Source: an uncultured Alphaproteobacteria bacterium (GTDB taxonomy: Bacteria; Pseudomonadota; Alphaproteobacteria; UBA7879; VGCX01). From it: a DNA stretch of 50,679 bases. Positions 1 to 50,679 of the stretch are shown here, one piece after another. The notes under the pieces were generated by a model. It was not told where the DNA came from. It did no database searches and was given only the letters and a program-made list of their open reading frames with translations. Position numbers and translations under genes: made by a program. Each line of letters opens with the position of its first letter. Position 1 is the stretch's first letter. The DNA lies in NCBI GenBank assembly GCA_913061155.1, contig CAJXSI010000005.1:1-50679 (forward strand), in the 5' to 3' direction.

Positions 1-49
1 ACGAGATCTAGTACGGTCTCGTGGGCTCGGAGATGTGTATAAGAGACAG
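1..49 (+). other. Illumina Nextera i7 adapter plus Tn5 mosaic end (library artefact)
   Basis: ACGAGAT-[CTAGTACG]-GTCTCGTGGGCTCGG-AGATGTGTATAAGAGACAG is the P7 tail, an 8-nt index (N702-type) and the Read 2 adapter. Confidence 0.98.
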
Positions 50-211
50 CTTCTTAACCCTGGAAGGGGTCCCATGAAATTTGGATATGATCCGATTTTC
101 TTACCCACAGGATCAAAGAAAACTTTTGCCGAAATGACAGCCGCTGAAAAACAAAAAATCAGCCACCGCACCCAGGCTTTAAAGCATTTCATTGCCGCCG
201 TTCATGGATAG
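50..211 (+). CDS. rdgB: RdgB/HAM1 non-canonical purine NTP pyrophosphatase, 3' fragment cut by the contig end
   Basis: Manual translation gives ...[34 protein letters not shown]..., containing the FGYDP and SHR motifs. Confidence 0.9.
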
Positions 212-263
212 TTAATTGACTTTATTTTTTTAAAACTTATTATATATTTAAGAGGAATTTTAG

Positions 264-914
264 ATGTATAAAGTGTTACTATTGTTTATCCTGACCTATC
301 CCCCCTACTTATTTGCGGCAAGCTGTGATGTTGAAGTATCGGGCAATCCTTCTGCTAACAGACTAATTACAGACTTTCCAACTTTTACAAAAGAAGAAGT
401 TTCTGTCATGCCTTCTTTGATGGGAATAACCAAAGACCAGGTTATGGCAGCTTTCACAGGAAGTACTGAAGTAAATGGACGTACTTGGGCGCTAGGGTGT
501 ATAGAGGATATTGATTTATTAAGAAAAATCACAGAAAGGGGAACAGACCATTTTACAGTACCTCCCCTTATAGACGACTCTATGGTTTGTCCCATTTTTG
601 ATTTAGATAAAGAAAATGTTTGGCGTCAAAAAATTTGCATTATTGATGAAACCAGAACAGTTGGTGATGATGGTGAAACCCCGTTCTTTTACTTCCTGGA
701 ATTTTTCACAGAACTTTCTGAAGAAGATTTAAGAAACCCTTTCTTAACAGGAATGAAGGGGGTTTTTAGTTTTGAAAAACTAAATAGGGATGCGCCTGAA
801 AGTCCCGTTTTTAGAAAATATGCAAGAGATCACGCATACCCTATACTTGCGCGTTGTTTAAAAAGTGACGAACAAAAAGCAATTGTCGTTGCAGGTATTA
901 ATAGGTTAATTTAA
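264..914 (+). CDS. Hypothetical exported protein
   Basis: 216 aa ORF, AGAGGA RBS, hydrophobic N-terminus ending LFA; no recognisable family. Confidence 0.7.
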   Translation: MYKVLLLFILTYPPYLFAASCDVEVSGNPSANRLITDFPTFTKEEVSVMPSLMGITKDQVMAAFTGSTEVNGRTWALGCIEDIDLLRKITERGTDHFTVPPLIDDSMVCPIFDLDKENVWRQKICIIDETRTVGDDGETPFFYFLEFFTELSEEDLRNPFLTGMKGVFSFEKLNRDAPESPVFRKYARDHAYPILARCLKSDEQKAIVVAGINRLI

Positions 915-937
915 TCCCTTAAAAACATTTAGGGGAT
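914..937. terminator. Hairpin between convergent genes, possible bidirectional terminator
   Basis: ATCCCTTAAA-aaca-TTTAGGGGAT. Confidence 0.45.
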
Positions 938-942
938 GGATA

Positions 943-1149
943 TTAACCTTCCTTATATGCCAATATATCCCCTGGTTGACAACCCAAGGCCTTGCAAATG
1001 GCTTCCAATGTACTGAACCGAATGGCCTTTGCCCGCCCGGTTTTTAATATGGATAAATTCTGCTCCGTGATGCCCACTTTTTTGGCCAGATCAATTGATC
1101 GCATTTTTCGCTTTGCCATCATGACATCCAAGTTCACGATAATGTTCAT
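943..1149 (-). CDS. XRE/Cro HTH regulator (YozG-like)
   Basis: LAKKVGITEQNLSILKTGRAKAIRFSTLEAICKALGCQPGDIL; lies downstream of DUF2975, its usual partner. Confidence 0.92.
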   Translation of the reverse strand: MNIIVNLDVMMAKRKMRSIDLAKKVGITEQNLSILKTGRAKAIRFSTLEAICKALGCQPGDILAYKEG

Positions 1150-1299
1150 ATTCTTTTTCCTTTAATTACCATAATATCTAAAGAGCTAAGTTAATAACGG
1201 AGCCTATACACTGGCAAACCTTGCAAATAAGTGTTCTGCCCTTTTTATATAGAAAATTCAATTAATGATGGTGCTAGGCATCAGCATTAAGTCAATTTT

Positions 1300-1860
1300 C
1301 TACACCGTTAGGTCTTGGTCTTTCTTTAACTGAACCGCCTCTTTCATCACCCACCCAACAACAATGATCATCAAGGCCATCGCAATCGCTGTCACATCAT
1401 GGTTGGATGCTGTGATCCGAATAAGACGCTGGCCAACAGGTTCTTTCATTGTTGATATAAAGGTAAATAACAATTCTTGGGGATAACTTATTAAAACGGA
1501 TAAAATAAAAAACTTGCCAATATTGCCAAATTTTTTGGCACTTTCTACTGAAAAGTAATTTCCCTTTTCATAGCATTCAAAAAGTTTTGCCGCGAAAATC
1601 AAAGCAATAGAATAAGCAATTTCAGAAGGCATTGCCGATAGCGCCACCAAAAATTTATGGCCTGTCGTAAAACTTAAGTATTTATCCACATCAAAGGGCA
1701 AAGTATTGTGATGGTTATTTTTATCAAACCCCACCATAAAACTTAAATTTTTCATGACCTTTCCATTTGCAAAAATAAAAAAGGGCAAGGCCACATTTGC
1801 GGTTGCCCACCCATACAATACGTATTTTAAAATCCGACTTAATTTTTGTATATTTTTCAT
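1300..1860 (-). CDS. DUF2975-family membrane protein
   Basis: Four hydrophobic segments, C-terminus WVMKEAVQLKKDQDLTV, paired with a YozG-like HTH. Confidence 0.85.
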   Translation of the reverse strand: MKNIQKLSRILKYVLYGWATANVALPFFIFANGKVMKNLSFMVGFDKNNHHNTLPFDVDKYLSFTTGHKFLVALSAMPSEIAYSIALIFAAKLFECYEKGNYFSVESAKKFGNIGKFFILSVLISYPQELLFTFISTMKEPVGQRLIRITASNHDVTAIAMALMIIVVGWVMKEAVQLKKDQDLTV

Positions 1861-1909
1861 TTAATACCCTCCTATAAACAATAACTATTTATTGATATAT
1901 AACATATTG

Positions 1910-1926
1910 TTATTGTTTTTCAATAA
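1910..1926. promoter_or_regulatory. Palindromic operator candidate for the DUF2975-HTH unit
   Basis: TTATTG-N5-CAATAA in the divergent promoter region, with partial copies at about 1875-1904. Confidence 0.45.
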
Positions 1927-1958
1927 TTTTTATGTATATTCATTAAAAAAGGATAAAA

Positions 1959-2966
1959 ATGAAATATACAATACTATTGTGCCTGGCTCCCTGGATTTGC
2001 ATGGCGGAAATAACGCCTTATAAATTTAAAAGTTATGAAGAAATACAATCTATGAATTATGATATTCCTTCATCCTCTATAGGTGTGGCCCCAAGAAAAA
2101 ACCCAAAATCTCCAGATATCACTTATTATGTAAGTAAGCCTAAAACAAAAACATTTCCAATTGTTATTCTTTGTGGGGGATCTTCCACCAAAGAATCTGT
2201 TTCCAGTATTATTCATGTACATCGTTATTTTTTAAAAGAACTCTTGGAAAGAAGTTTTGCTGTATTAACCATTGAACAGTGGGGTGTACGTGGTGCTGAC
2301 ATTAATAAGGATCTTTTTATGCAGCATTACACCCGAACACAACGTCTATCAGATCATATTGCTGTAATCGAACATTTAAAAAAGTCCCAACCCCGCGGAT
2401 GGAACGGTAAATTTATTTTTATAGGTGTTTCCGAAGGGGGTGATTTAGTCAGCCCTCTTACAGAAATATTTTCTGATATAACACTGGCAACAATTAATTG
2501 GTCTGGCGCAGGGGATTTAGGGTGGCGCAAAGAATTGTGGCCATTCATTAAAAATATAAGAAACTCATTTACTTGGTGGATGAATTTATTGGATATATTA
2601 CCTGGTTGGGCCCCTTTTTCTTTAGGTATTCCTAAAACTGAAAAGGATCTGGATCTTGCCCTTGATAAGACTTTGGAAAACCCAACTTATGAAAAGGAAT
2701 TTTTGGGCATGACTTATATGTATCATAGTGATGCCTTGACATATCCAAAGCCAAACTATCAAAAAATAAAAACCCCCTACCTTGTTGTTGCAGGGGGACA
2801 AGACCCAAATATTGAATCTTCTGATGCATTTGTCCAAAAAGCCAAGAAATCAGGGATGAATATTACTTATTTCAGAATAGAAGATATGGATCATTACATC
2901 AGAAAACGACCTGATATCATCAATCAATCCTTAGAGTGGTTGGATAAAAAAGTTGATAAAAAATAG
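1959..2966 (+). CDS. Exported alpha/beta hydrolase (S9 peptidase/esterase-like)
   Basis: Signal-like N-terminus; GVSEGG nucleophile elbow; Asp in GGQD; His in MDH. Confidence 0.8.
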   Translation: MKYTILLCLAPWICMAEITPYKFKSYEEIQSMNYDIPSSSIGVAPRKNPKSPDITYYVSKPKTKTFPIVILCGGSSTKESVSSIIHVHRYFLKELLERSFAVLTIEQWGVRGADINKDLFMQHYTRTQRLSDHIAVIEHLKKSQPRGWNGKFIFIGVSEGGDLVSPLTEIFSDITLATINWSGAGDLGWRKELWPFIKNIRNSFTWWMNLLDILPGWAPFSLGIPKTEKDLDLALDKTLENPTYEKEFLGMTYMYHSDALTYPKPNYQKIKTPYLVVAGGQDPNIESSDAFVQKAKKSGMNITYFRIEDMDHYIRKRPDIINQSLEWLDKKVDKK

Positions 2967-3087
2967 TTTCCCCTTTTTTTATTAACGAACCTTTCCTGCA
3001 TAGGGATAACAGTGTAATCTTGCGTCAGATTATGGGCTTGTTGCACGATGCGCTTTTTGCAACAGCCCCATTATAAAGGGGTAAGGT

Positions 3088-4719
3088 ATGACTGTTGTTG
3101 CCGCAGAAAATCGTTTTCGACATCAATCTTTGTTAGATATTTTAATCAATAAAAATATCCTTTCAAAGGATCAGGCCAAAATTGTTGAAATTGAAAGCCA
3201 ACAACAGGGCATCGATATTAAAATAGCCATTCAAAAGTTGGGGTTTTGCTCGGAAGATTTGATTTTTGACATTGTTTCAGAACAAACCTTTTCCCAACAA
3301 ATTGATCTGAATCATGCCATTATTGACCCAAACTTATTGGCTTATTTTCCAAAGAAAATGGCCCAGAAATTTAAGATTATTCCTATATCTCTTGAAGGGG
3401 ATACCTTAACAGTTGCCAGCACAGATCCATCAAATATATTGGCCTTGGACCAAATCCGTATTGCCTTTCCTGACGTCAAAAATATCCATTGTAAAACCGG
3501 CCGGGAAACAGATTTATCCCAAGCAATTTGGAATTATTATGAACATGATTTCAGCCTGGGTAAGATTATAGAAGAAATTAATCAGTCAAGTTTCAAATCC
3601 GAAGATTTAAGTTACGATAATCCGGCTGTCCGGCTGGTCGATACATTACTTTTTGATGCCATTAAATTAAGGGCATCGGACATTCATTTTGAACCAGAGG
3701 ATTTATATATCCGAATTCGTTACAGAATAGACGGTGTTCTGAATCAAAAACTAACTTTACATAAAAATTTTTGGGGGACTTTATCCGTGCGCCTTAAAAT
3801 CATTTCAGGCTTGGATATTGCAGAAACCCGTAAACCCCAAAGCGGTCGATTTTCCAAATATTTTTGTGATCGGGAAATTGATTTAAGGACCTCTTGCCAT
3901 CCCACGATTCATGGGGAAAATATTGTTATAAGAATCTTGGACAAACAATTATCGCTAAAACCTTTGGGGGAGCTGGGATTTATGCCGTCCCACATACAGA
4001 CGTTAAAAAAAGCCATTAAACGACCTTCTGGTATCAATATCATTACAGGCCCTACGGGATCTGGAAAAACCACAACCCTGTATGCACTGTTAAATGATAT
4101 AAGTTCCTTGGATGTTAATATCATGACATTGGAACAACCCGTTGAATACAAACTTCCTTTAATTCGGCAGACTGAAATTCCAGAAAATTCTTATATAAAT
4201 TATGCAGACGCCATTCGATCCATTTTACGTCAAGACCCAGATATCATTTATATCGGGGAAATTCGGGATGAAGAATCGGCACAAATGGCCATACGGGCAG
4301 CCATGACAGGACATCAGGTTTTTACAACCCTGCATACAAATACGGCCATGGGGGCCATACAAAGACTTTTGGATTTGGGGGTATCCCAAGCAGAGCTGGC
4401 AGATAATCTTTCAAGCATAACAGCCCAACGCCTTGTCCGTAAATTATGTGCTGTGTGCAAAATAAAAACGCAGGATGGTTACGTTCCCACAGGGTGTCCC
4501 CAATGTGGGGGAACAGGATTCAAAGGGCGTATTCCTTTGTCAGAAATTGTTTTATTTGAAACCCCATCAAATCAGCAAAATATTTGTAAAAAACAAGGGT
4601 TTTTAGAAAAAAATATACAGAAAAAACAAACGGTTAATACGCATTCCGAAAACTTCCATTATTTATTGGAAAAAGGGATAACAACCCTTGATGAAGTCAA
4701 AAAAGTCTTGGATATATAA
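3088..4719 (+). CDS. GspE/PilB/MshE-family secretion/pilus assembly ATPase
   Basis: ASDIHFEP, RYRIDG, Walker A GPTGSGKTT, LRQDPD..GEIRD, TGHQVFTTLH, two CxxC motifs. Confidence 0.95.
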   Translation: MTVVAAENRFRHQSLLDILINKNILSKDQAKIVEIESQQQGIDIKIAIQKLGFCSEDLIFDIVSEQTFSQQIDLNHAIIDPNLLAYFPKKMAQKFKIIPISLEGDTLTVASTDPSNILALDQIRIAFPDVKNIHCKTGRETDLSQAIWNYYEHDFSLGKIIEEINQSSFKSEDLSYDNPAVRLVDTLLFDAIKLRASDIHFEPEDLYIRIRYRIDGVLNQKLTLHKNFWGTLSVRLKIISGLDIAETRKPQSGRFSKYFCDREIDLRTSCHPTIHGENIVIRILDKQLSLKPLGELGFMPSHIQTLKKAIKRPSGINIITGPTGSGKTTTLYALLNDISSLDVNIMTLEQPVEYKLPLIRQTEIPENSYINYADAIRSILRQDPDIIYIGEIRDEESAQMAIRAAMTGHQVFTTLHTNTAMGAIQRLLDLGVSQAELADNLSSITAQRLVRKLCAVCKIKTQDGYVPTGCPQCGGTGFKGRIPLSEIVLFETPSNQQNICKKQGFLEKNIQKKQTVNTHSENFHYLLEKGITTLDEVKKVLDI

Positions 4720-4721
4720 AG

Positions 4722-5921
4722 ATGCCGTTTATACATTATAAAGCAATTAAATCTGACGGAAAAATTTATAAAGGGTCCTTAAATTGTGAAAATGTTGCTG
4801 AATTAAATTCTTATGTGAAAGAGAATGGTGGGCGATTAATTAATTGGAAAGAGTCCCGGTTTAAAAAATTTGATTATGATCTTAGCTTACAAGATTCCAT
4901 TAATTTATTCAGGCATCTTGGAACAATGTGTAAGTTGAAAATTCCTTTGTTGCAAGCCATTCATATGCTAGACACCCCCTCAAGCAGTAAAAAAATGGTT
5001 GTTTTTTCCAAGTACATATCTTTTTGTATCCAGCGTGGTTACTTGCTTTCAGATATTTTATCCACCAATTTTAAAAAGGTTGATCCCACGGTTATATCCC
5101 TTATAAAGACGGGGGAACAAACCGGAAAATTTGCCCTTGCCTTTGAATCTATTAAAAATTATTTTATCTGGAAAAAGGCCTATAAAGAAAAAATTATAAA
5201 CGCTGTGCGATACCCCCTTATATGCCTGGCAGTTGTCTTATCAACCTTTTTGTTTTTGATTTTATTTTTGGTTCCAAAAGTAAAACCCATGCTGTTACAA
5301 AACCAGGATTATTCGTTAAGTTTATCCACCAAATTTGTTTTTAGGGTCCATGAAGTTCTGACGCAGGAAAATAATATCCTTTTAATAGGATTTTTTTGTT
5401 TTACATTATTTATCGTTTCATTTTTGTTTATTAAGTTGATAAAAATACTGAAATTTCAATATGATATTTTTTATAAAATTCCTTTTTTGGGATCTATTTT
5501 TTGGCGGTTTTTCCAAGAAAATTTCTTTAAAAATCTGTCACTGCAGATGGAATCAAATAAAAACTTGCAAGATGCCTTGGTTGATATAAAAAATATTTTT
5601 CCTTCAAAAATCATAACATCAAAAATAAATACCCTACTGAGTTCTTTGGACAATGGTTACAGTTTAAGTCTGGGCTTACAAAGCCTAAAATTTGACCCAG
5701 CTGTGGTTCAAATGGTTTATTTGGGGGAGGCCGAAGGATCGTTCGAAACAGCTCTTAAAAATATATCCCATTATTTATCAGAAAAGTCTGAACGATTATT
5801 TAATAAATTTATGGCCTACTTACAACCAGTATTAATTTTAATTGTAAGCTTTGTCTTGATCTGGGTGGTATATGCGTTATTCTATCCTTTATACGAAAAT
5901 ATAATTAATATGAATTTATGA
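4722..5921 (+). CDS. GspF/PilC/MshG-family inner-membrane platform protein
   Basis: GEQTG and GEAEG repeats, YP motif before TM1, three TM segments, follows the ATPase. Confidence 0.9.
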   Translation: MPFIHYKAIKSDGKIYKGSLNCENVAELNSYVKENGGRLINWKESRFKKFDYDLSLQDSINLFRHLGTMCKLKIPLLQAIHMLDTPSSSKKMVVFSKYISFCIQRGYLLSDILSTNFKKVDPTVISLIKTGEQTGKFALAFESIKNYFIWKKAYKEKIINAVRYPLICLAVVLSTFLFLILFLVPKVKPMLLQNQDYSLSLSTKFVFRVHEVLTQENNILLIGFFCFTLFIVSFLFIKLIKILKFQYDIFYKIPFLGSIFWRFFQENFFKNLSLQMESNKNLQDALVDIKNIFPSKIITSKINTLLSSLDNGYSLSLGLQSLKFDPAVVQMVYLGEAEGSFETALKNISHYLSEKSERLFNKFMAYLQPVLILIVSFVLIWVVYALFYPLYENIINMNL

Positions 5922-7348
5922 AACAGGGCTTTATTTTTACACTTACGGACAAGGGTTGCTTTATCTCTTTTACAAAAGATAAGGAAATTATTGCTGATGC
6001 CTTTTTCCCAAACCCGGACGGGATAAATGATTCAAAGATTGGTCAGTTACTTGTTAAGCATTATACCTGTCCCATTGTTATTCTTTTGGACACACTAAAC
6101 CAATCGTTTTTTGAAGAAACAATTCCCCCCGCGAATTTTTATTATAAATATCGCATTATTAATACCATAAAGTCAGAGCATAAAAACGATTCAAACGCTG
6201 TTCTTTATTACAAAAAAACCAAAGATATTTATCAATTTTCTGTTGCCCATTTAAGTAATGACAACGCTTTATGGCTAAGTTATATCAATCATCTGGAAAA
6301 CCCTTTGGATTCAGTCAGGTCCCTTCCCATAGAAACACAGGTTTTATTGAAAATAACACCGCAAGCAAAACCCTTGACGATTATAACCTATTTCGATGAT
6401 TATTTAGGTCTTCGGCAGTGTGCCTTTCTCCATAAACAATTTTACCTATCAAGGCTTATCCCTATCAAAAAGGTAAATCAGGAAACAGCCATTGGGCATG
6501 AAACCAGAAACCTTATAGAGTATTTAAAAAGGGAAGAAAGTGGCATTGATGATAAAGATATAAATATCATCAGCCTGGGGGATTCTAAGTATTACAGAAC
6601 TTTGGATCCAAGAATTCATACGCATCTGGATGCCAGCAATATTCAGCAGCTTCATAAGCTTAAAAATATCACACAGGGAAATCATTTTTTATCCTGCTTG
6701 GGACAAGTTATCTTTGCCCATAAACCCAAATCTGTTTTTCAATTCGATATTTTAAAACACAAAGAAAGGAAAGAGTTTCTTCATACCCTTATTAATGGGT
6801 TAACCCTTGGTATTATTGGGTTTTCCCTTCTTTATATTCTTGGTTCTGCCTCCTCGTTCAAAACTTTTATGGCCGGCATTCCCCAGCTGAAACAAGATAT
6901 TACTGCGATAGAAAAAAACATCCGTGGGATGCCCGACGGTTATCCCAATAATTATTCTGATAGTTACAGAAAGATTATTATAAAAATTCAAAATGTGTTT
7001 GATAAACAAGCGGATGAAATTCAAACACCTTTGGCCCCTATTGAAATAGTTGATAAATATATTTCTGATCTTTGGGATATTCAAAAAATAGAATGGGCAA
7101 TCCATAGTCCCAAATATGTTGGGCTATCTTTACTTGATAAGGCTGTCATTGATAAAACCATAAAATACAGATCAAAACCTTATTTTACGATGGATTTATC
7201 CCTAAAATTTAAAGGTCCAAGGTATCAAGCCAATGATATGTTTACAGCCCTATTATCCACCCCAGAACTTAGACAGTTTCATATAGAAAAAGGGGGATTC
7301 AAGGATGGTATTTTTGTTCTTACCGTTATTGAAAGAGAGAATAAATGA
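5918..7348 (+). CDS. Probable GspL/PilM-PilN-like assembly protein
   Basis: Large cytoplasmic domain, a single TM at about aa 290-310, a coiled-coil-like segment, and operon position. Confidence 0.55.
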   Translation: MKQGFIFTLTDKGCFISFTKDKEIIADAFFPNPDGINDSKIGQLLVKHYTCPIVILLDTLNQSFFEETIPPANFYYKYRIINTIKSEHKNDSNAVLYYKKTKDIYQFSVAHLSNDNALWLSYINHLENPLDSVRSLPIETQVLLKITPQAKPLTIITYFDDYLGLRQCAFLHKQFYLSRLIPIKKVNQETAIGHETRNLIEYLKREESGIDDKDINIISLGDSKYYRTLDPRIHTHLDASNIQQLHKLKNITQGNHFLSCLGQVIFAHKPKSVFQFDILKHKERKEFLHTLINGLTLGIIGFSLLYILGSASSFKTFMAGIPQLKQDITAIEKNIRGMPDGYPNNYSDSYRKIIIKIQNVFDKQADEIQTPLAPIEIVDKYISDLWDIQKIEWAIHSPKYVGLSLLDKAVIDKTIKYRSKPYFTMDLSLKFKGPRYQANDMFTALLSTPELRQFHIEKGGFKDGIFVLTVIERENK

Positions 7349-7935
7349 AGCGTCGCCTACAAATAAATCTTATAAAACTTTTTGCCGCCATAACTTTGGC
7401 TGGGGCATTAATTTTAATAACACAGAAAAATTATCTGCCCATCAATAAAGAATCTTTTCATTTAAGAAACAAAAAAAACCAGTTATTACAGATCCTTAAT
7501 GCAGAAAAAGATCAGGCATATTTTTATAAAACCATTTTGCCCAAATATCAAAACTACAAGAATATGGGCATCTTTTTGGAACCGACACACGATAGCTTCA
7601 AACATCAACTTCGTCATATTCTTGATGATTATAATATCACAGCCACTGTACGTTTCCACGATACTTTTTATGATAAAATCTTCCCAGATTTTGATATAAG
7701 TTATTTTCCCGTTTCCATACAATTTGTTGTTTATGATACAGCAACAATTCATAAATTGATAAATGATATCAACCATAGAATGTCTTATTTAATAAGCCCC
7801 ATTCAACTTAACTTCACAAAGAATAAAGATAAATATTATGTTGATTACAAAGTATTGTGGATCAAAGGCTTTCCGTCTGGTGAATTAAGTAATTTATCCG
7901 CAGTTGAATCCCCTTGGCATTTTTCTGAATCTTAG
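7345..7935 (+). CDS. Probable GspM/PilO-like bitopic protein
   Basis: N-terminal TM, then coiled segment and small domain; ATGA-coupled to the previous gene. Confidence 0.5.
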   Translation: MKRRLQINLIKLFAAITLAGALILITQKNYLPINKESFHLRNKKNQLLQILNAEKDQAYFYKTILPKYQNYKNMGIFLEPTHDSFKHQLRHILDDYNITATVRFHDTFYDKIFPDFDISYFPVSIQFVVYDTATIHKLINDINHRMSYLISPIQLNFTKNKDKYYVDYKVLWIKGFPSGELSNLSAVESPWHFSES

Positions 7936-8389
7936 GGTTATTAAGCTTGAGGGCTTGACTATAAAGGCTTATAGCCTTTTTTACCGCCCCTTTTCTGTCA
8001 TTCATTACGGCTTGATTATATAAGGTATATCCATTTTTATTTTGAACGTTTCTTGATATTTTTCTTGGGGTGACTTTAACAATCGGGGTTGTTGATCTGG
8101 TTTTCCTTAACAAAGGAATTTTCATTGATTCCTCTGTCGATAACTTTAATTTAATTGAATCTGTTTTATAATCTTGAACGCTATCTTTTTCTGGCGATAT
8201 ATAAAACCAAAGACTTAAAAGAAAAACTGTCAAAAGGGCAATGACACCCATCAGAATTTTTTCTTTAACAAACCTATAATTCAGCGGGATAAATGATTTT
8301 TGACCCCCCAAAGATTTGTTCTTAAGTCCCTTGATAATATTTGTATTTTTTATAAAATTTCTGGCGTCTTGTCTTTTGATTGATAGCAT
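7862..8389 (-). CDS. Membrane-anchored TPR-like protein of the secretion cluster
   Basis: One TM and TPR-like LYNQAVMNDRKGAVKKAISLYSQAL; start chosen at the ATG after a G-run RBS (ORF track starts at 8434). Confidence 0.6.
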   Translation of the reverse strand: MLSIKRQDARNFIKNTNIIKGLKNKSLGGQKSFIPLNYRFVKEKILMGVIALLTVFLLSLWFYISPEKDSVQDYKTDSIKLKLSTEESMKIPLLRKTRSTTPIVKVTPRKISRNVQNKNGYTLYNQAVMNDRKGAVKKAISLYSQALKLNNPKIQKNAKGIQLRINYLIHQTESL

Positions 8390-9120
8390 GATCCCCCCCC
8401 ATAAACGGATACCAAAGTATTTCGTGTTGCCCATACAACATGATCATCAAAGTAATTATCTTCGTTTTGTGAATAAGGCAGATTTACAAAGTGGCTTGTT
8501 CCATCTGCATTAATTTCTTCTTCTTTTCCATGAAGGCCATAATCACGTTTTTTTATATTTCCGGCCGTACCATAATATGCCCCATACCCATTTTTTCCAT
8601 GACTTACGATAACCAGTGAAAGAAAATCTTTTCCTTTTTCAAGTTTGCTGGTGACGGTTACTTTCTGCCCATTTTCTTCGACAGTCAGCGTTTCCCTTAA
8701 CGGCGTCCGGGAACAAAAATCTGATCTTTGCAAAATCTTGGCGGTCCTTTTTTCAGGCAGCACCTGAATGGCGTATGTAAAAAAATTACCATAAGCATCT
8801 TTTGCCATAGACTCAGGTAAACCTAAGGTACGAAAAGGAACGATACCAACTGAAAGATGGGATTCATCCCCAAACGTTTCCTTTGATGACAAAGGATCTG
8901 ACGCATAAGGAAGCTGATGATTTAATAGGGCATATTGCCCCAATAACCGCATAAGATTTTCTTGATGTTCTTTTGTATTTTTGGCTTTATATGAATCCCC
9001 AAAGTTGGAATAAATAGGTGTAGACATGGAAATAATCAAACCCATAATGACCAGCACTATGGAAACTTCGATTAAGGAAAACCCCTTGTTTTCTTTTAAA
9101 CTTTGAAATAAACGATGCAT
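8350..9120 (-). CDS. Type IV prepilin/pseudopilin
   Basis: Class III signal NKG|FSLIEVSIVLVIMG with Glu5. Confidence 0.9.
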   Translation of the reverse strand: MHRLFQSLKENKGFSLIEVSIVLVIMGLIISMSTPIYSNFGDSYKAKNTKEHQENLMRLLGQYALLNHQLPYASDPLSSKETFGDESHLSVGIVPFRTLGLPESMAKDAYGNFFTYAIQVLPEKRTAKILQRSDFCSRTPLRETLTVEENGQKVTVTSKLEKGKDFLSLVIVSHGKNGYGAYYGTAGNIKKRDYGLHGKEEEINADGTSHFVNLPYSQNEDNYFDDHVVWATRNTLVSVYGGGSCYQSKDKTPEIL

Positions 9121-9800
9121 GCGGGATATTCTATTTCTTTATTTAATTTTCCATCCTTCAAACAATCATCATAAGCCGTATCAATCCCTGGACCAACACG
9201 CACATCACCCGATAAAGGATCGACATCTTGAACCTGATTTAAAAGGGCCTGGGCCTGTTTTGGGGAAAGAACAGAACCGGTCCCTAACCCACCTTTTTTG
9301 CGCCCTAAGACAAACCATAATCCTGACATAGATGCTGGACCGTCTGGATCTTGTACAACCGTTATTCCCCCACCTATTTTTTCTTTTGGAATACCTTTAC
9401 CAAAGTCAGCGTCATTATTTTTGGGCAGGGAACCAACTGAAGTTATAAGATTTGCCGCGGCCAAATGTTGCCAAAAATTTACAGCTTCGGAATCTTTGCG
9501 CCCAATTCCGTCCCCTTCAATTTGACCATTTCCATTTCCATCAATTAAATCTGACCTGATTGTTGTGCTGGCATCCGAATAATCACCGGGCAATGAACCA
9601 TATTGATCCTTAAAAATATTAACTGCCATACGATACTGGTTAATATTTTTAATCACAGTCTTTAGTTGGGCATTTTCAACCAACGCATATCCTTTGATTG
9701 TCCCCCCGATCAAGACCCCCATGACGATCAGGACAACAGAGATTTCCATCAAGCTAAAGCCCTTTTGACACTGAATAATTTTCTTTATTTGCTTTGCCAT
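9096..9800 (-). CDS. Type IV prepilin/pseudopilin
   Basis: Class III signal QKG|FSLMEISVVLIVMG; LPGD motif; C-terminal Cys pair. Confidence 0.9.
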   Translation of the reverse strand: MAKQIKKIIQCQKGFSLMEISVVLIVMGVLIGGTIKGYALVENAQLKTVIKNINQYRMAVNIFKDQYGSLPGDYSDASTTIRSDLIDGNGNGQIEGDGIGRKDSEAVNFWQHLAAANLITSVGSLPKNNDADFGKGIPKEKIGGGITVVQDPDGPASMSGLWFVLGRKKGGLGTGSVLSPKQAQALLNQVQDVDPLSGDVRVGPGIDTAYDDCLKDGKLNKEIEYPACIVYFKV

Positions 9801-11512
9801 AATGGCCTTGGGTCCCTTGTAAATTGATTATAAAGTCGATGGTCGGCATCAGGTATTTTATGGCTATCCACAATTGTTGCTTTAATAAAAATAACCAGTT
9901 CTGTAACAGTTTGGGAATCCCTTTTGGCCCGGGTTAGGAAACTGAAAAACTGCGATTTTGTCCCAGGAACACCAGCATCCACATTTTCTGATCCCTCCAC
10001 CATAAGGCCGCCCAAAATGGCCACTTGACCTGATTTAAGCTTCATAATTGAATCAATTTCCCGTACAGCCACCACAGGAACTTCTGAATTAATTTGGTCA
10101 CCGCCTGGATTTAAAGAGTTATTAATAATTGCAACAGATGGATCCGACTTTGATCCGATCACCCGCGAAATTGTTGGGCGTAGATTGATGATTATTTCAT
10201 CTTTATCCTGATCAATGGCTGGCTGAACAGCCATAACAAACCCAATCGGGATACTTTGAATTGTACTGCGGGACGCCACCACCAAACCATTATCGTTTGT
10301 GCCGTTACCCCTTATCGCATTCAAATAATGGCGGTCATATTCCACTGTGAAAAACACATGATTTTCCGCGACTTTAAGCAAAGCTGTTTGGTTATTCATG
10401 ACCGTTAACCGTGGACTGGATAAAGTTCGGATTGTCCCAAATGATTCCATCATATTTAAGATTGATGAAAAATCTTTGCCATCAATGCCAACTGTTGTCA
10501 CACCAGATGCGACCGGATTACTGACAATAGTCGATGGCATTCTTGCAATACTTCCCAATTTTGCATTGGCAATAAAATCCCCCTTTGTAATGGATGACCA
10601 ATCAATCCCACTTTTGAATTCTTCTTTTAAAGAAACTTCAACAACTTTGGCCTCAATTAAAATTTGGCTGTTGGTATTCCGGCGCAGACGATTAATAAAC
10701 TTTCCAACCTCTCGCTGATGTTTTTTATCGGTATAAACACTGATCAAGCCTGATTGCTTGTTAATGGTAAAATAGGTTTTTTTACGCACCCGTTTTTTCT
10801 GTTCAGGTTCTTTGTCTGCTGTTGGGGGCGAATCTTCCTCTATAATCTGGGCTTGCTCTGTATAAATATTATTACTTGAATCCAGAACGCTTTCTAAATT
10901 TAATTTAATTTCTTCCCAAAAATCATTTTCCCCTAACGTATCAAGTTTGGTACTGGAACCATTATTGGCCATGATGCCTTTTTTCTGTTCATTTGAAAAT
11001 AACTGTGTACTTGTGGAAACGTTCATCTGGCTTTTCCGGGAAACAGACAAAAACTGAATGTCGTATGTTTCCAAGTATGGCATATCTTTTTCCACCTTTA
11101 AAAGACCGTTTTCAAATGTGTATCTTAAATTTAAAATCTCACACAGATTATCAATGGCCTGATACAAAGGCTGACCCTTTGTTTTATAAATCAAACTGCC
11201 CGATACGTTCTTTGCAATTAAAACATTTATATCTGTTTGTTCAGCAATTTTTTGAAATATCTTTGGAATACTGACATCTTTTGTAATATTCAAAGAAACT
11301 TCTTGTTGTAATTCTTCTGGAATTTCTGGTTCGTTATCTTCGATAAAAGGGGGGATTTCAGGTTCCAACGGCACAGGACTTGCAGGGTCGGTAAGTTTTT
11401 TATAATCTTCTTGGGTTTTATCCATAACAGAATCATGCTGTGTAAACGGTGTACATTGCATCAAAAAAAGGATGGAGATTAAGGCCCCTATTGTGTTAGC
11501 TTTATTTTTCAT
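9785..11512 (-). CDS. Outer-membrane secretin (MshL/GspD/PilQ family)
   Basis: QILIEAKVVEV, GIDW, LSSPRLTVMNNQTA, ILGGLM, TELVIFIKATI; N-terminal Cys (LMQC) suggests a lipoprotein; ATG start chosen (ORF track starts at 11536). Confidence 0.93.
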   Translation of the reverse strand: MKNKANTIGALISILFLMQCTPFTQHDSVMDKTQEDYKKLTDPASPVPLEPEIPPFIEDNEPEIPEELQQEVSLNITKDVSIPKIFQKIAEQTDINVLIAKNVSGSLIYKTKGQPLYQAIDNLCEILNLRYTFENGLLKVEKDMPYLETYDIQFLSVSRKSQMNVSTSTQLFSNEQKKGIMANNGSSTKLDTLGENDFWEEIKLNLESVLDSSNNIYTEQAQIIEEDSPPTADKEPEQKKRVRKKTYFTINKQSGLISVYTDKKHQREVGKFINRLRRNTNSQILIEAKVVEVSLKEEFKSGIDWSSITKGDFIANAKLGSIARMPSTIVSNPVASGVTTVGIDGKDFSSILNMMESFGTIRTLSSPRLTVMNNQTALLKVAENHVFFTVEYDRHYLNAIRGNGTNDNGLVVASRSTIQSIPIGFVMAVQPAIDQDKDEIIINLRPTISRVIGSKSDPSVAIINNSLNPGGDQINSEVPVVAVREIDSIMKLKSGQVAILGGLMVEGSENVDAGVPGTKSQFFSFLTRAKRDSQTVTELVIFIKATIVDSHKIPDADHRLYNQFTRDPRPLWQSK

Positions 11513-11718
11513 TCTATTTTCAACTAAGATACGCAAAAAAACTTTTTTTGCAATTATTTTTAGGAAAATAAGGGGAAATGAAAATTCTTGAAAAATGTTA
11601 GATAAAACGGCATCTTATAGATTATGAAAGTATCACCGTATTTTAAAAGTATTTGGGCAAGGGTATCATCTGTTGTTATCCCTATTACCATAATTTGGTT
11701 ATTAATTTGGATCGCATA

Positions 11719-12447
11719 ATGCCAGCACATGATCACTCGAACAATATAATTATAAATGACCTACATGTTCATTACGGCGCCACAATTGCCCTTAATGGCA
11801 TTAAGGGTGAGATAGAGCCAGGAAGCTTAACGGCCGTTGTCGGGCCCAATGGTGGGGGCAAAAGCACCTTTATCAAAGCTTTGGCTGGCATATTAAAACC
11901 ATCAACTGGGGGAATTATCCACCAATGCAAAGATACATGTGACAGTGCCTATCTTCCCCAATATACAGCTGTTGATCATGATTTCCCTGTTACAGTTGAA
12001 GAAGTTATCAGCATGGGCCTTTGGCGAAAAATTGGCGCCTTCAAAGGTTTTTCAAAAGACAATCGTGCCTTAATTCACAAAGCCACCCGCCAAGTTGGAT
12101 TGGAAGGCATGGAACAACGCTTAATCAAAACATTATCCGGAGGCCAGTTCCAGCGCATGCTTTTTGCCAGAATTATTCTGGAAGATTCGTCTTTGATTAT
12201 TTTGGATGAACCCTTTACAGCCATTGATGTCCACACATCAGAGGCCCTGATTAAGCTTATCGAGGATTGGCATAAAAGTGGCAAAACAATCTTACTGGTC
12301 CTGCATGATTTGCAAATGGCCAAAAAATACTTTGATAAAACAATTATTTTGGCGCGCGAATGTATTGCCTGGGGGGATACAAAAAAAGTACTGACCGAAG
12401 ATAATATTTCTTTGTCCTATCAAAATTTGTTAAGGGGTCCATCATGA
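11719..12447 (+). CDS. Zn/Mn ABC transporter ATP-binding subunit
   Basis: GPNGGGKST, AYLPQ, LSGGQFQR, LDEPF; ATG at 11719 preferred to TTG at 11653. Confidence 0.92.
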   Translation: MPAHDHSNNIIINDLHVHYGATIALNGIKGEIEPGSLTAVVGPNGGGKSTFIKALAGILKPSTGGIIHQCKDTCDSAYLPQYTAVDHDFPVTVEEVISMGLWRKIGAFKGFSKDNRALIHKATRQVGLEGMEQRLIKTLSGGQFQRMLFARIILEDSSLIILDEPFTAIDVHTSEALIKLIEDWHKSGKTILLVLHDLQMAKKYFDKTIILARECIAWGDTKKVLTEDNISLSYQNLLRGPS

Positions 12448-13295
12448 TTTGGGATTGGTTATTTGCACCTTTTGAATATCAATTTATGCGGAATGCCTTA
12501 CTCAGCACTTTATGTTTGGGCATTGGGGCCGGACCTGTGGGTGTGTTACTTGTTTTGCGCCGCATGAGTTTAATGGGCGACGCCCTGTCCCATGCGGTTC
12601 TACCTGGGGCGGCCCTTGGATATATCTTTGTGGGCTTATCTTTGCCCGCCCTTAGTTTTGGGGGTTTTTTGGCAGGCCTGATAGTGGCTTTACTGGCTGG
12701 CATGGTTTCCCGCATGACTCATTTAAAAGAAGACGCCAGCTTTGCTGGATTCTTTTTAATATCTTTGGCTTTGGGGGTTTTAATTATCTCTTTACGCAAC
12801 AGTTCCGTTGATTTAATGAATATCTTGTTTGGGTCTGCCTTGGCTGTTGATTATCCTTCTTTGATTTTAATTGCCGCCATCACATCCATCACCCTATTAA
12901 CTTTGGCCGTTATCTATCGACCTTTGGTTGTGGAATGTTTTGATCCCAATTTCTTTCGCTTAATTCATGGACATGGATCTTTTTATCACATTATTTTCTT
13001 AGTCCTGGTTGTTATGAATTTGGTGGCTGGATTTCAATCAATGGGAACGCTTTTATCCTTGGGCATTATGATGTTACCCGCAACCTCTGCCCGTTTCTGG
13101 GCAGCGCATATATGGCCGATGTTTATTATTTCTGTCCTTATTGCTGTTGTATCTGGGTACTTTGGTCTGTTAATTTCGTACCATCTGAACTTCCCAAGCG
13201 GCCCATGCATTGTCTTGACGGCAGGGGTTATATACATTATATCTTTCTTATTCGGCCGAAATGGCAGTTTTTTAACCCACTTAAAACCCAGGTAA
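12444..13295 (+). CDS. Zn/Mn ABC transporter permease
   Basis: LRRMSLMGDALSHAVLPG signature; multiple TMs. Confidence 0.93.
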   Translation: MIWDWLFAPFEYQFMRNALLSTLCLGIGAGPVGVLLVLRRMSLMGDALSHAVLPGAALGYIFVGLSLPALSFGGFLAGLIVALLAGMVSRMTHLKEDASFAGFFLISLALGVLIISLRNSSVDLMNILFGSALAVDYPSLILIAAITSITLLTLAVIYRPLVVECFDPNFFRLIHGHGSFYHIIFLVLVVMNLVAGFQSMGTLLSLGIMMLPATSARFWAAHIWPMFIISVLIAVVSGYFGLLISYHLNFPSGPCIVLTAGVIYIISFLFGRNGSFLTHLKPR

Positions 13296-13299
13296 CCTT

Positions 13300-14202
13300 A
13301 TGAAAAAAATTCTTTTTGCCTTCGTCGCAGCTTTGTTTATTGCGCCAAATACATCTGTTGCAAACCTTGACTGTTCTGACCCCAAAATCAAAGTTGTGGC
13401 AAGTTTCAGCATTCTGGCCGACATTGTTAAAAATGTTGGGGGCGAAAAAGTTACCATCCAATCCATTGTTGGACCAAATGGGGATGCCCACGTTTTTGAA
13501 CCCCGACCTGATGACATTAAATTAATCAATGATGCAGATATTGTTTTCACCAATGGTATGGGCTTTGAAGGATGGATTGATCGCTTAATCAAGGCATCTG
13601 GCTTTAAAGGGCCTGTTATTATCAGTACGGAAAATATTCATCCCCGCCTTGTGTTTGAAGGAAAATTAATCGAAGATCCCCATGCCTGGCACAGCATCAG
13701 TAATATCAAAATATATATCTATAATATTACAAAAGCCTTAAAGGATTTGGATTCTGAAAATGCTGGTTATTATGAAAAAAATGCCCAAAATTATATCGAA
13801 AAATTAAATGATCTGGATAGGGAAATCCGCACTGTTGTTGATCAAATCCCGCCCCCTAAACGCAAAGTGATCACAGCCCATGATGCCTTTGGGTATTTTG
13901 GAAACACCTATGGTATTCAGTTCCTTGCCCCAATCGGCACAAGCACTGGCTGTGAAGCCAGAGTTAAAAATATCATCAGCCTAATTAAACAAATCAAAGA
14001 ATATGGCGTTAAAACAATCTTTGTTGAAAATGTAACAAACCCAAAGATTATCCAACAAATATCCCGGGAAACAGGGGCAAAAATTGGGGATCCACTTTAT
14101 TCAGATGCTTTGTCTGAACCCAGTGGCCCCGCCGCATCTTACTTTGATATGATGCGCTATAACTCTAAGCAGTTAATTGACTCTATGAATGAAATTTCAT
14201 AA
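13300..14202 (+). CDS. Zn/Mn ABC transporter substrate-binding protein (TroA/AztC-like)
   Basis: Signal peptide; metal ligands in DAHVFEP, DPHAW, HDAFGYF and SDAL. Confidence 0.93.
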   Translation: MKKILFAFVAALFIAPNTSVANLDCSDPKIKVVASFSILADIVKNVGGEKVTIQSIVGPNGDAHVFEPRPDDIKLINDADIVFTNGMGFEGWIDRLIKASGFKGPVIISTENIHPRLVFEGKLIEDPHAWHSISNIKIYIYNITKALKDLDSENAGYYEKNAQNYIEKLNDLDREIRTVVDQIPPPKRKVITAHDAFGYFGNTYGIQFLAPIGTSTGCEARVKNIISLIKQIKEYGVKTIFVENVTNPKIIQQISRETGAKIGDPLYSDALSEPSGPAASYFDMMRYNSKQLIDSMNEIS

Positions 14203-14247
14203 AAAAAGCCGTCTTGTCATGGCCTGGTAATTTGGTATCATTAGGGT

Positions 14248-15138
14248 ATGACACATACAACAGGCTGGATTTTATTTCACATCATTATATTTTCAATTCT
14301 TGCATTTGACCTGGGCGTCTTAAATAAACGGGCGCGGGTGATTTCTTTTAAAGAATCCATAAGTTGGGTGGGGGTTTGGTTTATATTTGCCATGCTGTTC
14401 AATGGCTATATATACCTTACACAAGGCCTTGAAAAATCTACAGAATTTCTAACTATTTACGTTATTGAAGCCTCCCTTAGTATTGATAATATTTTTGTCT
14501 TTTTAATGTTTTTCAAGCAATTTAAGGTACCTGAAAACTTAAGATACCGTGTTTTATTCTGGGGAATTTTTGGCGCCATTCTTTTAAGGGGCCTTTTCAT
14601 TTTGGCCGGGGTTGAATTAATTGAAAATTTTGAATGGTTAAATTATGTGTTTGGATTGGTTTTAATGTACGGCAGTTATCGCATGTTGGTATCAAATCCC
14701 GCCGATACAGTCCCCAGTAAATGGCTTAGTATTTGTAAAAAATTTATCCCCCTTACCAAGGGTTTCCATAAACAAAATTTCTTTGTTAAAAAAAATAATA
14801 AATGGCTGGTGACCCCTTTATTTTTATGCTTACTTGCCATTGAATTTTCAGATGTTATTTTTGCCTTTGATTCAATTCCAGCCGCCCTTGCGATCAGCCA
14901 AGATAAATTTATTGTGTACACGGCCAACATATTTTCAATTTTGGGACTACGGTCTTTATACTTTGCCGTTTCGCATTTTGTTGCAGGGTTTGTTTATTTG
15001 AAATATTCTTTAAGTCTGATTTTATTATTCGTCGGAACAAAGATTTTAATTTCACCCTTATATGAAATCCCAAGCTTGCTATCCCTATTAATAATCACAA
15101 CGATTGCCGGCCTGGGGTTCTTAAAAAGGAAGACTTAG
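14248..15138 (+). CDS. TerC/Alx family membrane protein
   Basis: EASLSIDNIFVF, VLFWGIFGAILLRG, DVIFAFDSIPA, NIFSILGLRSLYF. Confidence 0.93.
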   Translation: MTHTTGWILFHIIIFSILAFDLGVLNKRARVISFKESISWVGVWFIFAMLFNGYIYLTQGLEKSTEFLTIYVIEASLSIDNIFVFLMFFKQFKVPENLRYRVLFWGIFGAILLRGLFILAGVELIENFEWLNYVFGLVLMYGSYRMLVSNPADTVPSKWLSICKKFIPLTKGFHKQNFFVKKNNKWLVTPLFLCLLAIEFSDVIFAFDSIPAALAISQDKFIVYTANIFSILGLRSLYFAVSHFVAGFVYLKYSLSLILLFVGTKILISPLYEIPSLLSLLIITTIAGLGFLKRKT

Positions 15139-15782
15139 TTAGGCCCAGCTTTTCTTTTCTTAATGTAGGCTTCAATAAGTTGGGAAACATCCCTAAGCTT
15201 GTTTGTATAAAAATGATCGGCCCCATTAACCATATTCAAGTCTATTTCAATACCACGTTGGTCAGACAAGCGTTTTGCCAGGTCTTCCACAGATTTGTGC
15301 TCCACGACATCATCCGAAGTCCCCTGGATCATTAATCCTGAAACAGGGCAAGGGGCCAAAAAGTTAAAGTCATACATATTGGCCGGTGGAGATATAGAAA
15401 TAAATCCCTGAAGTTCTGGACGACGCATTAATAATTGCATCCCAATCCAAGCCCCAAATGAAAATCCAGCCACCCAAAAATCATTCGTATCTGGGTTTTG
15501 GGTTTGCAACCAATCTAAAATTGCCGCTGCATCTGCAAGTTCCCCTTCGCCATTATCAAAGGATCCTTCGGATTTTCCAACCCCTCTGAAATTAAAGCGC
15601 ATAACAGTAAAGCCCAGGTTTTTAAAAGTTTGATGGGCAACATACGTAACCTTATTATTCATTGTGCCACCATGAAGGGGGTGCGGGTGTAAAACCAAGG
15701 CAACGGGCGCCCCTTCAGTTTTACTTTTTTGATAGCGTCCTTCAAGACGTCCTGATGGACCTGGAATAATTATTTCTGCCAT
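15135..15782 (-). CDS. Alpha/beta hydrolase typically found divergent from alphaproteobacterial Fe-S operons
   Basis: LHPHPLHGGTMNN, RFNFRGVG, GFSFG, FLAPCP, GADHF. Confidence 0.9.
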   Translation of the reverse strand: MAEIIIPGPSGRLEGRYQKSKTEGAPVALVLHPHPLHGGTMNNKVTYVAHQTFKNLGFTVMRFNFRGVGKSEGSFDNGEGELADAAAILDWLQTQNPDTNDFWVAGFSFGAWIGMQLLMRRPELQGFISISPPANMYDFNFLAPCPVSGLMIQGTSDDVVEHKSVEDLAKRLSDQRGIEIDLNMVNGADHFYTNKLRDVSQLIEAYIKKRKAGPN

Positions 15783-15840
15783 GTATATCCTACTATTCTA
15801 ATATGGTTTTTATATCTTGCTAAGCAAATACATCATTATC

Positions 15841-15865
15841 AATCTTGACTTAAATAGTCAGAATT
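15841..15865. promoter_or_regulatory. IscR type-1-like operator
   Basis: AATCTTGACT-TAAAT-AGTCAGAATT has the GACT-N5-AGTC core, directly upstream of the Rrf2 gene. Confidence 0.7.
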
Positions 15866-15922
15866 GTTATTTGTTATCCAATAGGCGCATTATATAAGGA
15901 TTTCAAAAGGAATACAAGCATC

Positions 15923-16405
15923 ATGAAACTTGGGACCAAAGGAAGATATGCTGTTATGGCAGTTGTTGATCTGGCAAAGCATGGATCAGACAAGCCCATT
16001 TCCCTTTCTGAAATTTCAGAACGCCAAGAAATTTCGTTAAGTTACCTTGAACAATTATTCAGCAAGTTACGGAAATCTTCGATTGTTTTAAGCGCTAGGG
16101 GCGCGCAAGGGGGGTATACCTTGGCCCGAAATGCCAGCCACATTACGATTGCAGAAATTGTCAGTGCCGCCGAAGAACCCTTACGCTTAACACGCTGCAG
16201 TAAGATAATTGGGAATGGCTGTATGAGTAGTAATTCAAGATGCTTAACCCATAATTTGTGGGAAGAATTAGGGAATCATATTTATGAATTTCTGGATTCT
16301 GTAACATTGGATGATGTCTTAAATAAAAATACGGGTCAAAGCATGGTTAATTTATTTGCCAAAAATCCAGAAGAATACCCTAAAAAGATAAGTATAAATG
16401 AATAA
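15923..16405 (+). CDS. iscR: Rrf2-family regulator IscR
   Basis: MKLGTKGRYAV, SLSYLEQLF, RGAQGGY, three Cys plus His (C..C..CLTH). Confidence 0.88.
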   Translation: MKLGTKGRYAVMAVVDLAKHGSDKPISLSEISERQEISLSYLEQLFSKLRKSSIVLSARGAQGGYTLARNASHITIAEIVSAAEEPLRLTRCSKIIGNGCMSSNSRCLTHNLWEELGNHIYEFLDSVTLDDVLNKNTGQSMVNLFAKNPEEYPKKISINE

Positions 16406-17543
16406 ATTTGATTGCATATATTTGGATTATAACGCCACAGCGCCCATTCTGCCTGCTGTTGCTGACTGCATGGCTGAAGCCATGAAAAGGCATCCTTCTA
16501 ATGCGTCATCTATGCATCGCTATGGTCAACAGGCAAAAAAATTAATGACGCACAGTCGCCAGATACTGGCGTCCCATATTGATTGCCCGCCTGAATATAT
16601 TATATTTACAAGCGGGGGAACCGAAGCCAATAACATGGCCTTAAAAGGCTATGACTGGGATCATGTGATTTTGTCATCCATTGAACATGATTCAATTTTT
16701 AAAAGTCATTTAAACCCGACCCTTATCCCTGTTGATTCACAAGGCCTTGTGAATATGGAAGAACTGAAAAAAGAACTGGAAAAGATTCAGGGGAAAATTT
16801 TGGTCTCTATTATTTACGCCAATAATGAAACAGGGGTTATTCAGTCCATCCAAAAGATTGCCGATATTGTTCATCATTATGGGGGTCTTCTTCATATTGA
16901 TGCGGCCCAAGCTTTGGGAAAAATCCCCTTTTCTTTCAAAGAAACAAGGGCTGATATGGCCACCTTATGTTTCCATAAAATTGGCGGCCCAATTGGTGTG
17001 GGGGCATTGGTTGTTAAGGAATCTGTTCCTTTATCTGCGCTGTTAAATGGTGGCGGGCAAGAACGTAATCGCCGGTCAGGAACAGAAAATATTCCTGCCA
17101 TCCTGGGAATTGAAGAAACACTGAAATCAATTTGTTTTGATGAAATGAATAAACGACAAAAATGGCATCTGGAAATGGAAACAGCCATGGAAAAACTTTT
17201 GAAAGCACACGGGGATACCCCTTATATATTTTCAAAACAAGCCAACAGGTTGCCAAACATCACAACGATTGCCCTTTCTGGCCTGGAAAATGTTACCCAA
17301 GTTATCAACCTTGATCTTGCTGGATTTGCTGTTAGCATGGGGTCTGCTTGTTCCTCTGGACGGGTTAAAAAAATATCGCGCCCTTTACAAGGTATCTGCC
17401 AAAATGATGTCCTGGCGCAATCAAGTATTCGCATAAGCACAGGCTGGGATACAAAAGAAACTGATTTAAGGGATTTCTTTAACGCATGGAAAAAACTATA
17501 TTTATTAAGTAAGAAAAAGGTGAAGGATGACACAGCTGCATAA
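16398..17543 (+). CDS. Cysteine desulfurase, second NifS/IscS-like paralogue
   Basis: [30 protein letters not shown]. Confidence 0.9.
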
Positions 17544-18750
17544 AAAACTAATTTATTTAGATTATCAATCTACAACACCCTGCGACCCACGGGTTGTTGA
17601 AGCAATGATGCCTTGTTTTGCAGATATCTATGGAAATCCGCATTCACGAAATCATGGGTTTGGATGGGATGCAGAAGAGGCCGTCGAAAAAGGCCGTCAG
17701 CAAGTTGCGGATATTATTGGGGCATCTTCAAAGGAAATTATCTTTACAAGTGGGGCGACAGAAGCAAACAACTTGGCCTTAAAGGGAACCTTGGATTTTT
17801 ATGGGGACAAAAAAAATCATATTATTACCTGCACGACTGAACATAAATGTGTTCTGGATACGTGTCGTATTTTGGAACAAAAGGGTTTTAAAATCACTTA
17901 TTTACCTGTTCAAAAAAATGGCTTAGTTGATCTTAATAAATTGGAAGAAGCCATGACTGATAAAACTTTATTAGTATCAATTATGGCCGTTCATAATGAA
18001 ATTGGGGTTATTCAGCCTTTGAAAGAAATTGGGGCATTATGTCGCAAAAAAGGGGTTTTCTTTCATACAGATGCGGCCCAAGCTGTTGGGAAAATTCCTT
18101 TGGATGTCAATGAAATGAATATCGATTTGATGAGTATTTCTGGCCACAAGTTATATGGACCAAAAGGTATTGGTGCCTTGTATGTTCGCCGCAAACCCAG
18201 GGTTCGGGTGTTGGCCCAAATTAACGGTGGGGGCCAAGAACGTGGGATGCGGTCAGGGACCCTTTCCCCCGCCTTATGTGCCGGATTTGGAAAGGCCTGT
18301 GAAATTGCCCAAAATGAAATGGCCGAAGAAAACAAAAAACTTATGGATCTGCGGATACGCTTTTACGACAAAATCATGAAGTCCCTTCCCCAGGTATACC
18401 TGAATGGGGATTTGGACCAGAGAATCGCCGGGAACCTTAACTTAAGCTTTGCCCACGTTGAAGGCGAAGGGTTAATGATGGGCATTAAAGACCTGGCTGT
18501 TTCGTCTGGATCGGCCTGTACATCAGCGTCCCTGGAACCTTCCTATGTATTGAAAGCCTTAGGCGTCGGCGAAGATTTGGCCCACACTTCCTTAAGAATT
18601 GGGATTGGGCGATTTACAACCAAAGAAGAAATCGACTATGCAGCTGACAATATTATCAAAGCTGTCAATAAACTACGTGAAATGAGCCCACTATGGGAAA
18701 TGGCCCAAGCAGGAATTGATATCAATTCTATCGAATGGGCAGGACATTAA
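17527..18750 (+). CDS. iscS: Cysteine desulfurase IscS
   Basis: [34 protein letters not shown]-terminal SPLWEM...IEWAGH. Confidence 0.96.
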
Positions 18751-18761
18751 AAGAGGATAAA

Positions 18762-19142
18762 ATGGCATACAGTAATAAAGTAATTGATCACTATGAAAAC
18801 CCCAGAAATGTTGGGGCCTTCGACGATAAAGAAAAAAATGTTGGTACTGGTTTAGTTGGCGCCCCTGCTTGCGGTGACGTTATGCGGTTGCAAATAAAAG
18901 TAAGCGAAGATGGCCGTATTGAAGATGCCAAATTTAAAACATTTGGCTGTGGATCTGCGATTGCATCCAGTTCTTTGACAACTGAAATGTTAAAAGGCAT
19001 GACATTGGACGAAGCCCAACAAATTAAAAATACATCAATTGTCGAAGAATTGGCTTTGCCGCCCGTTAAAATTCACTGCTCTGTATTGGCCGAAGATGCC
19101 ATCAAGGCAGCGATAAAAGATTACAAAGGTAAAAATGGCTAA
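18762..19142 (+). CDS. iscU: Fe-S scaffold IscU
   Basis: MAYSNKVIDHYENPRNVG, APACGD, FGCGSA, LPPVKIHC; start follows a GAGGA RBS. Confidence 0.97.
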   Translation: MAYSNKVIDHYENPRNVGAFDDKEKNVGTGLVGAPACGDVMRLQIKVSEDGRIEDAKFKTFGCGSAIASSSLTTEMLKGMTLDEAQQIKNTSIVEELALPPVKIHCSVLAEDAIKAAIKDYKGKNG

Positions 19143-19473
19143 GAAAACCCCCATTACAGTTACCCAAGCTGCAGCGGATCAAATAAGAAACCTTTTGGAC
19201 CAAAGGGGCAAACCTTCCGTGGGAATTCGTGTTGGGATTCGAACACGGGGGTGTTCTGGGCATTCTTACACCTTGGAATATGCCGATGATATCCAACCGA
19301 TGGACGAAGTTGTTGACTTAAATGGGGTAAAGATTTTAATTGATCCCAAAGCCATTTTATTTGTTTTGGGAACAGAAATGGATTTTGTTGAAGAAGACCT
19401 TGAAAACGGATTCAAATTTCAAAATCCCAACGAAAAAGGCCGCTGTGGATGCGGGGAATCCTTTCATGTATAA
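19135..19473 (+). CDS. iscA: A-type Fe-S carrier IscA
   Basis: GCSG and NPNEKGRCGCGESF. Confidence 0.95.
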   Translation: MAKKTPITVTQAAADQIRNLLDQRGKPSVGIRVGIRTRGCSGHSYTLEYADDIQPMDEVVDLNGVKILIDPKAILFVLGTEMDFVEEDLENGFKFQNPNEKGRCGCGESFHV

Positions 19474-20053
19474 ATGCTGGAACTGTCAAAATGATGGACA
19501 GAATCTTGTGCGATGCGAACACTGTCATTCTATCCAGCCCTTAATGCCTGTGAATGCCTTTGAAACTTTGGGTATGTCGCCTGAATATGATATTAACTTG
19601 GACACACTTTCCAATCATTACTTAGAACGCCAACGCCTGGTTCATCCAGATAGGTTTATTTCAAAACCATCCGAAGAAAAACTTTATGCCCAACAACATT
19701 CGTCTTATTTAAATCAGTGTTATCAAACACTTAAAGATAATATTTCCCGGGCCGAGGCTTTGCTTGATTATCACAAAACCCCCTTTGATTCAGCTGAAAA
19801 TACAATTCAAGACCCCGTCTTACTGCATGAAAGTATGGACCATCGGGAAAAATTAATGATGATGGATACCAAGGAACAACTTTATAATTTCAAACAAGAT
19901 ATTGAAAATATTATTAAGGCTGTTGTTCTTGAAATGAAGAATAATTTAGATGCCTTAAAAGATTTTCACAAAGCCAAAAAATTAATCTTAAGGTTAAAAT
20001 ATTTGGAAAAATTATTAACTGAAATCAAACAAAAGGAAGCCGCTGATTCATGA
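19466..20053 (+). CDS. hscB: Co-chaperone HscB with N-terminal tetracysteine domain
   Basis: CWNC..CEHC, J-domain HPD, C-terminal LKYLEK; true start is likely the ATG at 19466. Confidence 0.9.
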   Translation: MYKCWNCQNDGQNLVRCEHCHSIQPLMPVNAFETLGMSPEYDINLDTLSNHYLERQRLVHPDRFISKPSEEKLYAQQHSSYLNQCYQTLKDNISRAEALLDYHKTPFDSAENTIQDPVLLHESMDHREKLMMMDTKEQLYNFKQDIENIIKAVVLEMKNNLDALKDFHKAKKLILRLKYLEKLLTEIKQKEAADS

Positions 20054-21870
20054 GCCTTTTACAAATTCACGAACCAGGAAAAACCCCCCAACCCCACGAA
20101 GAAAAATCTGTTGCCATAGGCATAGATCTGGGGACCACAAATTCTGTTGTCGGTTTTGCCGATGAAAAGGGGGTCCGCATCCTTTCCATTGATGGGCACA
20201 ATCTTGTCCCGTCTGCCGTTGGGATCAAAGATAAAAACTTTGTTATTGGAAAGGATGCCCTTAAACTAAGGGACAGTAATCCGCAGGATGTGATCACGTC
20301 TATTAAACGCTTGATAAGTTCAAGTGCAAAAGAAATTCCTTACTTTAATCATAAAATTGAAAACAAGGAACAAGATGCCATGGCTCTTGTAAAACTGGAG
20401 GATCAAATCCTAAACCCTGTTCACCTTTCCTCAGAAATCCTAAAATATTTAAAAAACAAGGTAAATGACAAAGTTGAAAATCAGATAAATCAATGTGTTA
20501 TCACCGTTCCGGCTTATTTCCCAGAATCTGCCCGTGTTGCAACAAAAGATGCTGCAAAGCTGGCTGGACTGGATGTTTTGCGTTTAATCAGTGAACCCAC
20601 AGCCGCCGCGCTTGCTTATAATCTGGATGAAGCAAAGGAAGGGTATTATCTGGTTTATGACCTTGGTGGGGGAACCTTTGATATCACCCTACTAAAGATG
20701 TCAAAAGGGGTTTTTCAAGTTATTGCAACAGGTGGAAACACCAGTATTGGTGGGGATGACATAGATTTTGAAATCGCCCATAACTTCAGTCAAAATCTTA
20801 AAGACCTTTCCCAATCTGGGCAGAAAAAATTACTGCAAATTTCAAAAGAGGCCAAAGAATTTTTATCGCAGAATCCTGATCGTTTGTGGAAAAATGGCAA
20901 ATATAAACTGTCTTATAATGACTTAGAAAAATTAAGTGAAAAAATTGTCAGTACAACAATTAAGGGGGTTAAAAACACCCTTATAGATGCAAAAATTACA
21001 GAAATATCAGATATTAATGAAATAATTCTTGTGGGGGGGTCAACCCGACTTCCCAGCATAAAAAATGCCTTAAAGGATTATTTTTCCAAAGAACCCTTGT
21101 GTTCAATTAATCCAGATGAGGTTGTTGCTTTGGGTGCCGCCCTTCAGGCACGTGCTTTAACTCATGGTAGTGATAAGTTACTTTTGGATGTAACGCCTTT
21201 ATCCCTGGGGCTTGAAACCATGGGGGGCATGATTGAAAAAGTAATCCCCAGAAATTCTGCCATTCCGTGTTCCATTGCCCAGGAATTCACAACTTATCAA
21301 GATGGCCAAAATGCTTTGTCGATCCATGTTTTACAAGGGGAACGGGAAATGGTCGATCAATGCCAATCCCTTGGTAAATTCATTCTTAAAGGTATCCCCC
21401 CAATGTCTGCAGGGATGGCCCGTATCCTTGTTACCTTTACATTGGATGCAGATGGTCTTTTGTCTGTCACAGCAAGGGAAAAAACCACGGGCATTCAGCA
21501 ATCCATCCACATAAAACCATCTTATGGGCTCTCCCATGAACAAATGGCAACCATGCTTAAAGAATCCTACGAACATGCAGAAGAAGATGTGAAACAGCGC
21601 CTGTTAACTGAAGCCTGTGTTGACGCACAACAAATTTTAAATGTCTTAACAACAGCGTTGGAAAATGATCGCGACTTGCTGTCGGAGGCAGAGTTCGACC
21701 AAATCAGAACCACAAGCAATGAACTTGCTGCCTTGCTTGAACACCCTGCCTTAGAAGACCGCAATAAGGTTGTCGGGGTCACAAAAAATCTTGAATCTTT
21801 AACACAAGAATTTGCCGAACGCCGCATCAACAAAGCGGTGAACAAAGCTTTGAAGGGGTCAGAAATTTAA
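20050..21870 (+). CDS. hscA: Fe-S chaperone HscA (Hsp70)
   Basis: MSLLQIHEPG, GIDLGTTNS, DLGGGTFD, LLLDVTPLSLGLETMGG, KPSYGL. Confidence 0.95.
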   Translation: MSLLQIHEPGKTPQPHEEKSVAIGIDLGTTNSVVGFADEKGVRILSIDGHNLVPSAVGIKDKNFVIGKDALKLRDSNPQDVITSIKRLISSSAKEIPYFNHKIENKEQDAMALVKLEDQILNPVHLSSEILKYLKNKVNDKVENQINQCVITVPAYFPESARVATKDAAKLAGLDVLRLISEPTAAALAYNLDEAKEGYYLVYDLGGGTFDITLLKMSKGVFQVIATGGNTSIGGDDIDFEIAHNFSQNLKDLSQSGQKKLLQISKEAKEFLSQNPDRLWKNGKYKLSYNDLEKLSEKIVSTTIKGVKNTLIDAKITEISDINEIILVGGSTRLPSIKNALKDYFSKEPLCSINPDEVVALGAALQARALTHGSDKLLLDVTPLSLGLETMGGMIEKVIPRNSAIPCSIAQEFTTYQDGQNALSIHVLQGEREMVDQCQSLGKFILKGIPPMSAGMARILVTFTLDADGLLSVTAREKTTGIQQSIHIKPSYGLSHEQMATMLKESYEHAEEDVKQRLLTEACVDAQQILNVLTTALENDRDLLSEAEFDQIRTTSNELAALLEHPALEDRNKVVGVTKNLESLTQEFAERRINKAVNKALKGSEI

Positions 21871-21981
21871 TCCCCTTAAGAAAATTGGTTTTTTAGGTTG
21901 GCGCCGCAAACCCCATTTTTCTATAAATTCTGACATAAAGTATGTTGCTGAAGATTTAGAATTTCTGCAAGAAATCTACGC

Positions 21982-23496
21982 TTATTCCTTATCTTTCAAC
22001 ATTGGGTCGATGGCGATAAAGATCTGATGCCCATCACGATACAGTTTTAACAAAATTGGCTGTTCACAATTTTCTGTTAAAGCTTTGGTTAATTCTGCAT
22101 CTAATTCTTTCATTTCTGTCACTGCCTTGGTGTTAACTTCCATGACAACATCGCCGTTCATTATGGTGAATTTAGCCGCCAAGCCTGCATCTTTCACGTC
22201 AGCAATCAAAACACCCACAATCTTTGGATCGGTTACTTCAAATCGTTGGCGGAATTGCGGCGTTAGGTTTGTAAAGGCAAATTCCAGTTTGTCATTATAA
22301 ACGGTATCTTCGCGTTGAACTTTAAGTTTGCGCACTTCTTTAAAATCTTCATGGCTTTTATATTCTTGAACAATTGTTTTAAGATCTTGTTCTTTGCCAT
22401 CACGAATGACTTTAATAATAATTTCTTTGCCAATTTTAATATTGGAAACAACGCGCGGAAGGTCATTAAAGCCTTTAATATCCTTACCATCCACTTTCAA
22501 AATAATATCCCCAATTAACAAACCAGCATCCATGGCCGGCCCATCGATTGTTACACCCGTAACCATTGCCCCTTCTGGCTTATCTAACTTATAATATTTT
22601 GCAATTTCTTTACTGATGCTTTGGATCTGCACCCCAATCCAAGAGCGACGAACCTTCCCATGTTCAATTATGTTATTTGTGACACGTTTTGCGATTTTGG
22701 ATGGCACAGCAAATCCCATTGATTCAGCTTTACCCATCGGGGTTAAAATCGTTGCTGTGTTAATACCAACAACTTCGCCTTTTACATTTGTTAAAGGACC
22801 CCCAGAATTTCCTGGATTAATGGCTGCCTCGGTCTGTATAAACCCTTCGACATGCACATTTTTTTTGCTGACACGAATCTTTGGTGTGGCCAAATCACGC
22901 GCAACAAAGGAGACAACCCCCGTGGTTAATGTCCCCCCAAACCCATGCGGATTCCCAAGGGCCAGCACCCATTCCCCCAAACGTAACTTGGTGGAATCCC
23001 CCCATTTAAGGGGCGTAATATTTTTATCCGTTTCAATTTTTAAAACGGCCGTATCTGTACTTAAATCTTTGCCGACTATTTCTGCTTCAATAATTGTTTC
23101 ATCTGATAAAACAACTTTTACTTGAATGGCATCTTCAATATTGTGGGCATTGGTAACAATATAATAAGTTTTACCTTCTTTTTTTATGACAAACCCAGAT
23201 CCCAAAGCCCCCACACGCCTTGGCGCATTAATCAACGCTGTGCCAAAAATATCTTTTTTAGAATCAAAAAACAGATTTTGCGTTCGGTCAATCATAGCCC
23301 CCTCATCAGGGATTAAACTGACTGTCGCAATGTTCACCACTGAATCATTAATTTTGGCAGCAATTTCAGAAAACCCCCCTTTATAAAAACTGCTGGGGGT
23401 AATATTACTGACAGCGTAAAATGAATAGGTTCCAAAACCACCTAAGATTAAGGCCGTTAAAAAGACAATGACACGATTTCGCATTAATTTTCCCAT
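21982..23496 (-). CDS. DegP/DegQ (Do-family) serine protease with two PDZ domains
   Basis: GSGF, TNAH, AAINPGNSGGPL, WIGVQIQ; downstream of hflKC. Confidence 0.93.
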   Translation of the reverse strand: MGKLMRNRVIVFLTALILGGFGTYSFYAVSNITPSSFYKGGFSEIAAKINDSVVNIATVSLIPDEGAMIDRTQNLFFDSKKDIFGTALINAPRRVGALGSGFVIKKEGKTYYIVTNAHNIEDAIQVKVVLSDETIIEAEIVGKDLSTDTAVLKIETDKNITPLKWGDSTKLRLGEWVLALGNPHGFGGTLTTGVVSFVARDLATPKIRVSKKNVHVEGFIQTEAAINPGNSGGPLTNVKGEVVGINTATILTPMGKAESMGFAVPSKIAKRVTNNIIEHGKVRRSWIGVQIQSISKEIAKYYKLDKPEGAMVTGVTIDGPAMDAGLLIGDIILKVDGKDIKGFNDLPRVVSNIKIGKEIIIKVIRDGKEQDLKTIVQEYKSHEDFKEVRKLKVQREDTVYNDKLEFAFTNLTPQFRQRFEVTDPKIVGVLIADVKDAGLAAKFTIMNGDVVMEVNTKAVTEMKELDAELTKALTENCEQPILLKLYRDGHQIFIAIDPMLKDKE

Positions 23497-23501
23497 AAAA
23501 A

Positions 23502-24365
23502 TTATTTACTGTTTTTAAATGTATTCAAAAAATCCCCAGAATCAGGTGACAAAATATAACTTGTGTTTTCTGGTTTTAAAGATTTTTCATAGGCTTGTAA
23601 TGATCGATAAAATTCAAAAAAGTTTTTATCTTTAGCGTAAGCATCCGCATATATTTTGGCTGATTTCCCTTCCCCTTCACCACGTGATATTTTTGCATCT
23701 TTATCAGCATTGGCCAGGATAATTGCTTTTTCCCGATCTGCATTGGCGCGAATTTCTTCGCCTCTTTGACGTCCTAAGGCACGTTTTTTCTTTGCAATAC
23801 GGGCCCGTTCTGATTCCATTCTTTTAAAGACAGCTTGGCTGTTTTGTTCGGGCAAATCCACGCGACGAATACGAACATCAATAATTTTTATGCCCATACT
23901 TTCAACAGATTTTGCCACATCTTTTTGTACTTTCGCCATAATTTCATGGCGATTTTCAGAAAGCATTTCTTCAAAACTTGTCTGTCCCAAAATACCCCGC
24001 AAGGAAGAAGTTATCATGGCACTTAAACGAACCTTGGCTTGGGTTTCGTTTGTCAGCCTTTGATAAAACTGTAATGGATCTTCGATAATATATCGTGTAT
24101 AGGCATCAACGACCAAACGTCCTTTATCACTTGAAATAATTTGTTCTGGCGGTGTTGTATGCGCCAAAATGCGTTTATCATAAATTTGCAATGTTTCAAT
24201 AAAGGGTATTTTAAGATGCAATCCAGGTTCTTTAACCGTCCGTTTAGGTTCCCCAAACTGCAAAACCAACCCTTGAGTTGTGGGTGTAATGGTATAAAAT
24301 ATTTCTGTAATTAAAAATAATCCCAGAACTGCAGCAATAAGAAGTCCAACTAATGCCTTATTCAT
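23502..24365 (-). CDS. hflC: FtsH modulator HflC
   Basis: SPFH domain, PGLHLKIPF, DVRIRRVDLP, FFEFYRSLQAY. Confidence 0.93.
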   Translation of the reverse strand: MNKALVGLLIAAVLGLFLITEIFYTITPTTQGLVLQFGEPKRTVKEPGLHLKIPFIETLQIYDKRILAHTTPPEQIISSDKGRLVVDAYTRYIIEDPLQFYQRLTNETQAKVRLSAMITSSLRGILGQTSFEEMLSENRHEIMAKVQKDVAKSVESMGIKIIDVRIRRVDLPEQNSQAVFKRMESERARIAKKKRALGRQRGEEIRANADREKAIILANADKDAKISRGEGEGKSAKIYADAYAKDKNFFEFYRSLQAYEKSLKPENTSYILSPDSGDFLNTFKNSK

Positions 24366-25395
24366 TTTTGCCCCCTTTCTTCAAAGCAGGTAACTGCATA
24401 TGCGGCAGAACCCCTTGATTTTTACTACTCATAACTATTTTTTCAGCCTTTTCTAAAACATGCTCCATTGTTTCATTATAAAGTCTTTTCTTCATAATTT
24501 CTGGGTGCTTTTTATATTCTTTTAAGACGGCCAAAAACTGACTTGCTGACCCTTCGGCTTCTGCGATAACGGCCTCTTTATACCCTTTTGCAGCGGCAAT
24601 AATTTTTGCAGCTTCCCCTCGGGCTTTGGGCAAAACATCGTTGGCATAAGCTTCGGCCTGGTTAATATAACGTTCCCGGTCAGAATCTGCCCGTAATGCT
24701 TCATAAAAGGCATCAACAACTTGTTCTGGGGGGTCAACGTTCTTTAAGTTTACTTCTGTAATGTAAACCCCTGCCCCATATTCATCCAATAATTCTTGTA
24801 ATTTCTTTTTCACAATTGTTTCGATTTCAACACGACCTTCGGAAAAAGTTGTGTCAATAGGCATTTGACCAACCGTATCACGCATAACACTTTCTGCTGC
24901 CTGTTTAATGGTTGTTTGGGTGTCACGTATGTGAAACAAAAATGCAATAGGGTCTTTAATACGCCATTGAACAACAAAGCTTAAATCAACAATATTGCGA
25001 TCCCCTGTTAAAATCATGCTTTCTTCTTTGGAACCAAAGCCAATATTAATTTGATTTGTTACCGTGATTTTTGGTTTTAAAACCTTGTCCACAGGGGAAG
25101 GAAGGTGATAGTGCCAACCGGCCTCTGTTGTTTCAACCCATTTCCCAAAGCGCAGAACAATCCCTTGTTCATCAGGATTAACCTGGTAAAAACCACTTAA
25201 AAGCCATCCACCAATTAAAAAGACGCCCAAGATCATACCTATAGAACGCATATCATTCGGATCTTTGTTAAAGAATGAATTTAAATTGAATTCAGGTTTT
25301 TCAGACGAAGACTTTCTTGAGGGCTGTTGAACTTGATCTTGTTCAGATTCATCCCCCCATGGTCCTGAATTTTTGAAAATATCTGTAATTTTCAT
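24358..25395 (-). CDS. hflK: FtsH modulator HflK
   Basis: GPWG, VLRFGK, ILTGDRNIV, VDPPEQVVDAF, PKARGEA. Confidence 0.93.
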   Translation of the reverse strand: MKITDIFKNSGPWGDESEQDQVQQPSRKSSSEKPEFNLNSFFNKDPNDMRSIGMILGVFLIGGWLLSGFYQVNPDEQGIVLRFGKWVETTEAGWHYHLPSPVDKVLKPKITVTNQINIGFGSKEESMILTGDRNIVDLSFVVQWRIKDPIAFLFHIRDTQTTIKQAAESVMRDTVGQMPIDTTFSEGRVEIETIVKKKLQELLDEYGAGVYITEVNLKNVDPPEQVVDAFYEALRADSDRERYINQAEAYANDVLPKARGEAAKIIAAAKGYKEAVIAEAEGSASQFLAVLKEYKKHPEIMKKRLYNETMEHVLEKAEKIVMSSKNQGVLPHMQLPALKKGGKNE

Positions 25396-25466
25396 GGGAA
25401 ACCTTTCATTTTGTTGTTACTTTAAGTTATAAGAAAATTTAAAGCAACCAAACTTTTTGAAATTTT

Positions 25467-26462
25467 ATGTTAGAAAAAAAACTTCTTACCCTATTAGAAA
25501 ACATTATTGACCCAACCTGTCAAAAAGATATTTTATCTGCCGGGTTAATTAAAAAACTTATCTTGGAAAAGGGGGTTGCCCATTATATTTTGGAAATCCA
25601 ACCCCAACACAAAGAAATTGCGTCTTCCCTTGAAACACAAATAAAAACCAAACTTATTCAACATTCTGATATTCAAAGCGTCAAAGGCATTACAACCCTT
25701 CAGTCAAAACCAAAGACCCAAACCAAAGAAAAAATTACCCTACCCTCCGTCAAGAAAATTATTGCTGTGGCCTCGGGGAAAGGCGGCGTTGGAAAATCAA
25801 CTGTGGCGGTTAACATTGCCTGCACCCTGGCTGAAAAAGGGTTCAAGGTGGGCATTATTGATTTGGATATTTATGGGCCATCCCTTCACCTTTTGTTGGG
25901 CATCGACGCAAAACCAGCCTTAAAAAATAATAAAATTGTCCCCATAGAAAAATACGGTATGCACTGTATTTCCATGGGCTTTATGATGGATAAAGACATA
26001 CCCGTTATTTGGCGGGGACCGATGGTTCAATCAGCCGTTAAACAGTTATTCCAAGATGTTTTGTGGCCAGATCTTGATTTTCTGATTGCCGACCTTCCGC
26101 CTGGAACTGGGGATGTTCAACTGACGCTTGCCCAATCCATTCCTTTAACGGGCGCCATTATTGTGACAACCCCCCAAGATTTGGCCTTGGCAGATGCCAT
26201 GAAAGGCCTTGAGATGTTCAAAAAAATGAATGTGCCAATTCTTGGGCTTGTTGAGAATATGAGTCATTTTGAATGCCCCCATTGTCATGAAAGCCTTGAC
26301 ATATTCGGGAAAACATCTTACCTACGGTCACAGGTAAATGTTATGGGAAAGATTCCTTTAGAGATAGGCATCAATCAATCACAAAAGGCAGGAACCCCTG
26401 CTGTTCTACAAAATTCCCATATCAAAAATATTTTTGATACCATTTGCACCCCCTTAGTATAG
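25467..26462 (+). CDS. mrp: Mrp/ApbC (NBP35-family) Fe-S carrier ATPase
   Basis: ASGKGGVGKST, WRGPM, DLPPGTGD, VTTPQ, ENMS..CPHC. Confidence 0.94.
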   Translation: MLEKKLLTLLENIIDPTCQKDILSAGLIKKLILEKGVAHYILEIQPQHKEIASSLETQIKTKLIQHSDIQSVKGITTLQSKPKTQTKEKITLPSVKKIIAVASGKGGVGKSTVAVNIACTLAEKGFKVGIIDLDIYGPSLHLLLGIDAKPALKNNKIVPIEKYGMHCISMGFMMDKDIPVIWRGPMVQSAVKQLFQDVLWPDLDFLIADLPPGTGDVQLTLAQSIPLTGAIIVTTPQDLALADAMKGLEMFKKMNVPILGLVENMSHFECPHCHESLDIFGKTSYLRSQVNVMGKIPLEIGINQSQKAGTPAVLQNSHIKNIFDTICTPLV

Positions 26463-26503
26463 TATTATTAAACAAGTAAAAAACGGATAAGAAAGAGATA
26501 AAG

Positions 26504-27538
26504 ATGAGAGAATTACTATATATCGCTACATTATTAGTGGTGTCCAATGAATCAATTTCTGCAGCTGGCGAAGTTCCTGTTACAGAATCCCGCGGCTTTT
26601 TTTCAAGAATTGGTAGAGGTATTGCCAAATGTTGTTGTGGCGGTAACCCCGATGCCTTGGCGGCTGCCTCTCGGCCAACAAGAGTCGCTGAAGATGCGCC
26701 TGCACACACCCCAGAACCTAAACCATTTAACAGATCAAGGGGAACCAGAGGCCTTCCCTCAGCTGGGACAGAAGAAAACTCCCCCGAAAGTACGGTTGCC
26801 GGTTCTTCTTCTTCAAAATTGACAGAAAGGGCATCCCCTGGAAGAATACCTGCCAGTTCTATAAGGAACATTCTTTTGAAGGTTCGCCCCCGAACACCAA
26901 GCGATATAAGCGATATAACAGAACCACAAGCTGCTGCCGCTGCAGCAGGGACACCTGGATCTGTCGCTCCAAGAGTTGGCGATAGAAACCCAAAAACTCT
27001 TCGGGCAGCACAAGCAGCTTGTGGACAGGAACATAGGCGTCGTATTCAAGAAGCTTCTGTGCGTGTCCTTCCTCCTGAGGTGCTTGCAGCCCTTGATGGC
27101 GTGCCCCATCAATCTATGCTAGCAGGACAGACACCTGCATTTTCAGATGATGAAAACAGTGATGCCGGCGATGATCACAGAAGGCAAGCTTGGGAGAAAT
27201 CTGAAGAAGAAGAAGTAAGACCTGCCGAACCTGCCGGTAAGGGTCGTGAATATCCAGTACAAGCAACCATTACCCAATTAGCTGATGCTGCGGCTGGGTT
27301 ACATGGTCCTGCGGCTGAATTACCTGGTCCTGCAGATGATAATAGCCAAGACGAGGACCCCCTTGCCTTACCTGTTGGACAAAATTCTATTTCAACAGAG
27401 GGATCTTTTTTCTCCGATGCCTCTGTTGAAACTTCTAATACCTCTGTAAAGACTACTGCTATCCCAGAATTTGTTGGTCCGTCAACAGGGCCGGGGGCTG
27501 CAGTTTTTACTGAAGATTCTATCCATAGCATGGAATAA
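26504..27538 (+). CDS. Hypothetical exported, low-complexity (probably disordered) protein
   Basis: 344 aa ORF, signal-like N-terminus ending ISA, rich in A/P/S/E/G. Confidence 0.7.
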   Translation: MRELLYIATLLVVSNESISAAGEVPVTESRGFFSRIGRGIAKCCCGGNPDALAAASRPTRVAEDAPAHTPEPKPFNRSRGTRGLPSAGTEENSPESTVAGSSSSKLTERASPGRIPASSIRNILLKVRPRTPSDISDITEPQAAAAAAGTPGSVAPRVGDRNPKTLRAAQAACGQEHRRRIQEASVRVLPPEVLAALDGVPHQSMLAGQTPAFSDDENSDAGDDHRRQAWEKSEEEEVRPAEPAGKGREYPVQATITQLADAAAGLHGPAAELPGPADDNSQDEDPLALPVGQNSISTEGSFFSDASVETSNTSVKTTAIPEFVGPSTGPGAAVFTEDSIHSME

Positions 27539-27568
27539 TTTGGGTTTAAAAGTCCGTTAAAGAATTTT

Positions 27569-29104
27569 TTAATCAGAAAGAATTTCTGGCAGATTCTTTG
27601 GCTGTTTTTTATGGGGGTTTTTCAGAAAGATAACAAAAGGAATCGATAAAATAACAACCCACATCATCAAAGCAAAATCATTTAAATAAGCAATTGTTGC
27701 GGCTTGTTTATTGATTTGTGAATCAATCATAAAAAGCCCCATAGCAGAGATACTTGATAAAGTTTGATCAAAATAATTTTCCATAAGCCCAACATTAAAG
27801 GGGGTTATATTTTCAGCTAAATATGAATGATTCATCTGACGGCCGGTACTGACTAAGGTCATAACAACAGAAACGCCGATGCTGCTTCCTAAGTTACGCA
27901 TTAGGCTAAATAATCCAGCTGCTTCGGTTCGATACTGTTGGTCTAAAGTTGCAAATGAAATTGTACTTAGGGGCACAAAAATCAACCCAAGCCCAAGCCC
28001 TTGAAAAAACCCTGTTTTAATTATTAAGAATGTCGGAACAAAACTATTAAACCCTGTCATTTCCCACAAAGAAACAGCAATAAGAATCAATCCTGTTACA
28101 ATTAATATACGGGGATCAATTCTTGAAGAAATCTGCCCAACAATAAACATGGAAATCATTGTTCCCAATCCCCGCGGCGCCATTGTTAACCCCACATCGA
28201 TAACGGGATATCCCATAATACTTTGCATATACGGCGGCAACAAAGCAATCGTTGCCAAAAGAATAATGCCGACAAAAAAGATAAAGAAAATTCCTGTCAT
28301 AAAATTCCGATCTAAGAAAATTTCAGGGCTTAAAAAAGGATGTTTGGCATATTTTGAATGCACGATAAAAATCCAAAAAGCAGCCAGGCCAGACCCCACA
28401 TAAATTATAATTTCCTTGGACTGAAACCAGTCTACCTGTTCGCCTCTATCTAAAACTAATTGAAGGCATCCAATCGTGATGGAAAGCATCCAAAACCCAA
28501 GCGTATCAAAAGGGCGTTCTTGCCGATCTGTTTCTGTCATAAAAGTTAGAATGCCTAAAAAGGAAATAATCCCCACAGGTACATTAATATAAAATACCCA
28601 GCGCCAACTATAATACTCGGTTAAATATCCCCCTAATGTAGGGCCAAGTATGGGCGCAAGCATAATGCCAACCCCCCACATTGCCATTGCAGAAGTATGT
28701 TTTTCTTTTGGATTAATATCCAAAAGCGTCGCCTGAGACAGGGGAACAAGGGCCGCCCCAAACACCCCCTGGAATAAACGAAAAACAACCATTTCTTCAA
28801 TTGAAGTTGCCATTCCGCAAAGAATCGAGGTTAAAGTAAACCCTGTAATTGAAACAAGAAATATATTTTTACGCCCATATCGTCCAGTTAACCAGCCTGT
28901 TGCAGGCGTCATAATGGCCGATGCCACAATATAAGAAGTCAACACCCACGTAACTTGATCCTGGGTAGACGATAAACTTCCCTGCATATGTGGCAAAGCA
29001 ACATTGGCAATTGTCGTGTCTAAAACTTGCATAATGGTTGCCAACATCACAGAGACAGTGATAAGCCCCTTATTTGCAACAGGTATGTACCCAGAAGATG
29101 ACAT
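27569..29104 (-). CDS. emrB: DHA2/EmrB-QacA MFS efflux permease
   Basis: MQVLDTTIANVALP, WVLTSY, GPTLGG, WRWVFYINVP, RNLGSSIG. Confidence 0.9.
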   Translation of the reverse strand: MSSSGYIPVANKGLITVSVMLATIMQVLDTTIANVALPHMQGSLSSTQDQVTWVLTSYIVASAIMTPATGWLTGRYGRKNIFLVSITGFTLTSILCGMATSIEEMVVFRLFQGVFGAALVPLSQATLLDINPKEKHTSAMAMWGVGIMLAPILGPTLGGYLTEYYSWRWVFYINVPVGIISFLGILTFMTETDRQERPFDTLGFWMLSITIGCLQLVLDRGEQVDWFQSKEIIIYVGSGLAAFWIFIVHSKYAKHPFLSPEIFLDRNFMTGIFFIFFVGIILLATIALLPPYMQSIMGYPVIDVGLTMAPRGLGTMISMFIVGQISSRIDPRILIVTGLILIAVSLWEMTGFNSFVPTFLIIKTGFFQGLGLGLIFVPLSTISFATLDQQYRTEAAGLFSLMRNLGSSIGVSVVMTLVSTGRQMNHSYLAENITPFNVGLMENYFDQTLSSISAMGLFMIDSQINKQAATIAYLNDFALMMWVVILSIPFVIFLKNPHKKQPKNLPEILSD

Positions 29105-29108
29105 GATT

Positions 29109-30149
29109 TTAAGATCCAAACCATCGACCAATACGGTTATGCACCGTATCTATTGTCACATAAGAACTCATCCCTGCGATTAAGTTTGGCCTATCTTTTT
29201 GACTTTCAAATTTAAGGTGAACCATAATGCGTTGCACAACCTTTACCCAATTGCCAGATGCATTTTGAGGCGGCAAAATTGAAAATTCAGACCCCGTTGC
29301 AGGTGTTATACTTATAACATCTGCTTTAAATTTTTTACCTGGATAAGCATCAATTTCAACCATGGCTGTTTGCCCTGGCGTTACATATGTAAGGTCGGTT
29401 TCTTTTAAATTTGCCTCTATCCATATGTTTTTATTATCCATAATGCTGAACAAAGGCCGTCCCGACAGGACATATTCCCCAGTTTCCATTTTTACATTAC
29501 TTGTTATGCCATCAAGGGGGGAAACGACCGTTGTTCTTTCCAAATCAAGTTTGGCCTTATCTAAGGATGCAACGGCCTGTTTGTAATCTGGATGATCTTC
29601 AACAGCGATCGTTGGGCACCCATTAAGACGGGCTAGAATAATAGATAATTCATATTTTTTAGAGGCTTCTTCTTCCAAAGATAAACGCCATTGATGTTTT
29701 ACTTTATCCGCCTTTGCAACAGAAACGGCTTTTGTCTTTTTAAGTGTTTGATAGCGTTTTTCTTCCTGTGTCCAATACCGCACGTCTTCTTGTGTTTTAG
29801 TTAATTCAGATAATTTTAAATAATATTCTGCGCGGATGCTTTCTATATTATTTTGAACTTTAGATAGATTTTCTTTTGCTTGCCTAACAGCTATTTCATA
29901 AGGCTGTGGATCAATGGTCAGCAAGACCTGTCCCTTTTCCACGAACTGATTGTCTTGAATATTGACGTGGATAACCTTTCCTGAAACTTCTGCTACAAGC
30001 AAAATTCTATGTGCCTTTAAATAAGCATTATCCGTTGAAACATAACGGCCCCCTGTTGTGTAGAAATAGATCGCGGCCAACACGATAATTATTGGAACAG
30101 AAAATAATAAAATGTGTTTCTTTTTTTTTAATTCAAATAATCGTTTCAT
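29109..30149 (-). CDS. emrA: HlyD/EmrA membrane fusion protein
   Basis: STDNAY, ANLKET, ATGSEFSILPPQNASGNWVKVVQR. Confidence 0.92.
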   Translation of the reverse strand: MKRLFELKKKKHILLFSVPIIIVLAAIYFYTTGGRYVSTDNAYLKAHRILLVAEVSGKVIHVNIQDNQFVEKGQVLLTIDPQPYEIAVRQAKENLSKVQNNIESIRAEYYLKLSELTKTQEDVRYWTQEEKRYQTLKKTKAVSVAKADKVKHQWRLSLEEEASKKYELSIILARLNGCPTIAVEDHPDYKQAVASLDKAKLDLERTTVVSPLDGITSNVKMETGEYVLSGRPLFSIMDNKNIWIEANLKETDLTYVTPGQTAMVEIDAYPGKKFKADVISITPATGSEFSILPPQNASGNWVKVVQRIMVHLKFESQKDRPNLIAGMSSYVTIDTVHNRIGRWFGS

Positions 30150-30167
30150 AATGTTTTTCCTATAATA

Positions 30168-30596
30168 TTATTTAGACAAGTTTGATCTAACTTTAAGCAA
30201 TATTGATTTAAGCTGTTCTTGTTCTTCTATGGTTATATTCTTGAAGGCAACTTTTCTAACTTTTTGACCGATCAATTGCATTTGATTGATAACAGCGTCA
30301 ACTTTATCCGTTAAAAAAAGTTTCTTGGCACGTCTATCAAGTACGTCATCCTGTCGTTCAACCCATCCAGATGCCTCCAGACGATCAATCAGTCGGGCCA
30401 ATGTTATAGGCGCAACATCCAATAATTCTGCCAAGTCTATTTGGCGTATCCCATTATTGGTATATAAATAGGCTATTGCTGACCATTGAGCCCTGGTTAA
30501 TCCTGCAGATTTGGCTTGTTTATCAAAGTTATTTCTTTGAAGCCGTGCCACATCATTAAGAATGAATCCAATACTTTGATTCGGGTCAAATTTCAA
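30168..30596 (-). CDS. MarR/SlyA-family regulator
   Basis: GLTRAQW, LARLIDRLE..GWVER..DRRAK; TTG start with GAAGGA RBS. Confidence 0.92.
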   Translation of the reverse strand: MKFDPNQSIGFILNDVARLQRNNFDKQAKSAGLTRAQWSAIAYLYTNNGIRQIDLAELLDVAPITLARLIDRLEASGWVERQDDVLDRRAKKLFLTDKVDAVINQMQLIGQKVRKVAFKNITIEEQEQLKSILLKVRSNLSK

Positions 30597-30641
30597 TTTA
30601 ATTTCCTTCTAAAATAAAAACTTTACAATATAATACTTATT

Positions 30642-30655
30642 ATAAGCAAGCTTAT
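30642..30655. promoter_or_regulatory. MarR/SlyA-type palindromic operator candidate
   Basis: ATAAGC-AA-GCTTAT just upstream of the MarR gene. Confidence 0.6.
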
Positions 30656-30688
30656 CAATAGGCCCTGCCTTAAATTTTACAAAAACTA

Positions 30689-30732
30689 AGCAAGATTGGT
30701 TGATGGTTAATAATTTTTAAACCAATCTTGCT
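30689..30732 (-). terminator. 13-bp perfect inverted repeat, likely terminator of sulP-usp
   Basis: AGCAAGATTGGTT-N18-AACCAATCTTGCT, with a T-rich tail on the minus strand. Confidence 0.55.
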
Positions 30733-30786
30733 ATCGTTTTTTAAGGATGATTTAGCAGCAGCCAAACTTAAGACTTACTGGATACT

Positions 30787-31638
30787 CTATCTGAATAACA
30801 TAACAGGGACATGGCAAGATTTAATCAACTTGGATGTCGTGCTTCCCAACAACAGTGTGCGCACACGTGAATGCGCGTAGGCACCTGTTAAAAGCAAGTC
30901 TATTGATTTTTCTGCCACGTAATCGGCAATAACCTTATCAACCTGGCCATCTGTTTCATGATGATTTGTAACGGTGTATCCAGATTTTTGTAATTTTTTA
31001 ACAGCAGGGCCAGATGCGTCAGGTAAATCTTGTCCAACCGTTAAAATATGACACTCAAGCCCCTGCAACAATTTTGATGAGCAAGCAAAATCAACAGCCT
31101 TATTTGCATTATCTTTACCATCATAGGCAATAAGAAATTTATGAATTGGCTTCAGATATCTTGAAACAAGAAATAAAGGTTTATGAATACTGCGCGCCAC
31201 TTTCTCTAGGTTCGACCCTAAAAATTCAGATTCAAGATTGGCTTGTTCCCCCCGTTTTCCGATAAAAATAATATCGGCGTCTTTTTCAAAATCCTTAATA
31301 GTTTCGGATAAACTGCCACGACGATGGATCGGGTTGATTTTTTCTACGTCCAATTTTTTTAATTTTTTTTCAGCATGGGCAAGAATAAGGTGTCCTTTTT
31401 TCTGATCCAACTTGGCACGTTGTTGATCGACTTTTACAAGTTCTTCCATAAGATCCTTGCGCGCACCAAGGCCAATTGCCCCAGTATGATCATCATGCGG
31501 TGCCTGGTAATCAGAAGGGTGATGTAAAACATGAAGTAAATCTATTTCAGCATTCAGGCGATTTGCGGCCCATGCGGCATGTGACACAACATTATCGGCA
31601 TAAGCAGAACCATCTATGCATACAAGTAATTTTTTCAT
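30787..31638 (-). CDS. Tandem universal stress protein
   Basis: VCIDGS, GKRG...LGSNLE, IAYDG, GAYAHSR..LLGSTT; the usual partner of SulP. Confidence 0.92.
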   Translation of the reverse strand: MKKLLVCIDGSAYADNVVSHAAWAANRLNAEIDLLHVLHHPSDYQAPHDDHTGAIGLGARKDLMEELVKVDQQRAKLDQKKGHLILAHAEKKLKKLDVEKINPIHRRGSLSETIKDFEKDADIIFIGKRGEQANLESEFLGSNLEKVARSIHKPLFLVSRYLKPIHKFLIAYDGKDNANKAVDFACSSKLLQGLECHILTVGQDLPDASGPAVKKLQKSGYTVTNHHETDGQVDKVIADYVAEKSIDLLLTGAYAHSRVRTLLLGSTTSKLIKSCHVPVMLFR

Positions 31639-31649
31639 TTTATATCCCC

Positions 31650-33140
31650 TTAATGCTTTGACACTAAATCAACCGTATCTGATTTGTCATGAATGGCCAA
31701 CTTATCAACAATCGTTAAACTGGCTTTGTTCATACCAATAATTTTAACCGCAGTTCCTTCACGACGGAATTTAAGAACAACTTTGTCCAAGGCCCCAACT
31801 GCAGATAAATCCCAAAAATGTGCCTGACTGACATTAATGGTAACTTTTTTAACAACTTCTTTAAAGTCAAAAGCATCTGTAAAACTGTCGGATGATGCAA
31901 AGAATACCTGACCATAAACATCATAGGTTCTGTGCTGTTTATTTTCCGACAATGTGGATTGAATTTCCATAAGCTGGGAAACTTTGCGGGCAAAAAACAG
32001 GGCACTCATCAACACACCGACAAAAACACCCAGCGCCAGATTGTGCGTCAGAACAACAACGGATACGGTTGCAAGCATAACAAGACTGTCACTTTTTGGA
32101 TGGGTTCTAAGATCTTTAACTGATGACCAACTAAAGGTTCCAATCGAAACCATAATCATCACAGATACCAGAGCCGCCATTGGAATCTGACTAACCCAAT
32201 CCCCCAATACCAATACAAGAAACAATAAAAATAAGCCGGCAAATAATGTTGATAGGCGCCCGCGGCCCCCTGATTTAATATTAATAACCGATTGACCGAT
32301 CATGGCACATCCCGCCATACCGCCGAATAATCCTGCAACGATATTGGCAATTCCTTGGCCTTTACATTCGCGGTTTTTATCACTTGAGGTATCTGTTAAG
32401 TCATCAATTATGGTTGCTGTCATCAAAGATTCAAGCAAACCAATTGCAGTCAGTGTCAAAGCATAGGGAAAGATGATCAGCAATGTTTCAAAATTAAAAG
32501 GGATATTTGGCACTAAAAACAGGGGCAACGTATTTGGTAATTCACCCATATCACCGACTGTTCTTAAGTCTAAACCCAATAGCATACTAAGAATAGTCAG
32601 AACAATAATACAAATAAGCGGGGACGGAACAGCCTTTGTAAAACGTGGAAGAATATAAATAATTGCCAATCCCAAAACCACCATGCCATACATGAGTGTA
32701 CCAGCACCTTTGAATTCAGGTAACTGCGCCATAAAAATCAAAATGGCCAGCGCATTAACAAACCCCGTCACAACTGATTTAGAAACAAATCGCATCAGGC
32801 TACCCAATTTAAACACCCCTGCAATAATTTGCAAAACGCCTGTCAAAATGGTCGTGGCCAATAAATATTCAAGACCATGTTCTTTCACAAGGATAACCAT
32901 GGCAAGGGCCATCGCCCCTGTCGCAGCAGAAATCATACCCGGGCGCCCGCCAACAAAGGCAATAACGACAGCAATACAGAACGATGCATAAAGGCCAACC
33001 TTGGGGTCAACCCCCGCAATAAGCGAGAAAGCAATTGCTTCGGGAATCAAGGCAAGAGCCACAACCGTTCCTGCAAGCAAGTCGTTGCGAATATTTCCAA
33101 GCCAATTATTTTTTATATGTTTCAAAGCTGATGCCAGCAT
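31650..33140 (-). CDS. SulP-family anion permease with STAS domain
   Basis: [34 protein letters not shown]-terminal STAS (GQVFFAS, HFWD). Confidence 0.94.
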
Positions 33141-33284
33141 TTTTATGCTCCGTAAGTTTTTCGTTGTTTCAGAGTTTATTTAAAAAAAAGAGGTGCTTTG
33201 ATACTTAAAGACATCGGCCTTAAGTACCAATAATTATCTGAATTGATTGAAAAATAAGCAATTTTAATGAATAAAGCAAGAAAT

Positions 33285-34337
33285 TTACGGGTTTTTAAAA
33301 ACCTCTGCAATTTTATTTATCAGCCAATCCACCTGTTGCTCTGTAATAACAAGGGGCGGGGTCAATCGAATGGATTGTTTGTGGGTATCTTTTGACAAAA
33401 TCCCCTTTTTCAATAGCATCTTGCAAACATCAGAACCTGTACCAAAACTGGGAATAATATCCACAGCTGTCATTAAGCCCTTGCCCCGAATTTCTGTTAT
33501 TTTTTCAGATTTCATAGCATTTAATCCTGCCCGTAATTGTGTGCCCCGGGCAAGTGCATTCTCCAATAATCCTTCCGTTTCCAACACATCCAATGCTGCC
33601 AAACCAACGGCACAGCCTAAAGGATTTCCCCCATATGTACTGCCATGATCGCCAGGTTTAAAAATATCCATAATATCTTGACGACCCACAACAGCTGAAA
33701 CCGGTATAAAACCACCCGAAAGCGCCTTGCCTATCATTAATAAATCTGGTGTTGCCTGTTCATATTGATACGCAAACATTTTTCCCGTGCGTCCCAACCC
33801 AGTTTGAATTTCATCTAACATTAATAAAATATTGTGATTGGTGCAAATATTTCTGATATCTGAAAGATACCCTTCTGGGGGCACATAAACTCCGGCCTCG
33901 CCCTGAATGGGTTCAACCAAAAATCCGATTGTATTTTTTGTAATTGCCTTTTCCAGTGCCTTGGCATCCCCAAAAGGAATTTCTTTAAACCCAGGCGTTA
34001 GGGGACCAAAATGTTTTTTATACCCTGGGTTGGATGAAAAACTAATGACAGTTGTTGTGCGCCCATGAAAGTTATTTGTGGCAACTATAATCTCGCCCCC
34101 ATCATCTGGTACATTATTATGGCAATAGGCCCATTTGCGCGCCAACTTGATGGCCGTTTCAACAGCCTCAGCCCCTGAATTCATCATGATGCCTTTATCC
34201 AAACCAGATAAGTCACACAATTTTTTAAGAAGCGGCGCCATCAAGGTTGTATGGACGGCACGGGACGTTAGGGTTAATTTTTTTGCTTGATTTGAAATCG
34301 TTTCTACAATTTTTGGATGACAATGCCCTTGATTCAC
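33285..34337 (-). pseudogene. rocD: Ornithine aminotransferase, N-terminally truncated
   Basis: Begins abruptly at (V)NQGHCHP; LTSRA, NSGAEAVE, FHGRT, EPIQGEAG, DEIQTG and GKALSGG are intact; roughly 50 N-terminal residues are absent. Confidence 0.75.
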
Positions 34338-35104
34338 AATTGCCGGGCATCGCGGTAAGTTAACCCCCCAGGTTCTGGCGTTCCTGTCCCAGGGACCAAT
34401 GTATCATCCATGGCATCTACGTCAAAACTAACATGAATATGGGTGTTCTTTTGTTTTAATGGTTCAATAAATTCCTTTATTGCTTTTGCCATGCCTTGTT
34501 GATCAATGTACCCCATATCACAAACTTTAAGGCGGCTTTCCGTTAATCGGGACTTTTCATTTTTATCGACAGAACGAATACCAACTTGGGTAATATCATA
34601 TTGATTTAATAAGGGGGTTTTATCGCCAAGGTCTGTCAGATCACTTGGCCCCTCGCCCGTTAAAACAGCCACGGGCATACCATGCAAATTTCCTGAAAGC
34701 GAGGAAGTTGCCGTGTTGTAATCGGCATGGGCATCAATCCAGACCACATGTAAATCTTTATCCACCATTTGACAATAATGATGCACCCCCGCAATTGATC
34801 CGATGGCCAAAGAATGATCACCGCCCATTATAAGGGGAAAGCCATTTTGACTTAGGGACTCGTGAACTTGCTTCGACAGGGACTGACACCATTCAGAGAT
34901 TTCTGATAAATGACGGTAACCATTTTTAACCGGCTGCCAATCTGTGAAAGGCCCCGAAACATCGCCCAGATCTTTGACAGATAAACCCAGTGTTTCCAAG
35001 GAATTTTTTATCCCTGCAACCCGCAATCCATTGGGGCCCATTCGCGCGCCTTGCTTGCTTGCCCCATAATCTGACGGCGCCCCAATTAAATTGATTTCTT
35101 TCAT
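34334..35104 (-). pseudogene. rocF: Arginase, C-terminally truncated
   Basis: GGDHS, WIDAHADYN, SGNLHGMP, SFDVD and GTGTP.PGGLTYR are present; the stop comes before the conserved VExNP motif. Confidence 0.75.
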
Positions 35105-35161
35105 TATCGCCCCCTTTGTTATCTTAATCTTAAAAGGGTTTCATGAAAACTACAAGAGGCG

Positions 35162-35827
35162 TTAAACAACTTCGTAAATGTAAACAGACGTACTTTTGGA
35201 CCACGTCATGGGAAGTTCTAATTCTTTTATTAATTTTAATTTATTGTTTTCACTGAATTCTTTTAAAGTTATGATCTTGGCACCTTTTCTAAGGTGGCTG
35301 ATTTTTTCTTGCAAAACTGTCATCATTTCTGGGGTGTAACAGGTACTACATAAATAAACAATTGTTGCATCAGAAAAATCTATTTTTAAAATATCCCCAT
35401 GAATATATTGCAAAGACCGCCCTGGGGTTAACACCCCTTTTTTTCCAGCCCGTAATTTTGCTTTCATCGCTTGGTTATGACGGTAGTCTGATAATTCTAC
35501 GCCGACTGATTTTTTAATGAACGTCGTCAAATAAAATTGTAAGGGAACTTTGCCGTTTCCACTGCCTAAATCATAAAAAACATCTTTTTGTTTTATATCT
35601 AAATAGGAAATAAGATGTGAAACAGAACTGGGCAGAATCTCCCCATAAGTTGGGGCGCCCCCTGCTTCAGTTACGGATTTTCGATCCTTGCTAGAGGCTT
35701 TAAAGGCATTTAGGTTTTTATAAATTTCAGAAATTAAAGATTCTTGTTTTGTATGGGGTAAAGGCAATGGCCTTGCCGATGTTGTTGTCATCAATATTAA
35801 TAAACTGAAGACAACAACAAAGCGCAT
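35162..35827 (-). CDS. DOT1-like SAM-dependent methyltransferase with signal peptide
   Basis: YGEI..DVFYDLGSGNGKV..GVEL..GDIL..ATIVY..GAKII..TW; hydrophobic N-terminus ending TSA. Confidence 0.75.
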   Translation of the reverse strand: MRFVVVFSLLILMTTTSARPLPLPHTKQESLISEIYKNLNAFKASSKDRKSVTEAGGAPTYGEILPSSVSHLISYLDIKQKDVFYDLGSGNGKVPLQFYLTTFIKKSVGVELSDYRHNQAMKAKLRAGKKGVLTPGRSLQYIHGDILKIDFSDATIVYLCSTCYTPEMMTVLQEKISHLRKGAKIITLKEFSENNKLKLIKELELPMTWSKSTSVYIYEVV

Positions 35828-35831
35828 GATT

Positions 35832-36779
35832 TTATTCCTTGCCCAATAATGTCATTAATTCCCGCCATTCACGGGGACTCATATTCGAATCTTCTTGCTG
35901 AACATTTTCCCCATCCAACAAACGCCTAACGACATCTAAACCTGATTTTGACAAATGGGCGCCATTCATTCGGTAATCTTCAAAAGCTTCGGCTGCAATC
36001 GGCACCCATTTTTTCACCAAATCCAGGATAGCATCGGCATAAACCCTGATTTCATATTGGGCATGGGGATCGGCCCTTAAAGACAAGAAATGGAACAAGT
36101 TATGAAGGTCAACTTTCCAATACCACTGCGTATAAAAACTGACAGGCAAATTAATACGGGCCAATTCACGGGTCAGGCCTTTTTTATCATCACTAAAAGT
36201 ATCCCCCAATTCGTTTTCATTCAACATTTCTTCATATGAGGCATAGGCTTCTTCTGGAAGACGTTTCAAAAGATCCAACGCCCGGGCGGCTTCTTCTCCT
36301 TCAAGCACACCTGCACGTCCTTGCTTATTAATGTCTGATTGACCTGCCAAATTTTCAGGGGCGGGTACATAAAATTCCTTGTCCAAAATGGAATAACGCG
36401 CAGAATATTCATTCACGTTGGCTGTGCGATGACGAATCCACTGGCGCGCCACAAACATGGGCAGTTTTACGTGCAGTTTAATTTCACACATTTCAAAAGG
36501 GGTACTGTGGCGATGACGCATCAGATATCGGATTAACCCTTTGTCTTGACTGATTTTTTTTGTCCCTTTTCCATAAGAAACGCGGGCGGCCTGAACAATG
36601 GAAGCATCATCCCCCATATAGTCAATAACACGAACAAATCCATGATCTAAAACGGGCTGAATCTTATAAAGTTCTTCTTCAATTGCGGGAACTGTTGCCC
36701 GTTGCGTTTGATAGCTTTCATCTTTTAAATCTTTAATTTCTTGTTGGTGATTGATTTTTTCTTTTGGTTGATCAGACAT
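35832..36779 (-). CDS. thyX: Flavin-dependent thymidylate synthase
   Basis: AARVSY, HSTPFE, RQWIRHR..NEYSARY, ELAR, HAQYEIR. Confidence 0.96.
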
Positions 36780-36830
36780 TTATTTTCTCTGGTTAAGGGC
36801 TTACAACAGCCTGGTTAATTATTTTGACCT

Positions 36831-36934
36831 ATAGCTAGGGGATTTTAATTTTGTTATAGGCACGCAGTCGCGATGTGTGCAACTTGTACATGATCGACAA
36901 GTAACGCATAACAAAATTAAAAAGCGCCAGCTAT
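36831..36934. repeat. Branched palindromic element (candidate MITE-like element or structured RNA)
   Basis: Perfect 15-bp inverted repeat TTTTAATTTTGTTAT/ATAACAAAATTAAAA, outer ATAGCT/AGCTAT, and two internal hairpins. Confidence 0.6.
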
Positions 36935-37022
36935 GTATTGATCTTAGTTTTTTTTGAATAATATTTCCACCGTTATTTGGAAATCTATTGAATTATATTT
37001 TAATAAATATTATGGTTTGGCC

Positions 37023-38165
37023 ATGATTGATATATTATTTAATAAATTCTATGAAATAGAAAACTTATGTGGCCCTTACAATTATTTATTGAATCTGGCC
37101 ATTATCTTTGTTTATAGCTTTGTTTTGTTCTTTGTTGGGAAAACACTGGTTTCGCCCAGTTTAAAAAAAATTCTTTCAACCAGATCAAATAAATGGATTA
37201 TTGGGTTACGGAAAACCCCGTTTCAGAAAGTTGTTCCCCATTTATTATTGGCAGCCATTAACCTGATTATTTTAAAACATTGGGTAGAGGGCACAAAACT
37301 TCAGTTCATTTACATTTTTTTCAAAGCCTATTTAACCATAGCCAGCACGTATTTATTCCATTGCTTTTTAGGGGCAACAGAAAGATTCCTTGGGTCTTTA
37401 GAGGCAACAAAGAAAGCACCTGTTCGGGGCTATTTCCAATTGGCGTCTTTATTTGTCTTTATAATCGGGTCAATCCTGGCCATCTGCCAAACTATGGATA
37501 TTTCCCCTGCCACATTCCTTGGAGGCATTGGGGCGGCAACGGCTGTTATTTTATTAATATTTCGTGATACGCTTTTATCCTTTGTCTCTGGTATTCAAAT
37601 TTCAGTGAACAACCTGATTCAAAAAGGGGATTGGATTCAGCTGGATAGTCACAAACTTAATGGCGTTGTCGAAGAACTTAGCTTAAATGTTGTAACCGTT
37701 AAAAACTTTGATGAAACCATTACAACCTTGCCCACCTATAAACTTTTGGAGCAGGGCTTTATTAACTGGCGCAATGTCTTTTCTGCTGAGGCCCGCCGTA
37801 TGGTGAAAAACTTTTATATTGATCAATATTCAATCCGGGATTTAACGAAAAAAGAAATTGATGAATTAAAAAATGATCCAAAAATCGCCCCCATGTTTAA
37901 AGTTAAGAAACATTTTACAGAAGTTAACTCACAACTATTCCGTCGATATTTACAATGGTATGTTGATAATCACCCAGAAATCAGATCCGATAAAACCATG
38001 TTGATTTGTTATCAAAACCCTGATGTTTATGGCATGCCATTACAGATCTATATTTATTCAAAAACAACAGCCTGGGTTGAATTTGAAGATATCCAATCTG
38101 AAATTATGGAACATCTTGTCACAATGATTCCCAAATTTCACCTGCGTATTAACCAAAGGAAATAA
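37023..38165 (+). CDS. MscS-family mechanosensitive channel (YbdG-like)
   Basis: GAATAVILLIFRDTLLSFVSGIQ, GDWI, VKNFD.TITTLPTY, FINWR; ATG at 37023 chosen (ORF track TTG at 36954). Confidence 0.9.
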   Translation: MIDILFNKFYEIENLCGPYNYLLNLAIIFVYSFVLFFVGKTLVSPSLKKILSTRSNKWIIGLRKTPFQKVVPHLLLAAINLIILKHWVEGTKLQFIYIFFKAYLTIASTYLFHCFLGATERFLGSLEATKKAPVRGYFQLASLFVFIIGSILAICQTMDISPATFLGGIGAATAVILLIFRDTLLSFVSGIQISVNNLIQKGDWIQLDSHKLNGVVEELSLNVVTVKNFDETITTLPTYKLLEQGFINWRNVFSAEARRMVKNFYIDQYSIRDLTKKEIDELKNDPKIAPMFKVKKHFTEVNSQLFRRYLQWYVDNHPEIRSDKTMLICYQNPDVYGMPLQIYIYSKTTAWVEFEDIQSEIMEHLVTMIPKFHLRINQRK

Positions 38166-38254
38166 TCAGGATTCAAACGACGAAGGTAAACTGGCTTAGA
38201 TTAACTTGATTTTCAAAGCTTGCCTGACGAAGTGTTATTCTTGCAATTTTTCCC

Positions 38255-38283
38255 TTTAAATTTTGATTAAAAAGGCCTATATT
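38255..38283 (+). promoter_or_regulatory. Sigma70-type promoter candidate for ssrA
   Basis: TTTAAA-N17-TATATT directly before the acceptor piece. Confidence 0.4.
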
Positions 38284-38284
38284 T

Positions 38285-38773
38285 ACGGTGATGGGTAACC
38301 ATCTATGATGATAAACGGCTAACGTAATAAGCGTTACGGACCCGGGGGCGGTACCCGGCGCCTCCACCATTTATGAAAGTGTTTATCTGATTGATGCGAA
38401 ATATTTTGTGTCATACTATAGCTTAGTCATTAAAGCATAATTGATTAGGTTGTTGATGCCACAAGGAATAAGTGATGAAATTTACGGCTTCAGTAAATGA
38501 AGCACGCAATGACACCGTGGCATCGATAAGATAAACAATTAGAGGGGGCGAACCAGGATCGACGTGCGTGGTAAAGGTTATCTTTTCGTCCGGCATTGTA
38601 CCACCGTTATCGGGCTGCATGATAAGTGCAAACACTAAAAATACTCGTCGTGGTGCTAACCAAAATAGGTTAGTTGCCAACAGCCGCCGTAATGGTAGCC
38701 GTCGTGTAGCAAACGCTGCTTAGTAAATCAAGCAGTAGCGGTCTGAGGGGCACCGGGCAACAGAAGCCCCTCA
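38285..38773 (+). ncRNA. ssrA: Permuted two-piece tmRNA: acceptor piece about 38285-38369, intervening segment 38370-38543, coding piece from 38544
   Basis: T-arm CCGGGGGCGGTACCCGG; CGCCTCC-A-CCA pairs with downstream GGGGGCG including the G3-U70 Ala determinant; AGGATCGAC; ATAAGT-GCA-AAC resume context; tag ends AA-TAG-TAA; 3' hairpin TGAGGGGC/GCCCCTCA; sspB is adjacent. Confidence 0.95.
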
Positions 38774-38786
38774 CTTAATTTTTAAT

Positions 38787-39266
38787 ATGGACGAGGGCAT
38801 TTTGGATTATCTGAATTACGACAAATTAATGGACAAAGCAATGCTTGGCGTTGCCCGGACTGTCATAGAACAACTTAGTCAGCATGGTTTAAAATCAAAC
38901 CATCATTTCTTTATTACTTTTGTGACGAATCACCCAGGTGTTCAAGTTCCCGATTATTTAAAGGAACAGTATCCCGAAGAAATGACAATTGTTATTCAAC
39001 ATCAATATGAAAATTTATTGGTATCACGGGATGCTTTCAGCATTGATTTGTTTTTTGAAGACCAGGAAGAAACTATCAAAGTACCTTTTTCATCCTTACT
39101 TAGTATCGAAGACCCTTCTGTTAACTGGGGATTGGACTTTGAACCAGATACTGATTTTTCCAAAATTGACGTGCCTTCAAGTAATATTGATGATACGCCG
39201 CAGCTTAAAAAAGAAGAAAAAGGTACCGTTGTCTCTTTAGACAGTTTTAGAAAAAAAGATAAGTAG
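38787..39266 (+). CDS. sspB: ClpXP adaptor SspB (alphaproteobacterial type)
   Basis: HHFFITF.T.HPGV, YPEEMTIVIQHQY, C-terminal VVSLDSFRKK ClpX-binding tail. Confidence 0.93.
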   Translation: MDEGILDYLNYDKLMDKAMLGVARTVIEQLSQHGLKSNHHFFITFVTNHPGVQVPDYLKEQYPEEMTIVIQHQYENLLVSRDAFSIDLFFEDQEETIKVPFSSLLSIEDPSVNWGLDFEPDTDFSKIDVPSSNIDDTPQLKKEEKGTVVSLDSFRKKDK

Positions 39267-39272
39267 TCCGTT

Positions 39273-41057
39273 TTGACAAATCAATCAGAAGTTAATTATA
39301 AGCATTCCACCCGACAATTAATGGTGCGTTTGTGGCGGCAATATATACGCCCTTATAAAAAACATTTCTTTTTATCTTTATTATGTATGGCTTTGGGGGC
39401 TGCAGCAACAGCTGGACTTGCCAAACAAATGGAACCCATTATTGATGATGTTTTCAAGTCAGAAAATATTAATGCCTTAAGGTATGTATCCTTTATTGTT
39501 TTTGGATTGTTTATTATTAAAGGCCTTTCTTCTTATGGGGAATCCATTTTCATGAACTTTATCGGACAACGTATCATTGCCAATTTACAGCAAGATTTAT
39601 TCCGGTGTCTTCTGCGATCAGATTTGGCTTTTTTCCATCATACATCGACGGGAACTTTAATATCCAGGTGCACCAACGATGTTAACCTTATGCGCAATGT
39701 TGTTTCCAACACCATCACCAGTTTTGGAAAGGATTTATTTACCGTTATTTGCTTGATGATTGTCATGTTTTACCAAGATTGGTTTTTATCCAGCATTACC
39801 TTTTTTGTTTTTCCTATTGCCATTTTGCCCATTGTAAAAATTGGAAAACGAATGCGCAAGGTTTCCACATCAACCCAAAAAGAAACGGGGTCTTTTATGA
39901 CTTTGTTAAATGAAATTTTCCAAGGGGCACGTTTGGTTAAGGCCTATGGAATGGAAAAGTATGAAAACAATCGGGCAAAAAAAGTAATCGAAGAAATCTT
40001 TCGTTTAAACATAAAAGCCAACCGCATTAAATCAATGTCTTCGCCTATTATGGAAACACTTGGGGGCATGGCAATTGTTGTTGTTATTTCATATGGTGGG
40101 TTACAGGTTATCAAAGGAAACAATACGGCGGGGGCATTTTTCTCGTTCATCTCTGCTTTGTTGTTGGCTTATGAACCTATGAAAAACTTGGCGAAATTGA
40201 ATGCAAATCTGCAAGAAGGTTTGGCGTCAACCATTCGTGTTTTCAGTGTGATTGATGCAAAGCCTTCCATTATTGATGGGCCAAAGGCTAAGGATATTCA
40301 AATTAAAAAAGGGGCCATTGAATTTAAAGAACTTAATTTTTCCTATACCCCTGAAAAGAAAATTTTAAAGAATATAAATCTTAAAATTTCTGCTGGGAAA
40401 ACTGTTGCTTTGGTTGGGCCAAGTGGATCTGGTAAGTCAACTTTGTTAAACCTGATTCCGCGTTTTTATGAATCTCAGGAAGGGGATATTTTATTTGATA
40501 ACACCCCAATTAAATCAATAAAAATTTCGTCGTTAAGAAATCATATCGCCCTTGTTAGCCAAGAAATTATGTTATTTGATGATACAATTATGGGAAACAT
40601 TTTGTATGGAAACCCATCTGCGTCTAAGCAAGATATCTATAATGCTGCAAAGGCAGCGGCGGCCCATGACTTTATTGAAATGTTACCTGAAGGGTATAAT
40701 ACCCGTATTGGGGAAAGTGGCATTCGTCTTTCTGGTGGACAGCGCCAAAGAATTTCGATTGCGCGGGCTATGTTGAAAAATGCCCCCATCCTTTTACTTG
40801 ATGAGGCAACATCTTCGCTGGATACGGAATCAGAGCGCCAAGTGCAAAAGGCCTTGGAAAAATTGATGGTTGGGCGTACGTGTGTTGTTATCGCCCATCG
40901 TTTATCAACCGTAAAAGATGCAGATAAAATTTATGTTCTGGATCAAGGGGAAATTGCTGAACAAGGGACCCATACCGATCTTTTGAAAACAAAAGGGATT
41001 TATTCCCAACTTTGTAAATGGCAGCTTATAGATGATAAAGAAAATTCTAAAAAGTAG
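39273..41057 (+). CDS. msbA: Lipid A flippase MsbA-like ABC transporter
   Basis: TMD-NBD fusion, GPSGSGKST, LSGGQRQR, LDEATS; heads a lipid A operon. Confidence 0.88.
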   Translation: MTNQSEVNYKHSTRQLMVRLWRQYIRPYKKHFFLSLLCMALGAAATAGLAKQMEPIIDDVFKSENINALRYVSFIVFGLFIIKGLSSYGESIFMNFIGQRIIANLQQDLFRCLLRSDLAFFHHTSTGTLISRCTNDVNLMRNVVSNTITSFGKDLFTVICLMIVMFYQDWFLSSITFFVFPIAILPIVKIGKRMRKVSTSTQKETGSFMTLLNEIFQGARLVKAYGMEKYENNRAKKVIEEIFRLNIKANRIKSMSSPIMETLGGMAIVVVISYGGLQVIKGNNTAGAFFSFISALLLAYEPMKNLAKLNANLQEGLASTIRVFSVIDAKPSIIDGPKAKDIQIKKGAIEFKELNFSYTPEKKILKNINLKISAGKTVALVGPSGSGKSTLLNLIPRFYESQEGDILFDNTPIKSIKISSLRNHIALVSQEIMLFDDTIMGNILYGNPSASKQDIYNAAKAAAAHDFIEMLPEGYNTRIGESGIRLSGGQRQRISIARAMLKNAPILLLDEATSSLDTESERQVQKALEKLMVGRTCVVIAHRLSTVKDADKIYVLDQGEIAEQGTHTDLLKTKGIYSQLCKWQLIDDKENSKK

Positions 41058-41715
41058 TTTGGGCATTAATATCATTGCCTTTATCGCATCTTCTTATATT
41101 CGTTTTGTGTGGTTAACATCCCGGTGGAAATATATTAATTATGCTGCCCCAGAATCCCTTGTAAAAGAAGGAAAACCCTTTATTGTTGCGTTCTTTCATG
41201 GGCGTCTTTTAATGCTTCCTTTCTGCTGGCGCCTTGTGCAAAAAAAGCATAAAAAACCTTTCTATATGTTAATTTCTGCCCATAAAGATGGCCGCCTTAT
41301 CAGCAAAACTGTTGGTTTTTTGGGCATAAAAAATATTGCAGGATCTACGAATAAAGGGGGGAAAGAGGCCCTTGTGAAGATTATTAAATTTATTAAAAAA
41401 GGGGAAGTTATTGGATTTACCCCAGACGGTCCCCGTGGCCCAGGGGAAAGCATTAGTGACGGAACAATAAGAACCGCCCAGATGGCAGGTGTTCCCATTT
41501 TACCCGTTACTTATTCCACATCGCGTCATAAGTTATTAAAGACTTGGGACAAGTTTTTTATTGCCCTTCCTTTCAGCAAAGGGGTTTTTTCATGGGGCGA
41601 TCCTGTGGATGTAAGCGATCGAAATATTCCCCTGGAAAATCATAAAAAAACTTTACAAAATGCGATGGTGGATCTTAAAAAAAAGGCAGATGATATAAGC
41701 CAGGGGAAAATATGA
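41032..41715 (+). CDS. DUF374 lysophospholipid acyltransferase family (LpxJ-like)
   Basis: FFHGR, SAHKDG, TPDGPRGP, WDKFFIALPFS. Confidence 0.88.
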   Translation: MIKKILKSSLGINIIAFIASSYIRFVWLTSRWKYINYAAPESLVKEGKPFIVAFFHGRLLMLPFCWRLVQKKHKKPFYMLISAHKDGRLISKTVGFLGIKNIAGSTNKGGKEALVKIIKFIKKGEVIGFTPDGPRGPGESISDGTIRTAQMAGVPILPVTYSTSRHKLLKTWDKFFIALPFSKGVFSWGDPVDVSDRNIPLENHKKTLQNAMVDLKKKADDISQGKI

Positions 41716-43013
41716 TTTTCCAGTTGTACAAAATACTAACCTCTATTTTCTATCCTATTCTATATTTATGGATACGATTTCGTGTCTTAATTAAAAAAGA
41801 AAACCCTGACCGCGTCCATGAACGTTTTGGATATGCACGCCTTTCCCGTCCGCCTGGGCCTGTTTTTTGGTTTCATGGGGCCAGCAATGGGGAATGCTTA
41901 AGTTTTTTATCCCTTTTAAAGCATCTACAGGGAAAATATCCCGACATTCACTTCTTAGTAACCTCTGGCACATTAACCTCTGCTAAGTTACTTGAACGGC
42001 TTTTGCCGACCCGTGCCTTTCACCAGTTTTTACCGTTGGACAATTCTGGCTGTGTTAAACGTTTTTTAAACCACTGGGAACCAACGGCCGTTTTTTGGAC
42101 GGAATCTGATTTATGGCCCAACCTTATTCATGAAACATCAAAAAGAAATATTCCCATGACTTTATTGAATGGGCGTCTTTCTGAAAAAAGTCTGAATCGA
42201 TGGAAAATACTGCCAAGTTTTATACAAAACCTTCTTGGGCAATTTAAAATTATTTTTTCTGGATCCCCCAAAAGCCAAAGTAACTTTGAAAATATTGGTA
42301 TAAAGAATGCTATTAATTCTGGGAACCTAAAGTTTTCAGGTCGCCCTTTGGGTGTTAACCCATCTTATCTTAAGTCTTTATCTGCCCAGATTAAGGGGCG
42401 CCCTGTTTGGGTGGCCGCCTGCACCCATCCAGGGGAAGAAGAAATGATTGCCCTGGTTCACAAAGAATTAAAACAACATATCCCAAATATTCTTACCATT
42501 ATCGTTCCCCGACATCCCCACCGGGCAAAATCTTTAGAAAACTTGTGGAAAAAGAATAACTTTAACTATGGTCATAGGTCCAAAGATGACTCTATTTCAA
42601 CAGCCACTGAACTTTATATATTTGATACAACGGGTGAATTAGGTCTGGCCTATAGTCTTACCGATATTGCTTTTATTGGGGGGTCTTTGGTGCCAAATAT
42701 TGGGGGCCACAATCCCATTGAAGGGGCGCAATTAAAGTGCTGTATTTTAACAGGGTCCCACATACACGGAAATACAAGTATTTTTGATTTGTTTGCTGAA
42801 CGCGAGGCCTGTTTTGTTGTCCAAAATCATCAAGAACTGGCAAAAACCCTTTTACAGTTATTCACAAATGAAACGTTAAGAAAAAAATATATTGATAATG
42901 CTGAAGAATTAACGTTAAATCAGCGCAATGTCCTTAAAATAATCATAAAAGAATTAAAGCAAAGCGGAGTCATTAATGCTGAAAACACCCAACTTTTGGT
43001 TCAAGAAAGATAG
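41712..43013 (+). CDS. waaA: Kdo transferase
   Basis: WFHGASNGE, PLD, ESDLWPN, NGRLS, GNLK, PRHP, GGSL..GGHNPIE. Confidence 0.94.
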   Translation: MIFQLYKILTSIFYPILYLWIRFRVLIKKENPDRVHERFGYARLSRPPGPVFWFHGASNGECLSFLSLLKHLQGKYPDIHFLVTSGTLTSAKLLERLLPTRAFHQFLPLDNSGCVKRFLNHWEPTAVFWTESDLWPNLIHETSKRNIPMTLLNGRLSEKSLNRWKILPSFIQNLLGQFKIIFSGSPKSQSNFENIGIKNAINSGNLKFSGRPLGVNPSYLKSLSAQIKGRPVWVAACTHPGEEEMIALVHKELKQHIPNILTIIVPRHPHRAKSLENLWKKNNFNYGHRSKDDSISTATELYIFDTTGELGLAYSLTDIAFIGGSLVPNIGGHNPIEGAQLKCCILTGSHIHGNTSIFDLFAEREACFVVQNHQELAKTLLQLFTNETLRKKYIDNAEELTLNQRNVLKIIIKELKQSGVINAENTQLLVQER

Positions 43014-43974
43014 TTTTTTAATAACTATCCTTTATCCAGCCTCAAAACTATACACATTTTTCAGTAAGTTACGATACAACAGCATCAAGCCTGTTGCCAT
43101 AAAAACACCCCTTATTTGTGTCGGAAACGCCACAGTTGGGGGGGCAGGTAAAACCCCAACGGCCATTGCTATTGGAAAAATATTACAAGATTTAAAATTA
43201 AAACCTGGGTTTTTAACGCGCGGGTATGGTGGGGAAACAAAAGGACCTTTCCGGGTAAATGCCTTGTATCACACAGCAAAACAAATGGGGGACGAAGCCT
43301 TAATTCTTGCCAAATATGGCCCTACATATGTTGCAAAAAACAAAGTAAAAGGTGGCCAGAAAATGGATGGCATGCACTTAGATGCCCTTATTATGGATGA
43401 TGGTTATCAAAACCCAGGCCTTGAAAAAGATATTTCTTTCTTAGTTATCGATGGTCAAATAGGTTTTGGAAATGATCATGTCTTTCCTGCTGGCCCCTTG
43501 CGCGAACCTGTAGAAGACGCTGTACAAAGGGCATCAGCTGTTGTTGTTATTGGATCTGCATCCGAAAGTGTTTCCAAAATATTAAACACCCTTTCTGTTC
43601 CTGTTTTTTATTCAACCGTAAAGTCCTTCTTTCCAAAAGATATTGATAAAGAAACAAAGTTTGTTGCTTTTTCAGGTATTGCTTTTCCAAGTAAGTTTTT
43701 TAATTCTTTACAAGATAACGGCTATAACCTTACAAAGAAAATATCTTTTGCAGATCATCACCTCTATACAGAAAAAGATATTTCTGACTTGCGTGAAAAG
43801 GCAAGGTCTTTGGGGGCAAAACTTATTACGACAGAAAAAGATTATGTCCGCCTGACGAAGATGCAGAAAAAATATGTAAGTTACGTACCCATTGAATTAT
43901 ACTGGGAAAATGAAAAAAAAGTTGCAACCTTTTTAAACGATAAAATTAAAACATGTCGCGAAAAAATATCATAA
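42976..43974 (+). CDS. lpxK: Tetraacyldisaccharide 4'-kinase
   Basis: VGNATVGGAGKTP, RGYGG, GDE, DDGYQ, PAGPLRE, TTEKD. Confidence 0.95.
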   Translation: MLKTPNFWFKKDSFLITILYPASKLYTFFSKLRYNSIKPVAIKTPLICVGNATVGGAGKTPTAIAIGKILQDLKLKPGFLTRGYGGETKGPFRVNALYHTAKQMGDEALILAKYGPTYVAKNKVKGGQKMDGMHLDALIMDDGYQNPGLEKDISFLVIDGQIGFGNDHVFPAGPLREPVEDAVQRASAVVVIGSASESVSKILNTLSVPVFYSTVKSFFPKDIDKETKFVAFSGIAFPSKFFNSLQDNGYNLTKKISFADHHLYTEKDISDLREKARSLGAKLITTEKDYVRLTKMQKKYVSYVPIELYWENEKKVATFLNDKIKTCREKIS

Positions 43975-44825
43975 AAAAATGGATTATTGATTTTTTTGGG
44001 TTCCTGCCCATCCTTATTTTATATGGCATTGCAAAGGTCCTTCCTGTGGATTGGTCTTCTTATCTGTTCGGTAAAATCGCCCGGAAAATAGGGCCAAAAC
44101 TTAAGGTATCCAAACGTGGATATGACAATCTTAAACAAGCCTTTCCGGATAAAAAAGATCTTGAAATAAACCTTTTAGTCAAAGAAACATGGGAAAATCT
44201 TGGACGTATTGCGGGGGAATTTCCACATGTGGAAAAAATTGCAAATGACCCGGACCGGGTTAATGTTGTTAATTTAAAATATATACTTGCTGCAAAAAGT
44301 TCAGACAAGCCTTGCTTGATGCTTGCAGGGCATCTTGGGAATTGGGAACTACCGCATTATATTGTTCTTAAAGAACAAATGGAAATTGGTTTGATTTCAA
44401 GACCGCCGAATAATATTTGGACAAAAAAATTCTTTGAAATCATACGTCATAACCCCAAAGTTCCCATTTTCTATAAAGGATCTGAAGGTTCACGTCAAAT
44501 TATAAAGTTTTTATCAAAGGGGGGGAATATGGGTATCCTTTTTGATCAGCGTCTTTCAGATGGGACCCCCCTTCCCCTTTTTGGACGCCCTGCCTTAACC
44601 GCCACAGGTCCGGCAAAATTGGCCAAACGTTTTGACGGGGAAATTATTCCTGTTCAAGTTGCCAGAATTCCAAATAAATGTAAATTTAAAGTCACGTTTT
44701 ATCCGCCGCTAGATATGGATAAATCGCCTGATGATCTGATGACATCTATGAATCAACACCTGGAATCTTGGATTCGTGAAAACCCTTGCCAATGGCTGTG
44801 GTTTCACAAACGTTGGAAGTTATAA
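43953..44825 (+). CDS. Lipid A late acyltransferase (LpxL/HtrB family)
   Basis: HLGNWE, DQ, PLFG, IRENPCQWLWFHKRWK. Confidence 0.92.
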   Translation: MSRKNIIKKWIIDFFGFLPILILYGIAKVLPVDWSSYLFGKIARKIGPKLKVSKRGYDNLKQAFPDKKDLEINLLVKETWENLGRIAGEFPHVEKIANDPDRVNVVNLKYILAAKSSDKPCLMLAGHLGNWELPHYIVLKEQMEIGLISRPPNNIWTKKFFEIIRHNPKVPIFYKGSEGSRQIIKFLSKGGNMGILFDQRLSDGTPLPLFGRPALTATGPAKLAKRFDGEIIPVQVARIPNKCKFKVTFYPPLDMDKSPDDLMTSMNQHLESWIRENPCQWLWFHKRWKL

Positions 44826-44970
44826 TTTTCCCCTATTTTTCAGAAAATTTAAACCCTAAATATAACAAGATCTATTTTTCAAATTTCTGTTCAACTACCA
44901 ATAGCTTGAAATTTTATAATTGCTTATTATATTCAAGTTACACATAACTATTTAACTATAGGACTAAATT

Positions 44971-45294
44971 ATGAAAAAATTATTAATTCTGGCTGCAGGC
45001 CTTCTATCTATCTTATCTTGTGATTACGGACATTGTGCAGCATGTGAAGATGAAGAAGGCATAAAAAAATCTGCTGTTCAGCAAGCTAAACCTAGTACTC
45101 TTAGTAGACTTGAAAAGATAACAGAGGATATGAGTGATGTTAACCGTGCGAATTTTATGCGTTTAATTTTCCGTATACACGAAAAATCGGGAAAAGATTC
45201 GGCTATTAGCGACTTACTTTCAAAAATAGAAAAAGACTCTAGGTGGAGTAGGCGACATCTGTTGACACTATGGCGTTCGTCCGGGAATTCTTAA
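44971..45294 (+). CDS. Small hypothetical exported protein
   Basis: MKKLLILAAGLLSILSC signal; AGGA RBS. Confidence 0.6.
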   Translation: MKKLLILAAGLLSILSCDYGHCAACEDEEGIKKSAVQQAKPSTLSRLEKITEDMSDVNRANFMRLIFRIHEKSGKDSAISDLLSKIEKDSRWSRRHLLTLWRSSGNS

Positions 45295-45482
45295 TATATT
45301 AGGACTGGCTTTAGATATATTTTAAAGTGAAATACTTTGTCGTTTTTTAAGGGGTTTGATCAAAAATTGGGCGGGTTGATATTGTCGCCTTATTAAATAG
45401 GATAACCCCTATTTTTCAGTAGCTTATTTAAATAAATAATGTTGTTATAAAAGTGATTTTATAATATTTAAAGGAGCTTATT

Positions 45483-46412
45483 ATGAAAAAATTATTCCGA
45501 TTTCCCACACTATTTATTTTATCTTTCTTTCTTTTTTCTTGTTCTTCCTCTATTTCAGAAGCTGTTTTTTTTGATACACAGGGAAAACTTGTCAACAAAG
45601 ATCTAAAACAGCTTTTGACGGTAACAGGACAAAGCCATGCCGAAACGTTAGATTCTGTTATCGCCGCAACCCAAGACAAGGAAAATGGGTGGCTTAGATC
45701 AGGGGAAAGATGGCATAAACAAAAAGAACGCTTCACCGACAAGCAACGCCAAGAAATTGTAGTGCTTGCCAAAAAATTAGGGTACTTAGATGAAAAAACC
45801 CCCTCAAAAGATAAATATGACCGCGCCCTTGTTCTTGGGGCTGCCAGTGTTCGAATTAAGTCAAGAATCAATTATTTAATTGACTTGTGGAAGCGTGGCA
45901 TTCGTTTTGATAAAATCGTTATGTTGGGAAGTACACGTTCTTTAGATGCCCCAGAATCTGATGTTTTGTTAAAACCAAATGTTCTTGAAAAGGGTTATGA
46001 AGCCAATGAAATGGGTCTGATGCAATATATTTATAACAACGAAGTTAGCCTTCCTAAAGATATGGCATCGCTTCCTGTTATTTGGGTCAAAGCAGAGGGG
46101 AAAGGTGGAAAACGGGCCAATACAGATGACACGATAGAAGAATGGTTAAAACGTGATACAGACCTTGCAAATGATATGACTGTTTTATCAGTGTCGAACC
46201 AGCCGCATGCGTCCTATCAGGGGGTTGTTATACAAACATATTTGGTGAATCATGAAAAAGGCCTTAACTTAACATCCGAAGTTGTCGGTGAAAAAAGTTC
46301 TTTGGCTGATAAAGCCAAACCAGATAGCCAAGAAATAGCTGTATTACTTGATGCGATGGCACGTCATTTATATTCTTTGAAAAAATTATCTTTGGCGCAG
46401 GCCTCTGTGTAA
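45483..46412 (+). CDS. Hypothetical lipoprotein, possibly YdcF/DUF218-like fold
   Basis: Lipobox LFSC; AAGGAG RBS; ALVLGA, RANT and VSNQPH segments. Confidence 0.65.
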   Translation: MKKLFRFPTLFILSFFLFSCSSSISEAVFFDTQGKLVNKDLKQLLTVTGQSHAETLDSVIAATQDKENGWLRSGERWHKQKERFTDKQRQEIVVLAKKLGYLDEKTPSKDKYDRALVLGAASVRIKSRINYLIDLWKRGIRFDKIVMLGSTRSLDAPESDVLLKPNVLEKGYEANEMGLMQYIYNNEVSLPKDMASLPVIWVKAEGKGGKRANTDDTIEEWLKRDTDLANDMTVLSVSNQPHASYQGVVIQTYLVNHEKGLNLTSEVVGEKSSLADKAKPDSQEIAVLLDAMARHLYSLKKLSLAQASV

Positions 46413-46669
46413 ACCTATTCATAACTTATGGGTAACCCTGGGGATAAAATCAAGGCTGGTTTTATCCCCTTATTAGGGTATTTTTTATAGACGAGTTACT
46501 AACACTGGATAGTTTTTTAAGTCATTTTGTTAATTTTGTGGAAAAGCCATTTTTCTTTGATCAATTAAGGCGGTTTTTGTTTTCTTGTTGTTGATAACTT
46601 ACGTATATAATGTTAATTATTCTTATCAACACAATCAACAGGCCCTATAACTAATACTAATAAATATAT
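46413..46669. other. Candidate chromosomal replication origin (oriC)
   Basis: Intergenic region upstream of hemE with four 8/9 DnaA boxes (46439-47, 46537-45, 46589-97, 46623-31), weaker boxes, then GGCCC and an AT-rich trinucleotide run. Confidence 0.8.
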
Positions 46670-47689
46670 ATGAATAATATTATTAAGAAGAGCAAATTTT
46701 TTCCAAGACCCCTTTGGTTCATGCGTCAAGCTGGACGTTATTTACCTGAATATAGGCAGTTAAGAAGTTCTTCAAACGGGTTTTTGGATATGTGTTTAAC
46801 CCCACATAAGGCTTGTGAAATTACGTTACAGCCCATCAAAAGGTTTCCTGATATTGATGCAGCCATTCTTTTTGCAGATATACTGATCATTCCTTATGCT
46901 TTGGGTCTTAACCTTGAATTCATAGAAAAAACGGGGCCTGTTTTATCCCCGGTTGATTTGAAATCCCCCCCTGATTTTTCCCCTGACAGCTTTCTGGAAA
47001 AAACGCAACCAATTATGGAAACCCTTAAAAAAGTTAAGTCCCACCTAAAGGGACAAACGCTTATTGGATTTGCTGGCGCCCCCTGGACAGTTGCTGCTTA
47101 TATGCTGCAAGGACAAGGTGGAAAAGACATGGCGGCTGCCAAAGCCAAGGCTTATGAAAACCCACAGGGGATGGCAACCCTTTTGGACACCCTTACAACA
47201 GCAACCATTTCTTATTTACTGGCCCAAATAAAGGCCGGGGCAGAAATGATTCAGCTATTTGAATCTTGGGCTGGGGTATTACCAGAGCCCTATTTTGACA
47301 AATGGTGTGTTGACCCAACGTTGAAAATAATAAAAGAAATTAAGGAAAAATTTCCAACGATTCCAATTTTTATTTTCCCACGCGGCGCCAGCCAGTATTA
47401 TAAAAAATACTTTGAAAACGATATAAAGCCAGACGGTATCAGCCTTGATACAAATATGGCCATTGATCAAGCGTTAAAAGATATTCCAAGGGATGTTATT
47501 CTGCAAGGTGGGATGGATCCCCAACTATTAAAAGCAGGGGGGACCCCCATGTTGATAGAGGCTGAAAGAATTTTGACCAAAACAAAAGACAGAAAATATA
47601 TTTTTAACTTAGGCCATGGAATGACCCCCGATATTCCCATAGAAAATGTGGAAAAATTAATTCAATTTATTAAAGGATGGCGACCATGA
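46670..47689 (+). CDS. hemE: Uroporphyrinogen decarboxylase
   Basis: WFMRQAGRYLPEYR, DAAILFADIL, GFAGAPWT, FNLGHG. Confidence 0.97.
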   Translation: MNNIIKKSKFFPRPLWFMRQAGRYLPEYRQLRSSSNGFLDMCLTPHKACEITLQPIKRFPDIDAAILFADILIIPYALGLNLEFIEKTGPVLSPVDLKSPPDFSPDSFLEKTQPIMETLKKVKSHLKGQTLIGFAGAPWTVAAYMLQGQGGKDMAAAKAKAYENPQGMATLLDTLTTATISYLLAQIKAGAEMIQLFESWAGVLPEPYFDKWCVDPTLKIIKEIKEKFPTIPIFIFPRGASQYYKKYFENDIKPDGISLDTNMAIDQALKDIPRDVILQGGMDPQLLKAGGTPMLIEAERILTKTKDRKYIFNLGHGMTPDIPIENVEKLIQFIKGWRP

Positions 47690-48717
47690 AAAAGACCGCT
47701 GTTATTTTATTTAACTTAGGCGGCCCGGATAATTTAAAAGCGGTCAAACCCTTTCTATTTAACCTGTTTAATGATCCGGCGATCATCGCCCTACCCAACC
47801 CTTTTCGATGGATTCTGGCCCAAATTATTTCCAGGAAACGCGTGAAAGAGGCAACAAAAATATACCAATACCTTGGGGGGAAAACCCCCTTACTTAAGCA
47901 AACCCAGGCCCAATCAATTGCGTTGGAAAAAGAATTAAATACAGAAAAATCAAATATTTATAAAACATTTACGGTCATGCGTTATTGGCACCCGCGGGCA
48001 GAAACTGTTTTCAAAGAAGTCTGTGCCTATGAACCGGATGAGGTGGTTCTTTTGCCGCTATATCCCCAGTATTCAACAACAACAAGTGCTTCGTCCTTTA
48101 AAGAATGGCAGGCCTTAAGTCGGGACAAATTCCCCACAAGGGTAATTTGTTGTTATCCTGAATCAGAAGGGTTTGTGGCCACAATTGCCAAAGAAATAGA
48201 TAAAGCACTTCAAAATAAAAATTCAAAAGAAAAAACCCGTATTTTATTTACAGCGCATGGTTTGCCGCAAAAAGTAATTGATGCCGGTGATCCCTATCAA
48301 CAACAAATTAATAAAACAGTGGCCGCCATTAAAAAAAATATGACCCAGATGCAAGGGGTTGAATCAGTGACCTGTTACCAAAGCCGTGTGGGCCCTTTGG
48401 AATGGATCAAACCTTATACCGATGATGAAATTAAAAAAGCGGGCAAGGAAGGGGTTTCTTTGGTTGTTGTGCCCATAGCCTTTGTTTCAGAGCATTCCGA
48501 AACATTGGTAGAGCTTGATATTGAATACAAAGAACTTGCGGAAAGTTGGGGTGTTCCCAGTTATCAACGCATAAAAACAGTTCAAGATGATCCAGGTTTT
48601 ATTCAAGGGTTAAAAAAGGCAGTGCAATCGCCAGGTATGCTATGCAAGGGGTGTGATCAAAACAATAAGTGTTGCTTTAAAAACACACTTGCACAAAGTA
48701 AATTTTTTCTACCTTGA
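47686..48717 (+). CDS. hemH: Ferrochelatase
   Basis: NLGGP, MRYWHP, PLYPQYS, AHGLP, QSRVGP.EW, FVSEHSETLVELD; ATGA-coupled to hemE. Confidence 0.96.
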   Translation: MKKTAVILFNLGGPDNLKAVKPFLFNLFNDPAIIALPNPFRWILAQIISRKRVKEATKIYQYLGGKTPLLKQTQAQSIALEKELNTEKSNIYKTFTVMRYWHPRAETVFKEVCAYEPDEVVLLPLYPQYSTTTSASSFKEWQALSRDKFPTRVICCYPESEGFVATIAKEIDKALQNKNSKEKTRILFTAHGLPQKVIDAGDPYQQQINKTVAAIKKNMTQMQGVESVTCYQSRVGPLEWIKPYTDDEIKKAGKEGVSLVVVPIAFVSEHSETLVELDIEYKELAESWGVPSYQRIKTVQDDPGFIQGLKKAVQSPGMLCKGCDQNNKCCFKNTLAQSKFFLP

Positions 48718-48779
48718 CCTGATAGGGTAAACAGATTAGGTTTTTTATATCAGTATTTATAATCATTAACTTATCAAGC

Positions 48780-49229
48780 ATGGCAAATTTCCTACAAAAT
48801 TCATACTTATGGATCAAAGCATTTCACGTTATTTCAGTTATCAGTTGGATGGCTGCAATGCTGTATTTACCAAGGCTTTATGTTTATCACTGCGAAGCAA
48901 GTGTTGGGTCAGAATTTTCTGAAAAATTAAAAATTATGGAGTACCGTCTTTTAAAATACATCATGACGCCGGCGATGATCGCGACATATTTATCAGGTAT
49001 AGGGTTGATTTTTACGCCAGGTTTGGTTATATGGAGTGAAGGATGGGTTCACGCCAAATTTTTCCTTGTTCTTTTATTAACCGCAACACATGGTTTGTTG
49101 GCAGCATATCGAAAAGATTTCCAGTACGATCAAAATAAACACACCCAAAAATTTTACAGGGTACTTAATGAAGTGCCAACTATTTTAATGATAGGCATCG
49201 TTATTTTAGTCATTACCAAACCATTTTAA
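48780..49229 (+). CDS. hemJ: Protoporphyrinogen oxidase HemJ
   Basis: KAFHVISVISWMA..YLPRLYVYH, NEVPT, C-terminal KPF. Confidence 0.95.
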   Translation: MANFLQNSYLWIKAFHVISVISWMAAMLYLPRLYVYHCEASVGSEFSEKLKIMEYRLLKYIMTPAMIATYLSGIGLIFTPGLVIWSEGWVHAKFFLVLLLTATHGLLAAYRKDFQYDQNKHTQKFYRVLNEVPTILMIGIVILVITKPF

Positions 49230-49259
49230 AAATTCAACCATCTATAAGGATATAAATAA

Positions 49260-50516
49260 ATGAATTTACGCGACCTGAAAAATATGCCCCCTAAGGCTTT
49301 ACTTGAAAAGGCAGAGGAACTTAAAATTGAAAACGCAAGTAATCTGCGTAAGCAAGATCAAATATTTGCGATTCTTAAAAGATTGGTTGATAACTCTGTT
49401 GAAATCTTTGGTGAGGGCGTTGTTGAGGTTTTACAAGATGGATTTGCTTTTTTAAGATCCCCCCAATCCAATTACCTTCCAGGTCCGGATGATATTTATG
49501 TATCCCCCAGTCAAGTAAGAAAATTTTCTTTAAGAACGGGAGATGTTGTAGAAGGGCAAATCCGTGCTCCGCGTGATGGAGAGCGTTATTTTGCTTTGCT
49601 TAAAGTGAATAAAATTAATTTTGATGCCCCTGAAAAGGTTAAACATAGAATTAATTTTGATAACTTGACTCCGTTGTTCCCAACTGAACAGTTAAAATTA
49701 GAATGTCCGAATGGCCGGGCAAAGGATAACACATTGCGTGTGATTGATCTTGTGGCACCCCTGGGGAAGGGGCAGCGTGGTCTGGTTGTGGCGCCCCCAA
49801 GAACGGGTAAAACAGTCATGTTACAAAGCTTGGCAGATGCCATAATTCGCAATAACCCAGAGGTTTATATCATCGTGTTGTTGATTGATGAACGCCCGGA
49901 AGAGGTTACAGAGATGTCCCGTTCTGTTAAGGGGGAGGTTATCAGTTCAACATTTGATGAGCCTGCAAATAGGCATATTCAGGTTGCTGAAATGGTTATT
50001 GAAAAGGCAAAACGTTTGACGGAACAAAAGCGCGATGTTGTTATTCTGTTGGATTCAATTACACGTTTGGCGCGGGCCTATAACACTGTTATTCCTTCTT
50101 CCGGTAAGGTGTTAACGGGGGGGGTTGATGCTCATGCTTTGCAACGTCCAAAAAGATTCTTTGGGGCCGCAAGAAATGTGGAAGAGGGCGGGTCTTTGAC
50201 AATTTTGGCAACAGCTTTGGTTGATACGGGGTCTCGTATGGATGAGGTTATTTTCGAAGAATTCAAGGGAACGGGGAACTCTGAAATTATTCTAGATCGC
50301 CGTTTGGCTGACAAGCGTGTTTTCCCAGCAATTGATATTACGCGCTCTGGTACACGTAAGGAAGAGGTTTTGGTTGGTAAGGATATTCTTCAGAAAATGT
50401 GGATTTTGCGCCGTATTTTAAACCCAATGGGTCTTGTTGAGGCTATGGAGTTCTTGAACTCTAAGATGCTGGAAACAAAAACGAACGAAGACTTCTTTCG
50501 GATGATGAATTCATAA
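49260..50516 (+). CDS. rho: Transcription termination factor Rho
   Basis: [49 protein letters not shown]. Confidence 0.98.
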
Positions 50517-50525
50517 TTTAGTAAT

Positions 50526-50630
50526 ATGAGAAAATTTATTAAAAAAACTTTTTTATTTTCTTCTGTTTTAATAATTATTTTTTCTATTTGGGTTTTGTTA
50601 AAGTTTGTACAGCTTCAGACAGTCTCAGAT
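50526..50630 (+). CDS. 5' fragment of a membrane/exported protein cut by the contig end
   Basis: MRKFIKKTFLFSSVLIIIFSIWVLLKFVQLQTVSD, open up to the adapter. Confidence 0.45.
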
Positions 50631-50679
50631 CTGTCTCTTATACACATCTGACGCTGCCGACGAGCGATCTAGTGTAGAT
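50631..50679 (-). other. Tn5 mosaic end plus Nextera i5 adapter (library artefact)
   Basis: CTGTCTCTTATACACATCT-GACGCTGCCGACGA-[GCGATCTA]-GTGTAGAT; the index is the reverse complement of TAGATCGC (N501-type). Confidence 0.98.

Follow-up and report, generated by a model that had tools for sequence, protein, structure and literature searches.

The two-piece tmRNA of Caulobacter crescentus and its adaptor, SspB-alpha, were reportedly described by Keiler et al. in 2000, Lessner et al. in 2007 and Chien et al. in 2007. The ssrA tag, SspB and ClpXP are the textbook case of an adaptor and a protease sharing one short degron, and they form the basis of most engineered degradation tags. In the consulted sections of PMC9963277, SspB of Escherichia coli binds the tag's initial seven residues while ClpX binds the last few. 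Tags of this kind are short and carry acidic residues in the part that faces the adaptor: in E. coli the tag is 11 residues long and its SspB site contains Asp-Glu, and the Caulobacter tag has 13 residues with an acidic middle and one Ala-Asn.

Here we describe an ssrA locus in which this part of the tag is strongly basic. The locus lies in an alphaproteobacterial window, by which we mean the whole 50,679-nucleotide stretch of DNA that was analyzed. As in Caulobacter crescentus, the gene has a permuted order, a tRNA-like domain, a resume context and a stop in helix 5; its tag likewise begins with Ala-Asn and ends with Ala-Ala, and an sspB gene whose product carries a ClpX-binding tail follows directly downstream. 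The features of the locus are as follows.

38251 to 38775, forward strand: two-piece (circularly permuted) alphaproteobacterial tmRNA gene ssrA, with the limits given by Rfam RF01849.
38307 to 38369, forward strand: acceptor piece; it forms the 3' half of the tRNA-like domain, T-arm included, and ends in an encoded CCA (38367 to 38369).
38370 to 38543, forward strand: intervening sequence that separates the acceptor piece from the coding piece; at about 174 nt it is unusually long, and both Rfam alignments leave it unaligned as an insertion.
38544 to 38775, forward strand: coding piece, with the 5' acceptor strand, pseudoknot region, tag frame, helix 5 and terminal hairpin, placed from the Rfam alignment and the sequence.
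38622 to 38627, forward strand: resume context ATAAGT, immediately 5' of the resume codon and aligned to the conserved AuAAuU of the model.
38628 to 38720, forward strand: tag reading frame of 31 codons, with a net charge of +8 and four Ala-Asn motifs.
38676 to 38720, forward strand: internal module of 15 codons starting at the second Ala-Asn, the rival resume site.
38715 to 38736, forward strand: helix 5 hairpin; in MFE folds the two final Ala codons, together with the TAG stop, pair with downstream AAGCAG(T).
38721 to 38726, forward strand: tandem stops TAG (38721 to 38723) and TAA (38724 to 38726) in the helix 5 loop region.
38787 to 39266, forward strand: sspB, an alpha-type ClpXP adaptor gene of 159 aa by Pfam PF04386, 12 nt downstream of ssrA.

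The identity of the gene is clear. The alpha_tmRNA model (RF01849) matched over positions 1-355 of 355 with 222.7 bits (gathering score 50; E 2.7e-63), and the tmRNA_permuted model (RF04321) matched 38307-38723 with 119.6 bits against 47. ARAGORN, run on the whole window, predicted one gene, a permuted tmRNA at 38277-38814. No other tmRNA match was found in the genome (1.26 Mb, 51 contigs). The RF04321 alignment begins at 38307 and aligns the T-arm and the acceptor strand with high posterior probability. The permuted order is evident in the CCA at 38367-38369 lying upstream of the G run at 38544-38550, both of which are paired in the Rfam structure line. A fold of 38600-38780 gave z = -3.34, and the helix 5 hairpin around the stop was predicted likewise in the other members of the order that we folded.

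The long intervening sequence is one of two features, the other being the third-last tag residue, that set the window genus apart from the other members of its order. A glutamine riboswitch is reported in the intervening sequence of a phage ssrA (PMC9004378, consulted sections). Scanned with Rfam at E<=1, the 174 nt of the window returned tmRNA models only and no other RNA family, and we rejected an additional RNA element there on this result.

The tag itself departs from the described systems. From the resume codon GCA (38628-38630), 31 sense codons run on to 38720 and encode 7 Arg, 1 Lys, 7 Asn and zero Asp/Glu, with Ala-Ala at the C-terminal end. The tag and double stop called by ARAGORN are identical to a direct reading of the frame. 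The ANDN-type canonical tag has Asp at position 3 and about 10-15 residues, whereas this tag has Thr at position 3 and runs to 31 residues. Unlike the Caulobacter tag, this one is long, has a charge of +8, is free of acidic residues and contains four Ala-Asn; in comparison with the E. coli tag, the upstream portion is basic and has about three times the length. The Rfam alignment treats the extra 57 nt as an insertion within the tag frame. The free C-terminal Ala-Ala that constitutes the ClpX degron is present here and in 18/18 genomes of the order. The third-last residue is Asn, as compared with Leu in the E. coli tag, and so is not hydrophobic; the sister genome and a single genus from another family share this Asn, and the remaining members of the order have Leu, Ile or Ser. 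A preliminary description of this DNA, made from the sequence, had reported a tmRNA with just this tag length and composition, a retained Ala-Ala, a more than doubled and charge-flipped region where ANDN tags carry Asp, and an SspB partner. All of these hold: the RF01849 match bears out the gene, the direct reading and ARAGORN agree on the tag and its end, and sspB lies beside it.

We then considered whether such a tag is peculiar to this genome. The GTDB order to which the genome belongs comprises 18 species genomes, which represent 10 genera in 3 families and have sizes of 0.9-1.5 Mb, and all 18 gave an alpha_tmRNA match. ARAGORN called 15 of the 18 tags, and the three that it missed (G006, G008 and G015) were read from the conserved context. 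In the sister genome (G001), ARAGORN started at an internal Ala-Asn and gave a tag of 18 residues; the upstream canonical context is in frame there and yields 34 residues colinear with the window tag. Since ARAGORN missed three of 18 tmRNAs and shortened one tag, automated pipelines under-report tags of this kind. Across the order, tags have 21-36 residues (median 26) and net charges of +3 to +10 in 18/18 genomes, with a single acidic residue in four and zero in the rest.

For comparison with the class, we took one genome per family, 151 in all, of which 149 had a tmRNA match; left out were an unpublished genome (G057), two genomes with no match, four weak or partial matches and a second copy in G128. 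Tags were called by ARAGORN together with a scripted context pattern, which gave a tag for 141 of 160 loci; the 19 loci that gave none all lie outside the order. The 123 tags from outside the order have a median length of 12, and only 13 of them reach 20 residues or more. An ANDN start is found in 103 of the 123 and in 0/18 tags of the order. Net charge is +3 or above in six of the 123 (L252, L238, L041, L231, L229 and L036, the resume site of the last being uncertain) and lies between -3 and +2 in the other 117. None of the six basic-tag lineages has a genome above 1.5 Mb. The length and charge of the window tag are thus far outside the class norm, while the singularity that the preliminary description implied did not survive: all 18 species of the order have such tags, and four are as long as the window tag or longer, its 31 residues tying for fourth place.

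Since every sampled species of the order has a long basic tag, we conclude that the tag is an inherited trait of the order and the window an ordinary member of an unusual clade. The window shares its tag architecture, tag composition and sspB neighbor with the 17 other species. The trait is universal in the order, rare in the class and found in a few other small-genome families. In the literature searched, which did not include the tmRNA Website tables, long basic tags of Alphaproteobacteria are nowhere described; the one oddity of tag charge in the consulted sections of PMC4131195 is a terminal Lys in Carsonella.

A tag of 31 residues depends on where translation resumes. One alternative is that it resumes at the internal GCC at 38676, giving a 15-residue tag, with the upstream 48 nt as an untranslated leader. 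The internal site has several attractions: it is preceded by TTAGTT, which resembles the ATAGTT resume context of Hyphomicrobiales-type outgroup tmRNAs; ARAGORN picked the homologous site in the sister genome; and the product would match ordinary tags in its length and its N-terminal Ala-Asn, the 15-codon module being like an ordinary short alphaproteobacterial tag minus its Asp. Against it, the resume region of the Rfam model aligned with high posterior probability at 38621-38640, not at 38676. Most of the 18 genomes of the order have an equivalent context, TTATAA[AG]T, and it lies slightly downstream of a conserved CCGTTATCGG element in all 13 sequences that match that pattern. All 18 genomes have the canonical resume codon in frame with the Ala-Ala-stop at the end of the tag, even though length varies by 15 codons.

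The N-terminal extension also behaves as a reading frame. In 17 genomes, which are related and not independent trials and whose genera are almost wholly diverged in sequence there, the extensions contain 0 stops in frame 0, 8 in frame 1 and 26 in frame 2. Shuffled extensions had a chance of 0.30-0.86 per genome of remaining open. Between members of the same genus, differences in length amount to whole codons, and Arg, Asn and Thr codons show synonymous changes inside the extension. Taken together, these comparisons support the upstream GCA at 38628 as the resume codon, which the preliminary description had assumed while naming the downstream GCC as what might overturn it, and a start at the downstream GCC appears very improbable.

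How the tag is built suggests how it may have grown. Most tags of the order have a V-A-N-x-N module 11-17 residues from the end, which is like an ordinary alphaproteobacterial tag with the Asp replaced by Arg, Ser, Cys or Leu. The basic extension lies 5' of this module and itself opens with Ala-Asn at the resume site. Two to four Ala-Asn motifs are present in 15 of the 18 order tags (four in the window), as against exactly one in 112 of the 123 tags outside. The codons for V-A and A/G-N are mutual reverse complements, and folds of several genera show a GUUGC/GCAAC hairpin there. This hairpin and the resemblance of the internal upstream context to an outgroup resume context suggest that the tag grew by duplication of the resume region.

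The same observations could be taken to mean that the extension is translated without having any reader. The resume module would have been duplicated and then drifted, the composition would be a by-product of constraints on the RNA, for instance small hairpins, only the Ala-Ala would matter, and the acidic SspB described below would be unrelated. Such an account draws on the hairpin and the outgroup-like context just mentioned, on the fast divergence of tag sequences between genera, on the small genomes of the six basic-tag lineages outside the order, and on the acidic SspB cores that also accompany ordinary tags. It fits poorly with the retention of positive charge in 18/18 genomes while Lys-rich and Arg-rich versions swap between families. 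Pooled, the order tags contain 24.6% Ala, 21.4% Arg, 19.8% Asn and 0.8% Asp+Glu; at about 38% G+C, the genome of the window would be expected to lose CGN Arg codons by drift, and still Arg is kept at this level. Many other small-genome families in the class sample retain short ANDN tags. In addition, when 16 coding regions were folded as single sequences, z ranged between -3.5 and +1.0, and 4/16 lay at -2.9 or below. There is no consistent excess stability in these folds, and therefore RNA structure alone fails to explain the composition of the tag; a strong conserved RNA structure as its cause was rejected on this basis. We consider an unread extension unlikely, although it is the leading alternative.

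If the extension is read, the natural reader would be SspB. The sspB product matches PF04386 with 122.1 bits against a gathering score of 27 (E 2.8e-35), and among solved structures it comes closest to 2nys (E 2.5e-30) and Caulobacter SspB (2qas and 2qaz, E ~1e-20). The ssrA and sspB genes are adjacent in 18/18 genomes of the order and in at least 85 of the 123 outside. The C-terminal, ClpX-binding tail V-V-S-L-D-x-F-R-K-K is kept in 18/18 members of the order and in an outgroup of 79 distant loci, a biased sample that is mostly Rhodobacterales and Hyphomicrobiales by title. Because of this bias, we used the family-level class sample in its place for the comparison of charge.

The remaining machinery of trans-translation and proteolysis is encoded in the genome and looks conventional. 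SmpB matches TIGR00086 with 180.5 bits (cut-off 119.1), ClpP scores 286.5 bits, slightly below the equivalog cut-off, ClpA 988.5 bits, also slightly below its cut-off, and Lon 927.1 bits. ClpX scores 647 bits, with its zinc-finger N-domain and RKH loop intact. The RKH loop of ClpX favors acidic tags. Co-adaptation of ClpX to the basic tag was rejected, as both the RKH loop and the N-domain are canonical.

The adaptor itself has changed. We compared the SspB core (residues 6-120 of the window protein) between 18 members of the order and 85 loci outside it. Mean net charge is -11.2 in the order (-13 to -8) versus -5.8 outside (-14 to +1), and the difference summed over columns is -5.5. Relative to the class average, then, the SspB core of the order is about 5 charges more negative, with conserved basic residues lost at columns 20, 61 and 96. 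The columns that shift are listed here.

Column 20, more negative: Leu in 15 of 18 in the order, Arg/Lys in 75 of 85 outside.
Column 61, more negative: Glu/Ala/Gln in the order, Arg/Lys/Gln outside.
Column 87, more negative: Asp in 15 of 18 in the order, Thr/Ser outside.
Column 92, more negative: Asp/Glu in the order, varied outside (Gly/Lys/Asn commonest).
Column 96, more negative: Thr/Ser in the order, Arg in 46 outside.
Column 117, more negative: Glu/Asp in the order, Gln outside.
Columns 10 and 115: more negative in the order.
Columns 17, 32, 78 and 81: more positive in the order.

Tag charge and SspB core charge are inversely related, with a Spearman coefficient, uncorrected for relatedness, of -0.57 over all loci (n=103) and, likewise uncorrected, of -0.29 outside the order alone (n=85, p=0.006). 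Acidic cores (-9 or below) occur in 14 outgroups as well, 10 of which have ordinary ANDN tags. The other basic-tag lineages outside the order still have R/K at column 20 and have no Asp at column 87, so there is no universal tag-adaptor code. We put the chance that the charge shift of SspB is an adaptation to the basic tag at about even.

We modeled two copies of SspB 1-125 (with a 42-row alignment) together with the 31-residue tag, alongside three controls. The complex scored 0.61 and the best of the three controls 0.01. The score passes a mark reached by 58 of 80 solved complexes and by 2 of 110 mismatched pairs, in a calibration that differs from the present setup. Agreement of contacts between runs was at least 51%, and the pLDDT of the partner at least 44. 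The model supports, but falls short of showing, binding of the tag by its own SspB; like complexes have been solved (2qaz), so the pass may reflect this likeness.

In the model, the predicted interface joins SspB residues 40, 42, 44, 58, 61-62, 66-69, 71-73 and 88-91 to tag residues 25-31. It takes in the nearly invariant SspB columns 40, 67, 71 and 90, which fits the statement, in the consulted sections of PMC9963277, that the groove and the dimer interface are the conserved parts of E. coli SspB. By simple count of the eight columns with a negative shift, 61 is in the modeled interface, 87 and 92 flank it, and 20 and 96 are not listed; none of the four columns with a positive shift is in or beside it. 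The pose in detail is doubtful, because the groove holds the last seven residues of the tag (25-31), which ClpX must take, and the terminal motif is not conserved in the order. The preliminary description had raised the possibility of a different adaptor code, for which the support is indirect: it comes from the acidic SspB domain, from several changed columns in or beside the predicted groove and from the fold model, while the unchanged RKH loop of ClpX gives no sign of a change reaching the unfoldase.

The explanation that we find probable is that trans-translation here uses an inherited long basic tag, in which the Ala-Ala end would address ClpXP and ClpAP and an Ala-Asn module the acidified SspB. 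A single, expressed two-piece tmRNA would enter the stalled ribosome in an SmpB-dependent manner; translation would resume at GCA 38628 and add a 31-residue, Arg/Asn-rich tag ending in Ala-Ala. The free Ala-Ala end would then serve as the degron recognized by ClpXP and ClpAP, the two proteases having their genes in this genome, while one or more of the internal Ala-Asn modules may be read by the SspB encoded 12 nt downstream. This SspB retains its ClpX-tethering tail, and its substrate-binding domain is markedly more acidic than in relatives with Asp tags. The tag looks modular, with a short canonical-like part (V-A-N-x-N ... AA) and, before it, a basic extension that opens with a second AN at the resume site and was probably acquired by duplication of the resume region. 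By analogy with the E. coli hand-off in the consulted sections of PMC9963277, the adaptor would sit on the upstream tag and ClpX on the Ala-Ala, the tail tethering the ClpX N-domain. The gene, its conserved frame, its occurrence in RNA libraries and the partner genes are shown, whereas we infer that SspB binds the basic part and that its charge shift is an adaptation to it.

A more far-reaching version of this explanation is possible, and we rate it as less likely than not. The tag and adaptor may form a charge-inverted pair in which a multi-module basic tag with two to four Ala-Asn sites is read by the acidified SspB, whose dimer might engage one tag with both of its subunits. Delivery to a canonical ClpXP would in that case depend strongly on the adaptor, and the pair would be orthogonal to the ANDN/SspB pair of other Alphaproteobacteria.

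The tag is far longer than the SspB and ClpX sites together require, and it could be thought to have an added function beyond delivery to ClpXP, such as recognition by another protease or adaptor, holding of tagged fragments at nucleic acid or membrane, or some influence on the ribosome while the tag is translated. Long tags of the Mycoplasma type accompany a switch to Lon, according to the consulted sections of PMC8138137, and both Lon and ClpA are encoded here. Like those of Mycoplasma and Mesoplasma in that source, the present tag is far above the proteobacterial norm and belongs to a small genome. Unlike them, with their Lon-read tags and no ClpXP, this genome has ClpX, ClpP, ClpA, SspB and the Ala-Ala. 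The genome gives no sign of a new reader, and its ClpX, ClpP and SspB are intact and canonical. An added function therefore seems improbable to us, and we keep to delivery by ClpXP and ClpAP with the aid of SspB.

Whichever residues SspB contacts, this is a natural lineage in which the adaptor-facing part of the tag has gone from acidic to strongly basic and the length has tripled, while ClpX, ClpP and the adaptor tail are canonical. It offers a ready-made test of tag-adaptor co-evolution, could show whether the spacing and valency of adaptor sites matter, and might supply an orthogonal degron-adaptor pair.

Assembled reads back the sequence, another point on which the preliminary description had made its claim depend. 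A DNA contig (run X4, possibly the source of this assembly) spans 38200-38900 with one difference, at 38512, outside the tag. Contigs from RNA libraries of three studies cover 38298-38735 (X14) and 38309-38748 (X15 and X17); they cross the intervening sequence, have zero listed differences within 38628-38726 and end short of sspB, while the DNA contig runs past. A short RNA-library contig (X14, word depth 4220) spans 38337-38369 and has its end at the CCA. Contigs give no proof of RNA ends, strand, level or processing, and we therefore read them as support for transcription of the window tmRNA and, at most, as a weak hint that it is cut into two pieces. The runs that contain this stretch are marine, seawater, aquatic or plastic-surface metagenomes.

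The two pieces of the permuted tmRNA gene are separated by an intervening sequence:

38370-38543, intervening sequence between the acceptor piece and the coding piece, ~174 nt

Contigs from RNA libraries of three studies span this sequence, and an Rfam scan at E<=1 returned no family matching it, the tmRNA models being the sole hits. The Rfam tmRNA match is 525 nt long in the window; sister genome G001 has one of 582 nt, and in the remaining 16 members of the order the match measures 329-379 nt. In X14, one RNA-library run, a 40-nt contig covers 38337-38369, from the T-arm to the encoded CCA, at a word depth of 4220, compared with 50.5 for the whole-gene tmRNA contig of the same run. The high depth of this acceptor-side contig may reflect an abundant mature acceptor piece.

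Within several tag frames of the order, the Val-Ala codons of the V-A-N-x-N module are the reverse complement of the Ala/Gly-Asn codons, and a 5-6-bp hairpin (GUUGC/GCAAC) is predicted to fold around the internal Ala-Asn. Both features are found at loci L020, L022 and L046, as well as at other loci of the order. A similar hairpin could be present in the resume region, the site where tag translation restarts, of outgroup tmRNAs.

Basic tags are also found outside the order: tags of 23-33 residues, with a net charge of +3 to +9, occur in five other small-genome families (0.5-1.5 Mb), at these loci:

L041, in genome G036
L252, in genome G125
L238, in genome G165
L231, in genome G156
L229, in genome G141

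An R-V-(T)-A-A-N-x-N motif is common to L231, L238, L229 and the tags of the order.

ARAGORN did not call three of the 18 tmRNAs of the order (L030 in G008, L044 in G015 and L046 in G006); at L029, in G001, it placed the tag start at an internal Ala-Asn, giving 18 residues rather than the full 34. Many permuted tmRNAs among the Rhodobacterales and Hyphomicrobiales loci were likewise uncalled. Two genomes of the order contain weak second alpha_tmRNA-like matches, both below cut-off: L047 (G002 C17; 19.6 bits) and L048 (G014 C11; 19.1 bits).

The window also encodes a protein that matches the DOT1 domain:

35162-35827, (-) strand, protein with a DOT1 domain match, 221 aa (PF08123, E 8.7e-20)

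Its N-terminus is hydrophobic and signal-like. PF08123 is the eukaryote-type DOT1 histone methyltransferase domain, which is unexpected for a small marine alphaproteobacterial genome.
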